Below, in pieces: positions 1 through 64,000 of a DNA stretch of 64,000 nt (within the stretch, counting starts at the first letter, position 1; each line of letters begins with the position of its first letter). Where the stretch lies: positions 129,148 through 193,147 of the forward strand of contig MFGJ01000008.1 in the NCBI GenBank assembly GCA_001778235.1, in the 5' to 3' direction. The notes below the pieces were generated by a model. That model was not told the DNA's origin. It searched no databases and saw nothing but the letters and a program-made list of their open reading frames with translations. The position numbers and the translations under genes were made by a program. The stretch comes from Candidatus Falkowbacteria bacterium RIFOXYC2_FULL_36_12 (GTDB taxonomy: Bacteria; Patescibacteriota; Patescibacteriia; UBA11705).

Positions 1-72
1 ACCGATGATTGTGTCTTCGGCTTGGTTGTTTTCATCTCTCATATAATTGTTTTCATTATCTTTTCCAAACAT
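1..72 (-). CDS. 5' end of an unknown gene running off the window (24 codons visible)
   Basis: The minus-strand ATG at 72..70 lies downstream of GGAGGG (rc of 86..91). The frame stays open to the window edge (MFGKDNENNYMRDENNQAEDTIIG). Confidence 0.25.
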   Translation of the reverse strand, partial: MFGKDNENNYMRDENNQAEDTIIG

Positions 73-104
73 ATCATTTAATTTCTCCCTCCAATTTATT
101 AAAA

Positions 105-1853
105 TTACATTTCTTTTATAGCTTCTATATTAAGCAATTCTAAACCCTTTAGCAAGACCTGACTAACTTTCTTTAATAACATTAATCTTGCTTGTTTAAC
201 ATCGTTTTCAGCTTTCAATACTTGATGTTTATGATAAAACCCATTAAATTTCTGGGCTAACTCAATTAAATAGGTACACAAATATGAACCTTGATATTTT
301 TCAGCCGATACCACAATACTTTCCTCAAACAAACTTAGATGCTTTATCAAACTTTGTTCTTCAACTTCCTTCAAAACTGTAAAATCAATATTTTCTTTGT
401 TTTTTTCTTTTTTCAAAATTGAATTTATGCGCGCAACTGTATAAAGTAAATAAGGACCAGTCGAACCCTCAATGGACATAGCCTTTTCCATATCAAAAAC
501 AATTACAGTATTATTCTCGTATTTCAGCATCCAGAATTTCAAGGCAGCTAAAGCAATTTTTTCTGCCGTTGAATCAATTTTCTTAACCGACCAATCAGAG
601 TGTCTCTGCGCAGTCTCATTTATCAGCCTCTTCTTCATTTCTCCAAACAATGACATAAAAGTTATTACATTCCCTTTTCTTGAGGCCATAGCTCCATCAG
701 GCAATGTTACAAAATCATATGCAACATGAATTTTTTCTTTATCTTCATATCCCAATAGATCCAACAATTTAAAAATTTGTTTCATGTACAAACTTTGCCT
801 ATTATCAACCAGATAAATCGATTTATCAATTCCAAATTCATCAAATTTCTTTTTCCCGAGTGGTAAATCTTTTGTCCCGTAGAGAACATTCCCATCAGAT
901 TTAATCAAAACCAATACATCCAGACCAAATTTTTTCAACTCTGCGATTATTGCCCCTTCACTCTCTTTTATTTCAGGGATTGTTTTATTTTTTACAATTT
1001 CATTAATCAATTTCTTGCCTTCAATTTCCTCTTCACTCTCAAAAAACCATTGATCAAATTTTACACCAAGTAAATCATATACAACCTGAAACCCATCCAT
1101 ACTCCACTCTTTTGTTTGTTGCCATAGCTTAACCATATCACTATCCTGATTCTCCAATTTTCTCTGAATTTCAGAAACTTCCTGACTCAACTCTGGATTT
1201 TCTTCTAATTTTTGGACCGCTTCAGCATACATTTGACCAAGAAACTCACCTTTACTTTTATTTTCAACAAGGTAATTTCCACTAGGAAACTTTTTTTGTA
1301 AAAACCACAAACATTTTGCCACATGCACTCCAGCATCACCAATATAGTTGGCTGCTATCACCTCATTACCTTGATATCGCAAAATATTAACCAGTGATGA
1401 CCCAAGGCAAGCATTTCGTAAATGTCCCACATGAAATTCCTTATGTGTATTTGGTTGTGAATACTCAACCATAACTTTACTCGCTATTCTCACTTTACTC
1501 GCTGTACTCGCTGTACTCGCTGTACTCACTTTTCCCGCTTTCAACACACTTTCATTCCATTTCCCGAGTTTTAACTGAAAATTCAAGTATGGCCCAGTAG
1601 CCTCAACCCTTTCCCAAAGATTACCTTTAATTTGAGTCAATTTTTTACTTAATTCACTGGCAAACTGTGCAGGATTTTGTTTTTTTTCTTTTGCTAGCTG
1701 AAAAACTGGCAAAGCAAATTGCCCCAATTCAATTTTTGGTGGATTAGCCAAAATATTTTCTTCAAACTCCGTATTCAAAATTTTATTTATCTCTTCAACC
1801 AATTGTTTTTTTATACCTTTCATATATTTATTATTAAAGTCACAATTCATCAC
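105..1853 (-). CDS. argS: arginyl-tRNA synthetase
   Basis: Class I HIGH motif (HVGHLRN) and overall ArgRS layout. The track start is GTG; the true ATG may be 1850 or 1823. Confidence 0.9.
   Translation of the reverse strand: MMNCDFNNKYMKGIKKQLVEEINKILNTEFEENILANPPKIELGQFALPVFQLAKEKKQNPAQFASELSKKLTQIKGNLWERVEATGPYLNFQLKLGKWNESVLKAGKVSTASTASTASKVRIASKVMVEYSQPNTHKEFHVGHLRNACLGSSLVNILRYQGNEVIAANYIGDAGVHVAKCLWFLQKKFPSGNYLVENKSKGEFLGQMYAEAVQKLEENPELSQEVSEIQRKLENQDSDMVKLWQQTKEWSMDGFQVVYDLLGVKFDQWFFESEEEIEGKKLINEIVKNKTIPEIKESEGAIIAELKKFGLDVLVLIKSDGNVLYGTKDLPLGKKKFDEFGIDKSIYLVDNRQSLYMKQIFKLLDLLGYEDKEKIHVAYDFVTLPDGAMASRKGNVITFMSLFGEMKKRLINETAQRHSDWSVKKIDSTAEKIALAALKFWMLKYENNTVIVFDMEKAMSIEGSTGPYLLYTVARINSILKKEKNKENIDFTVLKEVEEQSLIKHLSLFEESIVVSAEKYQGSYLCTYLIELAQKFNGFYHKHQVLKAENDVKQARLMLLKKVSQVLLKGLELLNIEAIKEM
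1477..1539. repeat. 9-bp periodic tandem repeat tract (TTACTCGCT/GTACTCGCT, about 7 units) in frame inside argS
   Basis: Direct reading: ...tttactcgct attctcact ttactcgct gtactcgct gtactcgct gtactcact tttcccgct. It is translated on the minus strand as ...STASTASTAS... Confidence 0.7.
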
Positions 1854-1872
1854 TAATTCTCAATCTTCATCA

Positions 1873-2370
1873 TTACTTCCTATATCTCAACCGATCCAGC
1901 TTCTCAATAATATTTTCTTCTTTTTGTAAAATCTGATGTTGTTGTTGCAGAATTTTATCTTCAATCTTTTGAGTTTCTCTGATTTTATCAAGGAAAACAT
2001 CTCCTTCCTTATCAAAATCTTGTTTTACGCTACGAAAATACGGACGCATAAAAAGCGAACTAATCAAGATTAATACTTGCACCACAAAAATTATAAATAA
2101 TATCACTACCAAACTAAATGTCACGAGAGAAATCATTCTTCCTACCAAAGTAATTGCTGACAAATCATCATTACCAAATTTAAAAATATTTTCCACAATA
2201 CGGAATGAATCATTTAGATCGCTGACTTCTGGGTTAATTTGATTTTCAACAATAAACAACAAAAAATTTGCTGATATTAATATAATAACAAAAAACAATC
2301 CCAAAAAACCCAATATCAACCATGATTTTCTTCTTTTTAATTTAGCCTCCATATTTTTTCCTATTGGCAC
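1873..2370 (-). CDS. hypothetical membrane protein (2 predicted TM helices, C-terminal coiled coil)
   Basis: Long hydrophobic stretches, then a charged heptad-like tail. It is wedged between tyrS and argS. Confidence 0.55.
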   Translation of the reverse strand: MPIGKNMEAKLKRRKSWLILGFLGLFFVIILISANFLLFIVENQINPEVSDLNDSFRIVENIFKFGNDDLSAITLVGRMISLVTFSLVVILFIIFVVQVLILISSLFMRPYFRSVKQDFDKEGDVFLDKIRETQKIEDKILQQQHQILQKEENIIEKLDRLRYRK

Positions 2371-2407
2371 TCTGAACCTACAACAAAGGTTTCAGGGGAT
2401 TTATAAA

Positions 2408-3601
2408 CTATTTTATTTTTACAAAATGCCTCTTACCCTTTTGGACAACATCACCGCTTTTAACTTCAAACTCAACCGAATTTATAATTTCATCATTTAT
2501 TTTAACTGCTTTTTGCTCTACCATTCTCTTTGCTTCAGATTTTGAAATTACAAGGCCTGTCTCAATCAAAACATCTACAATATTAAAATTTGAAACTGTT
2601 TTTTCCTCAATTTCATCTGGCCGTTCCTTCTTCTGAAACATTTGGACAAAATTTTCTTCAGCCTTATCAGCCCTATCTTCATCAAAATAAAACTCAACAA
2701 TTTCCTTGGCTAACTCAACTTTCAAATCTCTTGGATTTTCACCTTGTTTCAATCTTTCTTCAAATAATTTTAATTTAACCGATTCAACCATTGTACAAAG
2801 TTCAAACCCCGGAATAATCATGCCATCTGTCCAGCTCATTACCTTGCCAAACATATCATCAGGACTATCAGCCAAAGTAATCATGTTTCCTTCAGATTTT
2901 CCCATTTTTATTCCTGATGGATCTGTCAATAATTTATTAGTCAAAACAAATTTTTCCTTCATTCCAAGCGATTTCATCAAATCCCGACCAGCAAGCATAT
3001 TAAAAGTCTGATCATTACCACCGACTTCACCATCAACATCCATTGCAACTGAATCATAACCTTGCATCAGCGGATACAAAAATTCATGTAAACTAATCGG
3101 TTTACCCTCTTTCATTCTTTTCTGGTACATATCCCTCTCAAGAAACTGCTGGACCGTAAAATTTGAAGCCAAATCAATCACCTGCCGAAAATCAAGTTTA
3201 TCTAACCATTTATGATTAAACTTTATTTCAACTTTATTCTTACCAGTGAAATCAAGTATTTTTTCAGCTTGTTTTTTATAATTTTTAGCATTTATCAATA
3301 CTTGTTCTCGAGTCAAAGGCTTTCTAGTTGCAGATTTGTCAGTCGGGTCACCAATCATTGCAGTAAAACTACCAATTAAAATTATAACCTGATGCCCAAG
3401 CTGTTGAAACTCGCGAAGCTTCATAAAATTTATCGCGTGTCCCAAATGCAAATCAGTTCCGGTCGGGTCAATACCTAAATATAGAGTTAATCTTTGCCCA
3501 GACTTTAATCTTTTCTCTAAAAATTCTCTGCTCGGATAAATATTCTGCACGCCTCGAGTTAATAACTTTTCTATTTTCTGGGAATCTGTATCAATTTTCA
3601 T
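2408..3601 (-). CDS. tyrS: tyrosyl-tRNA synthetase
   Basis: HLGH (HIGH) and KMGKS (KMSKS) motifs with a C-terminal S4-like domain. The ATG at 3601 was verified. Confidence 0.9.
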   Translation of the reverse strand: MKIDTDSQKIEKLLTRGVQNIYPSREFLEKRLKSGQRLTLYLGIDPTGTDLHLGHAINFMKLREFQQLGHQVIILIGSFTAMIGDPTDKSATRKPLTREQVLINAKNYKKQAEKILDFTGKNKVEIKFNHKWLDKLDFRQVIDLASNFTVQQFLERDMYQKRMKEGKPISLHEFLYPLMQGYDSVAMDVDGEVGGNDQTFNMLAGRDLMKSLGMKEKFVLTNKLLTDPSGIKMGKSEGNMITLADSPDDMFGKVMSWTDGMIIPGFELCTMVESVKLKLFEERLKQGENPRDLKVELAKEIVEFYFDEDRADKAEENFVQMFQKKERPDEIEEKTVSNFNIVDVLIETGLVISKSEAKRMVEQKAVKINDEIINSVEFEVKSGDVVQKGKRHFVKIK

Positions 3602-3612
3602 ATAATTTATTT

Positions 3613-6600
3613 TTATTCTAATTCTTCTAATTGATTTTGTAATTTTTCTATCTTTTCTTTTGCTTCATTAAATTTCCTTTGTTCTTCAGCCACCACCAGT
3701 TCAGGAGCATTTTTCATAAATTCTTCATTTCCCAATTTTTTCTCCAAACCTAATACATATTTTTTACTGTTATCAATCTCACTCTTCAGTCGTTCAATTT
3801 CCTTATCAATATCAAGCAATTCAGCCAAAGGCAAATAAATTTCCACATCTGAAACAATCGCGGTCGCAGATTTCTCTGGTTTTTCAATTACCAGTTCAAT
3901 TTTTTCTAAACGGGCTAAGCTCATGATTATGCCAAATTGACTTTGCAATCTCTCTCCAGCTTTTATTTGAATCTTTATTTTTTTCGCCGGATCAATTTTG
4001 TATTCAGAACGCATATTTCTTATTTTCCCAATCACAACCTGCAGTTGTTCAAACTCTTTCACTCCCTCTTTATCAATCATTTTCTTATCAAATTGTGGAA
4101 ATTTACTTACCATCAACTCTTGTTCTGAACCTAAATTTTGCCAAATTGCTTCAGTCACAAAAGGCATGAACGGATGCCACATTTTGAGCAAATTTTTCAA
4201 TATATGAATCAAAACCACATCTTTGTCATTTTCAACCTTAGCAATTTCCAAATACCAATCAGCCAAATCATTCCAAGTAAATTCTTTTAATAAATCTCCC
4301 GCACCTGAAAAATTATACTCATCAAGCATTTTTGTTACATCCTGAATCAAAGTATTAAATTTTGACAATATCCATCTATCACTCAAACTAACATTTTTAT
4401 TCAATTCAAATTTTGAGTCTCTTTTTTCAGGATTCAATGTCATCAAAATATACCTAGAAATATTCCAAAGTTTATTAACAAAATTTCTATATCCTTCAAT
4501 TTTTTCATCATAAAGTCTAATATCATTACCAGCCGTATTACCAATAAGCAAACTCAATCTTACCGCATCAAATCCATACTTATCTCCAGCCTGAAGCGGA
4601 TCAATTGCTGTTTCAGGTTTTGATTTTGACATTTTATCTCCATTTTTATCTCGAACCAATCCGTGCAAATACACATTTTCAAATGGAACCTCTCCCTTTA
4701 CATAGGTTGTCATCAAAATCATTCTAGCCACCCAGAAAAATAAAATATCATAACCAGTCTCCATCACAGTTGTTGGATGAAATCTTTTCATGTCTTTACC
4801 CTCAAATTTTTTCCCATTCCAATCTTCGGGCAACAAAGTTGAAAAAGTCCAAAGACCTGAACTGAACCAAGTATCTAGAGTATCTGAATCCTGATAAATA
4901 TTTTCCAATCCATTCGGAGACTCTACATTGGTTAATTTTATTTTTATATTTTCACCTGTTTCAGGATAACCAAGTTTAAAAATTTCTTCATCAGTTAAAT
5001 TTTTGTGCATCCCTTGAGCCATTCTAAGCACATCTCCATGGCTAACAACCAACACCTTTTTCCCTGAATATTTTTTCAATATATCTGTTAAACAACTGAA
5101 AACTCGCTTTTTTTGGTGCAGAAAAGATTCAATTCCCTTTGGGCTATCATTTCTCCAAGCTTCAAAATCAGCTTCGCGAAAATGGACAAAATCTCCTACC
5201 GACTTGCCTTCAAACTCACCAACACCCACTTCCCTCAATCTTTCATCAAATATTACTTTTAATTTTAATTCTTTATTTAATATTCCAACTGTTTCTTTTG
5301 TCCGACTAAAATCAGAAGCATAAATAATATCAAACTTTTCATTTTTTAATTTTTCAGCCATTATTTTAATTTGCTTCTTACCTGTTCCAGTCAAACCATT
5401 TTCCAGATTATCAATATCTGAACTCAAAACTCCTTTTTCATTTGTCTTAGCTTCTCCATGTCTCTGCAAAACAATTTCAGTCGGCTTGGCATCAGAAATA
5501 ATCGGCTGTTTTAAATCCTTGTCATACCAAACAGGAATTTGGTGTCCAAACCAAATCTGACGGGAAATACACCAATTATGTAAATTTTCCATCCAATGAA
5601 AATAAACCTTTTCAAATCTTTCTGGAATTATATTAATTTCTTTGTCTTTTACTACCTTGATTGCCACTTGTTTCAAGCTTGCTCCATTACTGAAATATTT
5701 ATTACCTTTTTTTGTGATTTTTTTATTGACATCAATAAACCATTGATCAGAAATTAATGGCTCAATCACTGTTTTACATCTATAACAGACAGATATTTTA
5801 TTATCATAATCATCATCAATCTTCTCAATCAACCCCATAGCCTTCATATCCTTTACTATTGATTCTCTCGCTTCCAAACTTGTCATCCCAACATATTTCC
5901 CACAATTAGCCATCATCCGACCATCTTCATCAATAATTTGCTTGATAGGTAATTCATTTCGCTCGGCAATCTCATAATCAACCAAACTATGCGCTGGAGT
6001 CACTTTTACCGCTCCTGTTCCGAATTCTGGGTCTACAGCCTCATCTGCAACTACAGTTATCTCAAACTCACCCAAAACACCTGGGATCATATACTTTTTA
6101 CCAATCATCGATTTATACCTTTTATCCTTTGGATTTACCGCTACGGCTGTATCACCAAGTTTTGTTTCTGGTCTAGTTGTTGCCAAAACAAACGGACCAT
6201 ATTTAAGCCAATACAACTTACTTTTAGTTTCTTTATATTCTATTTCATCATCTGCCAGAGTCGTATGACACCGCGGACACCAATTTACAATCCTATTGCC
6301 CCTGATTACAAGACCATCATCATACATCATTTTGAAAACTTTTCGCACCGCCATACTACGAACATCATCTAGGGTATATGTTTCTCTACTCCAATCTACA
6401 CTTGAACCCATTTTTCTAGTCTGATTGGTAATTGTTTTCTTGCTCTGACTTACAAAATCCTCAACTTTATTCAAAAAAGCTTCTCTACCTAAATCATGTC
6501 TGGTTTTTCCTTCGTCATTGAATATTTTCTTCTCCACAACATTCTGTGTTGCGATCGCCGCATGATCAAAGCCTGGCAACCAAAGAGTATCAAAACCCTG

Positions 6601-6816
6601 CATTCTTTTGTATCGAATCATCAAATCTTCAATCGCCAACATTGCCGCATGTCCTAAATGCAAAGAACCTGTCACATTTGGTGGTGGCAGTACAATTGAA
6701 AAAGCCTTACCTTTATTATTAATTGTATCAGGATTAAAAAATTTCTTTTCTTCCCAATTATTGTAAATTTTTTCCTCAAAATCTTTTGGGCAATAAGCTT
6801 TTGGCAATTCTTTCAT
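3613..6816 (-). CDS. valS: valyl-tRNA synthetase with an internal histidine-phosphatase (PGAM-like) domain insertion
   Basis: PPPNVTGSLHLGHA, WCISRQIWFGHQIP, DTWFSSGLW and KMSKS motifs are present. The protein is 1067 aa with about 195 extra residues between the PVWY and DTLDTWFSS blocks. Confidence 0.9.
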   Translation of the reverse strand: MKELPKAYCPKDFEEKIYNNWEEKKFFNPDTINNKGKAFSIVLPPPNVTGSLHLGHAAMLAIEDLMIRYKRMQGFDTLWLPGFDHAAIATQNVVEKKIFNDEGKTRHDLGREAFLNKVEDFVSQSKKTITNQTRKMGSSVDWSRETYTLDDVRSMAVRKVFKMMYDDGLVIRGNRIVNWCPRCHTTLADDEIEYKETKSKLYWLKYGPFVLATTRPETKLGDTAVAVNPKDKRYKSMIGKKYMIPGVLGEFEITVVADEAVDPEFGTGAVKVTPAHSLVDYEIAERNELPIKQIIDEDGRMMANCGKYVGMTSLEARESIVKDMKAMGLIEKIDDDYDNKISVCYRCKTVIEPLISDQWFIDVNKKITKKGNKYFSNGASLKQVAIKVVKDKEINIIPERFEKVYFHWMENLHNWCISRQIWFGHQIPVWYDKDLKQPIISDAKPTEIVLQRHGEAKTNEKGVLSSDIDNLENGLTGTGKKQIKIMAEKLKNEKFDIIYASDFSRTKETVGILNKELKLKVIFDERLREVGVGEFEGKSVGDFVHFREADFEAWRNDSPKGIESFLHQKKRVFSCLTDILKKYSGKKVLVVSHGDVLRMAQGMHKNLTDEEIFKLGYPETGENIKIKLTNVESPNGLENIYQDSDTLDTWFSSGLWTFSTLLPEDWNGKKFEGKDMKRFHPTTVMETGYDILFFWVARMILMTTYVKGEVPFENVYLHGLVRDKNGDKMSKSKPETAIDPLQAGDKYGFDAVRLSLLIGNTAGNDIRLYDEKIEGYRNFVNKLWNISRYILMTLNPEKRDSKFELNKNVSLSDRWILSKFNTLIQDVTKMLDEYNFSGAGDLLKEFTWNDLADWYLEIAKVENDKDVVLIHILKNLLKMWHPFMPFVTEAIWQNLGSEQELMVSKFPQFDKKMIDKEGVKEFEQLQVVIGKIRNMRSEYKIDPAKKIKIQIKAGERLQSQFGIIMSLARLEKIELVIEKPEKSATAIVSDVEIYLPLAELLDIDKEIERLKSEIDNSKKYVLGLEKKLGNEEFMKNAPELVVAEEQRKFNEAKEKIEKLQNQLEELE

Positions 6817-6987
6817 AAATATAAATCAATTATTACGAACAAAAATTCGCAAAATTTATTTTCTAGATTTAATTGTATTTACTCTTAAATTCTAACATTA
6901 TTTTATCCTAAATTCAACAAAAACTCTCAATAAATTAGCCAACATTGACTTTTATCCCCAAAAATTGCCAGAACACTAAAATTTCTA

Positions 6988-7016
6988 TTGACACCACCTT
7001 GAAAATCCCTTATGAT
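6988..7016 (+). promoter_or_regulatory. sigma70-like promoter (TTGACA-17 bp-TATGAT)
   Basis: Exact -35 hexamer at 6988..6993 and -10 at 7011..7016, about 70 nt upstream of the 7089 CDS. Confidence 0.5.
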
Positions 7017-7088
7017 TTCTAATTACTAGCACAAAAACAACCAACCAAGTATAGTCTCCAATTTTTAATATCTAATCAATCAACCTTC

Positions 7089-8210
7089 ATGTCACTAACC
7101 GAAACACAACAAATTTACGAAGCTCTAAAAAATAGCCAAAACGCACTAATCACTTTCTCACCCAATGCCAATGGTGATGCCGTCGCTTCTAGTTTGGCCT
7201 TATCTCTTTTATTAAAAAAAATGAACAAAAATCATGAGATAGTCAGTAATAATTTTTCAGCCTATGATTTATACCATTTTTTACCAAATATAACTTCTAT
7301 AAAAAGTACTCTGACGGGTTTACGAAAATTTTTGTTAAAATTAAATTTACAATCAAATGAGTTAAACAAAATGAATCACTTTATTGAAGACTCATTTCTC
7401 CATATTGAACTCGAACCAAAATCTGGCATATTTTCAGAATCAGATCTTCATTTATCTCATTCAAAGTATAAATATGATTTGATTATTACCATCAGTACCC
7501 CTGATCTCGAATCCCTTGAACAAATATTTGAACACCATACTGATTTCTTCTACCAAACACCAATATTAAACATTGACCATTCTACTGACAATGAATATTT
7601 TGGTCACTACAATTATGTCAATGTAACCGCTTCATCAGCTTCAGAAATATTATATGATTTAATTAATAATATTGATAAAAATTTAGTTGATGAACCTATT
7701 GCTACCTGCCTTTTGACAGGAATGATCCTAAAAACTCAAAGTTTCCGAACCACCAAAGTTACTCCAAAAAGCTTAAACATTGCAGGAGATCTAATAGCTA
7801 CCGGAGCAGATAGGGCAAATATCATTCGTAATCTCTACCAAACAAAATCTCTAAATACTCTAAAACTTTGGGGCAAACTGCTTCAAAAACTTGAACTTAA
7901 TCAATCAAAACAAATTGCTATTTCTCATCTTACGCTTGATGATTTCAAACAAACAAAAAGCACTCCCGAACAAATCCCAGGAGTGATTGAAGAATTGATT
8001 ACCAATATTCCTACTATCAAGTTAACAGTTATTTTTTATGAAACACAAAACTCTCTTTCAGTCCTTATAAAATCTGAAAATGATCTAAATCTCTTGGAAA
8101 AACTTTATTTATTCAACCCAAAAGGTAATAAAAACATGGTAAAAATCAAACTTGGACCAGCAGATAAAATCAAACTACTCGAGAAACTATACACTATAAT
8201 AACCAAGTAA
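7089..8210 (+). CDS. DHH/DHHA1-family (NrnA-like) phosphoesterase homologue with substituted catalytic motifs
   Basis: The NANGDAVASS motif resembles DHH motif I (GDAxGS). IDHST sits where DHH is expected, with His replaced by Ser. Confidence 0.45.
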   Translation: MSLTETQQIYEALKNSQNALITFSPNANGDAVASSLALSLLLKKMNKNHEIVSNNFSAYDLYHFLPNITSIKSTLTGLRKFLLKLNLQSNELNKMNHFIEDSFLHIELEPKSGIFSESDLHLSHSKYKYDLIITISTPDLESLEQIFEHHTDFFYQTPILNIDHSTDNEYFGHYNYVNVTASSASEILYDLINNIDKNLVDEPIATCLLTGMILKTQSFRTTKVTPKSLNIAGDLIATGADRANIIRNLYQTKSLNTLKLWGKLLQKLELNQSKQIAISHLTLDDFKQTKSTPEQIPGVIEELITNIPTIKLTVIFYETQNSLSVLIKSENDLNLLEKLYLFNPKGNKNMVKIKLGPADKIKLLEKLYTIITK

Positions 8211-8348
8211 ATACTACTTCACAAACCCATTTTTTTATGCTATTATAGCTTTAGTTTCCTAATTCAAGGTTACTTGAGACATAGAATAACTCAATCACAC
8301 ATTCACACTTTACTTGCATTTCTCGCTTTGTTCTTATCTCGCTTTTTC

Positions 8349-8425
8349 GGGCCTGTAGCTCAGTTGGTTAGAGCACCACTCTTATAAAGTGGGGGTCATG
8401 GGTTCAAGTCCCATCAGGCCTACCA
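8349..8425 (+). tRNA. tRNA-Ile, anticodon UAU
   Basis: Cloverleaf folded by hand: 7-bp acceptor stem, anticodon stem ccact/agtgg, loop cttataa, TTCAAGT T-loop, 3' CCA encoded. Close to E. coli tRNA-Ile except for the anticodon. Confidence 0.8.
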
Positions 8426-8426
8426 T

Positions 8427-8503
8427 GGGCAATTAGCTCAGTTGGTTAGAGCGCATCATTGACGTTGATGAGGTCAGAAGTTCGACTCTTCTATTGCCCA
8501 CCA
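8427..8503 (+). tRNA. tRNA-Val, anticodon GAC
   Basis: Acceptor gggcaat/attgccc, anticodon loop ttGACgt, T-arm agaag-ttcgact-cttct, encoded CCA. Confidence 0.85.
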
Positions 8504-8560
8504 CATACCGTCTTGTATGTGGTCCACATCGAAAAATGCATTTATATGTATTTTTTATTT

Positions 8561-8590
8561 TAAAATAAAAGCACCACCATATAGGTGGTG
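8561..8590 (-). terminator. Rho-independent terminator-like hairpin (caccacc-atata-ggtggtg) with a T-run on the minus strand
   Basis: 7-bp perfect stem at 8572..8590. On the minus strand it is followed by ttttattttaaaa. Confidence 0.4.
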
Positions 8591-8891
8591 GGCAGGGGTA
8601 GTCTTTAGGTACGATCATGGTAAAAAATATTACCAATCAATTGAACCATGTCAATCAGATTTTGCCAATTCGCCCCACTAAAAAAGATTACTCTTTACAT
8701 AGATAATTGGTCGATAAATCAACATTATCATTGTCCAACCATAAAATGGATAAGCTTAGCATATTAATTATATGAATTTTAACTTGAATTGTCAAATTAA
8801 ATCCTTTATTTGTAGATTTGTGGTAAATTTGCAATTTGTGGACAATACTTTTTTCTTTAAAAACAAAAAAGAGTCTGCTTATTAACAAACT

Positions 8892-9155
8892 CTAACAACT
8901 TTTCTTCAAAACCGCCATTGTCACATTTGAATCAAGATAATAATCATGCAGATTGAAATAGTGAATTTGACCGATATTATCAACTGCTTTAATTCCAAAT
9001 TTCTTCAAATCAAATGCTCTAAATGAAATATAATCATCAAATCCAACTCCAATCACTCTCATCAATGAATCTTCAGCAATCACATTCAACCAGAAAATTT
9101 TTCCAATATAGAAAACTTCATTCAAACTCACTTCAGCATCTCTTCGTCCATCCAT
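8892..9155 (-). CDS. hypothetical protein (87 aa from the ATG at 9155)
   Basis: The ORF track start is TTG. An internal ATG is preceded by AGGAAGGAG at good spacing. Confidence 0.45.
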   Translation of the reverse strand: MDGRRDAEVSLNEVFYIGKIFWLNVIAEDSLMRVIGVGFDDYISFRAFDLKKFGIKAVDNIGQIHYFNLHDYYLDSNVTMAVLKKSC

Positions 9156-9186
9156 GATTTGCTCCTTCCTCGAAGGCAAGCTTGAT

Positions 9187-10077
9187 CTACCTCAAATTAA
9201 CTTGCTCCCACCCACTATCCTTTTTTTCATACAACCGAATATAACTATCTGTCTTCTTTGTCCTCATACTCTGACGCAATAGCATCTGGGCTTGGTATAA
9301 TTCAGGGAAAACTTCTTCCTTGATTTCTAGTCGCAGGAAAAGAGCAAAGCTCTGTCCGACACTAAAATGAGTCTTTTCCACAAAAATATCTCTTGTCATA
9401 TCAAACATTTCTCTAGTTAATTCATCCATTTCTAGTCTTTCAGAAAATCCATCAAAGAACCCCACAATCAGTTGCTGAGCACGCTCTGCCAAATCAGGTT
9501 GAACCATAGTAATACTATTTACCATTGCCACGACCTTACGTTTTCCATCACTCGATTCAAATGTGATCTGCCTACGCAGTGTGCCATCATCATTCAGTAA
9601 ATGAGGATAAATATGCCGACTCAAATAATTATTTCTAGCCTCCAGAGCTTTTATCACTGCATCATTGAGTTCAAACACAATCGCGATAATTTCATCTTGA
9701 GCTTCTTGTTGCGCTTTAACCTTAGCCACCAATTCAGCCTGTCTTATTCGGAGCTCCTGTAGTCTTTCTTCTTCTTGCCGAATCTTATTTCTAGCCTCAT
9801 CTCGCTCCTTGGTTAATTCTTTGTTTAAATCAGCAAATCTCTTAAAAATATCAGCAATTCTCTTTGATTTCGATTTGAGTTTCTTTGAACCCTTTTTACG
9901 ATCTTCCAATCTTTGTTCCATTTCTCCCAAAACATCAACCGTATCCAAAGATGTGCTTACGAATTCACGAAACTTTTTAACCCAAGATTTTCTAACTTCC
10001 TCTTCCTTTTTACGCAACTTTTTCAAATTTTGTTCAACAACAGCAATCGCTTTCTTTACTTGCTTCAATGCTTCCAT
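9187..10077 (-). CDS. hypothetical coiled-coil protein (297 aa from the ATG at 10077)
   Basis: N-terminal K/E/R-rich heptad region and a C-terminal globular part. AGGAGG lies 6 nt upstream of the ATG at 10077. The upstream 26 codons of the track ORF are likely 5'UTR. Confidence 0.55.
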   Translation of the reverse strand: MEALKQVKKAIAVVEQNLKKLRKKEEEVRKSWVKKFREFVSTSLDTVDVLGEMEQRLEDRKKGSKKLKSKSKRIADIFKRFADLNKELTKERDEARNKIRQEEERLQELRIRQAELVAKVKAQQEAQDEIIAIVFELNDAVIKALEARNNYLSRHIYPHLLNDDGTLRRQITFESSDGKRKVVAMVNSITMVQPDLAERAQQLIVGFFDGFSERLEMDELTREMFDMTRDIFVEKTHFSVGQSFALFLRLEIKEEVFPELYQAQMLLRQSMRTKKTDSYIRLYEKKDSGWEQVNLR

Positions 10078-10117
10078 TTCCTTCCTCCTGTCTCCTTGGC
10101 AAAGAACATAACAAACA

Positions 10118-10157
10118 ACTTTAACATAATAACAAAAAAATGTCAATTTTGACATTT
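10118..10157 (-). promoter_or_regulatory. Promoter (minus-strand TTGACA-17-TAAAGT) overlapping the perfect palindrome AAATGTCAA-TT-TTGACATTT
   Basis: Palindrome at 10138..10157. The -35 is rc of 10141..10146, the -10 is rc of 10118..10123, about 35 nt upstream of the 10077 start. Confidence 0.4.
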
Positions 10158-10161
10158 AAGA

Positions 10162-10455
10162 TTATTTCTTTTTTATTAACCGACATTTCTTAAGCCCATA
10201 ACCACACATAACACGAGTAATTTTTATATCATATGCATTCCCAGCAATTATCCTTTTAGAATGATCACCATTTACATGCATTACCTCACCGCATTGAAAC
10301 GAAATTTCAGTAACATCACACTCATCTAGATATCTAACAAAATTCACTACATCAATAATCTGTATGGTATTATAATCATCACTACAAGAAAGAACATAAT
10401 TAAAAACCAATACATCTAACAATTCAAAGAAACTTACCACTATCCCCCTAAACAT
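10162..10455 (-). CDS. hypothetical protein (97 aa from the ATG at 10455)
   Basis: GGGAGG sits 5 nt upstream of the ATG at 10455. The longer track ORF has no SD. Confidence 0.4.
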   Translation of the reverse strand: MFRGIVVSFFELLDVLVFNYVLSCSDDYNTIQIIDVVNFVRYLDECDVTEISFQCGEVMHVNGDHSKRIIAGNAYDIKITRVMCGYGLKKCRLIKKK

Positions 10456-10529
10456 CTTTGCCTCCCTTCGCCTCCTTGACTGAATAACCTTAAATTTAAC
10501 ACTACAATCAGAACTTGTCAATACAATCC

Positions 10530-11261
10530 TTATACAATCTGTTTCCAACTATAAATCTCTTTTTCTACCAAATAATTCAGCCAATCTTTCATAAAAACAA
10601 CAATTTTGTTGAGTAAATCTTGCTTTATTACCAATTTTGGAAAAACTTTTTGATCATTAATAAAAATCAATCTCAAAAATTTAATAACATTTTCATCAAT
10701 TTTTAACTTTTCACAGTTACATTTTGAACATATCATAGAATTATCATGCCAAGAAAAATAAGCTTTTTCACCTACTTTATTATTGCACTTTACACAACTG
10801 TACAACTCTGGACTATATCCTAATAATTTCATAAGCTGGCAAGCAAAATAAATAACAATTATTTTTTTACTATTTTTATCGCTTGTTTTTTCAAGCCTTC
10901 GAATAGTATCAATTACCAATTGCCACTCCAATAAATTTTTATCCTCCAATTCTAGAGACTTTTCCAACAATTCAAATATAATATTTATATAAATAAAATC
11001 TTGCTCTAAATTTAAATCAAACTTTTCAATCAATCTTGCAGATGCCAATTTATCAAAACTATTTTTTGATCGAGCAATCATTAAATCAACCAATCCATAA
11101 CTGCTCAAATGTCCCATCAATTTACTCTTTATTTTTTTCGACCCAATTGCTACCGCCTGAATTTTACCAAAATTTTCAGTATAAAAAGAAAAAAGACTGT
11201 CATTTTCCCTCCAGTCTTTTCTATTTAAAACAAATCCAATTGTCTTATAAGTTTTATCCAT
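10530..11261 (-). CDS. recO: DNA repair protein RecO
   Basis: N-terminal OB-fold region and a C-terminal CxxC...CxxC zinc motif (CVKC...CSKC). The track start is TTG; the ATG is at 11261. Confidence 0.75.
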   Translation of the reverse strand: MDKTYKTIGFVLNRKDWRENDSLFSFYTENFGKIQAVAIGSKKIKSKLMGHLSSYGLVDLMIARSKNSFDKLASARLIEKFDLNLEQDFIYINIIFELLEKSLELEDKNLLEWQLVIDTIRRLEKTSDKNSKKIIVIYFACQLMKLLGYSPELYSCVKCNNKVGEKAYFSWHDNSMICSKCNCEKLKIDENVIKFLRLIFINDQKVFPKLVIKQDLLNKIVVFMKDWLNYLVEKEIYSWKQIV

Positions 11262-11276
11262 ATCAATAATCAAACA

Positions 11277-11669
11277 TCAAAGTCTTTCAAAATAACTTTG
11301 TAATATTGCTGCTGCCGCAATATCATCATCACCAACCTTTTTATATCCTTTAAATTCTTTCTTCATGCTTTCAGCATATTTTGTTGACATTCTTTCATCT
11401 TCCAAATGGACTAACTTTCCAAACTGTTTAATCCAATTTAAAAACTCCTCAAAATTTTTATGTAAATTTTCTTCTCCAGCCAGCGTTTTTGGTTGCCCGA
11501 TTATTAATTCGTCAATTTTTTCATCATCTATCAATTTCTGGATACTTTTAGCCAATTCACTTAAATTTTTATAAGATAAAATCAATATCGGACTGGAAAT
11601 TTTCATTTCACTTGTACCCAGAGCAAACCCAATTTTCGATTGACCCCAATCAATACCAAGATAATTCAT
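11277..11669 (-). CDS. ruvX: Holliday-junction resolvase-like nuclease RuvX/YqgF
   Basis: MNYLGIDWGQSKIGFALG N-terminus typical of YqgF. Confidence 0.85.
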   Translation of the reverse strand: MNYLGIDWGQSKIGFALGTSEMKISSPILILSYKNLSELAKSIQKLIDDEKIDELIIGQPKTLAGEENLHKNFEEFLNWIKQFGKLVHLEDERMSTKYAESMKKEFKGYKKVGDDDIAAAAILQSYFERL

Positions 11670-11670
11670 A

Positions 11671-12441
11671 TCATTTCCCTGTTAAAACTTCGCATCCAGT
11701 TTTTGTTATCGCGAAAGTATGCTCAAAATGAGCAGAATATTTTCTATCTTTTGTCGCCACAGTCCAGTGATCTTCCATAGTTTCTATTTCATAATCTCCA
11801 GAGGTAACCATTGGCTCACAAGCCAAAACCATCCCTTCTCTTAAAACAAAATCATAGGTTGGGATGACATAATTCGGCAATTGCGGTTCCTCATGTACTG
11901 CATGACCTACACCATGACCAACTAAATCTCTAACTAAACCATAACCTTGTCCTTCAACATATTTTTGCACCTTTCCAGCCACTTTTGACCATTTTTCCCC
12001 TGCTCTCAAATTATCCTTATATATATCCAAAGCCTGCCTTGTTACATCAACCAGTTTTTGCAATTCTGAACCTATCTTCCCCACTGGGACCGTTATTGCC
12101 ATGTCAGTATACAACCCATTTTCAGCCGGATAACGCATACCAACATCCAGACTTATAATATCACCTTCTTTCAAGATTCTATCCTTTCTTGGCACCCCAT
12201 GAACCACTTCAGCATTTATAGAAGTACAAACACTACCAGGATATGGTGGTTGACCATAATTTTTAAATGCCGGAATACCTCCAGCTTGCCTAATCAATTT
12301 TTCTCCCATTTGATCCAATTCAAAAGTCGATACTCCTGGTCGGACTATTTCTGCTACCTGCATCAATATTTTATTCAACATCTTTCCACCTTGTCGTATC
12401 AATGCAATTTCTTCTTTTGTCTTAATCTTTGCCATTATCAT
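11671..12441 (-). CDS. map: methionine aminopeptidase type I
   Basis: Pita-bread-fold motifs (DIISLDVG, VGHGVGHAVHE, EPM). Confidence 0.9.
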   Translation of the reverse strand: MIMAKIKTKEEIALIRQGGKMLNKILMQVAEIVRPGVSTFELDQMGEKLIRQAGGIPAFKNYGQPPYPGSVCTSINAEVVHGVPRKDRILKEGDIISLDVGMRYPAENGLYTDMAITVPVGKIGSELQKLVDVTRQALDIYKDNLRAGEKWSKVAGKVQKYVEGQGYGLVRDLVGHGVGHAVHEEPQLPNYVIPTYDFVLREGMVLACEPMVTSGDYEIETMEDHWTVATKDRKYSAHFEHTFAITKTGCEVLTGK

Positions 12442-13078
12442 TAAATATTACCAATATATCTTGATGTACTTTTTCAATTGGTTTTGCACCATTTATTTTT
12501 ACAAAATTCACTCTTTTCTTTTTCTTGAAAAATTTTATTACCGGCGCTGTTTCTTTTTTATACAATTCTATTCGTTTTTTTACAATATTTTTCTTTGAAT
12601 CAGAACGAATAAACAATTTTTTATCACATTTATCACAAACCCCCTTCTTTTTCGGCGGATTGTATTTTATATGAAATGTTTCCCCGCAACTACAACTTCG
12701 TCTACCATTAATACGCTCCATAATGAGTGAATCTTGCAAACTTATCATAACAAAATTAATTTTAACTTTCTTTTCAGTCAAAAATTCATACAACTTTTCT
12801 GCTTGGGGAATAGTTCTTGGATATCCATCAAATAAAACATCTTTTTTTACCTTTTTCAATACTTGAAAAACTTTTTTATCTACAATTTGATTTGGCACAA
12901 TTAATCCATGAGCTAAAAATTTCCTTATTAGGACTCCCACATCTGTATCCTTTTCTGCCTCTTTTCGCAAAAAAACACCTGGCTGAATCAATTTTATATC
13001 CAACTCTTCATCCAACAATTCAGCTTGAGTTCCCTTCCCCGCACCAGGAGGACCTACCAAAATATATGCATTTTTCAT
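12422..13078 (-). CDS. adk: adenylate kinase (zinc-lid type)
   Basis: GPPGAGKGTQ P-loop and a lid with CSCG...CDKCD. Confidence 0.9.
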   Translation of the reverse strand: MKNAYILVGPPGAGKGTQAELLDEELDIKLIQPGVFLRKEAEKDTDVGVLIRKFLAHGLIVPNQIVDKKVFQVLKKVKKDVLFDGYPRTIPQAEKLYEFLTEKKVKINFVMISLQDSLIMERINGRRSCSCGETFHIKYNPPKKKGVCDKCDKKLFIRSDSKKNIVKKRIELYKKETAPVIKFFKKKKRVNFVKINGAKPIEKVHQDILVIFNDNGKD

Positions 13079-13154
13079 AATTTATTTTAATCTACTAAAT
13101 TAATATATCAGAATAATATGGTTGAGTCAATCTTGCCTTATTTATTTATAAAAT

Positions 13155-13187
13155 TAAAAAATCAGGTACTACACCTGACTTTTATTT
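13155..13187 (-). terminator. Hairpin tcaggt-actac-acctga flanked by A- and T-runs (bidirectional; terminator/attenuator after secY)
   Basis: 6-bp stem at 13162..13178 with aaaaaa upstream and cttttattt downstream on the plus strand (rc: hairpin then ttttttaatttt). Confidence 0.45.
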
Positions 13188-13190
13188 ATC

Positions 13191-14462
13191 TTATAATTTA
13201 TCGTATTCTCTCATTTCCATTTGTGACTCTATCTGTTTAACTATTTCTATTACCACCGCTACTACGATTAAAATACTTGTGCCCCCGACAACCATAGAGT
13301 CCATGTTGAAAAGGTTTTGCAAAATCAAAGGTAATATTGCAATCAAAGCCAGAAACAAAGCACCTGTCAATGTGATTCTTGATATTGTATTTTGTAAATA
13401 TTCTTCAGTCTGTTTACCAGGTCGTATTCCAGGGATAAAAGCTCCGCTTTTCTGTAGATTTTCAGCAATCTGACTTGGATGAAAAATTACAGCAGTGTAA
13501 AAATATGTAAAAGCAAAAACTAGTAAGAAGTATAATACACCATAAAATAGATTATTTTGGAAAAGGTTGGTTACCCATGTACCAATCGATACAATAAATT
13601 CAGTTTTCGCCTGTACCATGAATTGTGCAATCATCGATGGAAATAAAACAACAGAAATCGCAAAAATGATTGGAATAACACCAGCTTGGTTTACTCTAAG
13701 TGGCAAATGTGTATTTGTCCCACCATACATTCTATTACCTCTGATTCTCTTGGCATAAGAAACTGGAATATTTCTTTGACCTTCAGATATGAACACCACA
13801 CCAACCACTGTAATCACTGCCACAACCGCAAATACAATAAGTGTGATTAGTTGATCCTGGCTAAAATTAATAAAAATCTGTTGCAAAGCCTTTGGTATTC
13901 CCACGATTATACCCGCAAAAATCAAAAGTGAAATCCCATTACCAATTTTTCTCTCCGTAATTAGCTCCCCGATCCACATCAGAAATACTGTACCAGCAGT
14001 TATTGTCAGTAATGTTGTGATATAAGTAAATAAATTCAAATTTTCCAAAATTGGCTTTGGAGCCCGTAAAAGTAACTGAATCATAGCGTATCCTTGTAAC
14101 GCAGCAAGTGGTACAGTCGCCCAACGAGTCCATGAACTTATCTTATGTCTACCAGCTTCATCTTTATTCATTTCTTCAAGTTTTGGAACAATCATAGCTA
14201 ACAGTTGGAAAATAATTGATGCAGTAATATAAGGCGCTACCCCCATCATCACCACAGAAAAATTCTCCATTCCACCACCTGAAAATAAATTCAATAACCC
14301 CAAAAGTTGATTTGAACTAAAAAATTCCCGCAAATTTTCTACATTAATTCCAGGAATTGGGATATGAGCTGCAAAACGAAAAACTACCAACATTGCCAAG
14401 ATATACAAAATGCTATTTCGTAATTCTTTTATCTTCCAAATTTGACTAAGTTTTTGCCACAT
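13191..14462 (-). CDS. secY: preprotein translocase SecY
   Basis: 10-TM profile, conserved SecY blocks, position after rplO. Confidence 0.9.
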   Translation of the reverse strand: MWQKLSQIWKIKELRNSILYILAMLVVFRFAAHIPIPGINVENLREFFSSNQLLGLLNLFSGGGMENFSVVMMGVAPYITASIIFQLLAMIVPKLEEMNKDEAGRHKISSWTRWATVPLAALQGYAMIQLLLRAPKPILENLNLFTYITTLLTITAGTVFLMWIGELITERKIGNGISLLIFAGIIVGIPKALQQIFINFSQDQLITLIVFAVVAVITVVGVVFISEGQRNIPVSYAKRIRGNRMYGGTNTHLPLRVNQAGVIPIIFAISVVLFPSMIAQFMVQAKTEFIVSIGTWVTNLFQNNLFYGVLYFLLVFAFTYFYTAVIFHPSQIAENLQKSGAFIPGIRPGKQTEEYLQNTISRITLTGALFLALIAILPLILQNLFNMDSMVVGGTSILIVVAVVIEIVKQIESQMEMREYDKL

Positions 14463-14505
14463 GTGTTTTTATTTTAATCAATTTACTTTTATCCTATAAT
14501 ATTTT

Positions 14506-14985
14506 TTACTTATTTTCTTCAACTTCCTTCTCAATATTTTTTTCTTTTACCACGACTTTACCACCGATTTTTTCTATTGCTTCCTGCGCTGACTTTGACA
14601 CTTTGCAGTCAACAAATGTTAATTTTACTTTCAATTCTCCATTATTTAAAATTTTTACTGGTTTTCTAACAGAATTAATAACTCCCATTGCCTCTAGAAC
14701 TACTGGAGAAATCTCCATATTATCTTTTCCAATTTTATTTAAAAGCTTAAAATCAACAATCTGATTTTTGGCTTTTGGTTTATCACCTTTAAATTTCGGA
14801 AAAGCCAAAAGAGTGGTTTTGAATCCTTTCAGTTTCAAACCTTTTTTACCACCAGAACGAGAACGCTGTCCTTTTAATCCACGGCTTGAATATGTGCCTT
14901 TACCAGAAGCATTGCCCCTACCAACTCTTTTCTTTGGTTTCATTTTCTCTTTAGGACTTTTTAGATTGTTTAATTCAATAGTCAT
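14506..14985 (-). CDS. rplO: 50S ribosomal protein L15
   Basis: GRGNASGKGTYSSRGLKGQ motif. Directly follows rpsE, so there is no L30 gene. Confidence 0.9.
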   Translation of the reverse strand: MTIELNNLKSPKEKMKPKKRVGRGNASGKGTYSSRGLKGQRSRSGGKKGLKLKGFKTTLLAFPKFKGDKPKAKNQIVDFKLLNKIGKDNMEISPVVLEAMGVINSVRKPVKILNNGELKVKLTFVDCKVSKSAQEAIEKIGGKVVVKEKNIEKEVEENK

Positions 14986-15008
14986 ATCCTATTTATTATA
15001 GCAAATAT

Positions 15009-15611
15009 TTATTTAACTTCCTTCTTTTCTTCTTTTTTTATCGTTTTTCCAGTTTGACTTTTTTCCATCTGCTTTCCATTTTGTTCAGCATTATTTTTCT
15101 TGTCTTGTTTTCTTTTTTCAACTTTTACTCTGTCATTAACAACAAAACTGTTAAGACCAGAAAGTAATGCTTTTACATTATTGACCTTGTTATTACATCC
15201 AAGAATTTTTGCTACGATATTTGGTACGCCAGCAATTTCAAGAACAGCGCGAACAGCACCACCAGCTTTAATACCAGTACCCATTGGAGCTGGCTTCAAT
15301 AAAATCTTTGCGGATTTTTCCTTTATATACATTCTATGAGGAATTGTATTTTTTATAATTGGTATAATAATCAAGTTTTTCTTTGCTTGATTAACAGCTT
15401 TATTTATAGCGATTGTGACATCTGCTCCTTTGGCCAATCCAATTCCGCACTTTCCTTTTTGATCACCAATAGCAACACAAGCCCTAAATCTCATTCTTTT
15501 ACCACCTTTCATCACACGAGTGACTCGAGCAATATCAATAACCCGCTGCTCAAATTCACGATCAGCGCCACCTTTCCTTGAACCACCGGATTTTCTTTGG
15601 TTATTTGACAT
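15009..15611 (-). CDS. rpsE: 30S ribosomal protein S5 with a Lys-rich C-terminal tail
   Basis: S5 dsRBD and C-terminal domains, plus a K/E-rich extension of about 35 aa. Confidence 0.9.
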   Translation of the reverse strand: MSNNQRKSGGSRKGGADREFEQRVIDIARVTRVMKGGKRMRFRACVAIGDQKGKCGIGLAKGADVTIAINKAVNQAKKNLIIIPIIKNTIPHRMYIKEKSAKILLKPAPMGTGIKAGGAVRAVLEIAGVPNIVAKILGCNNKVNNVKALLSGLNSFVVNDRVKVEKRKQDKKNNAEQNGKQMEKSQTGKTIKKEEKKEVK

Positions 15612-15638
15612 AATTTTTATCTATCAAAATTATTTTAA

Positions 15639-16001
15639 TTAAAATTTTAAGCCAGCTTCTCTCATCCCATCAGCTGCAGCTTTTACTCTTCCATGATATT
15701 TAAATCTATTTCTATCAAAAACAACTTCTTTAATCCCTTTTTCTAATGCTCTCTCTGCTACAAGTTTCCCAACAGCCGCTGCTTTTTCAACTGGTTTTAA
15801 TTCTCCAGCTTTTACTTTTAATTCTCCAGATTTAGCTGAAACCAAAGTTGTTCCAGTTGTATCATCTACCAACTGAATATAAAAATGCTTTGAACTACGA
15901 AAAATTGCCGCTCTTGGTTTTTGGACTGTACCATTGATTTTTGCTCGTACTCTATTTTTTCGTCGAAGCGCTGATTGTAATTTATTTTTTGTAATATTCA
16001 T
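15639..16001 (-). CDS. rplR: 50S ribosomal protein L18
   Basis: Sequence similarity and operon position. Confidence 0.9.
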   Translation of the reverse strand: MNITKNKLQSALRRKNRVRAKINGTVQKPRAAIFRSSKHFYIQLVDDTTGTTLVSAKSGELKVKAGELKPVEKAAAVGKLVAERALEKGIKEVVFDRNRFKYHGRVKAAADGMREAGLKF

Positions 16002-16007
16002 ATAAAA

Positions 16008-16553
16008 TTATTCAGTCTTGCCAGCTGTTTTTCCAACTTTTCGGACAATGACTTCATCCATATATTTAATTCCTTTACCCTTATATGGTTCAGGTTTTTT
16101 TATTTTTCTAATAATCGCAGCTGTTTCACCAACCAAATGCTTGTCAATACCACTTATGGCAATAACATTAGCTTTTACTTCAATTTTAATACCTTCTGGG
16201 ATTTCAAAATTAACTGGGTGAGAAAAACCAACATTCAATACAAGGATATTCCCTCTAACTTCAGCTTTAAAACCAATACCATTAATTTCCAATTCCTTTA
16301 TAAACCCTTCAGTCACACCCACAACTAGATTGTTAATCAAACTGCGAAACAAACCCCAAAGCGCCAACTGTTTTCCATCAGTTTCATCAGCGATTTTTAC
16401 TCTAATCTCCTTATCAACCATTTCTACAAAAACATTTTTTATTAATTTCACCATTAATTCACCCTTTGGACCTTTTACTTTTACAATTTCATTTTCAATA
16501 TTAACTTCAACTCCATCAGGTATAATAATTGGTTGTTTTCCTACTCTAGACAT
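16008..16553 (-). CDS. rplF: 50S ribosomal protein L6
   Basis: Sequence similarity and operon position. Confidence 0.9.
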   Translation of the reverse strand: MSRVGKQPIIIPDGVEVNIENEIVKVKGPKGELMVKLIKNVFVEMVDKEIRVKIADETDGKQLALWGLFRSLINNLVVGVTEGFIKELEINGIGFKAEVRGNILVLNVGFSHPVNFEIPEGIKIEVKANVIAISGIDKHLVGETAAIIRKIKKPEPYKGKGIKYMDEVIVRKVGKTAGKTE

Positions 16554-16559
16554 ATTTTT

Positions 16560-16949
16560 TTAATAAATTTCACAAATTACTTCTCCGCCAACGCCAGCTT
16601 TTCTAGCAGAATCATTAGTTAAAAGACCTTTTGAGGTTGAAAGAATTGAAATACCAAATCCATTCAAAATTTTCTTAATTTCATCTCTACCAACATAAAC
16701 CCTACAACCAACCTTGCTTACTCGTTTCAATTCCTTTATCTTCGGATCACCCTTTGCTTCGTATTTTAATGAAATCAAAATTTCGCTGAATTGATTTTCA
16801 ACTTTTTCAGCCTTTTCAATATAGCCCTCTTTCTCCAAAATCTGCGCTATCCCAAATTTTATTTTTGAATATGGAACAACTACCTCAGATTTTTTTGCCA
16901 TCTGGGCATTTCGTATTCTTGTTAGCATGTCAGCGATTGGATCTGTCAT
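16560..16949 (-). CDS. rpsH: 30S ribosomal protein S8
   Basis: MTDPIADMLTRIRNA N-terminus. Confidence 0.9.
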   Translation of the reverse strand: MTDPIADMLTRIRNAQMAKKSEVVVPYSKIKFGIAQILEKEGYIEKAEKVENQFSEILISLKYEAKGDPKIKELKRVSKVGCRVYVGRDEIKKILNGFGISILSTSKGLLTNDSARKAGVGGEVICEIY

Positions 16950-16996
16950 ATAAATTTATCTTTGGATAATATTTTATAAATATAAATTAATCAAAT

Positions 16997-17182
16997 TTAC
17001 CAACTACTTCTAGTTATTCCTGGAATCTGGCCTCTTTCAGCTAATTCACGGAAACAAATTCGGCATAAATCAAATTTTCGCATATATGATCTATTTCTAC
17101 CACACTTCCAACATCTATTCACTTTTCTTGTTGAATATTTTTGCTTTCTCTTTGATTTAGCTATTTGTGATTTAATTGCCAT
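16997..17182 (-). CDS. rpsZ: 30S ribosomal protein S14 type Z (zinc-binding)
   Basis: 61 aa with CWKCGR...CRICFRE. Confidence 0.9.
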
Positions 17183-17209
17183 AGTATCGTCGTATTAACA
17201 TTATATTAT

Positions 17210-17752
17210 TTATTGCTTTTTAAAAGGAAATCCTAGTAAATTCAGAAATTCAAATGCTTCTTCATTATTTTTTGCCGAGGTAGTAATATTTATTTCCAAA
17301 CCATGTGTTCGATCAACTTCATCAGGTAAAATTTCAGGAAAAGCTAATTGTTCTTTAAAACCAAGTGAATAGCCACCCATTCCGTCAAAACTTTTAGGGT
17401 TAATACCTTGGAAATCTCTAACTCTTGGCAAGGTAACCTTTACAAGCTTTTCAACAAAATCCCACATTCTATCTCCGCGCAAAGTAACCTTTAATCCAAC
17501 AACCATCCCTTCACGAATTTTGAAGTTTGAAATGGATTTTTTAGCTAATGTTTTAACCGGCATTTGTCCAGTTATTCTTTGCAAATTTTTTTCAACTGCA
17601 TCAATATAATCCTTATCTTTCAATCCAGCTCCAATTCCAACATTCAGCACCACTTTTTTCATAGTTGGAACCTGCATATTATTTTTATAACCAAACTTTT
17701 CTTTCAAAGCTGGAATAATTTTTTCTTGATAATGTTTTTTGAACCCTTGCAT
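17210..17752 (-). CDS. rplE: 50S ribosomal protein L5
   Basis: Sequence similarity and operon position. Confidence 0.9.
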   Translation of the reverse strand: MQGFKKHYQEKIIPALKEKFGYKNNMQVPTMKKVVLNVGIGAGLKDKDYIDAVEKNLQRITGQMPVKTLAKKSISNFKIREGMVVGLKVTLRGDRMWDFVEKLVKVTLPRVRDFQGINPKSFDGMGGYSLGFKEQLAFPEILPDEVDRTHGLEINITTSAKNNEEAFEFLNLLGFPFKKQ

Positions 17753-17814
17753 AATATTGAATAATCTATTTGCTTAATATCTTTGAATCATTTTACATTT
17801 ATTCGCGCTATAAA

Positions 17815-18183
17815 CTATGAATCAATTGACTCATTGCATTTTTTACAAATCCTTATCTTTTTCTTACCTTTCTGATCAGTTTCCAAAACCTTGAAACCAA
17901 CACGAGTAGATTTATTACATTTAGGACAAATCAGCATAACATTTGAGATATCTAATGGTGATGGATATGTGATTTTTTGTCCAGTCTCCCCGCTTTTTCG
18001 AGGTTTCATATGCTTAATCCTTTCATTCAACCCTTCAACCACAACTTTATTTAATTCTGGTAATACCTGAATCACCTTACCTTTATTTTCTTTGGTAGTT
18101 TTTTCATTTTTTGCAGTTTTCTTGTGTCTATCTTTACCTGCAATTATCTTTACTTTATCTCCAGTTTTAATTTTTTGCTTCAT
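17815..18183 (-). CDS. rplX: 50S ribosomal protein L24 (KOW) with a Cys4 motif in the C-terminal hairpin
   Basis: KOW motif (KTGDKVKIIAGKDR). CPKC...CKKC aligns to normally Cys-free positions. Confidence 0.85.
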   Translation of the reverse strand: MKQKIKTGDKVKIIAGKDRHKKTAKNEKTTKENKGKVIQVLPELNKVVVEGLNERIKHMKPRKSGETGQKITYPSPLDISNVMLICPKCNKSTRVGFKVLETDQKGKKKIRICKKCNESIDS

Positions 18184-18210
18184 ATATCTACTTTATAAAA
18201 ACTATGTTAA

Positions 18211-18582
18211 TTACAACACTTCTGGTGCCAAAGAAATTATTTTATTAAAACCACCTCGTCTTAATTCTCTCGCAATTGGTCCGAAAACACGAGTTCCCTT
18301 AGGCTCTTTAGATTCTTTATCTACAATCACCACCGCATTTTCATCAAATCTAATATATGTACCATTCGCTCTTCGTACCTCTTTTCTGGTTCGTACAAGA
18401 ACAGCATGGACAACATCACCTTTTTTCACCATAGAATGTGGCTTTGCTTCCTTTATTGAACAAGTGACAATCTCACCAAGCCGTCCATATCGTTTTTTAT
18501 AACCTCCGAGTACTCGAATACACTGAAGCTTTTTAGCTCCAGTATTATCAGCAGATTTTAACATTGTTCGTTCTTGTATCAT
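18211..18582 (-). CDS. rplN: 50S ribosomal protein L14
   Basis: [18 protein letters not shown]-terminus. Confidence 0.9.
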
Positions 18583-18605
18583 ATATTAAATCTAATTCAA
18601 ATAAC

Positions 18606-18860
18606 TTATTTTACTTTATTTACCAATCTCCATCGTTTATCCTTGCTCATCGGACGGCACTCCTCAAATACAACAACATCACCTTCTTTCAATTCATTTT
18701 TTTCATCATGAATTTTATATTTTTGATTGGATTTTATCTTTTTCCCATAGACTTTATGAGTTTTCACTGAATCAACCCGAACAACCGCTGTTTTGTCCAT
18801 CGCAACACTGACAACTTCACCTGTTAATCTACGAAAAATTTTATCTTTTATCTCATTCAT
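18606..18860 (-). CDS. rpsQ: 30S ribosomal protein S17
   Basis: Sequence similarity and operon position. Confidence 0.9.
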   Translation of the reverse strand: MNEIKDKIFRRLTGEVVSVAMDKTAVVRVDSVKTHKVYGKKIKSNQKYKIHDEKNELKEGDVVVFEECRPMSKDKRWRLVNKVK

Positions 18861-18878
18861 ATATATTTTATCAAAATA

Positions 18879-19073
18879 TTACTTATTTAATTCTTTTTGA
18901 CAAATAATAGTTTCTATCCTAGCCACCATTTTCTTCACATCTCTGATTTCTCTAATATTCTTTACCTGACTATTTGCAACCTTAAAATTCAAATCATGCA
19001 AACTCACTGCCAATTCTTGCAATCGCACTTTCAACTCTTCAATTTTCTTTTCTCGTAATTCTTGAATTTTCAT
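18879..19073 (-). CDS. rpmC: 50S ribosomal protein L29
   Basis: Short helical protein in the expected position. Confidence 0.85.
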   Translation of the reverse strand: MKIQELREKKIEELKVRLQELAVSLHDLNFKVANSQVKNIREIRDVKKMVARIETIICQKELNK

Positions 19074-19086
19074 ATTTATATCAAAA

Positions 19087-19506
19087 TTATTCTTCTTGTG
19101 AAATCATTTTTGTTTTAAGTGGCAACTTGTGTGACGCCCGTCTTAATGCTTCATTTGCCAATTCCTTTGTTACTCCACTCATTTCAAATAAAACCATACC
19201 TGGATGAACCACCGCAACATAATATTCTGGTGACCCCTTACCTGATCCCATTGTAAAGTGAGTTCCTTTTGATGTCACCGGTCTGTTTGGGAAAATTCGT
19301 ACCCAAATTTTTCCTCCACGCTTAATATATCTTACCATTGCTCTTCGAGCAGCCTCAAGCTGTCTAGAACTTACCCAACCACCTGACATCGCTTTAATAC
19401 CATAATCTCCAAAATCCAAATTAACAAGAGAAGTAGCTAAGTGTGTCTTACCACGTCCTCGCGCTTTATGACATTTTCTATGTTTTACTTTTTTTGGTAT
19501 TAACAT
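19087..19506 (-). CDS. rplP: 50S ribosomal protein L16
   Basis: MLIPKKVKHRKCHKARGRGK N-terminus. Confidence 0.9.
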   Translation of the reverse strand: MLIPKKVKHRKCHKARGRGKTHLATSLVNLDFGDYGIKAMSGGWVSSRQLEAARRAMVRYIKRGGKIWVRIFPNRPVTSKGTHFTMGSGKGSPEYYVAVVHPGMVLFEMSGVTKELANEALRRASHKLPLKTKMISQEE

Positions 19507-19521
19507 AATATTTTAATTCAT

Positions 19522-20256
19522 TTATGCCTTTTCAACGGAATTAACTTTTCCCCTTTTTTCAGATTTATTCACTTCATCTTTATTTTTCATTGTTTCTTCC
19601 ATCTCTTCTTTCGCTGTTTTTTTAAATACATCACCTTTGTAAATCCATACTTTAATACCGATAGTACCATAGGTTGTATTTGCCTTTTCTTCAGCATAAT
19701 CAATGTTTGCTCGGATTGTATGTAATGGGATTGTCCCTGATACCAACATTTCTCGTCTAGCGATTTCTGCTCCATTCAACCTGCCCGCGACAATAACCTT
19801 CACACCCTTTGCTCCAGCTCTTTCTACTCGCTGAATAACCTGCTTCATTGCTCGTCTGTATGGCATTCTCTTCTCAATATCAAATTTTAATCCTTGTGCG
19901 ATCAAAGCCGCTTCAATATTTGGTTTTCCAATTTCTTTAATATTTACTGAAACTTTCACATTCTTATCTTTTACAAATTGACGGCTTATTGTTTTTTTCA
20001 AAATTTCTACCCCAGCACCACTCTTCCCAATTACAACACCAGGACGAGCAGAATGAATAATTACATTCAATTCTTTGCTAGATCTTTCAATCTCAATTCT
20101 TGATACAAAAGCTTCAAGCAAATGTTTCTTCAAAAAAGCTCTAATTTTAACATCTTGCTGTAAAAACTTACTATAATCTTTATCCGCGAACCAAGAAGAC
20201 TCCCATTTCAAGATGCTTTTTATTCTAAATATTTTTGGATTTATTTTCTTTCCCAT
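19522..20256 (-). CDS. rpsC: 30S ribosomal protein S3
   Basis: KH domain (GKSGAGVE) plus a C-terminal tail. Confidence 0.9.
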   Translation of the reverse strand: MGKKINPKIFRIKSILKWESSWFADKDYSKFLQQDVKIRAFLKKHLLEAFVSRIEIERSSKELNVIIHSARPGVVIGKSGAGVEILKKTISRQFVKDKNVKVSVNIKEIGKPNIEAALIAQGLKFDIEKRMPYRRAMKQVIQRVERAGAKGVKVIVAGRLNGAEIARREMLVSGTIPLHTIRANIDYAEEKANTTYGTIGIKVWIYKGDVFKKTAKEEMEETMKNKDEVNKSEKRGKVNSVEKA

Positions 20257-20258
20257 AT

Positions 20259-20846
20259 TTATTCACCAGATTTTCTTCGAAATACTTTTTTCAGAAAACC
20301 CTTATCTTTTTTATTCTTAGTATCTAAATTTTGTGCGTGTCTATGTTTGCCCTGCTCTCTTATATCTACAATCTTCTGCGGTTCTTCACTTGCAGTTGCC
20401 GGTGATACTTTCTGCTCCACTGCTGGCACCATTTCTTCTTTCTTCACAGCTTTATTAATCTTATCTTTAGACAATGAACCTTCTTCTCTTACTTTATCTG
20501 TTTTAACAGTAGGATTCTTTTCTGCGAGCACAACATTGATATTTGAAGTTTTCTTTCTAATCATTGTTGCCCGTCCAAAAGCTCGTGGCATCCATCTTTT
20601 ATATACAGGACCTTCATCTACCGTTATGGTCTCAATAAACAAATTATTTCTATCCAAGCTGAAATTATTTTCAGCATTAGCTAAAGCAGACTGCAAAAGT
20701 TTCATAATAGGCTTTGAGGCTTTTTTATCAACAAATTTAACTGTTTCTATCGCCTTTTCAATATCAAGACCACGCACGACAGCTATAACTAATCTTGCTT
20801 TTCTAGGCGCAATACGAACATAATTTGCTTTTGCTTTTACTTGCAT
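20259..20846 (-). CDS. rplV: 50S ribosomal protein L22 with a C-terminal extension of about 80 aa
   Basis: L22 core in the first ~115 aa, then a K/E-rich tail. Confidence 0.85.
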   Translation of the reverse strand: MQVKAKANYVRIAPRKARLVIAVVRGLDIEKAIETVKFVDKKASKPIMKLLQSALANAENNFSLDRNNLFIETITVDEGPVYKRWMPRAFGRATMIRKKTSNINVVLAEKNPTVKTDKVREEGSLSKDKINKAVKKEEMVPAVEQKVSPATASEEPQKIVDIREQGKHRHAQNLDTKNKKDKGFLKKVFRRKSGE

Positions 20847-20868
20847 ATTATAATCAATTCTTTATATA

Positions 20869-21150
20869 TTAACTTTTTTCTATAGTCTTTTGCATCTTTC
20901 CTCCATGTCGCATAAACTTTCTTGTTGGAGCAAATTCACCAAATTTATGACCAACCATATTTTCAACAACTCTCACAGGAATAAAATCCTTACCATTGTG
21001 AACACCAAAATGAAAACCTACCATTTCTGGACTAATAGTGCTTGATCTTGCCCAAGTTTTAATCACAGTAACATCACCAGTTTTCAACTTTGAAATCTTC
21101 TGCAACAATCTTGGTTCAATATATGGTCCTTTTTTTAGACTTCTTGCCAT
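20869..21150 (-). CDS. rpsS: 30S ribosomal protein S19
   Basis: [17 protein letters not shown]-terminus. Confidence 0.9.
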
Positions 21151-21179
21151 AAATTATTATTAAATCTTATTATATTCTC

Positions 21180-22019
21180 TTATTTTTTCTTTGATTTTCT
21201 TCTTTTTACAATCATTCTATCAGATGCCTTTTTTCTTCTAGTTTTTACTCCAAGAGCGTGTTTGCCCCAAGGAGTTTTCGGATATTTCATACCAATAGGA
21301 TTACTTCCTTCTCCACCTCCATGAGGATGATCAACCGGATTCATTGCTTTACCTCTAACCGTTGGCTTGATACCCATATGTCTTTTTCTACCTGCTTTTC
21401 CGATTTTTACATGCATTATATCAGGATTACTAACTCTACCAACAGTTGCCATACATTCTTTTGGCACAAGTCGAATTTCAGAAGATGGTAATCTAAGTTG
21501 TGCATACTTACCCTCAACTGCCATCAATTTAGCTTGTGATCCAGCTGAACGCACAATCTGTCCACCCTTACCAGGGACTAATTCAACATTGTAAACCATT
21601 GAACCAATTGGAATATTTTCAAGTAATGTCGCGTTGCCAGGTACAATATCAATTGTTTTCTTTGAAGAAATAATCTTATCACCTACATGTAAATTAACCG
21701 GTGCTACAATATATCGTTTTTCGCCATCTTTATATACCAGCAGTGCAATTCTTGAATTTCTATTTGGGTCATATTCAATTGCATCCACTCTTGCTTCAAT
21801 ATCAAACTTATCTCTTTTGAAATCCACCAAACGAATATATCTCTTGCTACCGCCACCTCTATGTCTTACAGTAATTCTACCATTATTGTTTCTTCCACCA
21901 AATTTCTTTTTTATTACGATTAAAGATTTTTCAGGTGTTGTTTTTGTAATATCAGAAAAATCATCAACGCTCATCTGACGCCGTGCATTACTAATTGGTT
22001 TGTAAACTTTAATTCCCAT
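21180..22019 (-). CDS. rplB: 50S ribosomal protein L2
   Basis: Conserved L2 blocks ([10 protein letters not shown]). Confidence 0.9.
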
Positions 22020-22046
22020 ATTATATCTATATAATCAAAATTCTAT

Positions 22047-22511
22047 TTAAACACCTTCGTAAATTTCAATTTTATCTTCTCCACCTAAAGTCACAATTGC
22101 TTTCCTAAAATCCTTTCTTTTACCATATTTTTTTCCTGAACGAACCATTTTTCCTTTTACATTAACAATGTTAACTTTAACCGGTGATACTCCATATATA
22201 CTTTTTACTGCTTTTTCAACTTCATTTTTTGTTGCATTTGTTGGAACAGCAAAAACATATTTTTTGAAAGCTCCTAAATCTGTAACCTTTTCTGTTACAA
22301 GTGGCCTTTCTAAAATTTTATACTGCTCTGCTTTTGCATTTGTTTCAATTTTTCGGGGTTGAGTCTCTTTTTTTGTTACTTCTTTCTCATCTTTTTTTAC
22401 CGGTTCTTCCTTATTTTCTAATTTACCTTTTTCAATCTGAACTTCTTCTACATTTTTTGCAGTTTTTTCTTCTTTCTTACCAGTCTTTAATATTTTATTT
22501 ATAATTCCCAT
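22047..22511 (-). CDS. rplW: 50S ribosomal protein L23 with a K/E-rich N-terminal extension
   Basis: L23 core (ILERPLVTEK...VFAV) in the C-terminal part. Confidence 0.85.
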   Translation of the reverse strand: MGIINKILKTGKKEEKTAKNVEEVQIEKGKLENKEEPVKKDEKEVTKKETQPRKIETNAKAEQYKILERPLVTEKVTDLGAFKKYVFAVPTNATKNEVEKAVKSIYGVSPVKVNIVNVKGKMVRSGKKYGKRKDFRKAIVTLGGEDKIEIYEGV

Positions 22512-22525
22512 ATTAATTTAAAACT

Positions 22526-23233
22526 TTATTTTTCAACTGCAACATTTTTTTTATTTACCTTTTCAACACTTTCATTATCTGTTTCATCTTTTTTATCATC
22601 TTTAAACACAATCATATCATCAAGCGCTTTGATCGCTTGCTCTGTCATAACAATATCCTTATATTTCACAACTTCCAGTAAATTAAGATTTCTTGCTTCA
22701 ATCACATCAACTTTTGGCAAATTTTTTACAGACTTTACCAATTCCTTTGTGAACTTTTCAGCTACAAACAAAATACTCTTTTCAAGCTTAATCATTGTTA
22801 GCAATTCTCTTATATTTTTTGTTTTAAATGTATTTATTTCCAAACTATCCAAAACATTCAAATTATTTGATTCAACTTTATCACTTAAAGCCATGAGTAA
22901 TGCCTTTCGCTTCATCTTTCTATTAATCTTTTGTTCAAAATTTTGTTCATTTGTTGGACCAAAGGTTACACCACCACCAATCCAAATTGGAGACCTTGAT
23001 GAACCATGTCTTGCTCGGCCAGTACCCTTTTGACGCCAAGGTTTTCTACCTCCACCACGAACTTCACCTCTATCTTTAACATGTGCCAAATTTTGGCGTT
23101 TATTTGCTTGCATTGCAACCACCACCTGATGAATAACCATCGGATTTACTTTCACAGCAAAAACAGCAGGATTTAATACTAATTCCTTTACTGTTTCACC
23201 TTTCGCATTGTAAACATTAACTTTATTATTCAT
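22526..23233 (-). CDS. rplD: 50S ribosomal protein L4
   Basis: Sequence similarity and operon position. Confidence 0.9.
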   Translation of the reverse strand: MNNKVNVYNAKGETVKELVLNPAVFAVKVNPMVIHQVVVAMQANKRQNLAHVKDRGEVRGGGRKPWRQKGTGRARHGSSRSPIWIGGGVTFGPTNEQNFEQKINRKMKRKALLMALSDKVESNNLNVLDSLEINTFKTKNIRELLTMIKLEKSILFVAEKFTKELVKSVKNLPKVDVIEARNLNLLEVVKYKDIVMTEQAIKALDDMIVFKDDKKDETDNESVEKVNKKNVAVEK

Positions 23234-23238
23234 ATTGA

Positions 23239-24129
23239 TTATTCATTCTTATCTGTTTTATTTTTTTCAACTATCTCTTCTGTAGCTATAGCAATTGGTT
23301 CCTTATTTTCTACTTCAGCTTTTCCGTTTGATTCAACCTTTTCACTATCATCCTTTTTTTCATCTTTAACTACATTAATTTCTTCAGCCTTTATCTCATT
23401 TATCTTATTTTTTTCAACTTGATTTTCTTCCTTTACTACTTCTACAACTTCTTGTTTTTCAACAATTTTTTCTACTTTCACAACTTTTTTTATGATTTCA
23501 AAATCACCTTCAGCTGAAATTTTCAAAAAACCATTTCTGGCTCCTGGAACAGCACCTTTAAGATACAAAATACCATTCTGCGCATCAACATTAATTACTT
23601 CAAGACCATTGACAGTAACCTGTTGACCACCCATTCGACCACCCATTCTCATCCCTTTAAATACCCGAGCAGCTCCTGCTGATCCAATTGATCCAGGCAT
23701 TCTTAATTGATCCTTATGACCATGAGACTTTTTTCCACCAGAAAAACCATGTCTTTTTACAACACCCTGAAAACCTTTTCCTTTTGCCTGACCAACAACA
23801 TCAACCATATCCCCTGCTTGAAAAATCCCAGCAGTAATTTCATCTCCTTCATTTAATTTTTCAACCATCACATCACCTTCAGCCAATGAAAATTCTTTTA
23901 TATATTGAAAATTATTCTTTGAAAATCTCTTAAAAATACCAAGCATTGGTTTATTAAATTTTTTCTTTTCTTGATAAGCGCATCTGATAGCAACATAACC
24001 ATCTTTTTCCATGTTTTTTTTCTGGATAACCAAACAAGGACCGACTTGAATCTTTGTCACCGGAACTACTTTGCCTTCAGGATCGAAAACCTGAGTCATC
24101 TCTAATTTTTTCCCTAAAATAAATTTCAT
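23239..24129 (-). CDS. rplC: 50S ribosomal protein L3 with a long E/K-rich C-terminal extension
   Basis: The track ORF begins at TTG (24171). The canonical MKFILGKKLEMTQVF start corresponds to the ATG at 24129. Confidence 0.85.
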   Translation of the reverse strand: MKFILGKKLEMTQVFDPEGKVVPVTKIQVGPCLVIQKKNMEKDGYVAIRCAYQEKKKFNKPMLGIFKRFSKNNFQYIKEFSLAEGDVMVEKLNEGDEITAGIFQAGDMVDVVGQAKGKGFQGVVKRHGFSGGKKSHGHKDQLRMPGSIGSAGAARVFKGMRMGGRMGGQQVTVNGLEVINVDAQNGILYLKGAVPGARNGFLKISAEGDFEIIKKVVKVEKIVEKQEVVEVVKEENQVEKNKINEIKAEEINVVKDEKKDDSEKVESNGKAEVENKEPIAIATEEIVEKNKTDKNE

Positions 24130-24175
24130 ATAATGTTTCAGCCCATTTAGATTATCATTCAAAACATGCAAAATA

Positions 24176-24205
24176 AAGAAGCCTGACCTAAACAGCCAGC
24201 TTCTT
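24176..24205 (-). terminator. Terminator/attenuator-like hairpin (aagaagc...gcttctt + T-rich) in the 190-nt rpsJ-rplC spacer
   Basis: 7-bp stem. On the minus strand it is followed by tattttgcatgtttt. Confidence 0.3.
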
Positions 24206-24362
24206 CATACAAGGCTATATAATAAGTCTATATTTAATAATTTATTCTTTGTAAACCAATACCTCACAACCTCTGTTACCTTTAGAACACTTCACTACTC
24301 TATAGTGGTTATTGCTAAATGCGACAAAAGTTTTATTTTTATTACCTCCACCAAATGAATTA

Positions 24363-24707
24363 TTACATTTTAATCTCAACATCAACTCCAGCCGGAAGAT
24401 TTAAATTCGTCAAAGCATCAATTGTCTGTGGTGTTGGATTAATAATATCAATCAACCGCTTATGAATACGCATTTCATATTGATCTCGTGCATCTTTGTG
24501 AACAAAAGTTGAACGATTAACTGTATATTTCTTCTTTTCAACCGGTAATGGTACGGGTCCAGCAATAGTCGCTCCTGTTCTTTCGCTAGCATCTAAAATA
24601 GTTCTAGCAGATTGATCAATAATTTTGCTATCGTAAGCCTTGATCTTTATTCTAATTCTTTGATTAGGTACATCTACTGTTTTTTTGTCCTTTTTCCCTG
24701 CAGCCAT
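24363..24707 (-). CDS. rpsJ: 30S ribosomal protein S10
   Basis: [10 protein letters not shown]...HKDARDQYE blocks. Confidence 0.9.
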
Positions 24708-24719
24708 GTGTTTAACCAG

Positions 24720-25910
24720 TTATTTAATAATCTTTGTTACAACACCAGAAGCAATAGTTCTACCACCTTCACGAACAGCAAATCTCTGTTGTTCTTCAAG
24801 AGCAATTGAATTAATCAACTTTACTTGAAAAGTAATAGTATCTCCAGGCATTACCATCTCTGTACCCTCTGGTAAAGTTACTTCACCAGTCACATCGGTT
24901 GTACCAATGTAAAACTGTGGTTTATATCCTTTGAAAAACGGTTTATGTCTGCCACCTTCTTCTTTTGTTAACACATAAACTTCTGCTTCAAATTCAATAT
25001 GTGGAGTGACTGATCCAGGAGCCGCAAGAACTTGACCTCTTTCAACATCTTCTTTCTTTAGACCTCTAAGCAAAACACCAGCATTATCACCAGCTCGTCC
25101 TTCATTCAAAGTCTTATTAAACATTTCTATACCAGTTACTACTGTTTTTTGAGTATCTCGAATACCAATTACTTCAACTTCATTATTAACTTTTACAATA
25201 CCTCTCTCTATTCTTCCTGTAACAACTGTTCCACGACCTTCAATTGAAAATACATCTTCAATTGGCATAAGGAATGGCTTATCAACATCACGAACCGGTT
25301 CTGGAACTTTCTCATCCAAGGCATCAAGTAATTCTTGAATTGGCTTACCAGCAGCTTCATCTGTAGGATTTTCTAATGCTTTTAAGGCAGAACCACGAAT
25401 TATAGGCACTTCATCGCCAGGATATTCATATTTTTTCAATAAATCACGAACTTCTTCTTCAACCAAATCAATTAATTCTGCATCATCTACCATATCAACT
25501 TTATTCAAGAAAACCACAATATATGGCACACCAACTTGTCGTGCAAGCAAAATATGTTCTCTTGTTTGTGGCATTGGTCCATCAGTTGCAGCTACAACCA
25601 AAATTGCTCCATCCATTTGAGCCGCACCAGTAATCATGTTTTTTACATAATCAGCGTGTCCAGGACAGTCAACATGAGCATAATGCCTTTTTTCAGTTTC
25701 ATATTCTACATGAGCAGTATTAATTGTGATTCCTCTAGCCTTTTCTTCTGGGGCAGAATCAATTTCTGCTACAGATTTGTGAGATGAAACACCACCTTTG
25801 GCGTTTAAATATGCCAAAATAGCAGCTGTTAAAGTTGTCTTTCCGTGGTCAACGTGACCAATTGTACCCACATTTACATGTGGCTTACTTCGTTCAAATA
25901 CCTCAGTCAT
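24720..25910 (-). CDS. tuf: elongation factor Tu
   Basis: [14 protein letters not shown] and NKVD GTPase motifs. Confidence 0.95.
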
Positions 25911-26080
25911 TTTTTTATTCTCCTAAATGTGATCCTTAAACAATTATTTTTAAGGTTTTAGCCAATCACAATTTTACTTAATTTTAAGTTATTTTATTCT
26001 TCGATATTATAACAAAAATTTAAAATAATGCAAGCCCCAGAATAACTAATTGAGCATAACTACATTTTTGGCTTATTTTA

Positions 26081-26416
26081 CTAGTCAATTGGTTCAAGAT
26101 AATACGGTTCTTCAGACTGGTCATTTTCAGCCTTATTAGCATTTTGTTCTAATTTCTCAAGAAAAAGCTCCTCCAAATCAGAAGTTTGATCTTCACCTTG
26201 AAGACTCCAGCTTGCAATTTCTTGATTAATTTCAGACAAATCTGGCTGATTTTCAACTTCACCCCAAGTCCCACTATCTGTCGACTCTTTATGTTTCAAT
26301 AACTCGATATATTGCTCCAATTGCATTACAACAAAATTATCCCCTTTTTCGCCAACTATATATTTATCACCTGTTCTTTTTATTAGGTCTAATATTTTTT
26401 TTAAATCTGTTGGCAT
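26081..26416 (-). CDS. hypothetical acidic protein inserted between fusA and tuf
   Basis: 111-aa ORF with no recognised motif, co-oriented with the operon. Confidence 0.45.
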   Translation of the reverse strand: MPTDLKKILDLIKRTGDKYIVGEKGDNFVVMQLEQYIELLKHKESTDSGTWGEVENQPDLSEINQEIASWSLQGEDQTSDLEELFLEKLEQNANKAENDQSEEPYYLEPID

Positions 26417-26481
26417 ATTTTTTTCTCCTTAAATCGCAAATCAATATTTGCTAAAACCAGAATTATTAAACTCTTGCTTAT

Positions 26482-28560
26482 TTATTTTGTTTTATCACCT
26501 TTTATTTTTTCCACAACATTATTTGGCACTTCTGCATAATGAGAAAATTCCATTGAATAACTTGCTCGTCCTTGTGACATTGATCGCAATTGTGTTGCAT
26601 AACCAAACATTTCTGCCAGTGGAACATTTGCTTCAATAACTTTTAAATTTGAACGATCCTTCATTTCATTAATCTGTCCTCTACGAGAATTCAAATCACC
26701 AACAACATCTCCCATAAATTGTTCAGGAGTCACAATTTCTACTTTTGAAACCGGTTCAAGCAATATTGGATCAGCCTTTTTTGTTGCAGCTTGCAAAGCC
26801 ATTGAGGCAGCAACCTTAAACGCTGCTTCAGATGAATCCACATCATGATATGATCCATCATAAACAATTACTTTAATATCAATCAATGGATATCCGGCTA
26901 CAACACCTCTATCTAATGATTCTTTTACACCTTTTTCAATCGCTGGTACGAATTCTCTAGGAATAGCACCACCTTTTAATTCATCTGCAAACTCAAATCC
27001 TTCACCCTTTTCTCTTGGTTCAACTCGAAGCCAACAATGACCATATTGTCCACGACCACCAGACTGTTTTACATATTTACCTTCACCTTCTGCTAATTTT
27101 TTAACCGTCTCCCTATATGCAACCTGTGGTTTACCTGTATTTGCCTCAACACCAAATTCTCTCTTCATTCTATCAATCAAAATTTCCAAGTGTAATTCTC
27201 CCATACCTGAAATAACTGTTTGAGATGTTTCTTCGTCTGTTTTAACTTTAAATGTTGGATCTTCTTCAGCCAATTTCTGTAAAGCAACACCCATTTTTTC
27301 TTGATCTGATTTAGTTTTTGGTTCAACCGCAATTGAAATAACCGGTTCTGGAAAAGTAATATTTTCCAAGACAACAGGAAAACTCTCATCACACAATGTA
27401 TGCCCAGTAAATGTACTTTTCAAACCAATGGCAGCGGCAATTTCTCCAGAATAAACTTCGTTCACTTCTTCTCTATGATTAGCATGCATTCGCACTATTC
27501 TACCAAGTCTTTCTTTTTCTCCAGTTGTTGTATTTAAAATATATGAACCAGATTTAACCACTCCTTGATAAACACGGAAAAAACAAAGTTTACCAACATA
27601 TGGATCTGTAGCAATCTTAAAAGCTAATCCTACAAACGGAGCATCGTCAGTTGGTTTGATTTCAATTTGTTTTTCACTATCTTTCCAATCTTCAGCCATT
27701 ACCGCCGGCACATCCAAAGGAGACGGTAGATATTCAGTCACAGCATTTAATAATTGCTGAACCCCTTTATTTTTCAAAGCTGAACCACACAAAACTGGAA
27801 TCAATTTATTATCAATAACAGCTTGTCGTAAAACTTTTTTCAAATCTTCAACTGCAATTTCCTCCCCTGCCAAATATTTATCCATCAAGGCCTCATCATT
27901 TTCCACAATTGCCTCAATCAATTTATTTCTATATTCTTGAGCTTTTTCTTTTAAATCTTCAGGTATTTCTATTTCATCAAATTTTGTCCCCATTTCATCT
28001 TCATAAATATAAGCTTTCATCTTAAACAAATCTACAATCCCCTTGAATGTTTCAGCTGCTCCAATCGGTAATTGTACTGGATGAGCATCCTTGGTCAATC
28101 GGTCATGTATAGTTTTTAAATCAAAATAAAAATCAGCGCCCATTCTGTCCATTTTATTAATAAAAGCAATTCTTGGAACGCTATATTTATCTGCTTGATG
28201 CCAAACAGTTTCAGATTGAGATTCAACCCCAGCAACACCATCAAAAACCACCACACCACCATCAAGAACACGAAGTGATCTCTCAACTTCAGCTGTAAAA
28301 TCAACATGACCAGGAGTATCAATAATATTTATTCGACAATCATTCCAAAAACAGGTAGTAGCCGCAGAAGTGATTGTAATTCCTCTTTCTCTTTCTTGCT
28401 CCATCCAATCCATTTCAGCCAAACCTTCATGCACTTCACCAATTTTATGTTTTTTCCCAGTATAAAACAAAATACGCTCCGATACCGTGGTTTTTCCAGC
28501 GTCAATATGGGCAATAATACCAATATTTCTTGTTTTTTCTAAACTATATTCTCGGGGCAT
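26482..28560 (-). CDS. fusA: elongation factor G
   Basis: [17 protein letters not shown] and NKMD motifs with domain IV/V blocks. Confidence 0.95.
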
Positions 28561-28609
28561 AAATTTAACTAAAAAATTATCTATTATGATTTATTTTCAT
28601 TTTTATTAA

Positions 28610-29101
28610 TTATCGAGCAAAGTGGGCAAAAGCGCGGTTAGCGTCAGCCATTCTATGAACATCATTTTTCTTTTTTACAGAATCACCTTCACCAATCAAA
28701 GCCAACATCAACTCATCAGCCAATTTAGCTGCCATTGATCTGCCTTTTTTCTTGTCAGCTGCATCAATAATCCATCTAAAAGCTAGTGCGTACTTCCTGT
28801 CTCCACGAACTGGAAATGGAACCTGATAATTTGCACCACCAACTCTTTTTCCACGAACTTCTATTTGTGGAGAAATGTTTTTTATAGCTTGATCAAAAAC
28901 CTGCAAGGCATTTTCAAACTCGGCATCAACTTTTTTGTCTTTTATTGCTTTATCAATAATATCAAATGCACCGTAAACTACTTTTTGGGCAACTGATTTT
29001 TTACCAGCACGCATCACATAATTGATAAATTTTGTAACATAAACATTACCATAACGGATGTCTGGTTTTAACTTGTGTTTTGGAGCTTTTTTTCCTCTCA
29101 T
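28610..29101 (-). CDS. rpsG: 30S ribosomal protein S7
   Basis: Sequence similarity and operon position. Confidence 0.9.
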   Translation of the reverse strand: MRGKKAPKHKLKPDIRYGNVYVTKFINYVMRAGKKSVAQKVVYGAFDIIDKAIKDKKVDAEFENALQVFDQAIKNISPQIEVRGKRVGGANYQVPFPVRGDRKYALAFRWIIDAADKKKGRSMAAKLADELMLALIGEGDSVKKKNDVHRMADANRAFAHFAR

Positions 29102-29142
29102 AAGTATCTACTTGACCCGAAATTTATCGGGTTTTATCAAAA

Positions 29143-29568
29143 TTATTTAGATGATTTTTCTAATTTTGTTCCATATTTTGATCGGCCTTTCTTTCTTCCA
29201 TCCACACCTTGAGAATCATAAACACCACGAACAATTTGATAACGCACACCAGGTAAATCGCTTCGTCTACCACCACGAATAAGGACAATTGAATGCTCTT
29301 GTAAATTGTGACCTTCTCCTGGGATATAAGCAGTTACTTCCTGCCCATTGCTCAATCGTACACGAGCAATTTTTCGCAAAGCTGAATTCGGCTTCTTTGG
29401 AGTTGTTGTAGTAACCTTCAAACATACACCTCTTTTAAATGAGGCGCCTTTAGGCAATTTATTTGTTCGTCGTTTAAGTGAATTCAAAACAGTCTGCATC
29501 GCAGGAGATTTTGATTTTCCTTTTTTTGACGATCTTCCTTTTCTAATCAATTGATTAATTGTAGGCAT
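29143..29568 (-). CDS. rpsL: 30S ribosomal protein S12
   Basis: [12 protein letters not shown] start at the ATG at 29568. The track ORF extends 8 codons further upstream. Confidence 0.85.
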
Positions 29569-29654
29569 AATATCATTAAAAAATTTGACCATTGATCATT
29601 TCAATCAACAATCAAAATACGAAAATTTAGCTAACTTATAATAAATGTGTTAGC

Positions 29655-29683
29655 ATTTTATCATTAAGAAAAAAATAAGTCAA
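29655..29683 (-). promoter_or_regulatory. Candidate str-operon promoter (minus-strand TTGACT-17-TAAAAT)
   Basis: rc of 29678..29683 is TTGACT and rc of 29655..29660 is TAAAAT. It lies between the M50 gene stop and rpsL. Confidence 0.4.
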
Positions 29684-29689
29684 GCAATA

Positions 29690-30331
29690 TCAGAAGATTA
29701 AACTGTAGACAAATTCAATTATCGCATTAAAAAAATATCCAAAAATATTTAATCCGACAACATTATCTAAAATTAGCAAAATTAAGAGTAAAATAGGCCC
29801 TCGAGTCTCCAAAAAGCTCCTAAAATTTCTAAATCTCTCACCATCTAGTATTGAGAATAGAACCTTTGAGCCATCAAGCGGAGGAATTGGTATTAAATTA
29901 AAAAGCATTAAAATAACATTCAAAATGACAAAAATATTCAAAAATTGAAATAATAAATTTTCTGGAGGTAAAATATTCATCCCAGCAATTATTTTCAAAA
30001 CAATACCCGAGAATATCGCCAATAATAAATTTGACGCTGGACCTGCAAGCGCAACCAAAGCCGGCCCCCATTTCTGGTATTTCAAATTATATGGATTGTA
30101 TGGCACTGGCTTTCCCCAGCCAAAACCAACAAGTAGCAACATCAAAAAACCCACTCCACTTACATGAGATATTGGGTTTAAAGTTAATCGTCCCAATGAT
30201 TTTGCTGTATCATCACCCATCAAAGCGCTGGCTAAAGCATGAGAAAACTCATGTACAGACAAAACAATTAAAATTGCCACCACCCAAGCAATGAAAATCA
30301 TCGGGTCTGAAAGCAATGTTCCTAATATCAT
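29690..30331 (-). CDS. M50-family (site-2 protease-like) membrane zinc metalloprotease
   Basis: HEFSHA (HExxH) in a TM helix, multiple TM segments, about 213 aa. Confidence 0.7.
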   Translation of the reverse strand: MILGTLLSDPMIFIAWVVAILIVLSVHEFSHALASALMGDDTAKSLGRLTLNPISHVSGVGFLMLLLVGFGWGKPVPYNPYNLKYQKWGPALVALAGPASNLLLAIFSGIVLKIIAGMNILPPENLLFQFLNIFVILNVILMLFNLIPIPPLDGSKVLFSILDGERFRNFRSFLETRGPILLLILLILDNVVGLNIFGYFFNAIIEFVYSLIF

Positions 30332-30370
30332 AAGTACTTTTTATTATTTATATTTCTGGGTTTATCTCTC

Positions 30371-30461
30371 TTACCTTGCTTTACTTGCTGTACTCGCTGT
30401 ACTCGCTGTACTCGCTGTACTCGCTGTACTCGCTGTACTCGCTGTTCCCACTTTTCCCACC
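30371..30461. repeat. Intergenic 9-bp tandem repeat tract (6 perfect GTACTCGCT units flanked by degenerate units)
   Basis: Direct reading of 30390..30443 with degenerate flanks ttaccttgct, ttacttgct and gttcccact, tttcccacc. Same family as the argS tract. Confidence 0.8.
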
Positions 30462-30534
30462 AATCATACACTACTTGATTTATTTATTCAAATATGCTAT
30501 TCTATTGTTACTTGATGAATAACTTGAAAAAACT

Positions 30535-30711
30535 ATGTCAAAGTATTGTGATTTGTGTGGACGAGGACCTGTTTCTTCACAAAGTTCTTCACACGCTAAC
30601 AACAAAACAAAGCGCACTCTTAATATCAATCTTCAAACAAAAAAAATTGATGGTACCAAGGTAAAAGCTTGCACCAAATGCATGAAAACCTTGAAAAAAG
30701 CAGTTGCGTAA
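30535..30711 (+). CDS. rpmB: 50S ribosomal protein L28 (zinc-ribbon form), absent from the ORF track
   Basis: Translation MSKYCDLCGRGPVSSQSSSHANNKTKRTLNINLQTKKIDGTKVKACTKCMKTLKKAVA matches the L28 signature (CxxCG+xP...SHAxNxTKR...NL) and has a second CxxC. Confidence 0.8.
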   Translation: MSKYCDLCGRGPVSSQSSSHANNKTKRTLNINLQTKKIDGTKVKACTKCMKTLKKAVA

Positions 30712-30765
30712 ATCTCCCCCACAAAAAAGATAAAAAAATGAACATCGTTGATGTTCCTTTTTTTT

Positions 30766-31158
30766 TCAAATTTGTTCTATAGGTATTCCTTCAAAAATCC
30801 TCTGCAGAATAACCCCAAGTGGCAAGTTATCATCATAATGATGAACAACCCGAATCAAAGCTTCATCTTGTTCAAAATCACTTTGACTCAATTCACCTTT
30901 TGCAACTCTGAAAACCCAACCAGGAAAAGGAATTACTGCTACCCAAATACTTTTTCCAGAACACTTATTCCTCCCAAAATGCAATTCAGCTATAGCTGGA
31001 GAAAATTCAAACGGTTTACCACCAATAAACATATGAAACAAATTAGCGGACCTGAATGCTTCAACCGGAACATCTGAACGAAAAATAAAATATTTTGCAA
31101 ATTTTGGAAATTCTTTATGACCATTAATAATTACATAACTTACAATTTGATCACTCAT
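30766..31158 (-). CDS. hypothetical protein (start probably the ATG at 31158)
   Basis: Its start overlaps the stop of the upstream gene by 1 nt (ATGAGTGA). No recognised motif. Confidence 0.4.
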   Translation of the reverse strand: MSDQIVSYVIINGHKEFPKFAKYFIFRSDVPVEAFRSANLFHMFIGGKPFEFSPAIAELHFGRNKCSGKSIWVAVIPFPGWVFRVAKGELSQSDFEQDEALIRVVHHYDDNLPLGVILQRIFEGIPIEQI

Positions 31159-31567
31159 CACGCATATCTCCTTTTTCCTTCCCACAGCCATTTCTTAACC
31201 ATCGCAGATACAAATCATCAATAAAAGCAACCATTCTCTTTTCCGTATCCCTTGCGTCCTCGTTATCATCATACTTAAACTCTTCACACCACCTAAGATT
31301 CTGTAAAGTTACCCAGATATCAAAATCAAGAGAACTAAATTCACTATGTTTATCCACGACAAGAACAATCTCAAACTTATCTCCCAACCAATATTCAGTT
31401 TGCGTTTTTTGCCAATCACTTACCTGATATCGATATGAACCTTGCCTAAGGACCAAAGACTTCATTTTAAAAGCAAACACAGGAATTTTTCTAATAATAA
31501 CAAAACCTCTTGGCTTTTTTTCATTATCCAAACATCTTACAAAAATAACAACTGGTACCGTTTGCAT
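31151..31567 (-). CDS. hypothetical protein
   Basis: 138-aa ORF translationally coupled to the following gene. Confidence 0.45.
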   Translation of the reverse strand: MQTVPVVIFVRCLDNEKKPRGFVIIRKIPVFAFKMKSLVLRQGSYRYQVSDWQKTQTEYWLGDKFEIVLVVDKHSEFSSLDFDIWVTLQNLRWCEEFKYDDNEDARDTEKRMVAFIDDLYLRWLRNGCGKEKGDMRDE

Positions 31568-31634
31568 TATTGTGTCTCCCTTCTTTGATCAAAGAACACA
31601 TCAATAACTTATCACAAATATTAATTTTTGCAAC

Positions 31635-31665
31635 ACAAAAAAGAACATCCAAAATGTTCTTTTTC
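31635..31665 (-). terminator. Bidirectional rho-independent terminator (agaacat-ccaaa-atgttct flanked by A6/T5)
   Basis: 7-bp stem at 31641..31659 with aaaaa before and ttttt after. Confidence 0.55.
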
Positions 31666-31685
31666 ATTATAATAAACTTAAAAAT

Positions 31686-33323
31686 CTATTGAGGACCTTG
31701 AATCAATTTTCCTGTATATGCATTTACATAGAATATCCCACCTATTTTTGATGACCGCACTTTCAATACAGCAGAATTCATATATCTCTCAACGCTCAAC
31801 TTCCCATATTTTTTTGGAAAAGTAAAATACTTATAAACCGAATGATCACTATACCTTACTTTTATATTTCCATTAGTCAGTCCAACCGCCGAGAGGAGAT
31901 ATCTATTTGCAAAATTTACATTGTATGGATCAATTGTTGAAAGAAAAGGATGTAACCCATTATTCTGAATAGTATTTATCTCATCAATTTCTCCATCTCC
32001 ATCATTATCTCTTCTATCGCCTTTGAATTCCACACCAACTGAATACACCCCATCATCAAAATCATAATTATTTACTACATAACCTACTGGTACATTCCCA
32101 CAAACACTAATTGAAACAACTTTGCTTCCAAGTCCATCTCCATCATTATCTTGATAATAACTGCTACCACCAGCCCCGACCAAAGTTGTTGTATCATCAC
32201 AATCTAATTCAATTTCAACTCCATCGTTATCAAAATCATTGTCATTCAAATCATTGTTATTAGCCACATAACCACTTAGCATTGAACAACTTTGAATCAC
32301 ATCACCATATCCCAAGCCATCACCGTCTTGGTCAATGTAATAATTATTTGAAGCAAACAATTCTGGATTTTGTGGGGCACAATCATTTAAATCTAAAACT
32401 CCATCTCCATCAAAATCACGCCGAACAACTGGGAAATTAAAATGCCGTGTAATTGTCGAGGTACTATCATGAGCAATCAATATTTCAGCCATATTTGTCA
32501 TTGGAACTGATTTAATTACAACACCCTCTCTGGCATCACCAGGTACATCTGTATAAGTATTAATTACTGTCCGTCCATCTGGAGTTAACTCAAACAAATA
32601 ATTATATCCATCATCATAAAGCACAAACAATGTTCCGGTATCTTTACTAAAAAACAAGTCAGAAACATTTCTATTCGGCAATGCAGAATTCAAATTCAAA
32701 TACCCAAGAGAAGTCACTTCCCCGTTCACAGCCAAATTAACATCAAAAGCATAAATCAAACCATCGTCTACAGTTGTATCATTGTTAATATCAACTGGTC
32801 TCTGAACACCAGCATAAAAAACTCCACCAGAGGCTCTATCTCCATATGGATGAAAACCATTTGGGACAAAAGCTAATCCCTCTAATCCAGAATTAGCAGG
32901 ACCAGTAAGCCAAGTTGTCAAATCCCATTTTTTTGGTATTTGAGGACTATTAACCGGTGAAGTAATATCAAATTCATAAATTGCATCTGGATTTTCAACA
33001 CCAACATATATTTTATTACTATTGGGGTCAACAATTGTAAGAGCTTCAAAATCTCCGCCCATCTTCCAAGTCAGCTGATTACTTCCATCTGCATTCATCA
33101 TTGTAATTCTGTTTCCATCACTGGTCAGATCACTTACTGAAAATAATTTTTTAGTTACTTCATTCCAAGCTAAACCACTTGGTTCATAAGGACTTGGCAA
33201 ATTAATTGTATCCGCCGTTGTTATACCAGTCGCTGGCCATGTAGCACCGAAAACAACTGTCGGCATTACCAACATAAAAAAAACAAAAGTCGCTAAACTA
33301 AATTTAATTTTCATAATATACAA
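31686..33323 (-). CDS. secreted protein: N-terminal beta-propeller-like region and C-terminal Asp-rich DxDxDG calcium-binding repeats
   Basis: Signal-peptide-like N-terminus (hydrophobic...VVFGA). Five DxDGDG/DNDGDG loops (DFDGDGVLDLND, DQDGDGLG, DNDGDGEIDE...). Confidence 0.6.
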   Translation of the reverse strand: MYIMKIKFSLATFVFFMLVMPTVVFGATWPATGITTADTINLPSPYEPSGLAWNEVTKKLFSVSDLTSDGNRITMMNADGSNQLTWKMGGDFEALTIVDPNSNKIYVGVENPDAIYEFDITSPVNSPQIPKKWDLTTWLTGPANSGLEGLAFVPNGFHPYGDRASGGVFYAGVQRPVDINNDTTVDDGLIYAFDVNLAVNGEVTSLGYLNLNSALPNRNVSDLFFSKDTGTLFVLYDDGYNYLFELTPDGRTVINTYTDVPGDAREGVVIKSVPMTNMAEILIAHDSTSTITRHFNFPVVRRDFDGDGVLDLNDCAPQNPELFASNNYYIDQDGDGLGYGDVIQSCSMLSGYVANNNDLNDNDFDNDGVEIELDCDDTTTLVGAGGSSYYQDNDGDGLGSKVVSISVCGNVPVGYVVNNYDFDDGVYSVGVEFKGDRRDNDGDGEIDEINTIQNNGLHPFLSTIDPYNVNFANRYLLSAVGLTNGNIKVRYSDHSVYKYFTFPKKYGKLSVERYMNSAVLKVRSSKIGGIFYVNAYTGKLIQGPQ

Positions 33324-33388
33324 ATTATTAATAATTCCTCAAGCATATTGTACCATAACATAAAATATTCATTTCCAATACTAGTTTA

Positions 33389-34282
33389 TTACTCAAACTC
33401 AATCAAATCATAATTCCTATCCCTCAAATACTTATCTGTCACATCATAAAGAACTGGTGCAAAATTTGTAATTACTTTTTGAGTTTTTATAATTTTACCT
33501 TGTTTTTTTTCTTCTTGCCAAATTTCATTATATCTATAATATTTATTTTTATATTTCACAAAAAAATGTTCCTTTTCAAATACATGAAACTTCGAACTCA
33601 TCGAATCTTCAGCTAAAATCTGTCCCTTCAAATGTTGATCAGTCAACCAAATTTTTAATTGTAATGGAGTATCGGAAATATTCCGAACTTTTAAGTCAAC
33701 AAAATTATATAAAATTGTCGCACCACTACCAAAGGGGAGCACTCGACCAGAGTCTGGGAAAACATCTTTTGAATGATGATATCGCTGAATTATTTCCACT
33801 GGAGCATGTAAAAACATCCAATACAACAAATTTGACATCTGGCACAAACCACCACCCATACCTTCAACCACTTCACCATTAGATAGCAACATACCAGTTG
33901 TAAATCCTCGACCAAATGTTGGTTTGCCGACTATGTGCCAGAATGAAAACACTCTACCTGGTGGAATAATTATTCCATTTAATCTTTCTCCGGCAACCGA
34001 TAAATTCAAAATTTTCTGTCTTTGCAATCTTTCAGTTGAATCTCCGAGCTTCCTCATCAACAATGACTGATGCCTGACAACAACATTATCAAAAAAATCT
34101 TTGTTATTTCTAATATTCACGACATGAAGTAACCAATTTCTCCAAAAAGTTAGGTGAACTCGTAATGAAATAATCGGTTTTTTTAAAAATGGAAAGCGAG
34201 AAGAAAGCGCTCGCCTTTTTGGTTCTTCGAGCAATCGAATTTTGTATTTAAGTTGTTTTTTCAATTTTTCAATCCCCTCCAT
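33389..34282 (-). CDS. VanW-family protein
   Basis: GGGLCQMSNLLY matches the VanW G(G)G-x-CQ-x-S-x-LY motif. Confidence 0.6.
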   Translation of the reverse strand: MEGIEKLKKQLKYKIRLLEEPKRRALSSRFPFLKKPIISLRVHLTFWRNWLLHVVNIRNNKDFFDNVVVRHQSLLMRKLGDSTERLQRQKILNLSVAGERLNGIIIPPGRVFSFWHIVGKPTFGRGFTTGMLLSNGEVVEGMGGGLCQMSNLLYWMFLHAPVEIIQRYHHSKDVFPDSGRVLPFGSGATILYNFVDLKVRNISDTPLQLKIWLTDQHLKGQILAEDSMSSKFHVFEKEHFFVKYKNKYYRYNEIWQEEKKQGKIIKTQKVITNFAPVLYDVTDKYLRDRNYDLIEFE

Positions 34283-34375
34283 AACTTTTTACTTGTCAGG
34301 CTGAATTTTTTCAGCCTCTAACTAAATCCTAAAATCTAAACTTACGACACTCCTATAGCAACTGGAGACCAATAA

Positions 34376-34705
34376 CTATCTATCATCTCCATCACCATGA
34401 ATCTGATTTCTCTCAAAGCGTGAATAAAGTTTCTCAATATTCAATTCAGCTACTTCATCAAGAGAAATTTGCAATTCAGTACAAATCTGGGCTACATACC
34501 ACAAAACATCGCCCAATTCTTTTTTTATTTCTTGCCTTTTTTCATTTGTCACTTCGCCATTATTATCACGAATAACTTTTTTTATTTTTTCTGCCACTTC
34601 GCCCGATTCACCAGCCAAACCCAATACAGGATAAACATAATTATTTCCCTTATCCGGATAAAGCGCAGTTTTCCTTGATGCAATTTGATATTGTGTAAAA
34701 TTCAT
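34376..34705 (-). CDS. MazG-like nucleotide pyrophosphohydrolase
   Basis: LAGESGEVAE and ELGDVLWYV helices of the MazG/EEXXE(12-28)EXXD type. Confidence 0.6.
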   Translation of the reverse strand: MNFTQYQIASRKTALYPDKGNNYVYPVLGLAGESGEVAEKIKKVIRDNNGEVTNEKRQEIKKELGDVLWYVAQICTELQISLDEVAELNIEKLYSRFERNQIHGDGDDR

Positions 34706-34709
34706 AATT

Positions 34710-35222
34710 TTATTCAGTAATAATTCTTAAAGCCTCCTTTAACAAAACTAGATCGCGCAAGACAACATATTTTCCTTCATAACTATCAGGTTTATCCAAC
34801 TCCATTAACTTTATTGCTTCTTCAATCGGAACGAACATCAAACTAAACTTTCTATCTTTTTCTCTTTTTGTAAAGTTTGGCTCTTTTCTTTCAATTACTC
34901 GTGCAAAATAACATTTTGATAACTGATGCAATTTAAATTCATTTCTATATTCTTCAACCACACCTAATTCAGCCTCAATCTCAATTTTACAACCAGTTTC
35001 TTCTTTGCATTCTCTTTTCAAAGCTTCATCTATTTCCTCTCCAGCCTCAACACCACCACCAGGCAACTTATGATATTTTTCTTTCTGAACATTGAGCAAA
35101 GCAATTTCGCCCATCTCATTAAACAAAACAGCGCGCCCAGCAGTTCTCTCCTTATATTCATCCAGTTTTCTGAACTTTACGCCTGAAATATCATCATCGG
35201 TAATGGTTTTAAGTAATTTCAT
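34710..35222 (-). CDS. NUDIX hydrolase
   Basis: Nudix box GGGVEAGEEIDEALKRECKEETG. Confidence 0.8.
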   Translation of the reverse strand: MKLLKTITDDDISGVKFRKLDEYKERTAGRAVLFNEMGEIALLNVQKEKYHKLPGGGVEAGEEIDEALKRECKEETGCKIEIEAELGVVEEYRNEFKLHQLSKCYFARVIERKEPNFTKREKDRKFSLMFVPIEEAIKLMELDKPDSYEGKYVVLRDLVLLKEALRIITE

Positions 35223-35362
35223 ATTTTTTATTTACCAATAAACCTCTTCTTGCTTATACTGTGACAATCTCAAAGGGATCTAAAAAGTTTAATAACATCT
35301 TATCGTTTACGCAAATGTTTTTTTACAATCTCCAGATAGAATCCCAATTTTTTCAATCGTTC

Positions 35363-37915
35363 TTAAATAATTTTTGCGTTTGGATAATTTTTACTTAAAT
35401 CTTCTCTTTGTTTTATTGACAAATTCTTACAATAAATTTTCCCCTGGAAAGCAACCGGCAGTTTCAAACCTTCAGCCGTCTTTAATCCTGACAAATCAAT
35501 ATCACCGCCAATGTTCTCGGGCAGTTTCAAACCATCAGCTGTCGTTAATCCTGACAACACAAGATCCCCACCAATGCTCTCGGGCAATTTCAATCCTTCA
35601 GCTGTCGTTAATCCTGACAACACAAAATCCCCACCAATGCTCTCGGGCAGTTTCAAGCCTTCGACTGTCATTAATCCGTTCAAAAAAAGATCACTGCCAA
35701 TGCTCTCGGGCAATTTCAATCCTTCAGCTGTCGTTAATCCTGACAAATAAAGCTTACCGCCAATACTCTCGGGCAGTTTCAAGCCTTCAGCTGTCGTTAA
35801 TCCTGACAACTCAAGATCCCTGCCAATGTTCTCGGGCAGTTTCAAGCCTTTAGCCGTCGTTAATCCTGACAAATCAAGATCCCTGCCAATGTTCTCGGGC
35901 AGATTCAAGCCTTTAGCCGTCGTTAATTTCATCAAAGACAAAGAGCCACCAATAATCTCGGGCAATTTCAATCCTTCAGCTGTTGTTAAATCCTGCAACT
36001 CAAGATTACCACCAATACACTCTGGCATTATCAATCCTTTAGCCGTCGTTAATCCTGATAAATTAAGAAGTCCGCCAATGCTCTCGGGTAGTTTCAAACC
36101 ATCAGCCGTCTTTAATCCACGCAATGCAAGAGAGCCACCAATACTCTTGGGCAGTTCCAAGCCTTTAGCGGTTGTTAATCCTGACAAATAAAGATTACCG
36201 CCAATACTCTCGGGTAGTTTCAAGCCTTCAGCTGTCTCTAATCCTGACAAATAAAGCTTACCGCCAATACTCTCGGGCAGATTCAAGCCTTCAGCCGTCG
36301 TTAATCCTGACAAATCAAGATTACCACCAATAATCTTGGGCAATTTCAATCCTTCAGCCGTCGTTAATCCTGACAAATCAATATCCCTGCCAATGTTCTC
36401 GGGCAATTTCAATCCTTCAGCTGTCGTTAATCCTGACAAAGAAAGATTACCATAATGAAATTTAATTTCACCACTCACAGCTTCCTCATTTGTCAAGCTT
36501 ATCTTATCCTTGGGAAAACCTGTCACCACCACCAAATCAGCCCTTATATCCTTTCGGTTACTCTTGATTTCTTCCAAACGCGGATCAGCCTCATAACCAA
36601 ATCCTTTAATTTTACCGTCAAACTCATACAAAAATCTCAAATCACTCTTTGCCAGTTCTTGCCCTTGTCTATTTCTCTCCCAAACATCTGTCAATTGCTC
36701 CATATCTGCAGTCTTCTGCTTGTACTCATCTCCTTCCTTGCCAAATTCATCCATTTTCTTTTCCACCACTGGACCAATATATGGATCCAGATTCTGATCA
36801 GTCGCTATACCTCGGACTTCAGCGATTTTTTCTTTCCCCTCCATGCGTATCGCAATCCTAGGAATCACAGCTTCACCATCTTCATTATAGGAATAATAGA
36901 CATAAAAATCTCCTCCTGCCAACTGTTTTCTGGCCGTCTCAATATCAGCTGTGCACCATTCTAGTGGATAACCCTCAAGGCTTTTTACCAACTCATCCGG
37001 TTTTGATTTCTGCGGGAAAATTTTCCACTCTCCTTTAATTTCCTCCAGTCCTTCAGTCGCGTATTCAGGAATTTCCAGTAAAAATTGTGCGTAAAGTTTG
37101 GCAAAGTTTTCCTTCGATAATAATTTAATAAATTCATTTTCCTTTAATTTCTTACTGTCATTTTTTATTTGCAATTTCAACAATTCTTCCTCTCTTTGTT
37201 CTTTGGGCTTTTGCTTTTCTCTCGCCACCCTTTCTTTTTCTTCCAAATAACCAATCATCACTCCGATTGTTTTTGCCAAGGCCCGAGAGTTCAAGAGTGG
37301 AAAGGTGTTTGTAGTTGAACCAGTTCTTCGCTGAAACTGCGCCTTGACGCTTCCATTTATGTCTTCTTTTTTCACCAACTTGCCCATTTTCAGCATTGAA
37401 GTAAACGCCCAATACTTGGCCCACATCGGATACTGGGCATCGTCTGAAGTCAGGTAATTGAACCAAGTTTCTAAACTTTTCGCTTGGTTGTTTCTCACCA
37501 CCACCAACGACTGCTCCCTCATTTCTACCGGAAAAATATAGTTGACAATCTGCTCATCTGACTCATCTCTGATTACTCTTTTTTCCACCCCATTTTGTTC
37601 CAAATCTCCACCATATCCCTGACGAATCATTATTTCCGCCTGGTTATTCCAATATCCTTGAGGTATGTCATCAAGTGTTAGTGTCACATATCTCCGGTAA
37701 TAATATTGTTTTAGTCGTTCCATCACTTTCGGATCATCTCTGTGCCCCAAGTGGGTTCGCTCCAGCACCTTCATCCAATCCGACAACTTTTCCGCTGGCT
37801 TTTGCGTAGTCTGCTCACCACGCCGTTTTTTCCTATCCTGTTCATGCATCGCCGGATCAGACAAATGAAGCTCTGTATCTTTTTGATGTAAAAATTTTTC
37901 TCCAAAATTTGTCAT
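35363..37915 (-). CDS. large repeat protein: about 480-aa unknown N-terminal domain plus about 22 tandem 20-aa Leu-rich (LRR-like) repeats
   Basis: C-terminal 20-aa repeats, consensus LDLSGLTTAEGLKLPESIGG; no signal peptide seen. The start overlaps the trmH stop (ATGA). Confidence 0.6.
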   Translation of the reverse strand: MTNFGEKFLHQKDTELHLSDPAMHEQDRKKRRGEQTTQKPAEKLSDWMKVLERTHLGHRDDPKVMERLKQYYYRRYVTLTLDDIPQGYWNNQAEIMIRQGYGGDLEQNGVEKRVIRDESDEQIVNYIFPVEMREQSLVVVRNNQAKSLETWFNYLTSDDAQYPMWAKYWAFTSMLKMGKLVKKEDINGSVKAQFQRRTGSTTNTFPLLNSRALAKTIGVMIGYLEEKERVAREKQKPKEQREEELLKLQIKNDSKKLKENEFIKLLSKENFAKLYAQFLLEIPEYATEGLEEIKGEWKIFPQKSKPDELVKSLEGYPLEWCTADIETARKQLAGGDFYVYYSYNEDGEAVIPRIAIRMEGKEKIAEVRGIATDQNLDPYIGPVVEKKMDEFGKEGDEYKQKTADMEQLTDVWERNRQGQELAKSDLRFLYEFDGKIKGFGYEADPRLEEIKSNRKDIRADLVVVTGFPKDKISLTNEEAVSGEIKFHYGNLSLSGLTTAEGLKLPENIGRDIDLSGLTTAEGLKLPKIIGGNLDLSGLTTAEGLNLPESIGGKLYLSGLETAEGLKLPESIGGNLYLSGLTTAKGLELPKSIGGSLALRGLKTADGLKLPESIGGLLNLSGLTTAKGLIMPECIGGNLELQDLTTAEGLKLPEIIGGSLSLMKLTTAKGLNLPENIGRDLDLSGLTTAKGLKLPENIGRDLELSGLTTAEGLKLPESIGGKLYLSGLTTAEGLKLPESIGSDLFLNGLMTVEGLKLPESIGGDFVLSGLTTAEGLKLPESIGGDLVLSGLTTADGLKLPENIGGDIDLSGLKTAEGLKLPVAFQGKIYCKNLSIKQREDLSKNYPNAKII
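35400..36450. repeat. Near-identical 60-bp tandem repeats (coding, within the LRR-like gene)
   Basis: Repeating ...ctctcgggcagtttcaagccttcagctgtcgttaatcctgacaa... units, GC-richer than the surroundings. Confidence 0.8.
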
Positions 37916-38514
37916 ATTTTTAAAACTTTTAATAATGCCTCTTGTTCTTTTTTGTCTTTTAAAAATTTCTTGCCTTCCAGTAGTCTCTGTCTTGATATTT
38001 CATAAATAAATATCGCCGTTGTCACCGATACATTCAAACTCTGCACCATACCTCTCATTGGAATTATCAATTTCTTATCCAACATTGAAATTGCTTTTTC
38101 CGACAAACCCGCATGTTCATTGCCAATCAGCAATGCAATCTTATCATATTTTGTAAAAGCTTGATCATAAATTGACTCACAATCATCAGCCAGCACAGTC
38201 CCCATAATTACATATTTTTCTTTTTTCAATTCATTCAAACATTTTTCAGTTGAATCAAATTTCTGAAAATTCAACCACTTATTAGCTGATGCTGAACTAA
38301 CTTTACCGATTTTACGAGGATTATATGATTCTTGTTTTTCAAAAATAAGATAAACATCCTGAATGCCAAAAGCTTCAGCTGTCCGAAAAATTGCCCCCGC
38401 ATTGTGCGGATCATGAATATCTTCGAGCACCAGCACAATATTTTTCTGTCTTTTTCTTACAACATTTATTAATTTTTTCAATCTTTCTTTGGTCAACATA
38501 ACTATTTCTTCCAT
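37912..38514 (-). CDS. trmH: SpoU/TrmH-family RNA 2'-O-methyltransferase
   Basis: SPOUT motifs HDPHNAGAIFRTAEAFG, GNEHAGL and SLNVSV. Confidence 0.75.
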   Translation of the reverse strand: MEEIVMLTKERLKKLINVVRKRQKNIVLVLEDIHDPHNAGAIFRTAEAFGIQDVYLIFEKQESYNPRKIGKVSSASANKWLNFQKFDSTEKCLNELKKEKYVIMGTVLADDCESIYDQAFTKYDKIALLIGNEHAGLSEKAISMLDKKLIIPMRGMVQSLNVSVTTAIFIYEISRQRLLEGKKFLKDKKEQEALLKVLKI

Positions 38515-38849
38515 TTACTTTGAGTAATAAATAAAACTCCAATTAACAACGGCAAAATTCCCACAAAAATAAAGACCAATCCTTCCCTATATGCCTGAAA
38601 AAACAAAGTAGAAACAATCGCTATTAATAAAAAAGCTATACCACCCAACCTTGATTTAAACCAAGAAAGAATCAATATCGCGATTAAAACAAATGCCGGT
38701 ATCATGTGAATCAAAAACCCTGCGATTAACCTCCAAACAGAAACGTCCGCAAAGTCGTCACTTTCAAAAACGTCAAAAGACATAACTATAAAAAACAAAA
38801 TACCAATTATCGCTAAAATTCTCGGCGTCCATTTTACAAAATTTTTCAT
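38502..38849 (-). CDS. hypothetical small membrane protein (4 TM)
   Basis: Hydrophobic profile only. Confidence 0.45.
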   Translation of the reverse strand: MKNFVKWTPRILAIIGILFFIVMSFDVFESDDFADVSVWRLIAGFLIHMIPAFVLIAILILSWFKSRLGGIAFLLIAIVSTLFFQAYREGLVFIFVGILPLLIGVLFITQSKWKK

Positions 38850-38905
38850 ACTTAGTTTTATATTTATTATCTTTGTAATTTCCGTAATTTTTTGTAATTT
38901 TGTAT

Positions 38906-39304
38906 CTACAAATATTTCTCCTCAAAATCCTTCTCATCATTATACTTAGCAAATTTCTCATGATGAGGCGGGACTTTGAATCCTTGTTTCTTGGCATGCT
39001 GAATTCCGCACCAATAATATTCTGTCTCCGCCGCAATCTCTGACCAATATCTCACCACCCCATTACCATAACCGCAATAAACACAATATATCTTTTCAAA
39101 AATATTCAAATATTTCAATTTATGACGATCAATCAAAATATAATTGCTTCTCTTAACATATTTTATGCCACATAAAGGAAAACAAATTCTATGGTAAATC
39201 TCCATCCAAATATCCATGATTACCATCGGAATTAAAACAGAAGTAATTATCGGCATTACAAAAAAATGCTTTAGCATCCCCCATTTGGTTTTTATATATT
39301 TCAC
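38906..39304 (-). CDS. hypothetical membrane-anchored Cys-rich protein
   Basis: N-terminal TM helix and a CxxC...CxYC pattern. No family recognised. Confidence 0.4.
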   Translation of the reverse strand: MKYIKTKWGMLKHFFVMPIITSVLIPMVIMDIWMEIYHRICFPLCGIKYVKRSNYILIDRHKLKYLNIFEKIYCVYCGYGNGVVRYWSEIAAETEYYWCGIQHAKKQGFKVPPHHEKFAKYNDEKDFEEKYL

Positions 39305-39398
39305 ATCAAATTTTTTATTTTTTCAAATATAATTCATGCCTGCATTATAGCAAAAATTTTATCATAAATTAAATTTTTTATTCACTTGATTAACAATA

Positions 39399-39425
39399 TT
39401 GACAAAAACAATTATTTGTTATAAT
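39399..39425 (+). promoter_or_regulatory. sigma70-like promoter with extended -10 (TTGACA-15-TGTTATAAT)
   Basis: -35 at 39399..39404, TGn at 39417..39419, TATAAT at 39420..39425. AGAGGGG SD and the ATG at 39470 lie downstream. Confidence 0.5.
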
Positions 39426-39469
39426 ATTAAACATTGAATCTTGACAACCTAGACAAAAAGAGAGGGGTA

Positions 39470-40015
39470 ATGAGTCAATACATTTTCATCCCAAGCTGTG
39501 AAGTTGCTCCACTCAATTCTTTGGAAAACACCCAAACATTGAAAAGATTAAAGAAGGGATTAGCTATCTGGCAAAATCATAACCGTACTATCATTGTTTC
39601 TGGTGGAATTTATTTACCACCCAATGTTCAAACAGTCCCATCAGGTCAGCTTATGAAAATTTGGTTGATTGCTAATGGTGTACCAGCTGAACAAATTATC
39701 GCTGAAACAAATTCACGAGATACTTATGAAAATATTTCAGGAGCTATGCAACTCATTTCTTCAGATACAAACCCTCAAATCACCGTTGTTTCCCAATGGC
39801 AACATTGTTTCCGAATCTTCATAACCTTTTTCCGAGCATATCATATCAGAGTTAAAACCAAACCAATGTTTTATTCAATTGGTCTCAAATCAACCCTCCT
39901 TGAATTTATAATTATATTAATTCATCTTTTTGATAAAAATGGTACGGGAAAAATCAGTAGCCGAAACCGATCTAACCGGACTTACGGGAGACAAGGAAAC
40001 AAACATGCGACCTGA
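39470..40015 (+). CDS. DUF218 (YdcF/ElyC/SanA-like) domain protein
   Basis: IIVSGG...ETNSRDTYEN pattern typical of DUF218. The track start is TTG (39434); the ATG with an SD is at 39470. Confidence 0.55.
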   Translation: MSQYIFIPSCEVAPLNSLENTQTLKRLKKGLAIWQNHNRTIIVSGGIYLPPNVQTVPSGQLMKIWLIANGVPAEQIIAETNSRDTYENISGAMQLISSDTNPQITVVSQWQHCFRIFITFFRAYHIRVKTKPMFYSIGLKSTLLEFIIILIHLFDKNGTGKISSRNRSNRTYGRQGNKHAT

Positions 40016-40262
40016 CCAACATCCTGATTTGGTATCAATGGGTGTGGGAAAAATCACATGCGACAAATGCATGTTGAATTTATTTCAAGGTGAACCCGAT
40101 GAAACCTGTGAAGATTGTAAATTGAATATTCTAATCCATGGAACTCCATCTGAAAAACAAGCTCATATTCGAGCATTAGTTGATGAAATTAATTCTGCAG
40201 ATACTCAAGCAGTTATTAAAAGCTACATAGATCTCATACCAACGAAACAGCAAAGGAGCTAA
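40005..40262 (+). CDS. small hypothetical protein with CxxC...CxxC (zinc-ribbon-like)
   Basis: CDKC...CEDC pair. Overlaps the end of the DUF218 gene. Start uncertain: 39930 (track) or 40005. Confidence 0.35.
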   Translation: MRPDQHPDLVSMGVGKITCDKCMLNLFQGEPDETCEDCKLNILIHGTPSEKQAHIRALVDEINSADTQAVIKSYIDLIPTKQQRS

Positions 40263-40264
40263 AC

Positions 40265-40642
40265 ATGAACTACCCGATCAAACCACATCACATTTTTATT
40301 GGTTTTGAAGATTCAGAACTACATTTCCGAAATGCAGAAGAATTAGAAACTATTGGTAGTCGTGAACCAGCAATCTTTGTTGCACTATTAAAAATGGCTC
40401 AATCTCGTGATAACTGGTCTCCTTTCACCTGCGAAGATTTTCAACCATTTATTGATAATAACCGTTATGACACCCTCGCTAAAATCCGCATAGAACTTGA
40501 CTGGTTTACTTCTGATGATCTCGCCTGGCTTGGTAGAACCGAAGATGGGAAATACAGATTCACCCACGAATTCGTTTCAACCTGTTTCAAAATCAGCCCT
40601 GCACCAGATTGTATTGTCCAAAGCGAACAACAGGAGCAATAA
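40265..40642 (+). CDS. hypothetical protein, paralogue A (MNYPI...YRFTHEFVSTCF)
   Basis: Shares MxYPI, FTHxFVxTCF and the overall layout with the next ORF. Confidence 0.5.
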   Translation: MNYPIKPHHIFIGFEDSELHFRNAEELETIGSREPAIFVALLKMAQSRDNWSPFTCEDFQPFIDNNRYDTLAKIRIELDWFTSDDLAWLGRTEDGKYRFTHEFVSTCFKISPAPDCIVQSEQQEQ

Positions 40643-40644
40643 TA

Positions 40645-41232
40645 ATGGACTACCCGATCACGCTTGATGATATCAATTGGGATATAGATTTCCGAGTATG
40701 CGTCCCGATGTTAGAAATACGAACAGCTCATCTTTTCAACAAACTACTAGCATTTGCCAAATCACGATATTCATTTGACAGCTTCCAAATCAAAGAATTC
40801 GCTGATTTTATCCGTGGATACCCCTTTATTCTAAGAGATTTCATAGAAGCTTCCCTTGTTGAACAAAATGAAGACGAAAGCTATTCATTCACCCACTGTT
40901 TTGTCGCGACCTGTTTCCTCGTGGCACCTGCTTGCAACCAAACCAATCACCAACCACATAGAAAAACAAACTTGCCAGACTCACTTGAACAAACCTTTGA
41001 TCTATGTCATCAACTGTTGACAGATCTTCCAGCAAATTCAGACACCAGATTAGTCCAAAGACATCTTCGCTCAATTCGAGCAATCATCCAAGATATTACC
41101 CATTGGTACTCGCAAGGAAAAGAACAACACCTGCGTGATCTCAATGCTTGGGACAGATTTATTTGTCTTGAGACAATTATCGGACAACTCGGCTCATTTT
41201 GCTCGACTCACCTTCGTAATCCAAAACAATAA
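40645..41232 (+). CDS. hypothetical protein, paralogue B (MDYPI...YSFTHCFVATCF) with a C-terminal extension
   Basis: ATG at 40645 with AGGAG 8 nt upstream. Paralogous to 40265..40642. Confidence 0.5.
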   Translation: MDYPITLDDINWDIDFRVCVPMLEIRTAHLFNKLLAFAKSRYSFDSFQIKEFADFIRGYPFILRDFIEASLVEQNEDESYSFTHCFVATCFLVAPACNQTNHQPHRKTNLPDSLEQTFDLCHQLLTDLPANSDTRLVQRHLRSIRAIIQDITHWYSQGKEQHLRDLNAWDRFICLETIIGQLGSFCSTHLRNPKQ

Positions 41233-41403
41233 TCAAAACGACTTCTAATCAAGCCGTTTATTTATTTGCAAAATATTTATTTCATGATAAATTATCCATT
41301 CATGATACAATATAATTAACATCAATAGACTCTTAGGAGCGTAGCGCTGTGAGAATCTACATTTCCCCCTATACTCTCATCTAATCCCTCTTACACTTCT
41401 ATT

Positions 41404-43440
41404 ATGAACTTCAAATTACACTCAAACTACAAACCAGCCGGAGACCAACCTCAAGCCATTGATGGTCTTGTTTCAGGTATTGAAAAAAACTTTAGCAAGC
41501 AAACCCTACTTGGAGTTACTGGCTCTGGTAAAACCTTTACCATTGCTAATGTTATTGAAAAAATCCAACTTCCAACTCTTGTGATTGCTCACAACAAAAC
41601 TCTGGCAGCCCAACTGTGCAATGAATTTCGTGAATTTTTCCCAGACAATGCAGTTGAATATTTTGTCAGCTACTATGATTATTACCAACCTGAAGCCTAT
41701 CTCCCCAATTCAGATACCTACATTGAAAAAGAAGCTCAAATCAACCAAGAAATTGATCGACTTCGTCATGCCTGCACCCAAGCATTAATTACCCGCAAAG
41801 ATGTAATCATTGTTGCCTCTGTTTCAGCTATTTATGGTCTTGGTTCACCTGATGAATATGAAAAAGTTGTTATTGAATTCAAACAAGGTCAAAAATTAAA
41901 TCGCCGACAGCTGATGGAACAACTGGTAAACATGCAATACACCCGAACTGGGGTTGAACTCCGTCGCGGTTTATTTCGCATGACCGGTCAAGTATTTGAA
42001 GTCATGCCAATCAATGAAGAAACTATTTATCGTTTTGAAATATCTGACAAAATTGACAAAATCGAAAAAATTGAACCCATCACCAGAAAATTTATTGAAG
42101 AAATAAAAAATGCTTGGCTTTTTCCAGCTAAACATTATGTTTTGAATGAAGACCTCAAACAAGACGGGATTACAAAAATTAAAACCGAACTTAAACAACA
42201 ATTAGCTAAATTTAAAAAACAAGACAAACTTCTTGAACACGAAAGATTAAAACAAAAAACTCGCTATGATATTGAAATGATTGAAAATATTGGTTACTGC
42301 AATGGTATAGAAAATTATTCCCGACATTTTGATGGCCGATCTGCTGGGCAACCACCATATACGCTTCTTGATTATTTTAAATATGGAACAAGAAAATTTC
42401 TGACCGTAATCGACGAATCTCATGTTACAATCCCGCAAATTCGCGCTATGTATAATGGAGATAAAGCCAGAAAAGACTCCTTAATAAATTTTGGGTTTAG
42501 AATGCCTAGCGCTCGGGACAATCGACCACTAACCTATGATGAATTTAATGCTAAAACCGATTTTACAATTTATACTACAGCTACTCCAAATGATTATGAA
42601 TTAAATAATTCAAAACAAATTGTTGAACAAATAGTTCGACCGACCGGACTTGTTGATCCTGCAGTCATTATTCGTCCAATCACTGAATCAAAAAATCACC
42701 CCTCACAAATTCAGGATTTAATTTCAGAAATTGACAAACAAATTAAGAAAAAAGAACGAACATTAGTTACCACCTTAACCAAGAAAATGGCCGAGGATCT
42801 TTCCGACTATCTAAAAGCCAAAAATATCAAAGTCTCTTATCTTCATAGTGACATTGATACCTTGGAAAGAATTGAAATTTTAACTGAACTGCGTAAAGGT
42901 AGCATTGATGTTCTAATTGGTGTAAATCTTCTCCGTGAAGGACTAGATATCCCTGAAGTTTCCCTGGTCGCCATTCTGGATGCTGACAAAGAAGGTTTTC
43001 TCCGAAGTGAAACCAGCTTGATACAAACAATTGGACGAGCAGCCCGAAATGCTAATGGCCGAGTAATTCTCTATGCTGATCAAATAACTGGTTCAATCAA
43101 AAATGCTCTTAGTGAAACTGATCGTCGCCGAAAAAAACAACTAGCCTACAATAAAAAAAATAACATTACTCCAAAAACCATTGAAAAAAATATTCGTAAT
43201 ATTCTTGAAGAATTTGGTTTGACCGTAAATAAAAATAAAAAAAATAAAAATGGTAAAAAACAAATTGATAAAATTCTTCAGCTTGAACTAAAAAATGATA
43301 CAAGACCGATTGAAAAAATTATTGCAGAAAAAGAAACAGCTATGCGTCAAGCAGCCAAAGATTTGGAATTTGAGTTAGCATCAATTTTACGAGATGAGAT
43401 TAAACAACTAAATAAAAAAAGATCAAAAAGAAAAAAATAA
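41404..43440 (+). CDS. uvrB: excinuclease ABC subunit B
   Basis: GVTGSGKT Walker A, DESH box, helicase motifs, C-terminal UVR domain. Confidence 0.95.
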   Translation: MNFKLHSNYKPAGDQPQAIDGLVSGIEKNFSKQTLLGVTGSGKTFTIANVIEKIQLPTLVIAHNKTLAAQLCNEFREFFPDNAVEYFVSYYDYYQPEAYLPNSDTYIEKEAQINQEIDRLRHACTQALITRKDVIIVASVSAIYGLGSPDEYEKVVIEFKQGQKLNRRQLMEQLVNMQYTRTGVELRRGLFRMTGQVFEVMPINEETIYRFEISDKIDKIEKIEPITRKFIEEIKNAWLFPAKHYVLNEDLKQDGITKIKTELKQQLAKFKKQDKLLEHERLKQKTRYDIEMIENIGYCNGIENYSRHFDGRSAGQPPYTLLDYFKYGTRKFLTVIDESHVTIPQIRAMYNGDKARKDSLINFGFRMPSARDNRPLTYDEFNAKTDFTIYTTATPNDYELNNSKQIVEQIVRPTGLVDPAVIIRPITESKNHPSQIQDLISEIDKQIKKKERTLVTTLTKKMAEDLSDYLKAKNIKVSYLHSDIDTLERIEILTELRKGSIDVLIGVNLLREGLDIPEVSLVAILDADKEGFLRSETSLIQTIGRAARNANGRVILYADQITGSIKNALSETDRRRKKQLAYNKKNNITPKTIEKNIRNILEEFGLTVNKNKKNKNGKKQIDKILQLELKNDTRPIEKIIAEKETAMRQAAKDLEFELASILRDEIKQLNKKRSKRKK

Positions 43441-43450
43441 CACAGAACAA

Positions 43451-43475
43451 AAATCGACTTACCAGTCGATTTTTA
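43451..43475 (+). terminator. Rho-independent terminator after uvrB (atcgact-tacc-agtcgat + TTTTT). A second hairpin at 43487..43502 serves the convergent minus gene.
   Basis: 7-9 bp stem followed by a T-run. Confidence 0.6.
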
Positions 43476-43530
43476 AATAAAAAAATGACACTTTTATGTC
43501 AAATTTTGAATAATATTTCTTTATTATCTA

Positions 43531-44049
43531 TCAGTTTTCTTCAATCTGTCTCAAAGATTCTCGACGATCTTCTTCAAACTGTTTTAGTGAAAATTCACTT
43601 TGCTTATACGCACCATTGAAAACCGGTCGAATTTTCAGAGTTGGCACAGACAAACACACCAGAAAATGCCAATAAAAAGTTAAAATCTTCTGCCTTAACT
43701 CACTGACACAACTGTGTTTCCAGTTATCTTCGCCAACATCATCACCAAAAACATACCAAATCAAATCCGATTCATCCAAAGAATTTTCACCAACATATTG
43801 ATCGAGCAACTGTTCACATTGAAACCTCCAACTTTCTACTCTATCAAAGAATTCATTCACCCATGTGATAAAATCAACTGAAACTAGCTTTACTCCAGAC
43901 AGAAACGGCACCTCATCTCGAATTGCCTGCAACAGAGGACCGACCTTCCAAACTCTATAAAGAATAACTTCAAATTCCAATACTACTAACTGATCTTTTG
44001 GCAATCTTTTTAAAGACTTCACACTTTGAAGTATTGTCCAGTATTGCAT
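43531..44049 (-). CDS. hypothetical protein (172 aa from the ATG at 44049)
   Basis: AAGGAGA SD 5 nt upstream of the ATG at 44049. No motif recognised. Confidence 0.45.
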   Translation of the reverse strand: MQYWTILQSVKSLKRLPKDQLVVLEFEVILYRVWKVGPLLQAIRDEVPFLSGVKLVSVDFITWVNEFFDRVESWRFQCEQLLDQYVGENSLDESDLIWYVFGDDVGEDNWKHSCVSELRQKILTFYWHFLVCLSVPTLKIRPVFNGAYKQSEFSLKQFEEDRRESLRQIEEN

Positions 44050-44213
44050 CGTTTCTCCTTTGCGGGTGCCAAAGAACAATTAGCTAAACCAATAAAAGTA
44101 TACACTATTACCAAAGATTTGTCAAGCTTAAGCTAAATATACACAATTATTGACAATTCAGACAAAAATTCATATAGTTAATATTAGACAACCCAAATAT
44201 GCTTGAATACCCT

Positions 44214-44230
44214 CTAGAAACTTTTTCTAG
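44214..44230 (+). promoter_or_regulatory. Perfect palindrome CTAGAAA-CTT-TTTCTAG, about 85 nt upstream of uvrA (candidate operator)
   Basis: 7-bp inverted repeat with a 3-nt spacer, read directly. Confidence 0.35.
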
Positions 44231-44316
44231 CGGGGATATTGTAATCTACAAACACACAAAAACTATAATCTAACAACTTACAACTAAAACCTAATTACTA
44301 TCAACTCAAACCAAAT

Positions 44317-46899
44317 ATGCAAGACAAAATAATCATCACTGGCGCCAAAGAGCACAATCTAAAAAATATAAACCTAGAAATCCCCAGAAATAAAATGATA
44401 GTTTTCACAGGTTTGTCTGGTTCTGGCAAATCCAGTCTAGCTTTTGATACTATTTTTGCCGAAGGCCAAAGACGCTATATTGAAAGTCTGTCAGCTTATG
44501 CTAGACAATTTCTTGGTGGACTGCAAAAACCCAATGTTGATGAAATTACCGGACTTTCACCCGCCATTTCCATTGACCAAAAAGCTCACAGCGCCAATCC
44601 CCGATCAACCGTTGCTACCATTACTGAAATTTATGACTATCTCCGAATTTTATTTGCCAAAATCGGTACACCCTATTGCCCAATTTGCCAAACAAAATTG
44701 GATAAAACCACTACTCAAGAAATGACCGAAACAATTTTAACGAAAATAACCAAATTTAAAAATAATCAAGACAATGAATTAAAAATTTTCGCTCCAATTG
44801 TTCGCGGACGCAAAGGAGAATATCATCAATTACTCTATGATATTTATAATTCTGGATTTCTCGAAGCCCGAATTGATAACAAAATCTACAAACTAAAAAA
44901 TCGCATTGATCTTTCCCGCTACCAAAAACACACCATTGAAATTGTTATTGATAAAGCCTGGGTTGATGAATTTTTACTTCAAGAATTCAAAAAAGGCACA
45001 GAGCAACGACTGGCTGAAGCCATAGAAAAAGCCGTTGATCTGTCCAATGGACTTTGCACTGTTATTTATCCTGATTTATCTGAAGAAACTTTTTCTACTG
45101 AATTTACTTGCCCCAAAGACGGTTATAGCTTTCCTGAAATCGAACCTCGTCTTTTTAGTTTCAACAGTCCCTATGGCTACTGTGAATTTTGCACTGGACT
45201 TGGAACTAAAGAATTGTTCAGTACTGAACCATGCCCTGTCTGTGAGGGCAAAAGATTAAACAACAATGCTCTTCATGTCAAAATTGACAATAAAAATATT
45301 TGGCAGATTACCAATCTATCAGTCAAAGATGCCAATCAATTTTTCAACCAACTAAAACAAAAACTAACCAACCAACAGAACGAAATTGCTGAATTAGTTA
45401 TCAATGAAATAAACAATCGCCTGCAATTTATGTTCGATGTTGGTCTACATTATTTAACTCTAAATAGAAAATCAGGTACTCTCTCCGGTGGCGAAGCCCA
45501 GAGAATTAGATTAGCATCACAAGTTGGACAACGATTAGTCGGAGCACTTTATGTTCTTGATGAACCAACAATTGGTCTGCATCAAAAAGACAACGAACAG
45601 CTAGTCAATACCCTGCGCAATCTTTGTGATATTGGCAATACTATTATTGTTGTTGAACATGATGAAGACACAATTCTTTCTAGTGATTGGGTGGTTGATA
45701 TTGGCCCTGGTGCTGGTAAACATGGCGGTGAAATAGTTTTTTCAGGACCTTTAGACAATTTATTGAATAGTAAAAAAATTCTTGAACAAGTATCCTTAAA
45801 CTGCCAGACTGCGGGTCAAGCAAAAAATTCTTTAACCGGTAAATATCTCCGATCTGAAGAAACCATTCCCACACCAAAACAATACCGAAAAGTCGACAAA
45901 AAAACTCCGACAATAAAAATTATCGGAGCATCACAGCACAATCTTAAAAACATTGATGTTGAAATTCCTCTACGCCGGCTTGTTTGTCTTACTGGTGTTT
46001 CTGGCTCTGGAAAATCAACACTAATGAATGATATTCTCTATCGCGCAGTTCAAAATAAATTATTTCGCACCAGAAAAAAAGTCGGCGAGCATAAATCAAT
46101 CAGCGGAACAGAAACTTTAGACAAAATAATTCGCATTGATCAAGGTCCGATTGGCCGTTCACCTCGTTCAAACCCAGCAACCTATACCTGTTCATGGACA
46201 TTTATTCGTGAATTATATTCAGCCACACCTGAAGCCAAAATCAGAGGCTACAAACCAGGTAGATTTAGTTTCAATCGTCCAGGTGGCCGTTGTGAAGCCT
46301 GTGAAGGTCGTGGTGTAAAAGAAATTGAAATGCATTTTCTACCTAGTGTAGAAGTTATTTGTGAAATTTGCCACGGCAAAAGATTTAACAAAGAAACCCT
46401 ACAAGTTCACTACAAAGGCAAGGATATTTCTGAAGTTTTAGACATGACAATTGAAGACGCTGAAATTTTTTTCCGCGATATCCCAATTATTTATTCAAAA
46501 TTAAAAATATTAAATGAAGTTGGCTTGGATTATTTAACACTTGGCCAATCAGCTAAAACTCTTTCCGGAGGAGAAGCTCAAAGAACAAAACTAAGCAAAG
46601 AACTTGCCCGAAAAAGTACAACCCAAACACTTTATCTCTTGGATGAACCAACAACTGGCCTGCATTATGCTGATGTAAAAAAACTACTTGAAGTACTTCA
46701 GAGACTGACCAGCCAAGGCAACACCGTCATGATTATCGAACACAATCTTGATGTTATTAAAAATGCTGACTGGGTAATTGATCTCGGACCAGGCGGAGGC
46801 GAAGAAGGCGGTCATCTTGTTGCCATGGGAACACCAGAAGACATCGCCAGAAAGTCAGCTAGTTTTACCGGAAAATATCTCAAACCATATCTAAAATAA
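44317..46899 (+). CDS. uvrA: excinuclease ABC subunit A (compact, 860 aa)
   Basis: Two ABC modules ([10 protein letters not shown] / [18 protein letters not shown] x2) and zinc-finger cysteines. Confidence 0.95.
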
Positions 46900-46905
46900 T
46901 CTTCC

Positions 46906-46955
46906 AAGCAGGTGGTATTTGAGAATATCACCTGCTTTAATTATACTTTTTTAAT
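46906..46955 (+). terminator. Terminator-like hairpin after uvrA (aagcaggtg...cacctgctt, 9 bp) followed by a T-rich tract
   Basis: The stem is perfect, the loop 14 nt, and the T-run is displaced by 9 nt. Confidence 0.4.
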
Positions 46956-46995
46956 GTAATTTTTCATCTTATTTCACCTAATTTTAGCCCAATCA

Positions 46996-47024
46996 TTGAC
47001 ATTTTTATCAAAATATGCTATAAT
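46996..47024 (+). promoter_or_regulatory. Consensus sigma70 promoter TTGACA-17-TATAAT driving the GC-rich ORF
   Basis: Exact hexamers at 46996..47001 and 47019..47024. GAGGAG SD 6 nt before the ATG at 47085. Confidence 0.55.
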
Positions 47025-47084
47025 TCATTGTTAGGCCTGTACCTTCAATGGTCCAATCTGGACCCGAAACGAGAGGAGACTCCC

Positions 47085-47780
47085 ATGGGAATCACCCTGC
47101 TCCAGCGCATCATCAACCCCAGAGCCAAGGGGACAGTGGATGATCCGGAAGAAATTTGGCCAGAGAAGTTCAACAACAACCCCAGAGCACTGATCGCCAT
47201 CTGGAACTTCATTCCGAAAGTCAACCATGACTGCCCGCTGTGGCAGGCGGTCATCGCCATCTTCAAGGAACTCGAAAAGTTCGACATTGAAGACAACTAC
47301 TGCCCCACCATCGAGGTCTACAACGGTCAGGACCAGAAACCCCAAGTCCTGATCATGGTGGACCGCCCTATCACCACCGGCTACATCGCCAAAACCCAGG
47401 TCTACGGTCCGGCGGATGAACTGATCGCGATCTACAACTCTCTCATCATCTTCACCATCGACATACACAGGAGTCGCTGCTGGCGTAGCCGGTCATGGAT
47501 CACTGCCTGGCTCTGCGCCCTCGGCTTCACAGAGGACGAGGCACACATGCTGGCTTCGGACAGAGATTTCCACCTGAACACCACCGCCTGCTACTTCCTC
47601 ACCCGCCTCGGCCTCCAACTCGGCCACGATGTCGAGGAATGCCTCGAACTTGCGAAGCAAATCAAACGCGAAGCCGATGTGGACGCGATCATCGAACTAC
47701 TGCTCGAAGACCGCTCACTCGGCCTCGACGACGCCGTCGCCCTGGCCTGTCCGATCCCCCGCCCGATCACCCACACCTGA
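47085..47780 (+). CDS. GC-rich hypothetical protein of evident foreign origin (231 aa)
   Basis: Strong G/C third-position bias in this frame only (atc acc ctg ctc cag cgc ...). The flanking DNA is AT-rich. No recognisable motif. Confidence 0.6.
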   Translation: MGITLLQRIINPRAKGTVDDPEEIWPEKFNNNPRALIAIWNFIPKVNHDCPLWQAVIAIFKELEKFDIEDNYCPTIEVYNGQDQKPQVLIMVDRPITTGYIAKTQVYGPADELIAIYNSLIIFTIDIHRSRCWRSRSWITAWLCALGFTEDEAHMLASDRDFHLNTTACYFLTRLGLQLGHDVEECLELAKQIKREADVDAIIELLLEDRSLGLDDAVALACPIPRPITHT

Positions 47781-47931
47781 AATCCACCAACAACAAGTAA
47801 ACAACAACAACAAACCGACTCATAAAAGTGAGCGGTTTTCAGTTTAAATTTTATTCAGTTATAATATAATTATCAATTAAATTTTATCCTTATGCTAAAA
47901 ATTGACTGGACAAATAAAAATTTATTCAACA

Positions 47932-48330
47932 CCACAAACACGATAAGCCTCGGGGCTTGTCTGCCGTAATCTTGATGAAGGCAGGTCTGGGGGGATTCTT
48001 AACATCAAAAAGCACGCCATAGACTTGATCAAGGGTACCACGCAGAGCGTAATCAATCACTTAATCTCAAAAAAACTTGCTTTAACAAAACTTATCACCT
48101 ACTTTATATATTAAATTCCACAAACACGGCAAGCATCGGGTCTTGCCTGCCGTAATCTTGATGAAGGCAGGTCTGGGTGAACAAGCGCGTCATCAAAACC
48201 ACGAACTTGATCAAAACAATTCGCATTTGTTCACCCAGTGGTTTTTGCATACTTTTTGCCATCAAAAAGTATGACGCGAAGCGTAATCAATCACTTATTC
48301 TCAAAATAACTTACTTTAGCAAAACAACAA
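47932..48330 (+). repeat. Two tandem copies (about 186-nt period) of a structured element with conserved 5' and 3' modules and a variable middle
   Basis: Copies start at 47932 and 48118 (ccacaaacacg...). Both carry ctgccgtaatcttgatgaaggcaggtctggg and gcgtaatcaatcactta-tctcaaaa-aactt-cttta-caaaac. Confidence 0.6.
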
Positions 48331-48465
48331 CTTACATTTAGATTACACTAGTGATCACTACATTCATTTGTTTCGCCTTTAAACCTATATATCAGCTGTC
48401 GCTGTTGGTTTATGTTTAAAACAAAAAAATCTTCACTTAGTTTAGCAAAGATAAATTAGTTTTGA

Positions 48466-48672
48466 TTATTCACCATTCTGCTTCGGAGCACGCCGATTGC
48501 AGGGCATCAGACGACGAGTCAAATTACTCGGCCTCTCACACTGATTTCTGAATGTCAAATCAGGGTTAAAATTTCTTGGTGTTCCATCATTCTGATCCAA
48601 AATCCTCTTATGTTCCTGAAAAACTTCATCCGAATTGAAGGTCGTAGGAAAAGGATTGAACAAGTTCGGCAT
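48466..48672 (-). CDS. possible small protein (68 aa)
   Basis: ATG at 48672 preceded by GGAGGG at 5 nt. Intermediate GC. No homology recognised. Confidence 0.25.
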   Translation of the reverse strand: MPNLFNPFPTTFNSDEVFQEHKRILDQNDGTPRNFNPDLTFRNQCERPSNLTRRLMPCNRRAPKQNGE

Positions 48673-48705
48673 GATTTCCCTCCGTCTGGGTTGGTCTCGA
48701 ACAAC

Positions 48706-48734
48706 TTGACAATAACAAGATTATATCATATTAA
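48706..48734 (+). promoter_or_regulatory. Promoter TTGACA-17-TATTAA placed 7 nt before the uvrC ATG (leaderless-type arrangement)
   Basis: -35 at 48706..48711, -10 at 48729..48734, ATG at 48742. Confidence 0.4.
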
Positions 48735-48741
48735 TCATACT

Positions 48742-49998
48742 ATGTCAACAGTAAACTCAAAAATAAAACAATTACTGAAAAAACTCCCTTCTACACCCGG
48801 AATATACTTTTTTTATAATAGCCAAAAACAAATAATCTATATTGGCAAAGCCACCAACCTTCATACTCGAGTAAAAAGCTATTTTCAAGCTAAAAAAACT
48901 GATCGTCCAATTGAAACCATGATTTCTAAAATTAATAATATAAAATTCCTCCAAACCGACTCTGTGCTTGAAGCAATTATATTAGAAGCCCAACAGATAA
49001 AAAAACTGCAACCGATTTATAATGTCTTAGGCAAAGACAATAAAAGCTGGATCTATATTGTAATCACCAATCACCAATATCCACGAGTTGAAACAATCAG
49101 AGAACATGAGCTAAATCAATTATCTGAAATAACCAAGAAAAAAGTCTACAACAAAATCTTTGGTCCATTTCCAAATTTACGAACAAAAGACACCATAAGA
49201 ATTCTGCAAAAACTTTTCTCTATTTCCTTTTGTCATCCTGATCAGAAAAAAGCCTGTTTTTATCGTCAACTAAATCAATGCTTGGGAGTTTGCACCAATG
49301 AAATTTCCGACAAGGACTATAAAAGTAAAGTTATTAATCCTTTAATTCAATTTTTATCTGGAAAAAAATCTTCAGTCATTCAAAAATTGAAAAAACAAAT
49401 GTTTCAAACTTCAAAAGCTGAAAATTTCGAAGAAGCTGGTCGAATACGCAACCAAATCAATAACTTAAAACATATCCAGGATGTGACGCTAATAGATGAA
49501 AAATTTTTCCAATCATATCGTGCAGACTCCAATCAACATTTATTTAAAATTGAAGGTTATGATATTTCCAATCTAGGATCAACTGGAAAAGTTGGCAGTC
49601 TTGTTGTCTTCGATCAATCAGGTCCGATCAAATCTGAATATAAAAAATTCAAAATCAAAACTGTCAGCGGTCAAAGCGATGTTGATTGTCTAGCTGAAAT
49701 ATTTGAACGCCGATTAAAACATCAAAATTGGACTTTGCCAGATTATTTTTTGGTTGATGGTGGCAAACCACAATTAAACAAAATTAAAAAAATCCTTATT
49801 TCTAAGAACATTGATATTCCTATTATTGGAATTGCCAAGGGTCAAGAACGAAAAAAAAATGAATTCCATCTCACCACTAGAAATCAATCCATTCTCGATT
49901 TCATAAAGCAAAACAGCAAACTTTTGATCCAAGTCAGAGATGAAGCCCACAGATTTGCTATCAGCTACCAACGCAAATTAAGAAAAATAAAGAAATAA
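48742..49998 (+). CDS. uvrC: excinuclease ABC subunit C (short form; GIY-YIG and RNaseH-like endonuclease domains)
   Basis: GIYFFYNSQKQIIYIGKATNLHTRVKSYF GIY-YIG motif. The ATG at 48742 is preferred over the upstream track start. Confidence 0.8.
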   Translation: MSTVNSKIKQLLKKLPSTPGIYFFYNSQKQIIYIGKATNLHTRVKSYFQAKKTDRPIETMISKINNIKFLQTDSVLEAIILEAQQIKKLQPIYNVLGKDNKSWIYIVITNHQYPRVETIREHELNQLSEITKKKVYNKIFGPFPNLRTKDTIRILQKLFSISFCHPDQKKACFYRQLNQCLGVCTNEISDKDYKSKVINPLIQFLSGKKSSVIQKLKKQMFQTSKAENFEEAGRIRNQINNLKHIQDVTLIDEKFFQSYRADSNQHLFKIEGYDISNLGSTGKVGSLVVFDQSGPIKSEYKKFKIKTVSGQSDVDCLAEIFERRLKHQNWTLPDYFLVDGGKPQLNKIKKILISKNIDIPIIGIAKGQERKKNEFHLTTRNQSILDFIKQNSKLLIQVRDEAHRFAISYQRKLRKIKK

Positions 49999-50012
49999 CC
50001 ACATATGGTTAT
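49995..50012. terminator. Bidirectional hairpin (ataacca-cata-tggttat) between convergent uvrC and the transposase gene
   Basis: 7-bp stem overlapping both stop codons, followed by ttcttttg. Confidence 0.4.
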
Positions 50013-50572
50013 TTCTTTTGATTTATTGGATTATGTTTTATATAAATTCTAATTTGGTCTAATGATTCATCGTTGCGAATTATGTGATCATAATATTGTT
50101 TCTGCCAAAATTGGACACCAATGGAATTATTCAATTTATTAATTTTTCGTGCGGAAAATGTTTTGAACCCGCGGATTATCTCACACAATTTGTATTTTTT
50201 ATCATAAACATTATTTGTAGGTGACGGTTTGAAACCGTCACCTACCGTTTCATCATCAATTAATTGCGGGTTCAAACCGTCACCTATCGATTCATCATCA
50301 ATCAATTGAATAATGCCATGCACATGGTCGGGCATAATAATAAATTCGTCCAAAACACAATTTTTATAATGATTTGGTAGATCATACCAACAATCTCTAA
50401 CAATTTTTCCTAATTCATTTAATAACATTTCATTATTTTCCACCGTACCTAGACAACAAAACCTGTTCTTTACACAAATTGTTATAAAATAAAAACCAGG
50501 ACTCGAATAATCCCAATTTTTTAATCTAAAAATCCCCTTATATTTCCCCCTATATAATTCCTTCTCATTCAT
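50009..50572 (-). CDS. IS200/IS605-family Y1 HUH transposase homologue (RAYT-like)
   Basis: HUH motif HVHGII and catalytic Tyr region QKQYYDHIIRN. Size and layout match TnpA(IS200)/RAYT. Confidence 0.7.
   Translation of the reverse strand: MNEKELYRGKYKGIFRLKNWDYSSPGFYFITICVKNRFCCLGTVENNEMLLNELGKIVRDCWYDLPNHYKNCVLDEFIIMPDHVHGIIQLIDDESIGDGLNPQLIDDETVGDGFKPSPTNNVYDKKYKLCEIIRGFKTFSARKINKLNNSIGVQFWQKQYYDHIIRNDESLDQIRIYIKHNPINQKK
50217..50245. repeat. REP-like palindrome GTAGGTGACGG-TTTGAAA-CCGTCACCTAC inside the transposase ORF, plus a 42-nt tandem duplication (50228..50311)
   Basis: 11-bp perfect stem starting with GTAG. The adjacent 42-nt units encode IDDESIGDGLNPQL / IDDETVGDGFKPSP in frame. 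Confidence 0.6.
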
Positions 50573-51366
50573 TATCCTGAAATAAATTTCATTACTTTGC
50601 CCAAATACTGCTTCACATCACTCGGTGCTTCAAAATCATGATCAGCTTTTCTCAAAATTATTTGTTTAATTTCTTTTGGGACTTTATTATTACTTACGAT
50701 TGGCACTTTGCTGTCAACCAAACTCTGAACTACCAAAATATGATTAAGCGGGATTGTTACAGTTGACAACAAATCCTGATAATCCATTTCAATATTTTCA
50801 ATAAAATAATCATTTTTTAACCAATGAGCCTTGCGCTCATATTTTTTTTGTTTAATGAAAAGTTTATATTTTAATGGACTGAAAAACCTTTTATAATTAT
50901 CCCAAGTGATTGTCTTTTTATCTTTATACATTCCTCGAACAAAATAATATTTCAAAATTTCTTCCTGATTCCAAGCAGGAGCAAACAAGACTACTTTTGA
51001 AATAAATTTATTTTTTTCCTGAAGGGAATTTACAACCATACAGCCAGCAATACTATGACCAACAACAACTATTTCTTTTAATTGCGGACAGACTCTTTTA
51101 AATGCTTCAAGAGCTGAATCAAATTCTAAAGTTGATTTTTCAACCGTAAAATCTTCAAATTTACCTTCAGACAAACCACAGCCAGAAAAATCAAACCTAA
51201 AAGTGGAATATTTATCTTTTATTCCCTGAAAAATATTTCGAAACTTGTATTCATAACAATTCCTCTCAAATCCATGAACGAAAATTATCCCTTTTGAGCC
51301 AGAGTGTTTAGTCACAACTCCTCGGAGTAAATCTCCACGAAAATTTTTGAACTCAATTATCTGCAT
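50572..51366 (-). CDS. alpha/beta-fold hydrolase
   Basis: GHSIAG nucleophile elbow (GxSxG) and HGF oxyanion region. Confidence 0.6.
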   Translation of the reverse strand: MQIIEFKNFRGDLLRGVVTKHSGSKGIIFVHGFERNCYEYKFRNIFQGIKDKYSTFRFDFSGCGLSEGKFEDFTVEKSTLEFDSALEAFKRVCPQLKEIVVVGHSIAGCMVVNSLQEKNKFISKVVLFAPAWNQEEILKYYFVRGMYKDKKTITWDNYKRFFSPLKYKLFIKQKKYERKAHWLKNDYFIENIEMDYQDLLSTVTIPLNHILVVQSLVDSKVPIVSNNKVPKEIKQIILRKADHDFEAPSDVKQYLGKVMKFISG

Positions 51367-51367
51367 A

Positions 51368-52018
51368 TTATAAATATTTAAGAATACTTTTCATATCTCT
51401 ACTGTTTATTATTACATCTGCCTCTTTTTCCAATTCTCCATTTTTTGGATTAAAAGCAATAAATAAGCCTGCAATCTCCCCCATTGGAATATCTGTGATA
51501 GAATCACCAACGACCACAACATCCTTACCTGACACCTTATATTTCTTCATATAATTTTTTAATACTTCTGGTTTAACATACCGATCAACTTTCCTTTTTA
51601 ATTTTCCTGTTGCAATATTATGCTTGTATTGCAAAATATTTCCTGCCACAAAATCCAAATTCAACTTCTTGGCTAAAACCTCTAAAATAAATTGCGGATT
51701 TGAACTTATTGCTCCAACAATAATTTTTCTTTGTTTTAGCTTTGATATTACTTGCTTCACATTCTTTGCCAACCGAACATCAATATAACCAGAAGCGATT
51801 TGTAAAAGATATGTCTTTTTATAATTTTTAAATAATTCAGCCAATTGTTCGAGCCCCCATGGCCCTTTATTTTTTCTTTTTTCATATTCTGCATGCAATT
51901 TCGCGACTTCCTTTTCTTTTCCCAAAAATTCAGCCACTTCTTTAAATCCACCTTTTTCAACCTCAAGTAAAACCCCATCAACATCAAAAACAACCATCTG
52001 TTTTGCTCTTTTAGTCAT
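51368..52018 (-). CDS. HAD-superfamily phosphatase (phosphoserine-phosphatase-like)
   Basis: DVDGVLL motif I and GDSITD motif IV. Confidence 0.65.
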   Translation of the reverse strand: MTKRAKQMVVFDVDGVLLEVEKGGFKEVAEFLGKEKEVAKLHAEYEKRKNKGPWGLEQLAELFKNYKKTYLLQIASGYIDVRLAKNVKQVISKLKQRKIIVGAISSNPQFILEVLAKKLNLDFVAGNILQYKHNIATGKLKRKVDRYVKPEVLKNYMKKYKVSGKDVVVVGDSITDIPMGEIAGLFIAFNPKNGELEKEADVIINSRDMKSILKYL

Positions 52019-52128
52019 AAATTGAATTTCGTGAATTAATAGCCATCTTATTATAAATTATACCTCATTTGAAAAAAATATACCTTTTTGATTACAAATT
52101 CAACAATTTTTATCCACATTTAATTAAT

Positions 52129-52176
52129 TTGACAATATTTTCATAGATGATATATTATTAGTAATGATTATCATTA
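52129..52176 (+). promoter_or_regulatory. Promoter TTGACA-16-TATATT followed by the Fur-box-like palindrome TAATGATTATCATTA abutting the start codon
   Basis: -35 at 52129..52134, -10 at 52151..52156. The 15-bp palindrome at 52162..52176 matches the Fur consensus core AATGATAATCATT at 12/13. Confidence 0.55.
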
Positions 52177-52182
52177 ATATTT

Positions 52183-52596
52183 ATGCTCAATTATACTGAT
52201 TTAAAAACTAATATCAATAAATCAGGACAAAGACTCACACCACAAAGATTAACCATCCTGAAATATTTGCAAAGTGTTACCTGTCATCCAACCGCTGAAA
52301 AAATTTATCATCATGTCCGTCAAACAATTCCAAATGTCAGTCTAGGTACAGTCTATCGCAATTTAAATTATTTAGCACAAAAAGGTTTAATCATCCAATT
52401 TCAAAAAGACGCTAACCTTACATGCTTTGATGGTAATCCTTCAGATCACCTGCATTTCATCTGCCAAAAATGCCACAAAGTTTATGACATTTTCGAAAAC
52501 TCACCAATTGATGAAAAAAAACTGAAACAAATTGGTCAGCCACAAAAAATTGAATGTAAAATTTATGGGACTTGTAACAAATGTTTAAATAAATAA
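52183..52596 (+). CDS. Fur-family transcriptional regulator (PerR/Fur-like)
   Basis: Winged-helix N-terminal domain and HxH...CxxC...CxxC metal sites (HLHFICQKCHKV...CNKC). Confidence 0.8.
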   Translation: MLNYTDLKTNINKSGQRLTPQRLTILKYLQSVTCHPTAEKIYHHVRQTIPNVSLGTVYRNLNYLAQKGLIIQFQKDANLTCFDGNPSDHLHFICQKCHKVYDIFENSPIDEKKLKQIGQPQKIECKIYGTCNKCLNK

Positions 52597-52658
52597 TTAA
52601 CAATTTGTAATACTATAATCTCTGTCCCTGCATTTCGTAAAAATAACCCACCCAAATT

Positions 52659-53237
52659 ATGGAAACACAAAATTATTCACTCATAAATCAACCACTTCCT
52701 GACTTTGAGGTTGATATCTACCACCAAGGAAAAGAAAAAAAAATCAAACTTTCAGATTACCGAGGTAAATGGTTGATTTTATTCTTCTACCCAGCAGACT
52801 TCACCTTTGTCTGCCCAACAGAATTAAGAGAACTTGCCCAAAATTATGAGGCAATTAAAAATGAAAATGCCGAAGTTATCAGCTTCAGTACTGACACCGT
52901 CTTTGTTCACAAAGCTTGGCATGACAATTCTGACGCTATTTCTGGAGTTCAATTTCCTATGGCCGCTGACCCAACCGGCAAAGTTTGCAAAGCCCTAGGA
53001 ACCTATATCCCGGACGAAGGACTCTCACTAAGAGCAACCTTTATTATTGATCCAGAGGGAATTATTAAAGCCATTGAGATTCAAGACAACAATATTGGTC
53101 GAAGTGCCTCTGAAATGCTTCGTAAAATCCAAGCAGCAAAATTCGTAGCTGAACACGGAGGAGAAGTTTGTCCTGCTAGCTGGAAACCAGGAGACAAAAC
53201 CTTAAAACCAGATCTTGATCTCGTCGGCAAAATCTAA
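52659..53237 (+). CDS. typical 2-Cys peroxiredoxin (AhpC/Prx1 type)
   Basis: Peroxidatic Cys in FTFVCPTEL and resolving Cys in EVCPASW. Confidence 0.85.
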   Translation: METQNYSLINQPLPDFEVDIYHQGKEKKIKLSDYRGKWLILFFYPADFTFVCPTELRELAQNYEAIKNENAEVISFSTDTVFVHKAWHDNSDAISGVQFPMAADPTGKVCKALGTYIPDEGLSLRATFIIDPEGIIKAIEIQDNNIGRSASEMLRKIQAAKFVAEHGGEVCPASWKPGDKTLKPDLDLVGKI

Positions 53238-53354
53238 CCTAACTAAACTAATTCAGCATTATCAAGAAATAAAGCAATCACCCCTATCACATCATTCACA
53301 CCAATAACAACTTTACTTGCTTTATTCTTATCTCGCTGACCTCGCTAAAAAAAT

Positions 53355-53933
53355 ATGTTTGAATTACCAAAATTGGATTATCCCTATGATGCGCTTGAGC
53401 CACACATTGACGCGCATACAATGGAAATTCATCACTTAAAACATCATCAAGGCTACACTGACAAATTCAACGCTGTACTAGAAAAATACCCCATAATTGG
53501 CTCAATGCCTCTGGAAAATATTTTCCAAAAATTAAATGACCTAGAAATAGCTGAACCAGACCGCCAAGCAATCCGCAACAATGGAGGCGGTTACATCAAT
53601 CACAAAATTTTCTGGCAATCAATGGCGCCCGAAAAACAAATTGATCATGAGCTTATCAAAGAAATTGAAACTTCTTTTGGTTCAGTCGAAAATTTCAAAC
53701 AACAATTTTCCGATATTGCCAAAAATCAATTCGGCAGTGGCTGGGCTTGGCTTGTCAGAGATCAAAATAATGCCTTAAAAATTTATTCCCTACTCAATCA
53801 AGATTCACCTTATACATTAGGACATACCCCTATTTTCAACCTGGATGTTTGGGAACATGCCTACTACCTTAAGTACCAAAACAAACGCCCAGACTATGTT
53901 GAAGCTTGGTGGAATGTATTGAAGTTTTTATAA
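53355..53933 (+). CDS. Fe/Mn superoxide dismutase
   Basis: LPxLxYxYDALEPHID, HHxKHH and DVWEHAYY metal-ligand motifs. Confidence 0.9.
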   Translation: MFELPKLDYPYDALEPHIDAHTMEIHHLKHHQGYTDKFNAVLEKYPIIGSMPLENIFQKLNDLEIAEPDRQAIRNNGGGYINHKIFWQSMAPEKQIDHELIKEIETSFGSVENFKQQFSDIAKNQFGSGWAWLVRDQNNALKIYSLLNQDSPYTLGHTPIFNLDVWEHAYYLKYQNKRPDYVEAWWNVLKFL

Positions 53934-54021
53934 ACAAACTTCATTTTAAAAGATCCTAAGAAATTTAATATAAAAATAACTTGCGTGATTGGCCTCATGC
54001 GAGTTATTTTTACCAGCTACT

Positions 54022-56853
54022 ATGCAAATAAACACAAAAATTAAAAAAAGAAATGGTAATATTGTCGAGTTTGATAATCAAAAAATAAAAACTGCCATCA
54101 GTAAAGCAGCTGAAGCATCAGGAGATAAAATTGAAAATGGATTATTACAAACAATCTCCCAGGAAGTAATCACTGACCTAGAACTTAAATTTTTCAACCA
54201 AGACATCATACCCAATGTCGAAGATGTCCAGAATTTTGTTGAAAAAAAATTAATGGAAAAAGGCTTTTTCCGAACAGCTAAACACTATATTATTTATCGC
54301 TATGAACATTTCAAGACACGAGAAGAACATAGACAACAAATCCAACAAAAATTAGACAACAATCAACTCTATGTCATCAAAAAAAATGGCAATAAACAAC
54401 TTTTTTCAATTGAGAAAATAAAAAAATTCATCTTAAACTTTACTCAAAACAATCAAAGCCAAATTGATATTGATTCTATCGCCAGACAAACACAAAAAGA
54501 AGTTTTTGAAGGCATCGACACCAAAAAAATCCAAGAAACCATCATTCTGGCAACCAGAGCTAAGATCGAACAAGAGCCGAGTTACTCCACTCTGGCAACA
54601 AAGATTCTCTCCGACTCTATCTACAAAGAAGTGATACAAATAAATCGTAAAACTGAAAACCTTGAACAAAAACATCAACAAGCTTTTATAAATTACATCA
54701 AGAAAGCCGTCAAACTAAAAATTCTTGATGTCAGAATGTTACTATTTGATTTAGAAAAACTTGCAAAAATCATTAATATTGAGAGAGATGAACTATTTGA
54801 ATACATGGGACTTCAAACTCTCTACGATCGATATCTGATTCGTAATCCCCAAAATAATATTCTACTAGAAACCCCACAATTTTTCTGGATGCGTGTAGCC
54901 ATGGGTTTAGCAATCGAAGAAAATAATCAAGATCAAAAAGCCGAAGAATTTTATAATATTATTTCTACTTTGCATTATGTCCCCTCAACACCAACACTCT
55001 TTCATGCTGGGACAATTCACCCACAATTGAGTTCCTGTTATCTCACAACTGTTGAAGATTCACTTGAACACATTTTCAAATCCATTGGTGACAATGCTCA
55101 ACTTTCAAAATGGTCAGGCGGAATAGGCAATGATTGGACCAACATTCGTGGTATGGGTGCTCTGATCAAAGGCACCCGGGTTGAAAGTCAAGGTGTAATT
55201 CCTTTTCTTAAAATCGCCAACGATACAACCGTAGCCATAAATCGCAGTGGTCGAAGACGCGGAGCCACTTGCGCTTACCTTGAAGCTTGGCATTATGATT
55301 TTGAAGACTTTTTGGAACTCCGTCGTAATACCGGTGATGAAAGAAGAAGAACTCATGATATGAATACAGCTGCTTGGATTCCAGACTTGTTTATGAAAAG
55401 AATTGCCGAAGACAAAGATTGGACTTTTTTTTCACCAGATGAGGTCCCAGACCTTCATCACATCTATGGCCAACAATTTGAACAACAATATGAGCACTAT
55501 GAAAAACTGGCTGAACAAGGAAAAATGAAATTATTTAAAAAAATAAAAGCCAAAGAACTCTGGAGAAAAATGCTCACCATGCTATTCGAAACCGGACATC
55601 CCTGGATCACTTTCAAAGATCCTTGCAACCTCCGTTCACCCCAAGATCATGTTGGAGTAATTCACAATTCTAATTTATGCACTGAAATAACTCTAAATAC
55701 TTCAGTTGAAGAAACAGCCGTTTGCAATCTTGGATCAATAAACCTCGCCAGACACATTTCAAATGGACAACTTGATAAAGAAAAACTCCAATCAACAATT
55801 GATACTGCCATCAGAATGCTCGACAATGTTATTGATATCAATTTCTATCCAACAAAAGAAGCAAAATTTGCCAATTTGAAACATCGCCCGATTGGACTCG
55901 GCATCATGGGTTATCAAGATGCTCTATATCAAATGAACATAAATTTTGATAGTGATAAAGCCATCGAATTTGCAGACCAATCAATGGAATTTATTTCATA
56001 TCACGCTATTTTAGGTTCATCAAAATTAGCAGAAGAAAAAGGAGCTTATAAAACATTCCCAAATTCCAAATGGGCCCGTGGTATCTTGCCCCATGACACA
56101 ATTACACTGCTTGAAAAAGAACGAGGCCAAGAAATCCCAATCAACAAATCTCAAACACTTAATTGGGAATATGTTCGACAAGAAATTATGGCAAAAGGCA
56201 TGAGAAATTCAAACTGCATGGCAATTGCCCCAACCGCCACCATTTCAAACATTGCCGGTTGCCTGCCAAGCATAGAACCAATCTATAAAAACATCTATGT
56301 CAAATCAAACATGAGTGGTGAATTTACTATTGTAAATCAATATCTTATAGAAGATTTGAAAAAAATAAATCTTTGGAACGAAGAAATGCTTAATCAAATC
56401 AAAAAAAATGATGGCGATATTAGTAATATTGAATTCATTCCAAAAGATCTAAGAACAAAATACAAAGAAACCTTTAGCATTGATGCGGAATGGCTGATTA
56501 AATCTGCTGCCCACAGAGGTAAATGGATCGACCAGAGCCAATCACTCAATATTTACCTAAAAACTACTTCTGGAAAAAGAATTTCTGAAGTCTACCAATA
56601 CGCCTGGAAGCTTGGACTGAAAACCACTTACTATTTACGCACATTAGCTGCTTCGGGCATAGAAAAAAGTACTTTAGAGATAAAACAACAAAACATTACT
56701 TCCAAAGATAATATTCAAGTCGCCAATGTCTCTGACAAAATAAAAGCACAGGCATCTTCTCAAGATACCTTAACCAAGCAACAACAATTTGCTGAATCCA
56801 GTTCAGTAAAATTATGCAAAATCAATGATCCAGAGTGTGAAGCTTGCCAATAA
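54022..56853 (+). CDS. nrdA: class Ia ribonucleoside-diphosphate reductase alpha subunit (with ATP-cone)
   Basis: N-terminal ATP-cone (KRNGNIVEFDNQKI), catalytic NLCTEI and C-terminal CxxC. The track start is TTG 53989; the ATG is at 54022. Confidence 0.9.
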   Translation: MQINTKIKKRNGNIVEFDNQKIKTAISKAAEASGDKIENGLLQTISQEVITDLELKFFNQDIIPNVEDVQNFVEKKLMEKGFFRTAKHYIIYRYEHFKTREEHRQQIQQKLDNNQLYVIKKNGNKQLFSIEKIKKFILNFTQNNQSQIDIDSIARQTQKEVFEGIDTKKIQETIILATRAKIEQEPSYSTLATKILSDSIYKEVIQINRKTENLEQKHQQAFINYIKKAVKLKILDVRMLLFDLEKLAKIINIERDELFEYMGLQTLYDRYLIRNPQNNILLETPQFFWMRVAMGLAIEENNQDQKAEEFYNIISTLHYVPSTPTLFHAGTIHPQLSSCYLTTVEDSLEHIFKSIGDNAQLSKWSGGIGNDWTNIRGMGALIKGTRVESQGVIPFLKIANDTTVAINRSGRRRGATCAYLEAWHYDFEDFLELRRNTGDERRRTHDMNTAAWIPDLFMKRIAEDKDWTFFSPDEVPDLHHIYGQQFEQQYEHYEKLAEQGKMKLFKKIKAKELWRKMLTMLFETGHPWITFKDPCNLRSPQDHVGVIHNSNLCTEITLNTSVEETAVCNLGSINLARHISNGQLDKEKLQSTIDTAIRMLDNVIDINFYPTKEAKFANLKHRPIGLGIMGYQDALYQMNINFDSDKAIEFADQSMEFISYHAILGSSKLAEEKGAYKTFPNSKWARGILPHDTITLLEKERGQEIPINKSQTLNWEYVRQEIMAKGMRNSNCMAIAPTATISNIAGCLPSIEPIYKNIYVKSNMSGEFTIVNQYLIEDLKKINLWNEEMLNQIKKNDGDISNIEFIPKDLRTKYKETFSIDAEWLIKSAAHRGKWIDQSQSLNIYLKTTSGKRISEVYQYAWKLGLKTTYYLRTLAASGIEKSTLEIKQQNITSKDNIQVANVSDKIKAQASSQDTLTKQQQFAESSSVKLCKINDPECEACQ

Positions 56854-56871
56854 ACTATAAATTACAAAAAT

Positions 56872-57885
56872 ATGAATCAAAGAAAAAAAATTATCAATTG
56901 CAATCTGACAGATCCCAATAAAATTCTGCCCTTTCAATATCCTTGGGCTAGAGTTCATTACAAAACAGGTGTTGCCAACAACTGGACACCAGAAGAAGTT
57001 CCAATGCAACAAGACATTGAACTCTGGAATAAGCAAGGAACAGGCTCTCTAACCGATAACGAGAAAAAAATGATTCTATGGAACCTTGGATTTTTTTCAA
57101 CTGCCGAAAGTCTAACCGCCAACAACATAGTTCTAGCAATTTATCGCCATGTTACCAACCCAGAATGTCGACAATACCTACTTCGACAAGGCTATGAAGA
57201 AGCTATTCACACTGACACTTTTATTTATATCTGTGATTCCTTGGGGTTAGACCCAGATGAGGTATATAATATGTATCAAAATACCTCCAGTATAAAAGCC
57301 AAAGATGATTTTGTTGTAGCAATCACCGAGTCAATACTAGATCCAAACTTCAAAACTGATACAGTTGAAAATATTCAAAAATTTGTTTCTGATTTAATCG
57401 GCTATTATATCATTATGGAAGGAATATTTTTTTATGCTGGCTTTGCAATGATGTTGTCACTACTTCGACAAAACCGAATGATAGGTATTGGTGAACAATT
57501 TCAGTATATTCTGCGTGATGAAACAACCCATTTAGCTTTTGGTGCGGATTTGATCAATACTATTGTCGAAGAAAATCCTGAAATTTGGACCGATGAATTC
57601 AGACAAACAATTGTCGAAAATATCCAAAAAGCAGTTAAACTTGAAGTCGCCTATGCCGAAGATGCACTGCCAATAGGGATTATGGGATTAAACTCTGAAA
57701 TAATTAAAGAGTACATGGAACATATTGCTGACCGCCGACTAGAAAGAATAAATCTTCAAAAAATTTACAATGCTGGAAATCCATTTCCTTGGATGAGTGA
57801 AATAGTTGATTTGAAAAAAGAAAAAAATTTCTTTGAAACCAGAGTGACAGAATATCAAACTGGCGGTAATCTTGACTGGGATTAA
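56872..57885 (+). CDS. nrdB: ribonucleotide reductase beta subunit
   Basis: Ferritin-like di-iron ligand helices (EEAIHTDTF, EGIFFYAGF...DETTH). Confidence 0.9.
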   Translation: MNQRKKIINCNLTDPNKILPFQYPWARVHYKTGVANNWTPEEVPMQQDIELWNKQGTGSLTDNEKKMILWNLGFFSTAESLTANNIVLAIYRHVTNPECRQYLLRQGYEEAIHTDTFIYICDSLGLDPDEVYNMYQNTSSIKAKDDFVVAITESILDPNFKTDTVENIQKFVSDLIGYYIIMEGIFFYAGFAMMLSLLRQNRMIGIGEQFQYILRDETTHLAFGADLINTIVEENPEIWTDEFRQTIVENIQKAVKLEVAYAEDALPIGIMGLNSEIIKEYMEHIADRRLERINLQKIYNAGNPFPWMSEIVDLKKEKNFFETRVTEYQTGGNLDWD

Positions 57886-58006
57886 TTTCATTCAGCTTTC
57901 CACCCAAATTTTACAAAAAAACTGCTTATTCACTTAAGCAGTTTTGACATTATTTCATTTTTATATTAAGATACTTTATTGTTCCTTCAATCACCAGGAG
58001 GGAACC

Positions 58007-58423
58007 ATGAGTCTAAACTTCTTTGACCCAAACAGTATTACATCCTTGCATGCAGATTGCCAAAAAGCAGTTGAAGCCTTCTACCAGAAAATTTTCACAC
58101 ATATTGTTGGTCTTGACCGAAGACATTACCAGGACAATATTTATGCTTTTACCAACATTTTGTTCAAAATCTGCCTGCGAAGAAACTGTAATCTAATTTC
58201 GCTTCATAGAGGTTATAACTATAAACAAAGAAAATCTCTTGAAATATATTGCATGAAGCAAGTCAGACGAAAACTTGAATCAAAGCTTGTGACTGATGGA
58301 TATAATCTCGATGATGCTCTTCGAATTATTGCTGGAACATTCAAACTACAGATGGCTTTATATGTTCATTTTGGTCTTCAAGTAGAAGATTTTAGTCTGA
58401 TCGAAACAGGTCCAATTAATTAA
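58007..58423 (+). CDS. hypothetical protein (139 aa)
   Basis: AGGAGGG SD 5 nt before the ATG at 58007. No family recognised. Confidence 0.4.
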   Translation: MSLNFFDPNSITSLHADCQKAVEAFYQKIFTHIVGLDRRHYQDNIYAFTNILFKICLRRNCNLISLHRGYNYKQRKSLEIYCMKQVRRKLESKLVTDGYNLDDALRIIAGTFKLQMALYVHFGLQVEDFSLIETGPIN

Positions 58424-58432
58424 GCGTGGAAA

Positions 58433-58915
58433 CTACCGCGTTTTTTTTATTTCTGCTTGCAAGTCTTTCAACACCTGTTTAGCATGTTCAGCTGGTTTAA
58501 CCGACCTATATATTTTGAAAATTCTTCCTTTTGGGTCAATTAGGTATGACATTCTTTTTATTCCAAGAAAACTTTTACCAAACATTATTTTCTTTTGCCA
58601 AACACCATATTTTTCTAATATTTTTTTCTTTTCATCTGACAAAATAGTAAATGGTAATTTATGTTTCTCTGAAAAATTATTATGACTCTCTATACTATCA
58701 GCGCTAATCCCCAAAATCACAGCTTTTATTTTTCCAAACTCTGAATAATTATCACGAATAGAACAAGCTTCTTGAATACAACCTGGAGTATTATCTTTTG
58801 GATAAAAATAAATTAAAACCCATTGATTTTTATAATCACCCAAACGATGTTTTGCCCCCATTTGATCAGGCAGGGTAAAATCAGGTGCCACATCGCCAAT
58901 TTTTAATTCAGACAT
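58433..58915 (-). CDS. bcp: peroxiredoxin Bcp (thiol peroxidase, 1-Cys/atypical 2-Cys type)
   Basis: PKDNTPGCIQEAC motif. Confidence 0.85.
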   Translation of the reverse strand: MSELKIGDVAPDFTLPDQMGAKHRLGDYKNQWVLIYFYPKDNTPGCIQEACSIRDNYSEFGKIKAVILGISADSIESHNNFSEKHKLPFTILSDEKKKILEKYGVWQKKIMFGKSFLGIKRMSYLIDPKGRIFKIYRSVKPAEHAKQVLKDLQAEIKKTR

Positions 58916-58978
58916 ATATATAATTTATGATTTATATACTTTATCATAACCTATTTTAACAATATTTAAAACAAAAAA

Positions 58979-59007
58979 CCGCTTGATTATGCCACTATCT
59001 CAAGCGG
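58979..59007 (-). terminator. Rho-independent terminator (ccgcttga...tcaagcgg + T6 on the minus strand)
   Basis: 8-bp stem. On the minus strand it is followed by ttttttgtttt. Confidence 0.55.
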
Positions 59008-59037
59008 TTCAAATTTAGAATCTTTATATCTTCTAGC

Positions 59038-60387
59038 CTATTCCATTGAAACTTCATCCAATAAAGTTTTTAGCGCCTCTTCACTGATAACCGGCGGAAC
59101 TCCAGCTTCGGTTGGAGGTAAAGCTAAACACTTGGTCTTATAATCAAAAAATTCTCCGTCAGGAACAGCCACTGAAACAGTTAAATAATCAGCCTTGTAA
59201 GTTTGTGTTAGCTTAAGATATGAGTTGATGCCACCTTTAGAGTTCTCCAATTTCTTCGCACTCAATTGAAATGTTATAATCCCACCAGCTTGTTTTTTCC
59301 TCCTTTGGATATCTGCAATCACTTCAAAATCAGAAAACCCATATTTTGCAAACAACTTATTGATTGAGTCCAACTTCTCAACATTTTTTTCTTTTATCTC
59401 TGATTGTTCCCGTTCCCACTCCTGATAACTCCCATAAATCTCATTCGCTTCAGTTTCAGGTTGCTTATCTGCATCAAGAGCTAACTTCTCCAACAAGTCT
59501 CTACCTTGTTCACTATCAAGATCCAACAACTCTCCAATCCCTCTATTTTCCGCAAAATCAATAGTCTGCGGTTCAGCCATTTTAAAATCTTTAGTTCCAT
59601 CTTTTTTAAATAATGTTATAGTCCCACGACCATGACGAACAGCTTCGGTTCCATATGAGAAAAAATAACTTTTATTATTTATTTCAATTTCTCCTCTCAC
59701 ATGAAAATTCACGCGATCGCTAATACCAGCAGGGGTCATTTCTATCTTCAAATTTGATAAACCAATTTTTTTTAACACTGTCTTTACATCCTCTATCACT
59801 TGTTCCTCTTCTGTTTCAAATTTGAGCATTGTTTCAGCACCACCACACTCATACTCAATCCTCTGAACTATTTGTGTTTTATCTATTGATGAAACTGATT
59901 CTGAATAAATAAAGTTAACAATCATATCATCAACACTTCTAGGCCCAGAATCTTTTTTTGGGACACCAGCTATAAGTGACTCTACATAATCAGAATCAAA
60001 ATCATTTATCATTTGATCAACACTTCTATACCCAGAATCTTTTTTTGGGCCAGCAACTGTACTGACTTCTAAATGATCAGAATCATCCATCATTTGATCA
60101 GCACCTGTATCCCCAGAATCTTTTTCTTGGTCAACTCTAGCAGGAACATCTTTATCCGCCATTAATGCCGTAGCCACATTTTCTTGTGATGTTGCCTCTG
60201 CGAGTTCCTCTGCTCTACTTGCTTTTTGTTTGTCATAATACTCTTGTCGTTCATCTTCGGTTAATTGTTCTTCAATTTTTTTCTTACCAAACATGTCAGC
60301 CATTCTGCCGGCAAGACCAATTGGTTTTTTGTCTGTCATAAATTTATTATTAATTATTTTATTCTCTACTACCTGATTTTGATCCAA
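59038..60387 (-). CDS. hypothetical acidic protein with an internal duplicated segment (KKDSGYRSVDQMINDF / KKDSGPRSVDDMIVNF)
   Basis: ORF with its own terminator. No family recognised. Confidence 0.45.
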   Translation of the reverse strand: MDQNQVVENKIINNKFMTDKKPIGLAGRMADMFGKKKIEEQLTEDERQEYYDKQKASRAEELAEATSQENVATALMADKDVPARVDQEKDSGDTGADQMMDDSDHLEVSTVAGPKKDSGYRSVDQMINDFDSDYVESLIAGVPKKDSGPRSVDDMIVNFIYSESVSSIDKTQIVQRIEYECGGAETMLKFETEEEQVIEDVKTVLKKIGLSNLKIEMTPAGISDRVNFHVRGEIEINNKSYFFSYGTEAVRHGRGTITLFKKDGTKDFKMAEPQTIDFAENRGIGELLDLDSEQGRDLLEKLALDADKQPETEANEIYGSYQEWEREQSEIKEKNVEKLDSINKLFAKYGFSDFEVIADIQRRKKQAGGIITFQLSAKKLENSKGGINSYLKLTQTYKADYLTVSVAVPDGEFFDYKTKCLALPPTEAGVPPVISEEALKTLLDEVSME

Positions 60388-60418
60388 CTATTGAGAGTAC
60401 TCCAAATAAATCATCTTC

Positions 60419-61276
60419 TTATAATTTAATATCTCTAAATTTAGGTTTATTACCATAAGGTGTCAAAAAAGTGCTGGTTAGTTCAAAAATTTGTCTTTTC
60501 TCAAACTCCGACATCAAAACAAGCAGTAATGACTTAAAATTGGACATAAATTTTTCAATCTTGAACTTATCAAAATTGAAAACACACTTATCATCAATGC
60601 ATCTCTTTTCAATCAAATTAATTTTGCTTTTAGCCTTATAATACTCCTCCAAAAGATTCTCTCTGCTTTCATCATTTAGAATCAATAAAACAAATTTCTG
60701 CAAAACTTCATCCTTGTTAAAATCATGCCACAATCCTGATAATTTTGCGAGTTGAATATCCACAAGTTCTTTCGTCAACAGCTCAATTTTTTGTCTCTCA
60801 TTATCAAAATCAACCAATAATCTATACATCGTCAAATAATATTCAAGCACATACATCATTCCTTCTGTCTTAAACAAACGATGATCATATTCATTTTGAT
60901 CCGACTCGGTTTTCTGTTGCTTCAAATATTCTCGCTTTGATTTCATTGAATCAAAAACCAACGCTCGATCATAAAATCCGTTCACTGCCTGATGGAAATC
61001 TTTTACTTTTGGTTCACTCGCTTTATGCTTCAAAACAAATCTGCTGATAAATTGTAACAACTTTGCTATTTTCAATTCATCAAAATCCTTACCTTGCAAC
61101 AACTCAATCAATTCCAGCAAATTTGATTTTGTTTCACCTTCTTGAGGTAAACCATCTGTAATAATTCTAACCGCATCTATCGCTTCATCAATAATTACTT
61201 TATTTGTTTCATCAAATAATATTAATGGCTTTTCCTCTCCAATTTTCGCTAAAGCAATTAGCTTGTCTATTTTCAT
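60419..61276 (-). CDS. hypothetical protein
   Basis: 285-aa ORF. No motif recognised. Confidence 0.4.
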   Translation of the reverse strand: MKIDKLIALAKIGEEKPLILFDETNKVIIDEAIDAVRIITDGLPQEGETKSNLLELIELLQGKDFDELKIAKLLQFISRFVLKHKASEPKVKDFHQAVNGFYDRALVFDSMKSKREYLKQQKTESDQNEYDHRLFKTEGMMYVLEYYLTMYRLLVDFDNERQKIELLTKELVDIQLAKLSGLWHDFNKDEVLQKFVLLILNDESRENLLEEYYKAKSKINLIEKRCIDDKCVFNFDKFKIEKFMSNFKSLLLVLMSEFEKRQIFELTSTFLTPYGNKPKFRDIKL

Positions 61277-61333
61277 AAAAATCTAATATTAATTATTATA
61301 TCAAATTTTAGACTAATTTACCAAAACAAAAAA

Positions 61334-61355
61334 CCGAAGCAAATTTATACTTCGG
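61334..61355 (-). terminator. Rho-independent terminator (ccgaag...cttcgg + T6 on the minus strand)
   Basis: 6-bp stem with a 10-nt loop. On the minus strand it is followed by ttttttgtttt. Confidence 0.5.
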
Positions 61356-61374
61356 AATTCTTTTAATAATTTTT

Positions 61375-63201
61375 TTAATTCCTATTACGATACTTATTCA
61401 TTTCTCCACTTCGACTCAAATGCTCTTGTGCCAAGGCAAAAACCTCTTCAGGCGTAATCCCAAAATCACCATTGATATAAATCACAAAATCATTCTGATG
61501 GATAAAGACCTCTTCTTCAAGTGGCTCTCTACCAATCACTTTTGCTACCATTTCACGAAGCACTTCAACCAACCTTCTCATCCCTGACACATGACCACAT
61601 TCATTGGTAATAGTGATACCAATTGTTGGCCGTTCAGGATTTGAGGAGATAAACACATCCCAATGCTTTTTCCACTGGTTAACATAACCACGAAGTCTTT
61701 GAGATTCATTGCTATCAGACCCAATCAGAGCAAACATCAAACCATCTTTTTCAACTTCTTCAGCATCATCAGTCAGATACTGAAAACCTTTATTAATGGA
61801 CAATGCCGAGAAAAACCCTTCAATCAAAACATAACCAATCTTCACAATCTGAACCGCTCTCATAAATTTCGGCATGTTTTCAATTGCCATAATAAAATGA
61901 TACGGTGCCAGATGATTCCACTCAAATCTGATGACCTCTCCAATCTGATCACAAACATCCTGATAATGAGCTTCCAAAGCCTCACACACACTCTCAACCA
62001 CCGCAAATCTTCTCACTCCACCATAAATATGATTCACCATCATCAGCATATTCTGCATCTTGGCTCGAGTCATTTCCGGCAAATAAAAATATTGATAAAT
62101 ACATTCAGTCAATGTCCAAAACGGGAAATCATTTGCATTCTGATCAAAAACCAAATGTTCAGCGCTGAAATATCCACCAGTACCCAGATGAATAACCAAA
62201 TCATCTTGCTCTGGCAAAAATTCCTTGTCATAATCCCAAATTGTTTTTCCACCAGATACTTCTATTACCGTTACACTTTCACGATCAAGAGGATTCAAAT
62301 GCATAATTCTGCAGATAAAAGCAAACGCCGAGGCAACATCTCCATCAATCTTATCAGGAACAATGATATAGGTATGTAGCACTTGCATCATTTGTCCAAT
62401 TGGCAATCTCTGATTAATGCTCATTCTTGAAGGATATGCTTCATCAACCCGATCATTGATAGCCATCAATGGTTCGAGCTTCAGGAATTGAATCATATTC
62501 TCGTTTTCATATTCCTGACAAACCGGATCTTCCACTACCACTTCTCTCAAGTCAGCCAGCCGATCTCTTGTGTTAATTTTTTCATAATTATCAATATACC
62601 CTTGCAAAACCGACAAACCCACAATCATCTTAAAATAATCACTAGTGCCTTCAGGCAACTGGCGGATAACTTTTTCCAAATATTCAATCCCGAATTGCGC
62701 TGGGACAAAACGACCAGTACCATTTGTCAAACGCTTTGCCACACGACCAAGCTGTTTGACCAATTCATAATTTTCACCAGTCATTCTACCAATCTTACTA
62801 TCCACCAAATTAACATAATCTCTGATTTCAATGATATGCGGTGGGATATAACTCCGATGAGAATAAAAAACTTCAACCATTGCATGAGTTGCAGAATGTA
62901 CAGGACAACCAACAAAATGATGATCAAAAAATCCATTTTCTGGATCAAGTCTTCGACCAGTATCACAATGAATCACAATTCTGCCATTACTTTCACCATC
63001 ATAGGTCATTCCATGTGAAACAAACATATAAGTCACTCTATCACTTCTGATATCAACCTCATTGGCTTCACAAAAAACCTGTACCGGTGCAACACAATCA
63101 CGATCAATATCAACATGTACTACAAAAAGAAAGTTAGCATCAAATGGGTATGAAATCCTAATCCTACGAAGTTCTTCGAGTGTCATAATATTGCCGGACA
63201 T
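61375..63201 (-). CDS. hypothetical 608-aa protein with DHH-like motifs in its N-terminal region
   Basis: VVHVDIDRD and FFDHHF resemble DHH phosphoesterase motifs I and III. The rest is unassigned. Confidence 0.4.
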   Translation of the reverse strand: MSGNIMTLEELRRIRISYPFDANFLFVVHVDIDRDCVAPVQVFCEANEVDIRSDRVTYMFVSHGMTYDGESNGRIVIHCDTGRRLDPENGFFDHHFVGCPVHSATHAMVEVFYSHRSYIPPHIIEIRDYVNLVDSKIGRMTGENYELVKQLGRVAKRLTNGTGRFVPAQFGIEYLEKVIRQLPEGTSDYFKMIVGLSVLQGYIDNYEKINTRDRLADLREVVVEDPVCQEYENENMIQFLKLEPLMAINDRVDEAYPSRMSINQRLPIGQMMQVLHTYIIVPDKIDGDVASAFAFICRIMHLNPLDRESVTVIEVSGGKTIWDYDKEFLPEQDDLVIHLGTGGYFSAEHLVFDQNANDFPFWTLTECIYQYFYLPEMTRAKMQNMLMMVNHIYGGVRRFAVVESVCEALEAHYQDVCDQIGEVIRFEWNHLAPYHFIMAIENMPKFMRAVQIVKIGYVLIEGFFSALSINKGFQYLTDDAEEVEKDGLMFALIGSDSNESQRLRGYVNQWKKHWDVFISSNPERPTIGITITNECGHVSGMRRLVEVLREMVAKVIGREPLEEEVFIHQNDFVIYINGDFGITPEEVFALAQEHLSRSGEMNKYRNRN

Positions 63202-63397
63202 CTTTCACCCTCTTTCCTCCATCTGCTGTTTGCAGTTTTCCCAACCTAGATTTTCAAGGTTCTTTCTAACAACCAATTTTAACACAAGAAACAAAAAATG
63301 TCAAGTATTTAACTAGATTTACACAAAATTTAACTAAATCTAGCCTATTTTATTTTATATTGCACAAAACCAGTTTTTGTAGTAAAATTAGTTCATT

Positions 63398-64000
63398 ATG
63401 AAACAAATTAAACCTGAATTATTAGCTCCAGCTGGCAATCTGAAAAAACTTCAATACGCTATTGCTTATGGTGCTGACGCAATTTACTGCGGTCTGCCAG
63501 AATTTTCCTTGAGATATAGGATAAATATGTTTGATTACAAAACCCTAAAACAAGGAATTGATTTTGCCCACAAACACAATAAAAAAGTTTATATTACCGT
63601 CAATATTTATCCCCATAAACAACATCTGACTAAACTGGCTAAACACATTACAAAATTAAAAACCATCAAACCCGATGCTCTAATTGTCTCCGACCCAGGA
63701 ATTTTATCCTATATAAAAGAAGTCTGGCCAAATATCCATATTCATCTTTCAACCCAAGCCAACTGCACCAATTGGCGATCTGCAAAATTCTGGTTTGAAC
63801 AGGGTGTTAAACGAATCATTCTCGCCCGTGAAACTACCTTGGATGATATAAAAGAAATTCATAAAAATGTTCCCGAATTAGAACTGGAAACTTTTGTTCA
63901 TGGTGCAATGTGCATGTCATATTCTGGTCGTTGTATCTTATCAAAATGGTTTACTGATCGTTCAGCTAACCTTGGTGACTGTTCACAGCCATGTCGTTGG
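63398..64000 (+). CDS. peptidase U32 family protein (5' part; runs off the window)
   Basis: ELLAPAGNLKKLQYAIAYGADAIYCG N-terminus and CxxxxxC...C pattern typical of the U32/YhbU family. Confidence 0.7.
   Translation, partial: MKQIKPELLAPAGNLKKLQYAIAYGADAIYCGLPEFSLRYRINMFDYKTLKQGIDFAHKHNKKVYITVNIYPHKQHLTKLAKHITKLKTIKPDALIVSDPGILSYIKEVWPNIHIHLSTQANCTNWRSAKFWFEQGVKRIILARETTLDDIKEIHKNVPELELETFVHGAMCMSYSGRCILSKWFTDRSANLGDCSQPCRW

Follow-up and report, generated by a model that had tools for sequence, protein, structure and literature searches.

The arginyl-tRNA synthetase gene (argS) of a Candidatus Falkowbacteria genome carries an in-frame 9-bp tandem array that has a second, non-coding counterpart 29 kb away, and the two are probably paralogous copies of a lineage-specific minisatellite driven by slippage (an in-frame VNTR). 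The window (the whole 64,000-nucleotide stretch of DNA that was analysed) has a GC content of 34% and a strongly negative GC skew. Its best protein matches place it in a groundwater population of Candidatus Falkowbacteria (Patescibacteria/CPR). The coding copy involves the following features:

105..1853, minus strand: argS (arginine--tRNA ligase) open reading frame, identified by ORF call, Pfam, PDB match and identical proteins
1473..1541, minus strand: argS 9-bp array in codon register, encoding K105-V127 and enclosing the previously noted tract at 1477-1539
1495..1530, minus strand: near-perfect core of the argS array, reading TTACTCGCT GTACTCGCT GTACTCGCT GTACTCACT on the plus strand

The product of argS is a class I arginyl-tRNA synthetase (ArgRS) by its domain architecture and HIGH signature. 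Its homologues have the Pfam domains Arg_tRNA_synt_N (PF03485), tRNA-synt_1d (PF00750) and DALR_1 (PF05746), the HIGH signature is present as HVGH (residues 141-144), and the best ArgRS match in the PDB is 2zue (E 4e-61). The open reading frame starts with a GTG at 1853 and encodes 582 aa, a numbering that we use for all ArgRS residues. The true start is likely the ATG at 1823, which gives the 572-aa protein (MKGIKKQL...) in NCBI (OGF30954.1). The enzyme is identical to OGF30954.1, OGF34382.1 and OGF45887.1, from the metagenome-assembled genomes RIFOXYA2_FULL_35_8, RIFOXYC2_FULL_36_12 and RIFOXYD2_FULL_35_9, respectively.

In the coding sense, the argS array consists of the units AAAGCGGGA AAAGTGAGT (ACAGCGAGT)x3 AAAGTGAGA ATAGCGAGT followed by AAAGTT.., which encode the peptide KAG-KVS-TAS-TAS-TAS-KVR-IAS-KV (residues 105-127); the minus-strand translation of the tract reads ...LKAGKVSTASTASTASKVRIASKVMVEYSQPNTHKEFHVGHLRN. 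On the plus strand, the units at 1477-1539 are TTACTCGCT ATTCTCACT TTACTCGCT GTACTCGCT GTACTCGCT GTACTCACT TTTCCCGCT. The earlier note on this DNA had counted about 7 units, which is a fair description, with the qualification that only the central 3-4 are near-perfect and the outer units match at 6/9 positions. Tandem Repeats Finder delimits the array at 1478-1527 (period 9, 5.6 copies, 85% matches, score 72), and the perfect core spans ~27-35 nt. The repeat is read in the ArgRS frame as ACA-GCG-AGT (Thr-Ala-Ser), one of three possible sense frames (TAS, QRV and SEY). The array leads directly into the conserved strand KVMVEYSQPNTHKEFHVGHLRN and is placed just ahead of the first Rossmann strand and the HIGH motif. 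This agrees with the description of a tract ahead of the HIGH region with an STA translation, which appears in the protein as ...TAS-TAS-TAS.... The reading frame is also preserved, as had been proposed, with 9-nt units in an intact argS open reading frame.

The second array lies in an intergenic spacer and shares its edge with the first:

30372..30461, minus strand: non-coding paralogous array, oriented like the argS array
30390..30443, minus strand: core of the spacer array, six perfect GTACTCGCT units (54 nt)
1527..1536, minus strand: edge 10-mer GGGAAAAGTG, argS copy (cacttttccc on the plus strand)
30449..30458, minus strand: edge 10-mer GGGAAAAGTG, spacer copy, an exact match

Read on the minus strand, the spacer array is TTGGTGGGA AAAGTGGGA (ACAGCGAGT)x6 ACAGCAAGT AAAGCAAGG, and Tandem Repeats Finder reports it at 30378-30445 (period 9, 7.6 copies, 96% matches, score 122). 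Both tracts are head-to-tail tandem repeats beyond chance. The 18-mer GTACTCGCTGTACTCGCT, allowing <=3 mismatches, has 10 matches, all within the two tracts, versus 0.00 expected from dinucleotide-preserving shuffles. Similarly, the exact 9-mer has 8 matches versus 0.03 expected in shuffles and is found only within the two arrays. We considered DnaA boxes, uptake sequences, Chi, KOPS and parS-like sites as identities for the 9-mer and rejected them, given its confinement to the two arrays and a sequence that we take to be unlike the consensus of any of these sites.

Several lines of evidence show that the two tracts are homologous and more than merely similar. Each array has the 10-mer GGGAAAAGTG at one edge, and the window contains no other copy of it. 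The 10-mer deviates from the unit consensus identically at the argS and spacer loci, which suggests that the arrays share a common descent over their whole length. A blastn alignment of the two tracts extends over 64 nt with 89% identity (E 3e-15) and nhmmer also pairs them (E 2e-09), while the sequences flanking the arrays are unrelated to each other. The earlier report of the same unit and of cacttttccc in an intergenic tract thus holds exactly. Because the core unit and the degenerate edge are common to both arrays, one array would be a short-patch copy of the other, or both would have been copied from a third locus. There are three perfect core units in argS versus six in the spacer, and these core copy numbers diverged after copying.

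The argS array occupies a segment that is already variable across the ArgRS family. In 120 homologues, the linker between the GxYxN motif and the first Rossmann strand is 23-40 aa long (median 32). It has 35 aa in the ArgRS of the window and 29 aa in the next relatives, P0002 (63% identity) and P0003 (61%), as well as in a natural allele, P0124. As a length of 35 aa falls inside the range of the family, the repeat has replaced or overgrown an existing hypervariable linker, with an estimated net gain of about 6 aa and not 21. The view of the tract as a 63-nt insert was, therefore, not sustained. The STA repeat is present only in homologues that are 96-100% identical and belong to the same 90% cluster. 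The linker sequences of P0002 and P0003 are unrelated to it, and the P0002 linker DNA has no 9-nt periodicity. Thus, the STA segment, which might have been conserved at the protein level in related ArgRS, is absent from all of the 120 homologues at <=63% identity.

Codon usage in the array indicates that the repeat arose at the DNA level and recently, and its absence from relatives indicates that it is specific to this lineage. The units use identical codons, including at synonymous sites, and GCG, which is the rarest choice for Ala in the window (14%), encodes all 5 Ala residues of the tract. Furthermore, the GC content of the tract is 48-52% versus 34% for the window. The lack of synonymous variation between units, together with the rare Ala codon, argues for recent amplification of DNA. 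Along with the non-coding copy of the unit, this bears out the earlier reading of the tract as a DNA-level repeat and not a protein-level feature. An AlphaFold2 prediction from 38 homologues is confident overall (mean pLDDT 89, pTM 0.89) but has pLDDT <50 at residues 110-121 (VSTASTASTASK). These residues form a loop that joins helix 96-104, the last of the N-terminal domain, to the strand at 126-130. Reading low model confidence as disorder, the prediction is of a disordered repeat linker. When aligned with solved ArgRS structures, the tract likewise falls in a poorly aligned inter-domain segment, so mapping the insert onto the structure, as the earlier note had proposed, locates it in an inter-domain loop.

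The suggestion that the array could vary in length is supported by the P0124 allele, which is two units (18 nt) shorter. This allele, from the assembly of run SRR3989339 and known from its protein sequence alone, reads VLK-ASTASTASKVRIASKV and lacks the 6 aa AGKVST, leaving a linker of 29 residues. P0124 also carries the substitution S223G and is, therefore, a distinct haplotype and not a truncated copy. Based on this one protein sequence, the argS array appears to differ in length by whole units between strains. Both ends of the deletion fall on an ..AGCG that recurs in units 18 nt apart, a position that slipped-strand mispairing would predict. No copy-number variation was detected in the spacer array in 8 assemblies; among the readable assemblies, neither locus differs in copy number, and two Logan contigs stop within the spacer array, in its 54-nt perfect core. 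Upstream of a CYTH gene, the same genome contains another tandem array that is polymorphic and has a 9-nt sub-period. Its higher-order copies number ~6 in one assembly versus 1 in another, which fits a lineage prone to tandem-repeat instability.

The spacer array lies between two divergent genes and next to a promoter-like sequence:

29690..30331, minus strand: site-2 protease gene (Peptidase_M50), the first of an M50-rpsL-rpsG-fusA string
30535..30711, plus strand: rpmB (ribosomal protein L28), divergent from the M50 gene
30463..30491, minus strand: promoter-like TTGAAT-17-TATGAT from a consensus scan, directly upstream of the spacer array

The array is 40 nt upstream of the M50 ATG and at least 74 nt upstream of the rpmB ATG. 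By inspection, the plus strand of the promoter-like block also has TTGATT (30475-30480) and TATTCT (30498-30503) separated by 17 nt and directed toward rpmB. We aligned the orthologous spacers of three related species (M50 identity of 77%, 74% and 69%) and identified a block of ~45 nt, CATAYTTG..AATCAAGT..TGTATRAT, common to the four species. The block is a putative bidirectional promoter. Similarity among the four species ends directly after the -10-like hexamer and gives way to unalignable leaders of ~42, 80, 170 and 130 nt to the M50 ATG. In the lineage of the window, this leader is made up mostly of the array, which is absent from the orthologous spacers of the three related species. A small 7-nt repeat is present in the M50 leader of one relative. 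By this alignment, the spacer array sits within a fast-evolving leader and, from the predicted transcription start, is probably transcribed as a 5' UTR in the same sense as in argS. We also considered whether the spacer encodes a leader peptide or upstream ORF. This is unlikely: the 30-aa ORF in the TAS frame and the 47-aa ORF in the QRV frame, whose stop overlaps the M50 ATG, would both start within the predicted -10 or upstream of it, and the relatives have no conserved counterpart of either.

These observations suggest a model for the evolution of the minisatellite. The argS copy constitutes the whole interdomain linker from the N-terminal tRNA-binding (Add1) domain to the first strand of the catalytic Rossmann fold and is translated into a tether of small residues that is predicted to be unstructured. 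ArgRS would tolerate the array because this segment already varies in length and sequence across the family. Copying between the loci could have involved a template switch, ectopic gene conversion or the insertion of filler DNA. Each array would then have expanded or contracted independently by 9-nt steps, always keeping the argS frame, to yield co-occurring strains that differ by two units (6 aa). From the whole-unit indel, the perfect central units and the degenerate edges, we infer slippage as the generating mechanism and, for the array, near-neutrality. Plain slippage in situ is harder to reconcile with edge-sharing copies 29 kb apart, both sense within transcribed regions, and an extra copying step is needed.

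The direction of copying can be considered as well. The abutment of the argS array on the conserved K-V-M codons (AAAGTTATG), which are already unit-like, would favour argS as the origin. The P0002 linker has a faint resemblance to the array (SGKNES versus AGKVST in the protein and TCGGGCAAAAATGAATCA versus GCGGGAAAAGTGAGTACA in the linker DNA) that points the same way but is too weak for use as a guide to direction. Against an origin in argS, the units missing from P0124 are exactly those that contain GGGAAAAGTG, a loss that conversion from the spacer copy would explain equally well.

An alternative explanation is that a short repeat of the MITE, REP or RPE type, non-autonomous and either mobile or dispersed, inserted in frame in argS and also in the M50 leader and has more copies elsewhere. 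Consistent with mobility are the two copies 29 kb apart with a common core and edge 10-mer, the lineage specificity of both sites relative to species at 63-77% protein identity, and an array GC content foreign to the genome. Rickettsia palindromic elements (RPEs) also provide a precedent for in-frame insertion in housekeeping genes (PMC10969869). A Y1/IS200-like transposase gene, which would also suit a mobile repeat, is located ~2.4 kb past the window end, although nothing ties this gene to the arrays. However, we found no third copy after extending the window by 10 kb on each side (~84 kb inspected, or ~8% of the ~1-Mb genome), no terminal inverted repeats in a search around both arrays, and, by inspection, no convincing target-site duplication in the flanks of either. 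The structure is also that of a tandem array and not of a palindromic unit. Exact-match scans of 185,579 species-representative genomes (27-mer), JGI metagenome contigs (22-mer) and the viral contigs of IMG/VR, which did not include the source genome, returned 3, 15 and 2 loci, respectively, in unrelated organisms (GC 30-72%) with different flanks. None was a related copy at another site, and the 9-mer appears to have been amplified independently in those organisms. The small net change in argS (6 aa) and the adjacent, ancestral unit-like AAAGTTATG also argue against insertion. We therefore regard a mobile repeat as unlikely. From the earlier proposal that the coding tract is a copy of a dispersed element, the second homologous copy stands, but two copies in ~84 kb, without inverted repeats, do not support dispersal. 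Both copies could instead be a functional cis-element, in which (ACAGCGAGU)n RNA or 9-bp DNA iterons bind a factor that couples argS to the ribosomal-protein/EF-G operon, or in which the arrays are a site for a nucleoid protein or have a centromere-like role. Plasmid partition adaptors typically bind arrays of short tandem iterons (8-12 bp). Both arrays have the same sense within the inferred transcripts, and the one in the spacer begins a few nt from a predicted -10 that belongs to the conserved promoter-like block. The RNA of the array, which pairs through its GUAC palindromes, also folds better than shuffled sequences (z = -3.4). Yet shared orientation has an even prior (50%), and we regard the fold as a by-product of any GTAC-containing repeat. 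Furthermore, the nearest relatives show conservation at neither site, the number of units is not constant across loci or alleles, and an Rfam scan of the window at gathering thresholds matched only two tRNAs and neither tract. The search also yielded no candidate binder, as the two lineage-specific ORFs beside rpmB had no matches in Pfam and PADLOC scans. Taken together, the two versions of a cis-element are very improbable.

Selection at the protein level could also account for the argS array if a Thr/Ala/Ser-rich tether tuned the distance between Add1 and the catalytic core, with the spacer copy as a by-product. The frame used gives linker-friendly small residues (TAS, not QRV or SEY) and the linker length is inside the family range. 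However, the absence of synonymous variation and the rare Ala codon point to recent DNA amplification and not long selection, an allele shorter by 6 aa coexists, and relatives manage with unrelated linker sequences. Such an adaptation seems quite unlikely to us. An assembly or binning artefact, in the form of a chimeric join via the shared repeat, is effectively refuted. Assembly from short metagenome reads does break up at the 54-nt perfect core, but independent assemblies from ENA, JGI, NCBI and Logan agree on the sequence at both loci, which argues against an artefact. Gene order is also kept on both sides, the reading frame is intact and the perfect argS core is only ~27-35 nt, which we assume to be shorter than the reads. 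We give a similarly low probability as for the adaptive tether to a novel system, in which GGGAAAAGTG-(RGWACAGCGAGT)n-AAAG.. would be a very small CPR element dispersing as a tandem array or a cis-element shared by argS and the operon leader. A dispersing element would mean that the module spreads by copying from one transcribed region to another and can also enter essential genes in frame. A shared cis-element would mean that one factor acts on the argS mRNA and the M50-rpsL-rpsG-fusA leader.

If the minisatellite reading is correct, a length-polymorphic, hypermutable repeat can reside even in a core enzyme of translation encoded by a streamlined CPR genome, given a disordered linker that already varies, and a case is documented in which a short patch of repeat was copied between coding and non-coding DNA. 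The two tracts could also serve as natural strain markers for the Falkowbacteria population in Rifle groundwater, where they also cause assembly breaks. Beyond this, nothing challenges the present understanding of ArgRS or of bacterial tandem repeats. We found no literature specific to tandem repeats in CPR genomes or essential genes, and compared the arrays with better-known systems. RPEs occur as repeats in intergenic DNA and also within housekeeping genes, where they keep the frame and occupy surface-exposed positions that are compatible with protein function (PMC10969869). Like RPEs and intragenic MITEs, the Falkowbacteria repeat is present both between genes and in frame in a housekeeping gene, in a surface linker. 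However, RPEs are palindromic single units of ~100-150 bp that form ten families with dozens of copies (PMC10969869), whereas the repeat described here is a 9-bp tandem array with two known copies and no inverted termini. Hence, the resemblance to in-frame selfish repeats such as RPEs is functional only.

Simple-sequence contingency loci (phase variation) also have hypermutable tandem tracts in coding regions and near promoters. Unlike in these loci, the 9-nt unit never shifts the frame, and the spacer array is downstream of the predicted -10 instead of lying in the -35/-10 interval, so that an on/off switch would not be expected. In Plasmodium, aminoacyl-tRNA synthetases have lineage-specific low-complexity inserts from genome-wide, AT-driven Asn/Lys expansions. 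As in those enzymes, a simple disordered segment is tolerated in a surface loop of an essential synthetase, but here the unit is GC-richer than its AT-rich genome and has a traceable DNA paralogue. Bacterial in-frame coding VNTRs include vrrA of Bacillus anthracis (12-bp units) and the 18-bp Ser-Asp repeats of staphylococci. The argS array shares with them the head-to-tail units, a length that is a multiple of 3, a copy number that varies between strains, a low-complexity peptide and the attribution to slipped-strand mispairing. It differs in that the host gene encodes an essential aminoacyl-tRNA synthetase, in which the array is the whole interdomain linker before HIGH, in having a homologous non-coding array with the same degenerate edge 29 kb off, and in its occurrence in an uncultured CPR bacterium. 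The closest known kind is, nonetheless, the ordinary coding minisatellite.

Three aminoacyl-tRNA synthetase (aaRS) genes share one row on the minus strand (window 105..6816), where ValRS, TyrRS, a small membrane ORF and ArgRS are encoded consecutively. The two features of this row that concern us here are:
3613..6816, minus strand: ValRS gene (1067 aa), with a histidine-phosphatase domain at residues 448-617.
about 1759-1964: 5' end of argS and the upstream membrane ORF (1873..2370), the site of the fusion in protein P0001.

The ValRS domain is complete (PF00300, His_Phos_1, E 2.9e-34) and contains the RHGE motif. It splits the class I catalytic domain and sits between its two halves. Such an insertion is far larger, and more unusual for an aaRS, than the 9-bp repeat carried by ArgRS.

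At least the order of the membrane ORF, argS, bactofilin and DAGK genes is kept in the relative carrying P0002, an ArgRS homologue. In P0001, from an assembly of run SRR3989339, the upstream membrane ORF contributes its C-terminal part, which is joined in frame to ArgRS residue 32. The junction is compatible with the loss of 199 nt between two TTGAAGA microhomologies, which read TCTTCAA on the plus strand at 1759-1765 and 1958-1964. P0001 represents a genuine deletion variant or else a chimera.

Three small ORFs lie around rpmB and the spacer array of 9-bp repeats:
30328..30471, minus strand: 47-aa ORF, whose QRV frame runs across the spacer array.
30766..31191, minus strand: 141-aa ORF.
31151..31567, minus strand: 138-aa ORF, overlapping the preceding one.

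The 47-aa ORF is annotated as a gene in one assembly (L014), and its TGA stop overlaps the ATG of the M50 site-2 protease gene (ATGA). The ORF is probably spurious because its sole start codon falls within the predicted -10 region. The 141- and 138-aa ORFs are flanked by rpmB and an SdiA-regulated/phytase-like gene and had no Pfam or PADLOC matches. A relative (L030) does not have them at the orthologous position, and its two flanking genes are adjacent.

Other repeats, and a transposase gene, were identified in the window and past its right end (L039 and L040 coordinates are those of assembly stretches):
35363..37915, minus strand: gene for an 850-aa protein, with a repeat array at 35457-36451.
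47920-48325: two direct-repeat pairs (57-72 nt, 86-88% identical).
L039 510-850 versus L040 about 775-850, about 8.5 kb past the right end: AT-rich tandem array.
L039 6256-6759, about 2.4 kb past the right end: Y1_Tnp gene (167 aa; PF01797, E 7e-10).

The array in the 850-aa protein (TRF score 1088) encodes, at the C-terminal end, about 16 tandem leucine-rich-repeat-like units of 21 aa (63 nt), LSGLTTAEGLKLPESIGGxLx. The direct-repeat pairs, spaced by 186 and 234 nt, contain hairpin-like segments, lie where local GC (44%) is richer than in the surroundings and had no Rfam match. The AT-rich array, upstream of a CYTH-domain gene, has a 9-nt sub-period (TA[CG]A[AG]AT[AG]C) within higher-order units of about 59 nt; for the same population, a JGI assembly has about 6 copies whereas an ENA assembly has 1. 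The Y1_Tnp gene adjoins a ComEC-like competence gene and encodes an IS200-like, possibly REP-associated, tyrosine transposase. No connection between this gene and the 9-bp arrays was found.

The window also carries a pair of adjacent tRNA genes:
8349-8503, plus strand: tRNA-Ile(UAU) and tRNA-Val(GAC).

A tRNA-Ile with a UAU anticodon is uncommon among bacteria, and its presence here may be tied to AUA decoding in the lineage.

Follow-up and report, generated by a model that had tools for sequence, protein, structure and literature searches.

A histidine-phosphatase domain nested in the CP3 region of a Patescibacterial valyl-tRNA synthetase

The valS locus and the insertion site

The window, i.e., the whole stretch of 64,000 nucleotides of Candidatus Falkowbacteria DNA analysed here, carries a valS gene on its reverse strand, followed downstream by the co-directional genes tyrS, a 165-aa open reading frame (ORF) and argS; a tRNA-Val(GAC) gene lies 1.6 kb from valS. 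The valS product is a valine–tRNA ligase (ValRS) that scores well above the cut-offs of NCBIfam NF004349 (1013 versus 704 bits) and TIGR00422 (931 versus 612 bits), and an identical protein from Candidatus Falkowbacteria is public in both GenBank (OGF30957.1) and UniRef (UniRef100_A0A1F5SW44). The features of the locus are as follows.

3613..6816 (-): valS, ValRS with nested phosphatase, 1067 aa plus stop (Pfam and NCBIfam profiles)
5524..6816 (-): ValRS residues 1-431, first Rossmann half, CP1 editing domain and CP2, ending in GHQIPVWY (aligned to 1GAX residues 2-421)
6649-6660 (-): HLGH, the HIGH motif, ValRS residues 53-56
6163-6180 (-): TTRPET, CP1 editing motif, ValRS residues 213-218
5971-6021 (-): GTGAVKVTPAHSLVDYE, CP1 editing domain of ValRS
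5545..5577 (-): NWCISRQIWFG, CP2-CP3 linker, ValRS residues 414-424 (motif comparison with yeast IleRS)
4885..5523 (-): whole CP3 insertion, ValRS residues 432-644 (motif spacing)
3616..4884 (-): ValRS residues 645-1067, DTLDTWFSSGLW, second Rossmann half, KMSKS, anticodon-binding domain and C-terminal coiled coil
4621-4635 (-): KMSKS, ValRS residues 728-732
105..3601 (-): downstream gene block
2408-3601 (-): tyrS
1873-2370 (-): 165-aa ORF
105-1853 (-): argS

Both Anticodon_1 and Val_tRNA-synt_C are matched by Pfam in the window ValRS, and H53 and G55 of the HIGH motif, the KMSKS motif, TTRPET and the editing-site aspartate D280 are invariant across an alignment of 60 ValRS sequences. With its HIGH, KMSKS, editing-site and anticodon-domain elements intact, the synthetase half reads as a complete and presumably functional enzyme.

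Within this enzyme, the His_Phos_1 match lies between GHQIPVWY and DTLDTWFSS and divides the tRNA-synt_1 match of Pfam in two. The spacing between the conserved GHxIPxW and DxLDTWFSS blocks is 214 residues in the window protein versus 22–42 in insert-free Patescibacterial ValRS and about 20 unaligned residues at the same point in Thermus thermophilus ValRS, and the extra length therefore amounts to ~185–190 residues, close to the 195 or so originally predicted. As the segment is absent from both the insert-free relatives and T. thermophilus ValRS, it is not a normal element of the synthetase. Its position in the chain is that of CP3 in other class Ia aminoacyl-tRNA synthetases (aaRSs), such as T. 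thermophilus ValRS (1GAX) and IleRS, i.e., past the CP2-CP3 linker and ahead of the second Rossmann half. Canonical CP3 elements, however, are non-catalytic hairpins or zinc knuckles of 20–70 residues (that of T. thermophilus IleRS binds zinc), whereas the CP3 of the window protein houses a whole enzyme of ~190 residues. Short hairpin or zinc-knuckle remnants that have lost their Cys residues are included at both ends of the insertion, and CxxC...CxC is retained around the phosphatase in some ValRS orthologues; the insertion is nested within the former zinc-knuckle hairpin of CP3. It starts 8 residues past the CP2-CP3 linker that helps to form the pocket for the tRNA CCA end. By motif comparison rather than computed alignment, this NWCISRQIWFG segment appears to be the equivalent of the ARDWNVSRNRYWG linker that lines the CCA-end pocket in yeast IleRS (PMC7955072).

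Identity and predicted structure of the inserted domain

The original prediction placed an embedded histidine-phosphatase domain at 4897-5484 on the reverse strand, which corresponds to ValRS residues 445-640, and quoted the motifs LQRHGEAKTNEKG, YASDFSRTKETV and VVSHGDVLR, all of which are found in the window protein. Profile searches bear this out, with the following domain limits and catalytic residues.

4966..5475 (-): His_Phos_1 domain, ValRS residues 448-617 (Pfam PF00300, E 2.9e-34)
5455..5463 (-): RHG motif, R452 and nucleophile H453 (aligned to PhoE and PspA)
5440..5442 (-): N459, phosphate-pocket Asn (role per PMC12051542)
5302..5304 (-): R505, second phosphate-binding Arg (SRTKET)
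5230..5232 (-): E529, proton donor (RLRE; aligned with the corresponding Glu of PhoE and HFP)
5038..5040 (-): H593, second catalytic His (SHGD)

The PF00300 match reaches 118.9 bits against a gathering threshold of 21.7 and spans positions 1-171 of the 194-position profile, and the segment excised from its host is matched just as strongly (E 1e-35). The roles of the RHG motif, the Asn, the second Arg, the Glu and the second His are those described for branch-1 histidine phosphatases (PMC12051542, PMC3866925). H453, N459, R505, E529 and H593 are each present in all 50 orthologous inserts compared and R452 in 46 of them; the other four, which are single inserts, belong to an xHGTTxDN subtype without the RHG arginine, as do the first domains of multi-domain cassettes. 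This catalytic set is fully kept in the window protein despite an evolutionary rate of the insert ~2.3 times that of the ValRS core and an identity to its nearest relatives of only ~50%. As predicted from the single sequence, the phosphatase thus looks intact, and it is apparently catalytically active. Group-specific invariant residues (e.g., R547 and W554) suggest that it has a specificity of its own.

The insert is a small branch-1 histidine phosphatase of the PhoE/PspA/CobC-like kind. No NCBIfam equivalog for dPGM, GpmB, CobC, PspA or SixA reached its cut-off and thereby named a substrate: scores were 97 versus 225 for dPGM_arch, 38.5 versus 81.7 for pgm_1, 52 versus 261 for GpmB, 91 versus 163 for the alpha-ribazole phosphatase CobC (TIGR03162), 63 versus 350 for the phosphoserine phosphatase PspA and 33 versus 74.5 for SixA. 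The PADLOC defence models gave no match either. The label “PGAM-like” given in the original prediction therefore stands for the fold and fails for the dPGM models; a true mutase has a longer cap and a C-terminal tail, and the domain measures only ~170–185 aa.

An AlphaFold2 (AF2) model of the full-length protein has a pLDDT of 90.5 and a pTM of 0.83 without any low-confidence segment. Its ValRS core superimposes on 1GAX with a TM score of 0.84, and pLDDT ranges from 87 to 96 across the His_Phos_1 domain; modelled alone, the insert reaches 94.2. In these models the ValRS and phosphatase folds are both predicted to be intact, the latter as an alpha/beta/alpha sandwich. All of the top 50 Foldseek matches to the excised insert are His_Phos structures, with PhoE (1H2E) as the best and PhoE, HFP, CobC, PspA and Rv2419c as the closest neighbours (E ~1e-14 to 1e-13, TM 0.67–0.77); these are generic small phosphatases only, which does not discriminate among substrates.

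The predicted fold is that of PhoE from Bacillus stearothermophilus (1H2E/1EBB), PspA/iPSP1 from Hydrogenobacter (4IJ5), HFP from Aquifex (9MMH) and CobC (6E4B/6NRU), with which the insert also has the size class of ~170–200 aa and the catalytic constellation in common; compared with the minimal core of SixA it has two additional short specificity insertions. It differs from the PhoE, PspA, HFP and CobC proteins in that identity is only 20–28% and in being nested in another enzyme instead of free-standing. A His_Phos_1 domain is also joined to a nucleic-acid enzyme in the Rv2228c-type RNase H/CobC-like acid phosphatases (NF005567, which matches the insert with an E of 2e-22, but with a score of 80 versus a cut-off of 326). 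There, however, the fusion is end to end and with a different partner.

Phosphatase cassettes in Patescibacterial synthetases

Embedded homologues were recovered by an exhaustive search and by the full-length query, the representative of the window protein's own 90% cluster being a 488-aa fragment. The search for the same insertion proposed in the original prediction was productive: a phosphatase occupies the same CP3 site in 56 of the 120 closest ValRS clusters and in all 120 IleRS clusters related to P0146, and in both cases all named members are Patescibacteria. The 18 long hosts of the phosphatase that were scanned are without exception tRNA-related (17 class I aaRSs and one QueC). In addition, a phosphatase is fused to the C-terminus of ArgRS on two contigs, where it follows the anticodon-binding DALR domain, and argS is followed by a separate His_Phos gene in L001, L005 and L029; the argS-adjacent and ArgRS-fused phosphatases together represent at least two phosphatase lineages. 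The cassettes are accordingly found in the CP3 of ValRS, in the CP3 of IleRS, at the C-terminus of ArgRS and in the gene adjoining argS. Free-standing homologues occur within and outside the Patescibacteria, and a more distant one (P0010) sits among serA/serC-like serine-biosynthesis genes.

The CP3 site of ValRS is also taken by ASCH and Ser_hydrolase domains and by tandem or mixed cassettes of up to 714 aa. A NUDIX domain in the IleRS of L001 is not a further occupant, as Pfam places it upstream, at residues 327-452 in the CP1/CP2 region. Two ValRS (P0038 and P0040) have cores 74–76% identical to that of the window protein and inserts merely 30–34% identical, i.e., phosphatase cassettes are exchanged between near-identical ValRS scaffolds. 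The inserted domain is one of a set of related phosphatase cassettes that have repeatedly been joined to Patescibacterial class I aaRSs. The architecture was originally called highly unusual, which applies to aaRSs in general, but not within the Patescibacteria, where it is common (ValRS, IleRS, ArgRS and QueC).

Class I aaRSs are known to take up additional domains within their Rossmann fold. The CP1 editing domain, the INS domain of ProRS and the isoleucine–tRNA ligases with an N-acetyltransferase domain (NCBIfam NF040702) are likewise lineage-specific enzymatic domains within an aaRS polypeptide. Known catalytic inserts hydrolyse mis-acylated products, whereas the insert of the window protein is of the phosphomonoesterase type. 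A 2026 survey of domain insertions lists aaRS hosts with editing domains only, and in a full-text literature search no histidine phosphatase was found described in ValRS or IleRS and no phosphomonoesterase in any aaRS. To judge from this search, the attachment of phosphatases to tRNA-charging enzymes is an undescribed habit of the ultra-small Patescibacteria.

Function of the nested phosphatase

The reading we consider probable, with some reserve, is that of a bifunctional ValRS-phosphatase in which the function of the phosphatase is linked to class I aaRSs or to tRNA metabolism. The original prediction offered several options, namely a moonlighting or a regulatory module, for example one directed at a nucleotide or a tRNA end. 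By homology, the reaction would be the hydrolysis of a phosphomonoester through a phospho-His453 intermediate, with R452, R505, N459 and H593 as the phosphate ligands and E529 as the proton donor. From these comparisons we infer the phosphatase activity, its target and its coupling to aminoacylation. The restriction of hosts and the gene neighbourhood favour the link to aaRS or tRNA metabolism, and because the cassettes have repeatedly been joined to class I aaRSs, the substrate is probably tied to the same metabolism: most likely a small nucleotide-type phosphomonoester and less likely a phosphorylated tRNA end or a phosphoprotein. With the ArgRS-fused domain placed after DALR, the geometry relative to the tRNA differs between hosts, and this speaks against a strict action in cis on the acceptor end.

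A possible but unlikely alternative is that CP3 is no more than a surface loop that tolerates insertions, in a protein that is essential and expressed constitutively, and that an ordinary metabolic or housekeeping phosphatase (PhoE-like broad-specificity, phosphoserine or sugar-phosphate) hitch-hikes there without a mechanistic link to aminoacylation, the gain being guaranteed expression in a tiny genome. The unrelated ASCH, Ser_hydrolase and tandem or mixed occupants of the ValRS CP3, the replacement of cassettes between similar cores, the faster evolution of the insert, the free-standing homologues in and outside the Patescibacteria, the serine-biosynthesis neighbours of P0010 and the generic small-molecule phosphatases among the structural neighbours all fit this explanation. 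Yet a random process would be expected to hit other essential proteins as well, and all 18 long hosts are aaRSs or tRNA enzymes; moreover, genomes that have diverged from one another have free-standing copies beside argS, and the phosphatase fused to ArgRS comes from a separate lineage. The variety of unrelated and swapped occupants nevertheless counts against coupling and would suit a merely permissive display site, and the setting of P0010, the xHGTTxDN subtype and the below-cut-off scores for every characterised subfamily likewise count against the bifunctional reading.

We regard as rather doubtful a repair or quality-control role, in which the phosphatase, tethered next to the CCA pocket in ValRS and IleRS, would strip off a phosphate that prevents charging. 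In this view, CP3 would serve the class Ia synthetases of the Patescibacteria as a plug-in site for interchangeable cassettes directed at tRNA or nucleotides (phosphatase, ASCH and serine hydrolase). On a damaged tRNA, the target could be a 2′/3′-phosphate at the 3′ end or a cyclic phosphate that has been opened there; another candidate would be a phosphate put on the synthetase or the tRNA by a toxin kinase.

It is very unlikely that the insert is a dead structural or regulatory module, i.e., an enlarged CP3 that binds tRNA or a partner or senses an allosteric ligand without hydrolysis. The inserts and first cassette domains that lack the RHG arginine would be in keeping with such a module, and a domain inserted next to an active site may be seen as a classic allosteric architecture. 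However, all six catalytic residues are present in the window protein, and five of them are invariant among inserts that are only ~30–50% identical, a pattern that would scarcely be expected unless selection acted on catalysis or, at the minimum, on the binding of phosphate. The possibilities that the ORF is a chimera created by misassembly or miscalling, or that the insert is a mobile or intein-like element of recent arrival, are effectively refuted already: although the aaRS of one relative (P0243) contains a Y1 transposase domain of the IS200-like type in frame, so that mobile DNA does land in aaRS genes, the phosphatase is nested in frame between the Rossmann halves, several assemblies contain the identical protein, on 11 contigs, the architecture is common to over 50 orthologous ValRS clusters, no Hint or endonuclease domain is matched by Pfam in the window ValRS, boundary repeats are absent, and GC content and codon usage are host-like.

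Few enzymes are as conserved as aminoacyl-tRNA synthetases, and to our knowledge the catalytic domains known to be inserted in them are editing domains. Here, a phosphomonoesterase that is predicted to be intact lies beside the active site of ValRS, recurs in IleRS and is fused to or adjoins ArgRS. This association extends over much of the Patescibacteria, a group with minimal genomes and a poorly understood physiology, and in these bacteria the architecture points to an unrecognised activity connected with the charging of tRNA or the turnover of nucleotides. It also marks CP3 as a site that by nature tolerates insertions and allows their exchange, which is useful for the engineering of aaRS fusions.

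The embedded domain and its insertion site

The valS gene of the window encodes a protein that clears the NCBIfam cut-offs for valine--tRNA ligase in both NF004349 (1013 bits, cut-off 704) and TIGR00422 (931 bits, cut-off 612).

3613..6816, minus strand: valS ORF, uninterrupted, encoding 1067 aa

The original prediction of a PGAM-like domain inside this synthetase was borne out by Pfam, which, besides Anticodon_1 and Val_tRNA-synt_C, finds tRNA-synt_1 split in two with a histidine-phosphatase domain (His_Phos_1, PF00300) between the pieces at residues 448-617 (E 2.9e-34). The segment that had been singled out, 4897-5484, corresponds to residues 445-640 and contains all the motifs quoted for it; a profile search of the excised segment, as had been proposed, matched His_Phos_1 at E 1e-35. 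The extra length said to precede DxLDTWFSS was likewise found, since the spacing from GHxIPxW to this motif is 214 residues versus 22-42 in insert-free Patescibacterial ValRS. The alignment to the Thermus thermophilus ValRS structure 1GAX stops at residue 421 and restarts at 442, where the window ValRS has 199 extra residues.

The subdomain called CP3 in IleRS and ValRS lies between CP2 and the second Rossmann half; it is variable, and the T. thermophilus IleRS version binds zinc (PMC7191050). The CP2-CP3 linker of yeast IleRS, ARDWNVSRNRYWG, is part of the tRNA CCA-end binding pocket (PMC7955072); its equivalent in the window ValRS is NWCISRQIWFG (residues 414-424), and the insertion starts at residue 432. 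The catalytic Arg-His follows the conserved Trp of GHxIPxW after a median of 14 residues (22 in the window ValRS), and the phosphatase is held by short tethers next to the acceptor-end pocket. Several orthologues still keep a CxxC ahead of the phosphatase and a CxC behind it, which places the domain within the zinc knuckle of the ancestral CP3; the window ValRS aligns to these orthologues, yet has lost all four cysteines.

Integrity and authenticity of the ValRS-phosphatase chain

The ValRS is complete, and so is the histidine-phosphatase active site in the same chain. In an alignment to PhoE (1EBB/1H2E) and PspA (4IJ5), residues R452/H453, N459, R505, E529 and H593 fall on the Arg-His, Asn, Arg, Glu and His that make up the family's catalytic set, whose roles have been described (PMC12051542, PMC3866925). 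Among 50 orthologous single inserts, R452 is present in 46 and the other five are invariant, despite mutual insert identities of only ~30-50% and evolution ~2.3 times faster than that of the ValRS core. In the core, HLGH, KMSKS, TTRPET and the editing Asp D280 are invariant alignment columns. The structure prediction that had been suggested, an AlphaFold2 model built with a 60-sequence alignment, gave a mean pLDDT of 90.5 (87-96 in the insert) and a pTM of 0.83 at full length, with no segment below pLDDT 50, and its core superposes on 1GAX with a TM of 0.84. Modelled by itself, the insert reached pLDDT 94.2, and its best PDB neighbours were all small branch-1 histidine phosphatases (PhoE, HFP, CobC, PspA and Rv2419c). 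Given the conserved catalytic set, the confident folds and the invariant ValRS motifs, both halves look functional, as judged from sequence and model.

The identical protein occurs on 11 contigs from several assemblies, with deposits OGF30957.1, OGF34385.1 and OGF47281.1 all from Candidatus Falkowbacteria; it is a 'hypothetical protein' at NCBI and 'Valine--tRNA ligase' in UniRef100_A0A1F5SW44. The insert has a GC content of 0.327 versus 0.355 and 0.324 in the core halves, a codon-usage cosine of 0.931 versus 0.914 ± 0.026 for core blocks, and no repeats at its edges. The 11 contigs, the host-like composition and the repeat-free boundaries effectively rule out an artefact or a recent insertion.

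Distribution and exchange of CP3 cassettes

Among the 120 ValRS clusters nearest to the protein of the window, 56 had the same insertion, which the original prediction proposed to seek in other Patescibacteria; source names include Falkowbacteria, Peregrinibacteria, Komeilibacteria, Parcubacteria group and Patescibacteria group. Queried with just the insert, HMMER in exhaustive mode returned 14,249 superfamily members, only three of them below E 1e-30, and many of the best 150 were long proteins. Of 18 long matches scanned, 17 were class I synthetases, mostly type-2 IleRS with one or two domain copies, as well as an ArgRS with a C-terminal copy. The remaining one (P0217, 579 aa) joins QueC, of queuosine precursor synthesis, to a C-terminal His_Phos_1 of the same general clade and is a second, non-aaRS but tRNA-related host type. 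One of the 17, an apparently truncated class I aaRS (P0172, 1161 aa), has four tandem His_Phos_1 domains (417 Pfam bits in total).

In the full-length IleRS among these proteins, the tRNA-synt_1 profile is split at the same point (~265-288 of 414), i.e., CP3. PF00300 is present in each of the 120 nearest relatives of one such IleRS. Names given for their sources include Parcubacteria, Minisyncoccota, Liptonbacteria, Zambryskibacteria and Harrisonbacteria, and some come from 2015 GW2011 genomes with the plain annotation 'Isoleucine-tRNA ligase'. Among GTDB reference genomes, nearly all of the insert's nearest relatives lie in ValRS-like or IleRS-like frames of Patescibacterial MAGs, and free-standing forms predominate only at lower similarity and outside Patescibacteria. 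Five MAG loci with a Patescibacteria-type ValRS-phosphatase (L010, L013, L019, L025 and L028; binchicken assemblies) are titled 'uncultured Gammaproteobacteria bacterium' and are likely mislabelled.

The CP3 site of ValRS also holds other cassettes, and a 97-aa insert in P0065 has no Pfam match.

Table. Cassettes at the CP3 site of ValRS homologues
ASCH: P0091, P0092 and probably P0068; insert 144-151 aa
Ser_hydrolase (PF06821): P0067, P0128; insert 196-221 aa
Phosphatase and ASCH: P0061; insert 323 aa
Two phosphatases either side of a further domain: P0058; insert 537 aa
P0058-like content and Ser_hydrolase: P0071; insert 714 aa, the largest; domain between the two His_Phos domains without Pfam match

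In neighbour-joining trees, which rest on ~165-190 columns and are indicative only in topology, insert-bearing and insert-free ValRS cores are interleaved, and ValRS-borne, IleRS-borne and free-standing phosphatase domains are intermixed. The inserts form at least four groups, and certain free-standing phosphatases of Patescibacteria are closer to that of the window (group A) than the other ValRS insert groups are. The N-terminal cores of homologues P0038/P0040 are as close to the window ValRS (74-76% identity) as those of P0027/P0028, but their inserts are only 30-34% identical to that of the window versus 44-51%; the cassette has therefore been replaced.

Further domains occur in related synthetases. 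The Ile/Val-type P0243 (1066 aa) contains an IS200-like Y1 transposase (340-461), His_Phos_1 (680-854) and a GNAT acetyltransferase (935-1063), and NCBIfam holds an 'ileS_w_GNAT' model (NF040702). In locus L001, an IleRS (8066-11515) encoded directly downstream of a free-standing NUDIX gene (7548-8060) has a NUDIX domain of its own (residues 327-452), which lies in the CP1/CP2 region, outside CP3; here too, a Patescibacterial class I aaRS harbours a nested hydrolase.

Gene neighbourhood and candidate substrates

Free-standing phosphatases (P0009, P0004 and a Moranbacteria copy in locus L029) lie directly downstream of argS, with a TrhO-like gene upstream of argS in L001 and L029; in L005 an Ile/Val-type synthetase gene follows the phosphatase. 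Pairwise identity among the argS-adjoining phosphatases is 69-77%, including pairs whose neighbouring ArgRS share only ~40%. An ArgRS-His_Phos fusion (P0257) is found on two independent 70-kb contigs; its phosphatase belongs to a different lineage and shares 38-41% identity with the free-standing ones. In the window, valS, tyrS, a 165-aa ORF and argS run in one direction with short gaps, recO lies nearby as in other loci, and the 64 kb hold no second His_Phos gene. Other features of the window are:

1873-2370, minus strand: the 165-aa ORF between tyrS and argS; marginal EI24/CysZ-like match (E 5e-4)
7089-8210, plus strand, diverging from valS: 373-aa DHH-family protein; N-terminal DHH only, weak (E 2.5e-8)
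8349-8425, plus strand: tRNA-Ile, anticodon UAU (TAT), CCA encoded
8427-8503, plus strand: tRNA-Val(GAC), CCA encoded
35363-37915, minus strand: 850-aa ORF; no Pfam match at E 1e-5

Candidate identities for the DHH protein are an NrnA-like nanoRNase/pAp phosphatase and a divergent family II pyrophosphatase. The two tRNA genes are next to each other, 1.5 kb from valS. Few bacterial genomes encode a tRNA-Ile(UAU), since most bacteria read AUA with a lysidine-modified CAU tRNA, and the gene seen here may have implications for the specificity of IleRS in this lineage.

By family chemistry, the insert would hydrolyse a phosphomonoester via phospho-His453, with E529 as the putative general acid/base. 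Because of the host restriction and the gene neighbourhood, we infer that the substrate has to do with class I aaRS or with tRNA metabolism. The insert matched no characterised phosphatase sub-family in NCBIfam. A strict action in cis on the tRNA 3' end fits poorly with the ArgRS, in which the phosphatase comes after the anticodon-binding DALR domain, with the unrelated cassettes in the same CP3 socket, and with one distant free-standing relative among serine-biosynthesis genes; these points favour a looser coupling to the aaRS or mere hitch-hiking. The first-ranked candidate substrate is a small nucleotide-type phosphomonoester, possibly a (by-)product of adenylate-forming enzymes, followed by a generic metabolite phosphate and, third, a phosphorylated tRNA end or phosphoprotein.

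The sequences and the automatic name 'Valine--tRNA ligase' were already public. Full-text searches of open-access papers turned up no account of a histidine phosphatase within ValRS or IleRS, and for aaRS hosts a domain-insertion survey from 2026 names editing domains only. The system is an aaRS with an accreted catalytic domain, and it is of interest because it is widespread, apparently under selection and directly testable.

Follow-up and report, generated by a model that had tools for sequence, protein, structure and literature searches.

A dispersed family of 9-nt repeats with a shared 42-nt module in Candidatus Falkowbacteria

Four repeat tracts in 64,000 nucleotides of Candidatus Falkowbacteria bacterium RIFOXYC2_FULL_36_12 (the whole stretch analysed, hereafter the window; 34% G+C, from a Rifle groundwater genome) form a genuine, non-random family of related sequences that is common to at least two species of Falkowbacteria. 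They are located inside argS, between the genes of an M50 protease and rpmB, upstream of tRNA-Ile and upstream of the superoxide dismutase gene (sod), and all four are on the plus strand (Table 1). The explanation that we favour, with moderate confidence, is a tolerated interspersed minisatellite restricted to the lineage of Candidatus Falkowbacteria. We count it among the small interspersed repeats known from bacteria, the present case being a new one from a lineage of the Candidate Phyla Radiation. To our knowledge, repeat families have hardly been described in genomes of this radiation (Patescibacteria), and a literature search for 9-bp repeats or for repeats of Patescibacteria found nothing pertinent.

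Table 1 Repeat copies of the window and the genes and promoters next to them
Feature	Position	Strand	Description
argS array	1474..1539	+ (gene on minus)	Inside ORF 105-1853
tRNA operon promoter	8218..8246	+	Sigma-70-type, TTCACA-17-TATTAT with TG; upstream of and outside the repeat copy
tRNA-Ile copy, ~90 nt	8259..8348	+	5' leader of the tRNA-Ile(UAU)/tRNA-Val precursor
Peptidase_M50 gene	29690-30331	-	Left neighbour of the largest array
Largest array, M50/rpmB	30371..30461	+	Two decayed, six perfect GTACTCGCT and two decayed units; divergent spacer
M50 promoter	30463..30491	-	Sigma-70-type, TTGAAT-17-TATGAT; array begins directly 3' of the -10 hexamer
Inferred rpmB promoter	30475..30503	+	TTGATT-17-TATTCT; cTTGATT-N17-TAnnnT conserved in four species
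rpmB (L28)	30535-30711	+	Right neighbour of the largest array
sod copy, ~90 nt	53248..53346	+	Paralogue of the tRNA-Ile leader copy; between the peroxiredoxin gene and sod

The four copies of the window

In the spacer between the M50 protease gene and rpmB, Tandem Repeats Finder delimited an array of period 9 (30378-30445, 7.6 copies, 96% matches), and the six perfect units with degenerate flanks of the initial annotation were recovered there (perfect units at 30390-30443). The decayed units are TACCTTGCT and TTACTTGCT at the 5' side and GTTCCCACT and TTTCCCACC at the 3' side. Since the array starts right after the -10 hexamer of the M50 promoter, it is the start of the M50 5' UTR, of which it makes up the first ~85 nt as predicted, read on the minus strand as (AGCGAGUAC)n. 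At its other end it stops 13 nt upstream of the -35 hexamer of rpmB, whose promoter was read from sequence comparison and scores below the threshold of the consensus scanner. An orthologue of the M50 promoter (TTGTCT-17-TATAAT) was found in contigs L206 and L207. Both divergent promoters are conserved around the array, which itself is absent from the orthologous spacers of three related species. The array is identical in five assemblies, a weak test of copy number given that these are near-identical (at most 4 SNPs in 6.6 kb), and one short-read contig breaks within it. The perfect array folds somewhat better than its shuffles (z = -3.1), with a weak hairpin based on GTAC.

The copy inside argS is in frame, as translation of the ORF confirmed, and gives the peptide ...KAGKVSTASTASTASKVRIASKV..., i.e. 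AGKV-STASTASTAS-KVRIASKV, just ahead of the catalytic-core motif MVEYSQPNTHKEFHVGH. This location corresponds to the linker that joins the N-terminal Add-1 domain to the catalytic core, a hypervariable segment whose length and sequence vary in each of the 49 homologues compared, all of which lack the insert. None of the six frames of the GTACTCGCT unit contains a stop codon and 9 nt is a multiple of three, so the array can sit in a gene without breaking it, and the absence of stop codons in the perfect unit accounts for its tolerance within argS. The last two units of the argS array (GTACTCACT TTTCCCGCT) are identical at 14 of 18 positions to the last two of the M50 array and carry the same derived changes, and therefore at least one of both arrays was copied as a block and they are not independent. 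The same ArgRS linker holds odd, unrelated inserts in other lineages of the Candidate Phyla Radiation, e.g. CRDEIYLVST and GETQFPLGKGSRLRPEK (homologues P0026, P0030, P0031, P0041, P0043 and P0053-P0057). These inserts resemble translated repeat elements, so that the linker, judged by sequence comparison, seems to be a general insertion hotspot across lineages.

The other two copies are shorter in units but longer in homology. The tract in front of tRNA-Ile(UAU) (8307-8343) stops 5 nt short of the tRNA, which starts at 8349, precisely the distance given in the initial annotation. With the nucleotides that follow it forms a terminal module of 42 nt (8307-8348, ACTTTACTTGC ATTTCTCGC TTTGTTCTTATCTCGCTTTTTC) that abuts the 5' end of the mature tRNA. 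As the promoter of the tRNA operon lies upstream, the repeat copy is within a transcribed leader of ~95 nt; this promoter is conserved in three species, being the same in UBA11705 and visible in CG10_39_11. The second of these tracts (53310-53346) stops 8 nt short of the ATG of sod at 53355, and not 9 nt as first noted. It belongs to a fur-prx-sod-nrdAB cluster in which the spacer between prx and sod measures 117 nt in the window versus 24 nt in CG10_39_11, which makes the sod copy an insertion of ~93 nt between both cistrons. Inspection of the borders of this insertion revealed no target duplication, and the consensus scanner detected no promoter-like site in the spacer.

Both short copies are homologous over ~90 nt (8259-8343 versus 53248-53337) with a local alignment score of 43, the shuffled sequences scoring 16.9 +/- 2.5 (z about 10), and they are the only sites of the window where the 13-mer TTCTTATCTCGCT appears exactly. 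The ends that they had been said to share are thus real; the 9-nt periodicity attributed to them is less evident, as each tract has only about two clear units, one fewer at sod than at the tRNA, and the homology extends far beyond them. A profile built from both copies retrieved no third full-length copy in the window. By itself the sod copy folds well (z = -5.5). A shared stem of the two 90-nt copies has a consensus energy of about 0 (-0.4 kcal/mol) with neither covariation nor compensatory pairs.

Some features of the surroundings of these copies deserve mention. The tRNA-Ile(UAU), with an anticodon that is rare in bacteria, is next to a tRNA-Val(GAC) (window 8349-8503), an arrangement shared by four Falkowbacteria species. 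The tRNA-Ile leader of CG10_39_11 contains a GC-rich segment (L204, 3095-3160) that begins like a tRNA (GGGTCCGTAGCTCC...) and could be either a decayed tRNA or a leader with structure. An 18-nt inverted repeat (53971-54012, 89% complementary, 6-nt loop) is located between the ribonucleotide reductase gene and sod and overlaps the listed TTG start of the former gene.

Could the four tracts be chance low-complexity sequence, produced by an extreme strand composition? The window is certainly peculiar in this regard. The GC skew of its plus strand ranges from -0.13 to -0.37 over all 64 kb with no sign change, far stronger than in most bacteria, and related Falkowbacteria loci have a skew of only 0.05-0.2. 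The plus strand is C-rich and G-poor and pyrimidine-rich words are therefore common in it; the core CTYRCT, for example, has 71 occurrences on the plus strand versus 11 on the minus strand. However, with at most one mismatch GTACTCGCT has 14 matches in the window versus 2.5 expected, a number reached in none of 100 shuffles that preserve dinucleotides, and ACTTTACTTGC has 8 versus 1.5, a number that the shuffles did not attain either. These counts, the 90-nt homology between the tRNA and sod copies and the presence of the same module in a second genome of weak skew, UBA11705, refute an origin by chance, to which we give hardly any probability, and they confirm that the tracts form one dispersed family as proposed from the start. 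Furthermore, an artefact of assembly is excluded by the presence of the arrays in independent assemblies from ENA, NCBI, JGI and Logan. Beyond the arrays, GTACTCGCT has 3 near-matches versus 2.5 expected, i.e. isolated units are not enriched, which speaks against a regulon in which single sites are bound.

The window and its vicinity contain other repeats. A 63-nt tandem repeat (35457-36451, 15.8 copies, 80% matches) is inside an ORF of 850 amino acids on the minus strand (35363-37915) with no Pfam match, and an 87-nt tandem repeat of 2.5 copies (59921-60130) is inside another minus-strand ORF (59038-60387). A region richer in G+C (47028-48341) includes a duplicated unit of ~230 nt (47920-48091 and 48106-48325) and a perfect TTGACA-17-TATAAT right at the start of an ORF (47028-47780) that gave no match in Pfam; this region may correspond to a non-coding RNA rather than to a protein. 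Finally, ~1.5 kb to the left of the window start (L211/L212) there is a 28-nt tandem duplication, TCTGCTGGCTTGCCAGCCGTAGCTCTGC, that contains a small palindrome and is polymorphic between two otherwise near-identical assemblies.

Recurrence of the family in related genomes

The four loci of the window and two of UBA11705 have units, head and tail in common, and a terminal module of ~42 nt, CTTTACTYGC..CTYGCTT..CTTATCTCGCTT, recurs among them. Recurrence in relatives, on which the initial annotation had made its interpretation depend, was found in UBA11705 (Falkowbacteria, L037), whose ArgRS is 63% identical to that of the window. This genome has an array of eight units upstream of murI (glutamate racemase), two GTACTCGCT followed by six TTACTYGCT, with a higher-order period of 27 nt (96% matches). 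The array continues into ...TATAACTTATCTCGCTTATTCT and then the ATG of murI. The orthologous tRNA-Ile(UAU) leader of UBA11705 carries ACTTTACTTGCTGTACTTGCTTACAACTTATCACTCTTAT directly before the tRNA, and outside the module the tRNA leaders of the window and of UBA11705 are unalignable.

The tRNA leader of UBA11705 is identical to the murI upstream region of the same genome at 35 of 42 positions (z = 10.3), and the tRNA leader of the window to that same murI region at 33 of 41 (z = 10.1). The two orthologous tRNA leaders share 28 of 38 positions, 74% (z = 3.8). In the window, the tRNA and sod modules are identical at 23 of 26 positions. Paralogous modules are thus more alike within a genome (83-88%) than orthologous ones between genomes (74%).

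Beyond these two genomes the phyletic pattern appears patchy from the sequences compared. Neither 42 kb of CG10_39_11 nor 21 kb of L218 yielded the family, and the module is absent from the orthologous tRNA sites of both; a weak trace of it, GCTTATCTCGCTT, was seen in L208. Two scans of viral contigs for the module gave nothing, and neither did the 10 kb at either side of the window contain more copies. The sequence sampled amounts to ~84 kb of the window genome and 50 kb of UBA11705, and the position statistics refer to six loci. From the comparison with these relatives, three of the four window copies (M50/rpmB, argS and sod) are lineage-specific insertions.

We also searched more widely. 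A scan of a genome collection with TACTCGCTNTACTCGCT was too unspecific, with at least 119 matches in unrelated phyla and UBA11705 as the only relevant one. A degenerate 27-mer gave 77 matches in metagenomes, most of them in eukaryote-like contigs or contigs of other bacteria, where they correspond to coding repeats or to unrelated minisatellites. Similar 9-mers arise independently elsewhere, so the metagenome matches are unusable to define the family. Two of the cases met are worth recording. In Candidatus Firestonebacteria (L140, 870-899 and 3285-3302), 9-nt arrays of the AGCAAGTAA type begin exactly at the TAA stops of leuA and leuD, what looks like an independent phenomenon in an unrelated phylum. 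In the strongly skewed contig L127 (5195-5285, also in L192), three TTACTYGCT units are followed after 8 nt by the ATG of a phosphoglycerate mutase gene, and the paralogue upstream has an inverted, purine-rich copy at its stop codon, the pair being able to form a hairpin of -20.8 kcal/mol.

Spread, amplification and possible function

Under the minisatellite explanation, the basic piece would be a pyrimidine-rich, non-palindromic module of ~42 nt, sometimes in a version of ~90 nt, with one or two 9-nt units (TTTACTYGC) at its start and CTTATCTCGCTT at its end. It would be copied in blocks to new sites, and the comparison with relatives shows that copies persist only where they do little harm: in the leader of a tRNA precursor, in a 5' UTR, between cistrons or in a hypervariable protein linker. 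Once a copy has at least two units, replication slippage or unequal exchange would amplify and homogenise the 9-nt unit locally. Indeed, the arrays have perfect central units and decayed ends, and these perfect cores and decayed edges, together with the super-period of 27 nt, are what local amplification by slippage or unequal exchange usually leaves behind. Copying in blocks is suggested by the 90-nt tRNA/sod pair and by the end units that argS and M50 share. To judge from the gene and promoter positions, all the window copies seem to be in transcribed yet dispensable sequence, and any effect of the repeats on expression is expected to be incidental and not designed. Among the three candidates offered by the initial annotation, a mobile or recombinogenic repeat is the one that fits best, by virtue of the three lineage-specific insertions and of the closer resemblance of copies from one genome than of orthologous ones, although no target-site duplications and no inverted ends were found at the copies.

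One regularity speaks against neutral insertion and is not predicted by it. At murI, at sod and at the tRNA-Ile of two species, 0-8 nt separate the end of the module from the gene-product start, and in all four cases the pyrimidine-rich strand of the module is the sense strand. In the tRNA leader, the kept length of the module and the identity of 74% between species could reflect constraint.

A mobiliser for the arrays might be sought in the REP-associated tyrosine transposase (RAYT) that is encoded ~3 kb past the right end of the window, or in another transposase, in which case they would be a new kind of non-autonomous element. The RAYT gene is in the same contig (NF047646, 91.4 bits versus a curated cut-off of 80), block copies have reached unrelated sites, the GTAC within the unit is self-complementary, and the perfect array has the somewhat better folding noted above. 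Against this, the expected substrates of RAYT are GC-rich hairpins, and one such perfect palindrome is actually in frame inside the RAYT gene itself (CCCCGAACTGACAGCC/GGCTGTCAGTTCGGGG; L216, 6256-6759). The 9-nt family is non-palindromic, has no terminal inverted repeats or target duplications, and no array adjoins the RAYT gene; a scan for inverted repeats at the four loci gave nothing. We regard this route as improbable.

Perfect tandem units are mutable by slippage, and the arrays could for this reason be phase-variable contingency loci in which the gain or loss of units switches or tunes M50, rpmB, argS or sod. An ArgRS variant (P0005) lacks 6 residues, equivalent to 18 nt or two units, but it comes from a protein-level assembler, which can collapse repeats; the contig broken within the M50/rpmB array would also agree with variation. 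However, a 9-nt unit is unable to shift the reading frame, no array is between -35 and -10 hexamers, the genes are housekeeping ones and not those of surface or restriction-modification functions, and the copy number is the same in the five near-identical assemblies, weak as this test is. The phase-variable promoter element suggested in the initial annotation is accordingly not sustained, and phase variation at these loci is very improbable.

Arrays of binding sites fared no better, with isolated units not being enriched. Several specific candidates were discarded. The best match of the arrays to the DnaA box TTATCCACA has 2-3 mismatches and falls outside the repeating unit, nor do the arrays correspond to iterons of 17-22 bp. 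A replication origin is at odds with the constant sign of the skew over the 64 kb and with the lack of dnaA/dnaN or rep genes adjoining the arrays. In a search of Rfam, two tRNAs were the only hits of the window that reached the gathering score, none of them at the repeats.

There is another reading that takes the position of the modules at gene starts as support. On this view the module would be a portable cassette with a function, as a 5' leader or in cis-regulation, and the arrays would have arisen by expansion of the unit that is recognised in it. The 9-mer and the CTTATCTCGCTT tail would be read by a DNA- or RNA-binding factor specific to the lineage, by an alternative sigma factor or by an RNase, with the result that the 5' end of the gene directly downstream is set or its expression boosted. 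At murI, at sod and at the tRNA-Ile of both species, the module is in sense orientation and in close contact with the gene-product start, and the last CTCGCT is 5-8 nt upstream of this start; within the tRNA leader, the module is conserved and the remaining sequence is not. Most genes of the window have no Shine-Dalgarno sequence, so unusual leaders could matter. Still, on the evidence below we find such a function rather unlikely.

The module has no sigma-70-like pair of hexamers with workable spacing. TTTACT and TTATCT are poor hexamers, from the tRNA copy to the sod copy their spacing changes by 9 nt, and the scanner finds none, so that a sigma-70 promoter in the module was rejected, as was by eye a sigma-54 reading (-24/-12) of ...TTGCA, which lacks the GG. 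The sod copy is one unit shorter than the tRNA copy, so spacing within the module is not conserved. Canonical promoters do exist and are conserved, ahead of the tRNA copy as well as around the M50/rpmB array. These promoters are outside the repeats, and the copies lie in a leader, in a 5' UTR and between cistrons, so that the promoter-proximal position initially ascribed to the family is not supported. In addition, the copies at M50 and argS run antisense to the transcripts that hold them, isolated units are at the expected frequency, the genes downstream of the module share nothing, no conserved RNA structure was found (the same -0.4 kcal/mol and zero compensatory pairs), and in CG10_39_11 and L218 the same genes function without the module at the orthologous sites.

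Given that no sigma-70-like or sigma-54-like promoter was found in the module, that its spacing varies and that CG10_39_11 and L218 work without it, a leader or processing role is a minority hypothesis, of low probability. Put as a portable 5'-end cassette of some Falkowbacteria, in which the arrays are runaway expansions of the recognition unit of the 42-nt module, it is to our mind decidedly unlikely; this version would cover tRNAs and mRNAs devoid of Shine-Dalgarno sequences, and the putative factor would be an RNA-binding protein, an RNase or an unconventional form of promoter recognition. Concerning the gene starts of the window in general, the Shine-Dalgarno motif GGAG is present only at tuf and at one neighbouring gene, and several promoters have their -10 hexamer within ~10 nt of the start codon, which suggests transcripts with short or absent leaders.

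Relation to known repeats and significance

The initial annotation saw no obvious precedent for such a family. This was overstated, since the minisatellites known as MIRU (mycobacterial interspersed repetitive units) and the in-frame insertions of Rickettsia palindromic elements (RPE) are close analogues. Like MIRU, the repeats considered here as a tolerated minisatellite are direct, non-palindromic tandem repeats of one related unit spread over several loci (four in the window and two in UBA11705), and their units are homogenised and vary in number from locus to locus. MIRU typically occupy transcribed intergenic spacers of operons and are oriented with transcription, a situation matched by the prx-sod copy and by the copy ahead of tRNA-Ile but not by those of M50 and argS, both antisense. 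Unlike MIRU, the unit is of 9 nt and not of 46-101 nt, there are no small overlapping ORFs that couple translation (at the sod copy no short ORF overlaps the flanking stop and start), and a non-repeated module of 42-90 nt accompanies the units. Like the RPE, the family has copies in non-coding DNA as well as one in frame within an essential gene, at a permissive site that here is the ArgRS linker. The RPE, on the other hand, are palindromic, selfish elements of 100-150 bp, and the Falkowbacteria family is non-palindromic and made of 9-nt units. By analogy, therefore, the family would behave like MIRU and RPE while failing their unit size, overlapping ORFs and palindromy.

With other systems the parallels are more superficial. 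The contingency loci of Neisseria, Haemophilus and Mycoplasma also have perfect short units near gene starts, mutable by slippage in principle, but here the unit length is divisible by three, the array is outside the promoter spacer and the targets are housekeeping genes (argS, M50/rpmB, tRNA-Ile, sod and murI); polymorphism of that kind was not detected in the five assemblies, themselves differing by at most 4 SNPs in 6.6 kb. Putative mobile promoters, reportedly homologous upstream sequences ahead of non-homologous genes ("promoter propagation in prokaryotes"), have a parallel in the upstream homology of tRNA-Ile and sod and in that of tRNA-Ile and murI in UBA11705. Nonetheless, the only promoter recognised at the tRNA locus is outside the duplicated segment, which starts at 8259 and is a transcribed leader. 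As in REP/BIME systems, the repeat is small, dispersed and extragenic and the genome encodes a RAYT, yet the repeat has no hairpin or palindrome, no GTAG-type head with its stem, and does not adjoin the RAYT gene. The family fails the defining features of contingency loci, of REP/MITE elements, of DnaA or iteron arrays and of mobile promoters.

The genomes of the Candidate Phyla Radiation are small and usually regarded as streamlined, yet this one gains and tolerates selfish or neutral insertions in a tRNA leader, in a 5' UTR, in the spacer of an operon and even in an aminoacyl-tRNA synthetase. From a practical point of view, the arrays could act as strain-typing (VNTR) markers for uncultured Falkowbacteria. 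If instead the module proved to be a 5'-end cassette, it would be a first handle on 5'-end formation and on Shine-Dalgarno-independent expression in these organisms.

Follow-up and report, generated by a model that had tools for sequence, protein, structure and literature searches.

Hardly any other group is as rich in DGRs as the Patescibacteria, and most characterised DGR targets act at surfaces. Surveys have reported that the DGR targets of Patescibacteria lack recognisable domains and have left unresolved whether these proteins are membrane-bound; in particular, CPR DGR targets were noted to be devoid of transmembrane segments as well, and may be genuinely non-membrane-bound (Roux et al., 2021; PMC8144416). 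Wu et al. (2018; PMC5758913) list, for some CPR DGR targets, a 'PcfJ-like' motif located upstream of the VR. Other described proteins that invite comparison with the locus analysed here include short bacterial LRR proteins, such as Leptospira LIC10831 (4u06) and the YopM, IpaH and SlrP proteins with their 20-22-aa LRRs.

The gene in question encodes an 850-aa protein and lies in a 64-kb window, by which we mean the whole stretch of DNA that was analysed. Many relatives with the same N-terminal domain are found among the Patescibacteria/CPR DGR variable proteins (clade-2 of Roux et al., 2021; the set of Wu et al., 2018), and like these targets the 850-aa protein combines a constant N-terminal part with a variable C-terminal binder. 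It differs from them in that the binder is a predicted repeat solenoid instead of the diversified domain of ~190 aa present in the CPR DGR relatives, and in that neither a VR nor a TR accompanies the gene and no RT was found in the window. We found no description of the N-terminal family or of its repeat alternative in the papers on CPR DGR targets that we consulted, and nothing relevant in the literature on LRRs in Patescibacteria. The reading that we favour, with a probability of roughly 0.6, is that of a two-module protein in which a constant domain is joined to an exchangeable ligand-recognition solenoid, and which would act in the cytoplasm and be encoded by a laterally acquired copy.

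Gene, locus and repeat array

The gene is complete, with 850 codons and a stop (positions 35363..37915, minus strand, in the program-made ORF list). Its product is a 100% match to the deposited 'hypothetical protein A2223_02755' of Candidatus Falkowbacteria bacterium RIFOXYA2_FULL_35_8 (P0001), and its start, MTNFGEKFLHQKD, fits the family consensus MxxxGEQFLHQKD. Immediately upstream is a SpoU/TrmH-type methylase gene (37912..38514, minus strand; Pfam SpoU_methylase, 9.4e-37), the stop of which overlaps the start of the 850-codon gene in the sequence ATGA (37912..37915, minus strand); this 4-nt overlap suggests that the two genes are co-transcribed, and the arrangement is identical in a separately deposited assembly record. 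Because a SpoU methylase adjoins just 4 of ~75 related loci, a functional tie to trmH was dropped. Beyond the DGR parts, no recurrent neighbours were detected in three contigs and by clustering of flanking ORFs across the ~75 loci. The 850-codon gene itself is surrounded by housekeeping genes, and the window contains no second copy of the N-terminal-domain family.

The C-terminal portion is, as the initial annotation had it, a Leu-rich tandem array, and it is also rich in glycine; the dimensions given there (20-aa units, ~22 copies, ~440 aa) require revision. TRF reports a period of 63 bp with 15.8 copies, 80% matches and a score of 1088, which is far beyond chance; the unit is therefore 21 aa long, with the consensus L-x-L-S-G-L-T-T-A-E-G-L-K-L-P-E-S-I-G-G-x, one residue more than had been proposed. 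There are 16 full units in aa 491-826 (336 aa; 35438..36445, minus strand; TRF and register), followed by a 24-aa C-terminal cap (aa 827-850, IYCKNLSIKQREDLSKNYPNAKII, plus the stop; 35363..35437, minus strand), for which AF2 predicts a strand at 826-828 and a helix at 834-843. The cap motif, …K..LR..YP…I, is retained at the end of repeat-type members of the family (P0003, P0074, L051 and the A3 consensus).

The units had also been described as near-identical, whereas their mean pairwise identity is 78% at the DNA level (range 57-95%) and 71% at the protein level. Synonymous divergence among them is ~0.4, and hence the expansion of the array is not very recent. Concerted evolution, which had been offered as the other option, does fit the data: the units of this protein are more similar to one another (identity 0.71) than to the units of other proteins (0.53), the same tendency is apparent family-wide (0.59 within one protein versus 0.48 across proteins), and the array thus shows concerted evolution. 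Unit positions 21, 2, 17 and 4 are hypervariable, with a dN/dS of 3.3 at positions 21 and 2 (estimated from 2 codons in 15 units) versus 0.29 elsewhere. Positional entropy across the family peaks at positions 21, 4, 17 and 2, and the variability of the array concentrates on the x residues of the xLxLx strand.

Tandem 63-bp repeats are a classic risk in short-read metagenome assemblies, and the initial annotation had itself named collapse of the repeat number as a concern. On such an account, the long array would be a product of assembly expansion or collapse, or else the gene would be decaying, so that the protein would not exist as written. We consider this highly improbable, given that the longest exact repeat inside the array is 50 nt and the units differ by ~22%, that in the separate assembly record ERZ4902888 the 2,553-nt gene recurs beside the same neighbours and differs by one substitution, that all 850 codons are open with the conserved C-terminal cap in frame, and that relatives carry arrays of 1-22 units in the same register. 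The 850-aa ORF is a genuine, intact two-module gene.

The resemblance to short bacterial LRRs that had been claimed from the sequence stands in part: the array is LRR-like but not a canonical LRR. Like the LRRs of LIC10831, YopM, IpaH and SlrP, it consists of tandem Leu-rich units within the 20-23-aa range that include the motif 'LPxxIG' as well as an LxL strand, and it shares with short bacterial LRRs the parallel solenoid, which in the present case is predicted, and the variable residues beside the strand leucines. The differences are equally specific. The LRR segment LxxLxLxx(N/C)xL is absent from the units, which instead read I18-G-G-x-L1-x-L3-S-G-L6-T-T-A, so that the first spacing is longer by one residue than in LRRs and a leucine occupies the Asn/Cys site; the overall spacing is IGGxLxLxGLxxAxGLxLP, and no Asn ladder, or Asn/Cys ladder of the kind seen in bacterial LRRs, runs through the array. 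In the AF2 model the array is regular (pLDDT 90-96; 89.8 for the full-length protein), and by DSSP the solenoid is free of helices, each unit containing two strands of 2 residues, unlike the units of bacterial LRRs. Moreover, the protein lacks an NEL domain or any other effector domain. The best Pfam match of the array is LRR_14, which reaches 12.9 bits (E 0.046) where the cut-off is 40, and this model matches 8 of 50 repeat-type relatives at E<=1, all below threshold (best E 3.9e-4); SlrP matches the 850-aa protein weakly, at E 0.045. Foldseek of the array model against PDB gives no match at E<1e-3, the top one being the LRR protein 4u06 (E 0.012, probability 0.38, TM 0.22). The matches of repeat regions to Glutaredoxin2_C, HNH_5 and Thr_synth_N were discarded as repeat-driven artefacts. 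The description of the array as an LRR-like binding scaffold is based on the logic of the motif, the pattern of variability and the substitution of real LRRs for it in relatives.

The N-terminal domain family and its C-terminal modules

The N-terminal part, for which the initial annotation recognised no motif over ~480 aa, is a conserved alpha/beta domain of ~490 aa (aa 1-490; 36446..37915, minus strand; family profile and AlphaFold2) with a pLDDT of 91.5 in the AlphaFold2 model. It has indeed no match above threshold in Pfam or NCBIfam, and scans of the protein and 120 relatives against Pfam, NCBIfam, PADLOC and PHROGs yielded nothing above threshold, with none of the PADLOC families matching the 850-aa protein even at E<=1. 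Sequence searches of PDB found no match, whether the query was the protein alone or a profile of the N-terminal or of the ~190-aa domain, and Foldseek of the N-terminal model against PDB returned none at E<1e-3, the best being a designed protein (E 0.15). A phage origin of the domain was rejected, since tblastn against 50,697 phage records came back empty.

The family itself is large. The family HMM recognises the 850-aa protein at E 4.5e-215, and 1,804 matches at E<=1e-3 were obtained among the 8,000 candidates scored; there are at least 2,421 clusters at 50% identity, 1,284 of them at E<1e-30, and two strict peptide patterns retrieve members from 141 GTDB species. The members of this unnamed ~480-aa domain family include A2223_02755, UX09_C0013G0005 and A2725_03025. 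Identity to family members is 46-64% over 100% of the N-terminal domain, with ~50% retained across Falkow-, Uhr-, Magasanik-, Lloyd-, Berkel-, Kuenen-, Davies- and other candidate groups; the invariant positions include W320-C321, R353, Q374, D377, D444 and R446, and THxGH at aa 54-58 is nearly invariant. The family is confined mostly or wholly to Patescibacteria and is among the more widespread uncharacterised families of these bacteria.

The sole part of the domain that resembles any named family is aa 300-374 (…SLEGYPLEWCTA…GGDFYVYYS…IPRIAIRMEG..IAEVRGIA; 36794..37018, minus strand), which weakly recalls the PcfJ-like core EGxxLxHCVxSY…VTVEI…VQxRG. PcfJ-like proteins (PF14284), known from conjugative plasmids (pCF10) and Herelleviridae phages, can be aligned with the domain along the short core EGxxLx[HW]C … hydrophobic strand … P..[TA][IL][ER] … [IV].[QE][IV][RQ]G in the same order; they differ from it in length (~150 aa versus 480 aa) and in that the histidine of the PcfJ 'HC' is a tryptophan in the present family. 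When the family profile was aligned by hhalign with a diverse PcfJ profile, built from pCF10 PcfJ and ten phage homologues, aa 300-374 were aligned with P=0.022 and a probability of 2%. Foldseek of the N-terminal model against BFVD places a 'PcfJ like protein' at the top (E 0.022, probability 0.75, TM 0.17) and another at rank 20; no solved PcfJ structure is among the PDB fold matches. The Pfam PcfJ HMM has 0 matches to the 850-aa protein and 120 relatives even at E<=1, and a locally built PcfJ HMM finds nothing significant (best E 0.25 among 753 sequences). As the same region aligns every time but never significantly, the PcfJ assignment was rejected and the resemblance kept as a weak lead; a link to PcfJ would in any case not explain the mechanism.

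These comparisons also bear on whether the protein simply belongs to a known family, as a canonical LRR protein of the YopM/IpaH/SlrP or Leptospira type or as a mobile-element PcfJ-like protein, with nothing new about it. The weak LRR_14 and SlrP matches, including the sub-threshold LRR_14 hits of repeat-type members, the LRR protein heading the PDB fold matches, and the PcfJ signals from BFVD and hhalign all lean in this direction, as does the motif listed by Wu et al. (2018; PMC5758913). Nevertheless, with LRR scores so far under the curated cut-offs, units that lack the LRR spacing, a model without a helical or convex segment, no fold match at E<1e-3 for either module, PcfJ models that fail to reach significance, the replaced histidine and the absence of the domain from the phage records, we regard membership in a known family as improbable.

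What varies across the family is the C-terminus. Of 237 members that possess a C-terminal extension, 118 belong to the repeat type (105 with period 21) and 78 carry the ~190-aa domain; other C-termini are TPRs or DUF4256, and the family member P0004 ends in a canonical LRR (PF23598). The copy number of the 21-aa repeat ranges from 1 to 22. The C-terminal module is thus interchangeable across the family. The same repeat is found elsewhere, among the matches listed, fused to a PD-(D/E)XK nuclease, DUF6985 and transmembrane anchors, which indicates a portable module; the listed matches of the repeat-array query are all <=588 aa and do not include the query's own protein, so that long family members are unranked there. 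The positive-inside flanks of the anchors place the fused repeats in the cytoplasm.

In relatives of the DGR type, the VR corresponds to the C-terminal 130-140 nt (the last ~45 codons of the ~190-aa domain), with the TR 300-450 nt downstream. Among the 46 complete loci whose C-terminus is not of the repeat type, 16 (about a third) have a TR, and the mismatches are nearly all at adenines (24/24, 20/20 and 17/17 in some examples). At one such locus, L004, the TR lies ~320 nt downstream of the gene and 16 of 17 mismatches are at TR adenines. Genes for an RT (YxDD motif) and bAvd adjoin the TR-bearing family loci. It seems that, at about a third of the non-repeat-type loci, the adjoining DGR rewrites the 3' end of this C-terminal domain. 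This association of relatives with TR, Avd and RT might be taken to mean that a retroelement diversifies the 850-codon gene as well, making it a DGR target in its own right. That possibility is close to negligible: none of the ORFs, among them the RT, that flank the TRs of seven DGR loci has a match in the 64-kb window, the repeat-type loci examined have no A-biased TR, and the variation between units tracks structural positions, not adenines.

Composition and cellular location

The GC content of the 850-codon gene is 0.42-0.46, compared with 0.30-0.37 for its neighbours, which bears out the claim that the region is GC-richer than its surroundings, and its GC3 is 0.40-0.42 compared with 0.17-0.36 for 22 other ORFs in the window. 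This is no family-wide property, as 46 other family loci show no such excess: the GC3 excess of this gene, +0.14, surpasses that of all 46 same-family comparator loci (mean -0.015, maximum +0.12). An excess that is both real and unusual for the family favours lateral acquisition, and the horizontal origin suggested earlier is consistent with this atypical composition. This copy was probably acquired from a higher-GC Patescibacterium, as its base composition suggests.

The 850-aa protein has no signal peptide, transmembrane segment or lipobox by hydropathy (maximum Kyte-Doolittle 19-residue average 1.04), and its first 40 residues are strongly hydrophilic, with an average of -1.74, in agreement with the initial annotation, which saw no obvious signal peptide. 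In the family, too, the domain starts at the very N-terminus (median offset 4 aa), with no signal peptide ahead of it. Given the family-wide lack of signal peptides and transmembrane segments, action in the cytoplasm is most likely, and the 850-aa protein itself is most likely cytoplasmic, judging by the absence of such signals.

An alternative, which takes up the host-interaction or effector role suggested in the initial annotation, is that the protein is an exported adhesin or effector of an episymbiont, the solenoid binding a host surface or host protein after non-Sec export and the N-terminal domain serving as an anchor or in export and docking. Patescibacteria are episymbionts, and the same 21-aa repeat occurs behind signal-peptide-like N-termini in P0297 and P0311. 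Furthermore, LRR-like arrays and DGR-diversified domains classically serve in cell-cell, phage-cell and host binding (Roux et al., 2021). Neither the protein nor the family N-termini provide a recognisable export signal, however, and no secretion genes were seen in neighbourhood look-ups across ~75 related loci; the N-terminal domain, at ~50% identity across candidate phyla, is conserved in a housekeeping-like manner that is unusual in exposed proteins; the repeat is fused to a PD-(D/E)XK nuclease and, in its membrane-anchored versions, predicted to face the cytoplasm; and the reported lack of transmembrane segments in CPR DGR targets (Roux et al., 2021; PMC8144416) points the same way. We therefore view export as unlikely and prefer the cytoplasmic reading.

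Proposed role and parallels with known systems

We propose that the cytoplasmic two-module protein would work as follows. Module 1 (aa 1 to ~490) is a constant domain with a predicted alpha/beta fold. Module 2 (aa 491-826 plus the cap) is a predicted 16-turn solenoid of 21-residue Leu-rich units, the core of which would be formed by leucines at unit positions 1, 3, 6, 12 and 14 together with Ile/Val at 18, leaving the x positions of xLxLx (21, 2 and 4) and position 17 as a variable, putative binding surface. The slot filled by module 2 holds, depending on the member, the 21-aa repeat in 1-22 copies, canonical LRRs, TPRs, DUF4256 or the DGR-rewritten domain of ~190 aa; because this position is filled by swappable modules across the family, module 2 is the likely exchangeable ligand-recognition end, and the array is most likely an interchangeable target-recognition module. 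The array would evolve through duplication of units and gene conversion, with diversifying selection at positions 21, 2, 4 and 17. The protein may thereby couple recognition of a variable protein, foreign or partner, to the constant activity or docking of module 1.

For the 64-kb window alone the result is modest: the gene is real, was probably acquired laterally, and encodes one repeat-bearing member of the family. Its wider interest is that it characterises one large DGR target family, with a strongly conserved domain, a confident predicted fold and no structural relatives found, in which the C-terminus is either DGR-diversified or swapped for repeat solenoids such as the 16-unit array described here. 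The family offers experimental handles, namely the constant domain, natural binder variants and the question of cytoplasm versus surface, which could make it testable what CPR DGRs diversify, and why.

A partial analogy is provided by Avs and other NLR-like STAND proteins, in which C-terminal TPR, LRR or WD40 sensors are employed. The 850-aa protein differs from these in that it has no NTPase domain, no PADLOC match and no defence-island context, and the conservation of its N-terminal domain is well above that usual for defence genes. Purely as an analogy, it resembles them in the constant N-terminus, the variable C-terminal repeat and the predicted cytoplasmic location, and the fusion of the same 21-aa repeat to a PD-(D/E)XK nuclease recalls the immunity logic of a sensor repeat joined to an effector.

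As a speculation that we hold only tentatively, and think rather doubtful in its full extent, the family might constitute a Patescibacteria-wide system of a constant 480-aa domain of novel fold plus a programmable binder, acting inside the cell, for instance as an innate sensor of phage or host proteins or as an adaptor for them, and not as a surface adhesin. Such a system, if real, would account for CPR DGR targets that lack export signals. Different lineages would diversify the binder by two routes, one being DGR adenine mutagenesis of a compact domain and the other, for a non-canonical solenoid of 21-residue units, expansion combined with gene conversion and positive selection; conceptually, the solenoid route and the DGR route would parallel the VLRs of lampreys and antibodies, respectively.

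The repeat array and genomic setting of the window protein

The window protein is encoded by an intact ORF of 850 codons on the minus strand (35363..37915) and is identical (100%) to 'hypothetical protein A2223_02755' of Candidatus Falkowbacteria bacterium RIFOXYA2_FULL_35_8. Tandem Repeats Finder reports a single strong tandem array at 35457-36451 (period 63 bp, 15.8 copies, 80% matches, score 1088), and laying out the protein in 21-residue lines resolves aa 491-826 into 16 full units with the consensus L-x-L-S-G-L-T-T-A-E-G-L-K-L-P-E-S-I-G-G-x, followed by a conserved, in-frame C-terminal tail of 24 residues. The initial annotation had described about 22 near-identical 20-aa units over ~440 aa; period, copy number and extent are all revised here, and the units are considerably more diverged, with a mean pairwise identity of 78% in DNA (57-95%) and 71% in protein and a synonymous divergence of ~0.4. 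That the repeat number might be an artefact of assembly, a possibility the same annotation had raised, is ruled out by the longest exact internal repeat, which is only 50 nt, by the conserved in-frame tail, and by a separately deposited assembly record (ENA ERZ4902888) that carries the 2,553-nt gene at equal length, with a single substitution (L785F) and matching neighbours.

The gene lies in a same-strand run, preceded by genes for a DUF7670 membrane protein and a SpoU methylase and followed by NUDIX, MazG and VanW genes. Its ATG overlaps the TGA of the upstream SpoU/TrmH-type methylase gene (ATGA), and the co-transcription with trmH suggested previously is plausible on this basis; the link is, however, neither conserved nor functional, given that a SpoU methylase neighbour occurs in only 4 of ~75 loci. 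Relatives have other neighbours: genes for SpoIID and DHBP synthase flank P0041, P0008 follows RuvA, and P0114 has RecJ on one side and S21 on the other. When the flanking ORFs of the ~75 loci were clustered, the only recurrent partners were components of diversity-generating retroelements (DGRs).

As had been noticed, the gene is GC-richer than its surroundings, and the excess extends to synonymous sites (GC3 0.40-0.42; 22 other ORFs span 0.17-0.36). In 46 other genomes the GC3 of the family gene minus that of its flanks averages -0.015 and reaches at most +0.12, so that the window gene, at +0.14, is an outlier. Among the best homologues, at 60-64% identity, are proteins of Uhrbacteria, including one whose bin is labelled 45% GC; by comparison, the other copies from Falkowbacteria reach 46-56%. 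Taken together, these sequence comparisons favour lateral acquisition, in line with the horizontal origin originally proposed.

Three genes downstream, a 545-aa ORF (31686-33323, minus strand) has a clear signal-peptide-like N-terminus, a match to SdiA-regulated/phytase-like beta-propellers, and several Asp/Gly-rich motifs of the DxDGDG type, which point to calcium binding; it has a stronger claim than the window protein to a role at the surface or in host interaction. Two further ORFs of 125-132 aa, at 38906-39304 (minus) and 40265-40642 (plus), have no Pfam match, and the former has a hydrophobic N-terminus and is Cys-rich (CVYCGYGN…WCGIQH).

A widespread N-terminal domain

The N-terminal 490 aa, previously described as lacking any recognizable motif, indeed resist assignment, and they define a large family. 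Used as a query, they retrieve at least 1,804 proteins at E<=1e-3 (8,000 candidates scored), usually with 45-64% identity across the entire domain; the named homologues are all hypothetical proteins of Patescibacteria (CPR), namely Uhr-, Magasanik-, Lloyd-, Berkel- and Falkowbacteria and the Parcubacteria group. A family profile searched against 1.84 billion cluster representatives yields 2,421 clusters at E<=1e-3, 1,284 of these at E<1e-30, and two strict peptide patterns alone place a family gene in 141 GTDB species genomes. Dozens of alignment columns are invariant, including W320-C321, R353, Q374, D377, D444 and R446, and a THxGH motif (aa 54-58) is almost so; conservation is on a par with that of core genes. 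Some family-carrying records (L017, L030, L035, L045, L093, L095 and others, from binchicken and MGBC MAGs) bear the titles 'uncultured Gammaproteobacteria', 'Bacilli' or 'Mycoplasma sp.'; these may be placeholders or wrong labels given to Patescibacteria, or the family may reach other small-genome lineages. In P0008 (aa 176-205) and 3 further members, a zinc-ribbon-like insert with weak DZR/Zn_ribbon matches occupies a beta-hairpin equivalent to aa 177-196 of the window protein, which has no cysteines there.

AlphaFold2 models the domain with confidence as an alpha/beta fold (109-sequence alignment; pLDDT 91.5, pTM 0.74). A Foldseek search of the PDB with this model gave no match (the top hit is a designed protein, E 0.15), and the family profile found none among PDB sequences. 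The top BFVD match is a 'PcfJ like protein' (E 0.022, probability 0.75; another stands at rank 20), and for some DGR targets of CPR Wu et al. (2018; PMC5758913) described a 'PcfJ-like' motif upstream of the variable repeat (VR); these targets may or may not be members of the family considered here. Against a profile built from the PcfJ of plasmid pCF10 and ten diverse phage homologues, hhalign pairs family aa 300-374 (SLEGYPLEWCTA … IPRIAIRMEG..IAEVRGIA) with the PcfJ core (EGxxLxHCVxSY … VTVEI … VQxRG) at P=0.022 and a probability of 2%; the Pfam PcfJ model detects 0/120 family members at E<=1, and a locally built PcfJ HMM found no significant match in the family. PcfJ was accordingly dropped as a family assignment and is retained as a weak lead. 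On pCF10 the gene immediately after the PcfJ-domain gene (L006:20874-22984) carries the annotation 'Cas9 inhibitor AcrIIA9 family protein', and PcfJ-like genes occur in 449 phage records, mostly Herelleviridae, a context that hints at an anti-defence or early-gene role of PcfJ.

Interchangeable C-termini and their diversification

Among 237 family members with a C-terminal extension of >=40 aa, 118 carry a repeat-like C-terminus, with a 21-aa period in 105 of these, and 78 share a non-repeat domain of ~190 aa (…NTKAYIGPL…EHIYTSFPEGKI…DLGF..GATT.QIY.RA.ELGLELCP.EVGP.LRL…FVFRLRK); the remainder include TPRs (P0170), DUF4256 (P0094) and unrelated long tails, and P0004 has a more canonical 20-aa LRR that Pfam detects. 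Members carry 1 to 22 copies of the 21-aa unit, which puts the 16 of the window protein near the upper end without making it unique. Repeat-type members share a C-terminal cap (…K..LR..YP…I), helical in the AlphaFold2 model. The window protein consists of two modules: a constant domain and, joined to it, a C-terminal module that is exchanged across the family and, in many relatives, diversified by DGRs.

The DGR link is clearest at the locus of P0008 (L004), where bAvd and a reverse transcriptase (RT) are among the neighbouring called genes. The last 133 nt of the family gene recur ~320 nt downstream with 88% identity, and 16/17 mismatches fall at adenines of the downstream copy, which is the DGR signature. 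Every complete family gene in the loci retrieved was scanned at its 3' end, which revealed a template repeat (TR) 300-450 nt downstream in 16/46 loci with a non-repeat C-terminus, with 80-95% identity and nearly all mismatches at TR adenines (24/24 in L080, 20/20 in L054, 17/17 in L082, 15/15 in L043); ORFs for an RT with a YxDD motif and for Avd-like proteins adjoin such loci. Complete cassettes, comprising a VR at the gene 3' end, a TR, an RT with YxDD, and bAvd on the opposite strand, accompany members with the ~190-aa C-terminus at L004:7970-8561 and in L022, L024, L032, L043, L054, L064, L075, L080, L081, L082, L087 and L092. In the same scan, no A-biased TR was found at repeat-type loci; the 64-kb window contains neither a match to the TR-adjacent ORFs, RT included, of seven DGR loci nor a second copy of the family gene. 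The family therefore constitutes a major group of DGR targets in CPR, and the window protein represents its repeat-bearing, DGR-independent form.

At L036, tandem paralogues (3542-5584 and 5671-7824) are 100% identical over their last 246 nt, and a TR at 8150-8285 matches both with 26 mismatches, 25 of them at adenines; this looks like a single DGR acting on both genes, or like a VR region that has very recently undergone duplication or gene conversion. At L095:4862-6077, 3' of a divergent member (34% identity; titled 'uncultured Mycoplasma sp.'), a 113-nt segment occurs eight times at ~120-nt spacing, its identity decaying from 98% to 69% with no adenine bias; the segments may represent either a distinct array of 40-aa repeats or the gene continuing in a shifted frame.

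Variation among the 21-aa units follows a different pattern. Within the window protein, positions 2, 21, 17 and 4 vary most, and dN/dS between units is 3.3 at positions 21 and 2 against 0.29 at the other 17 positions, a crude estimate from few codons. Across 727 units of 77 proteins, entropy peaks at positions 21, 4, 17 and 2, and L1, L3, L6, L12 and L14 are nearly fixed. In the full-length model (pLDDT 89.8; array 90-96), each unit forms two 2-residue strands (positions 17-18 and 1-2) and ~14 non-helical residues, and variability is concentrated where a binding face would be. Units are more similar within than between proteins (0.59 vs 0.48 overall; 0.71 vs 0.53 for the window protein), indicating concerted evolution or lineage-specific expansion.

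Outside the family, the repeat occurs in P0327, P0331, P0337 (539 aa), P0341, and the P0346, P0351 and P0354 groups. Its fusion partners there are a PD-(D/E)XK nuclease (P0327; PF12705, 42 bits), DUF6985 (P0341), small N-terminal domains of unknown type and single TM anchors. The anchors occur in either predicted orientation, some with positive-inside flanks that predict cytoplasmic repeats, and a few of the proteins have signal-peptide-like N-termini. Such fusions mark the repeat as a portable module in CPR proteomes.

Proposed function and relation to known systems

We consider it somewhat probable (roughly 0.6) that the C-terminal solenoid is a recognition module. The solenoid would form the ligand-recognition end, with the N-terminal domain supplying a constant activity or docking function, and the protein would work in the cytoplasm on a variable protein ligand, possibly of phage or host. 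The effector role raised earlier has its counterpart in an exported adhesin or effector, which we regard as the less likely reading. A signal peptide, not obvious to the initial annotation either, is absent; the hydropathy profile shows no export signal or hydrophobic segment (maximum 19-residue value 1.04) and a very hydrophilic N-terminus. Roux et al. (2021; PMC8144416) described CPR DGR targets as devoid of TM or other recognizable domains and left their membrane-bound status open. The fuller proposal, in which cytoplasmic 'programmable binders' form a system with two routes of diversification, is speculative. An ordinary LRR or PcfJ protein, an assembly artefact, and the window gene being itself a DGR target jointly retain little probability.

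The resemblance to short bacterial LRRs noted at the outset holds in part. Like LRRs, the unit contains 'LPxxIG' and 'LxL'; unlike them, it has neither the LxxLxLxxN/CxL spacing nor an Asn ladder, and Pfam LRR models score the array far under threshold. A Foldseek search of the PDB with the solenoid returned nothing at E<1e-3, the top match being the Leptospira LRR protein LIC10831 (4u06; E 0.012, probability 0.38). We therefore class the array as an LRR-like, non-canonical solenoid. The window sequence was already deposited as 'hypothetical', and CPR DGR targets as a class and LRR-like binders as a kind are known; what appears to be new is the recognition of a widespread constant domain that lacks structural relatives, the use with this domain of either DGR-diversified or repeat-solenoid binders, and the non-canonical 21-residue unit.
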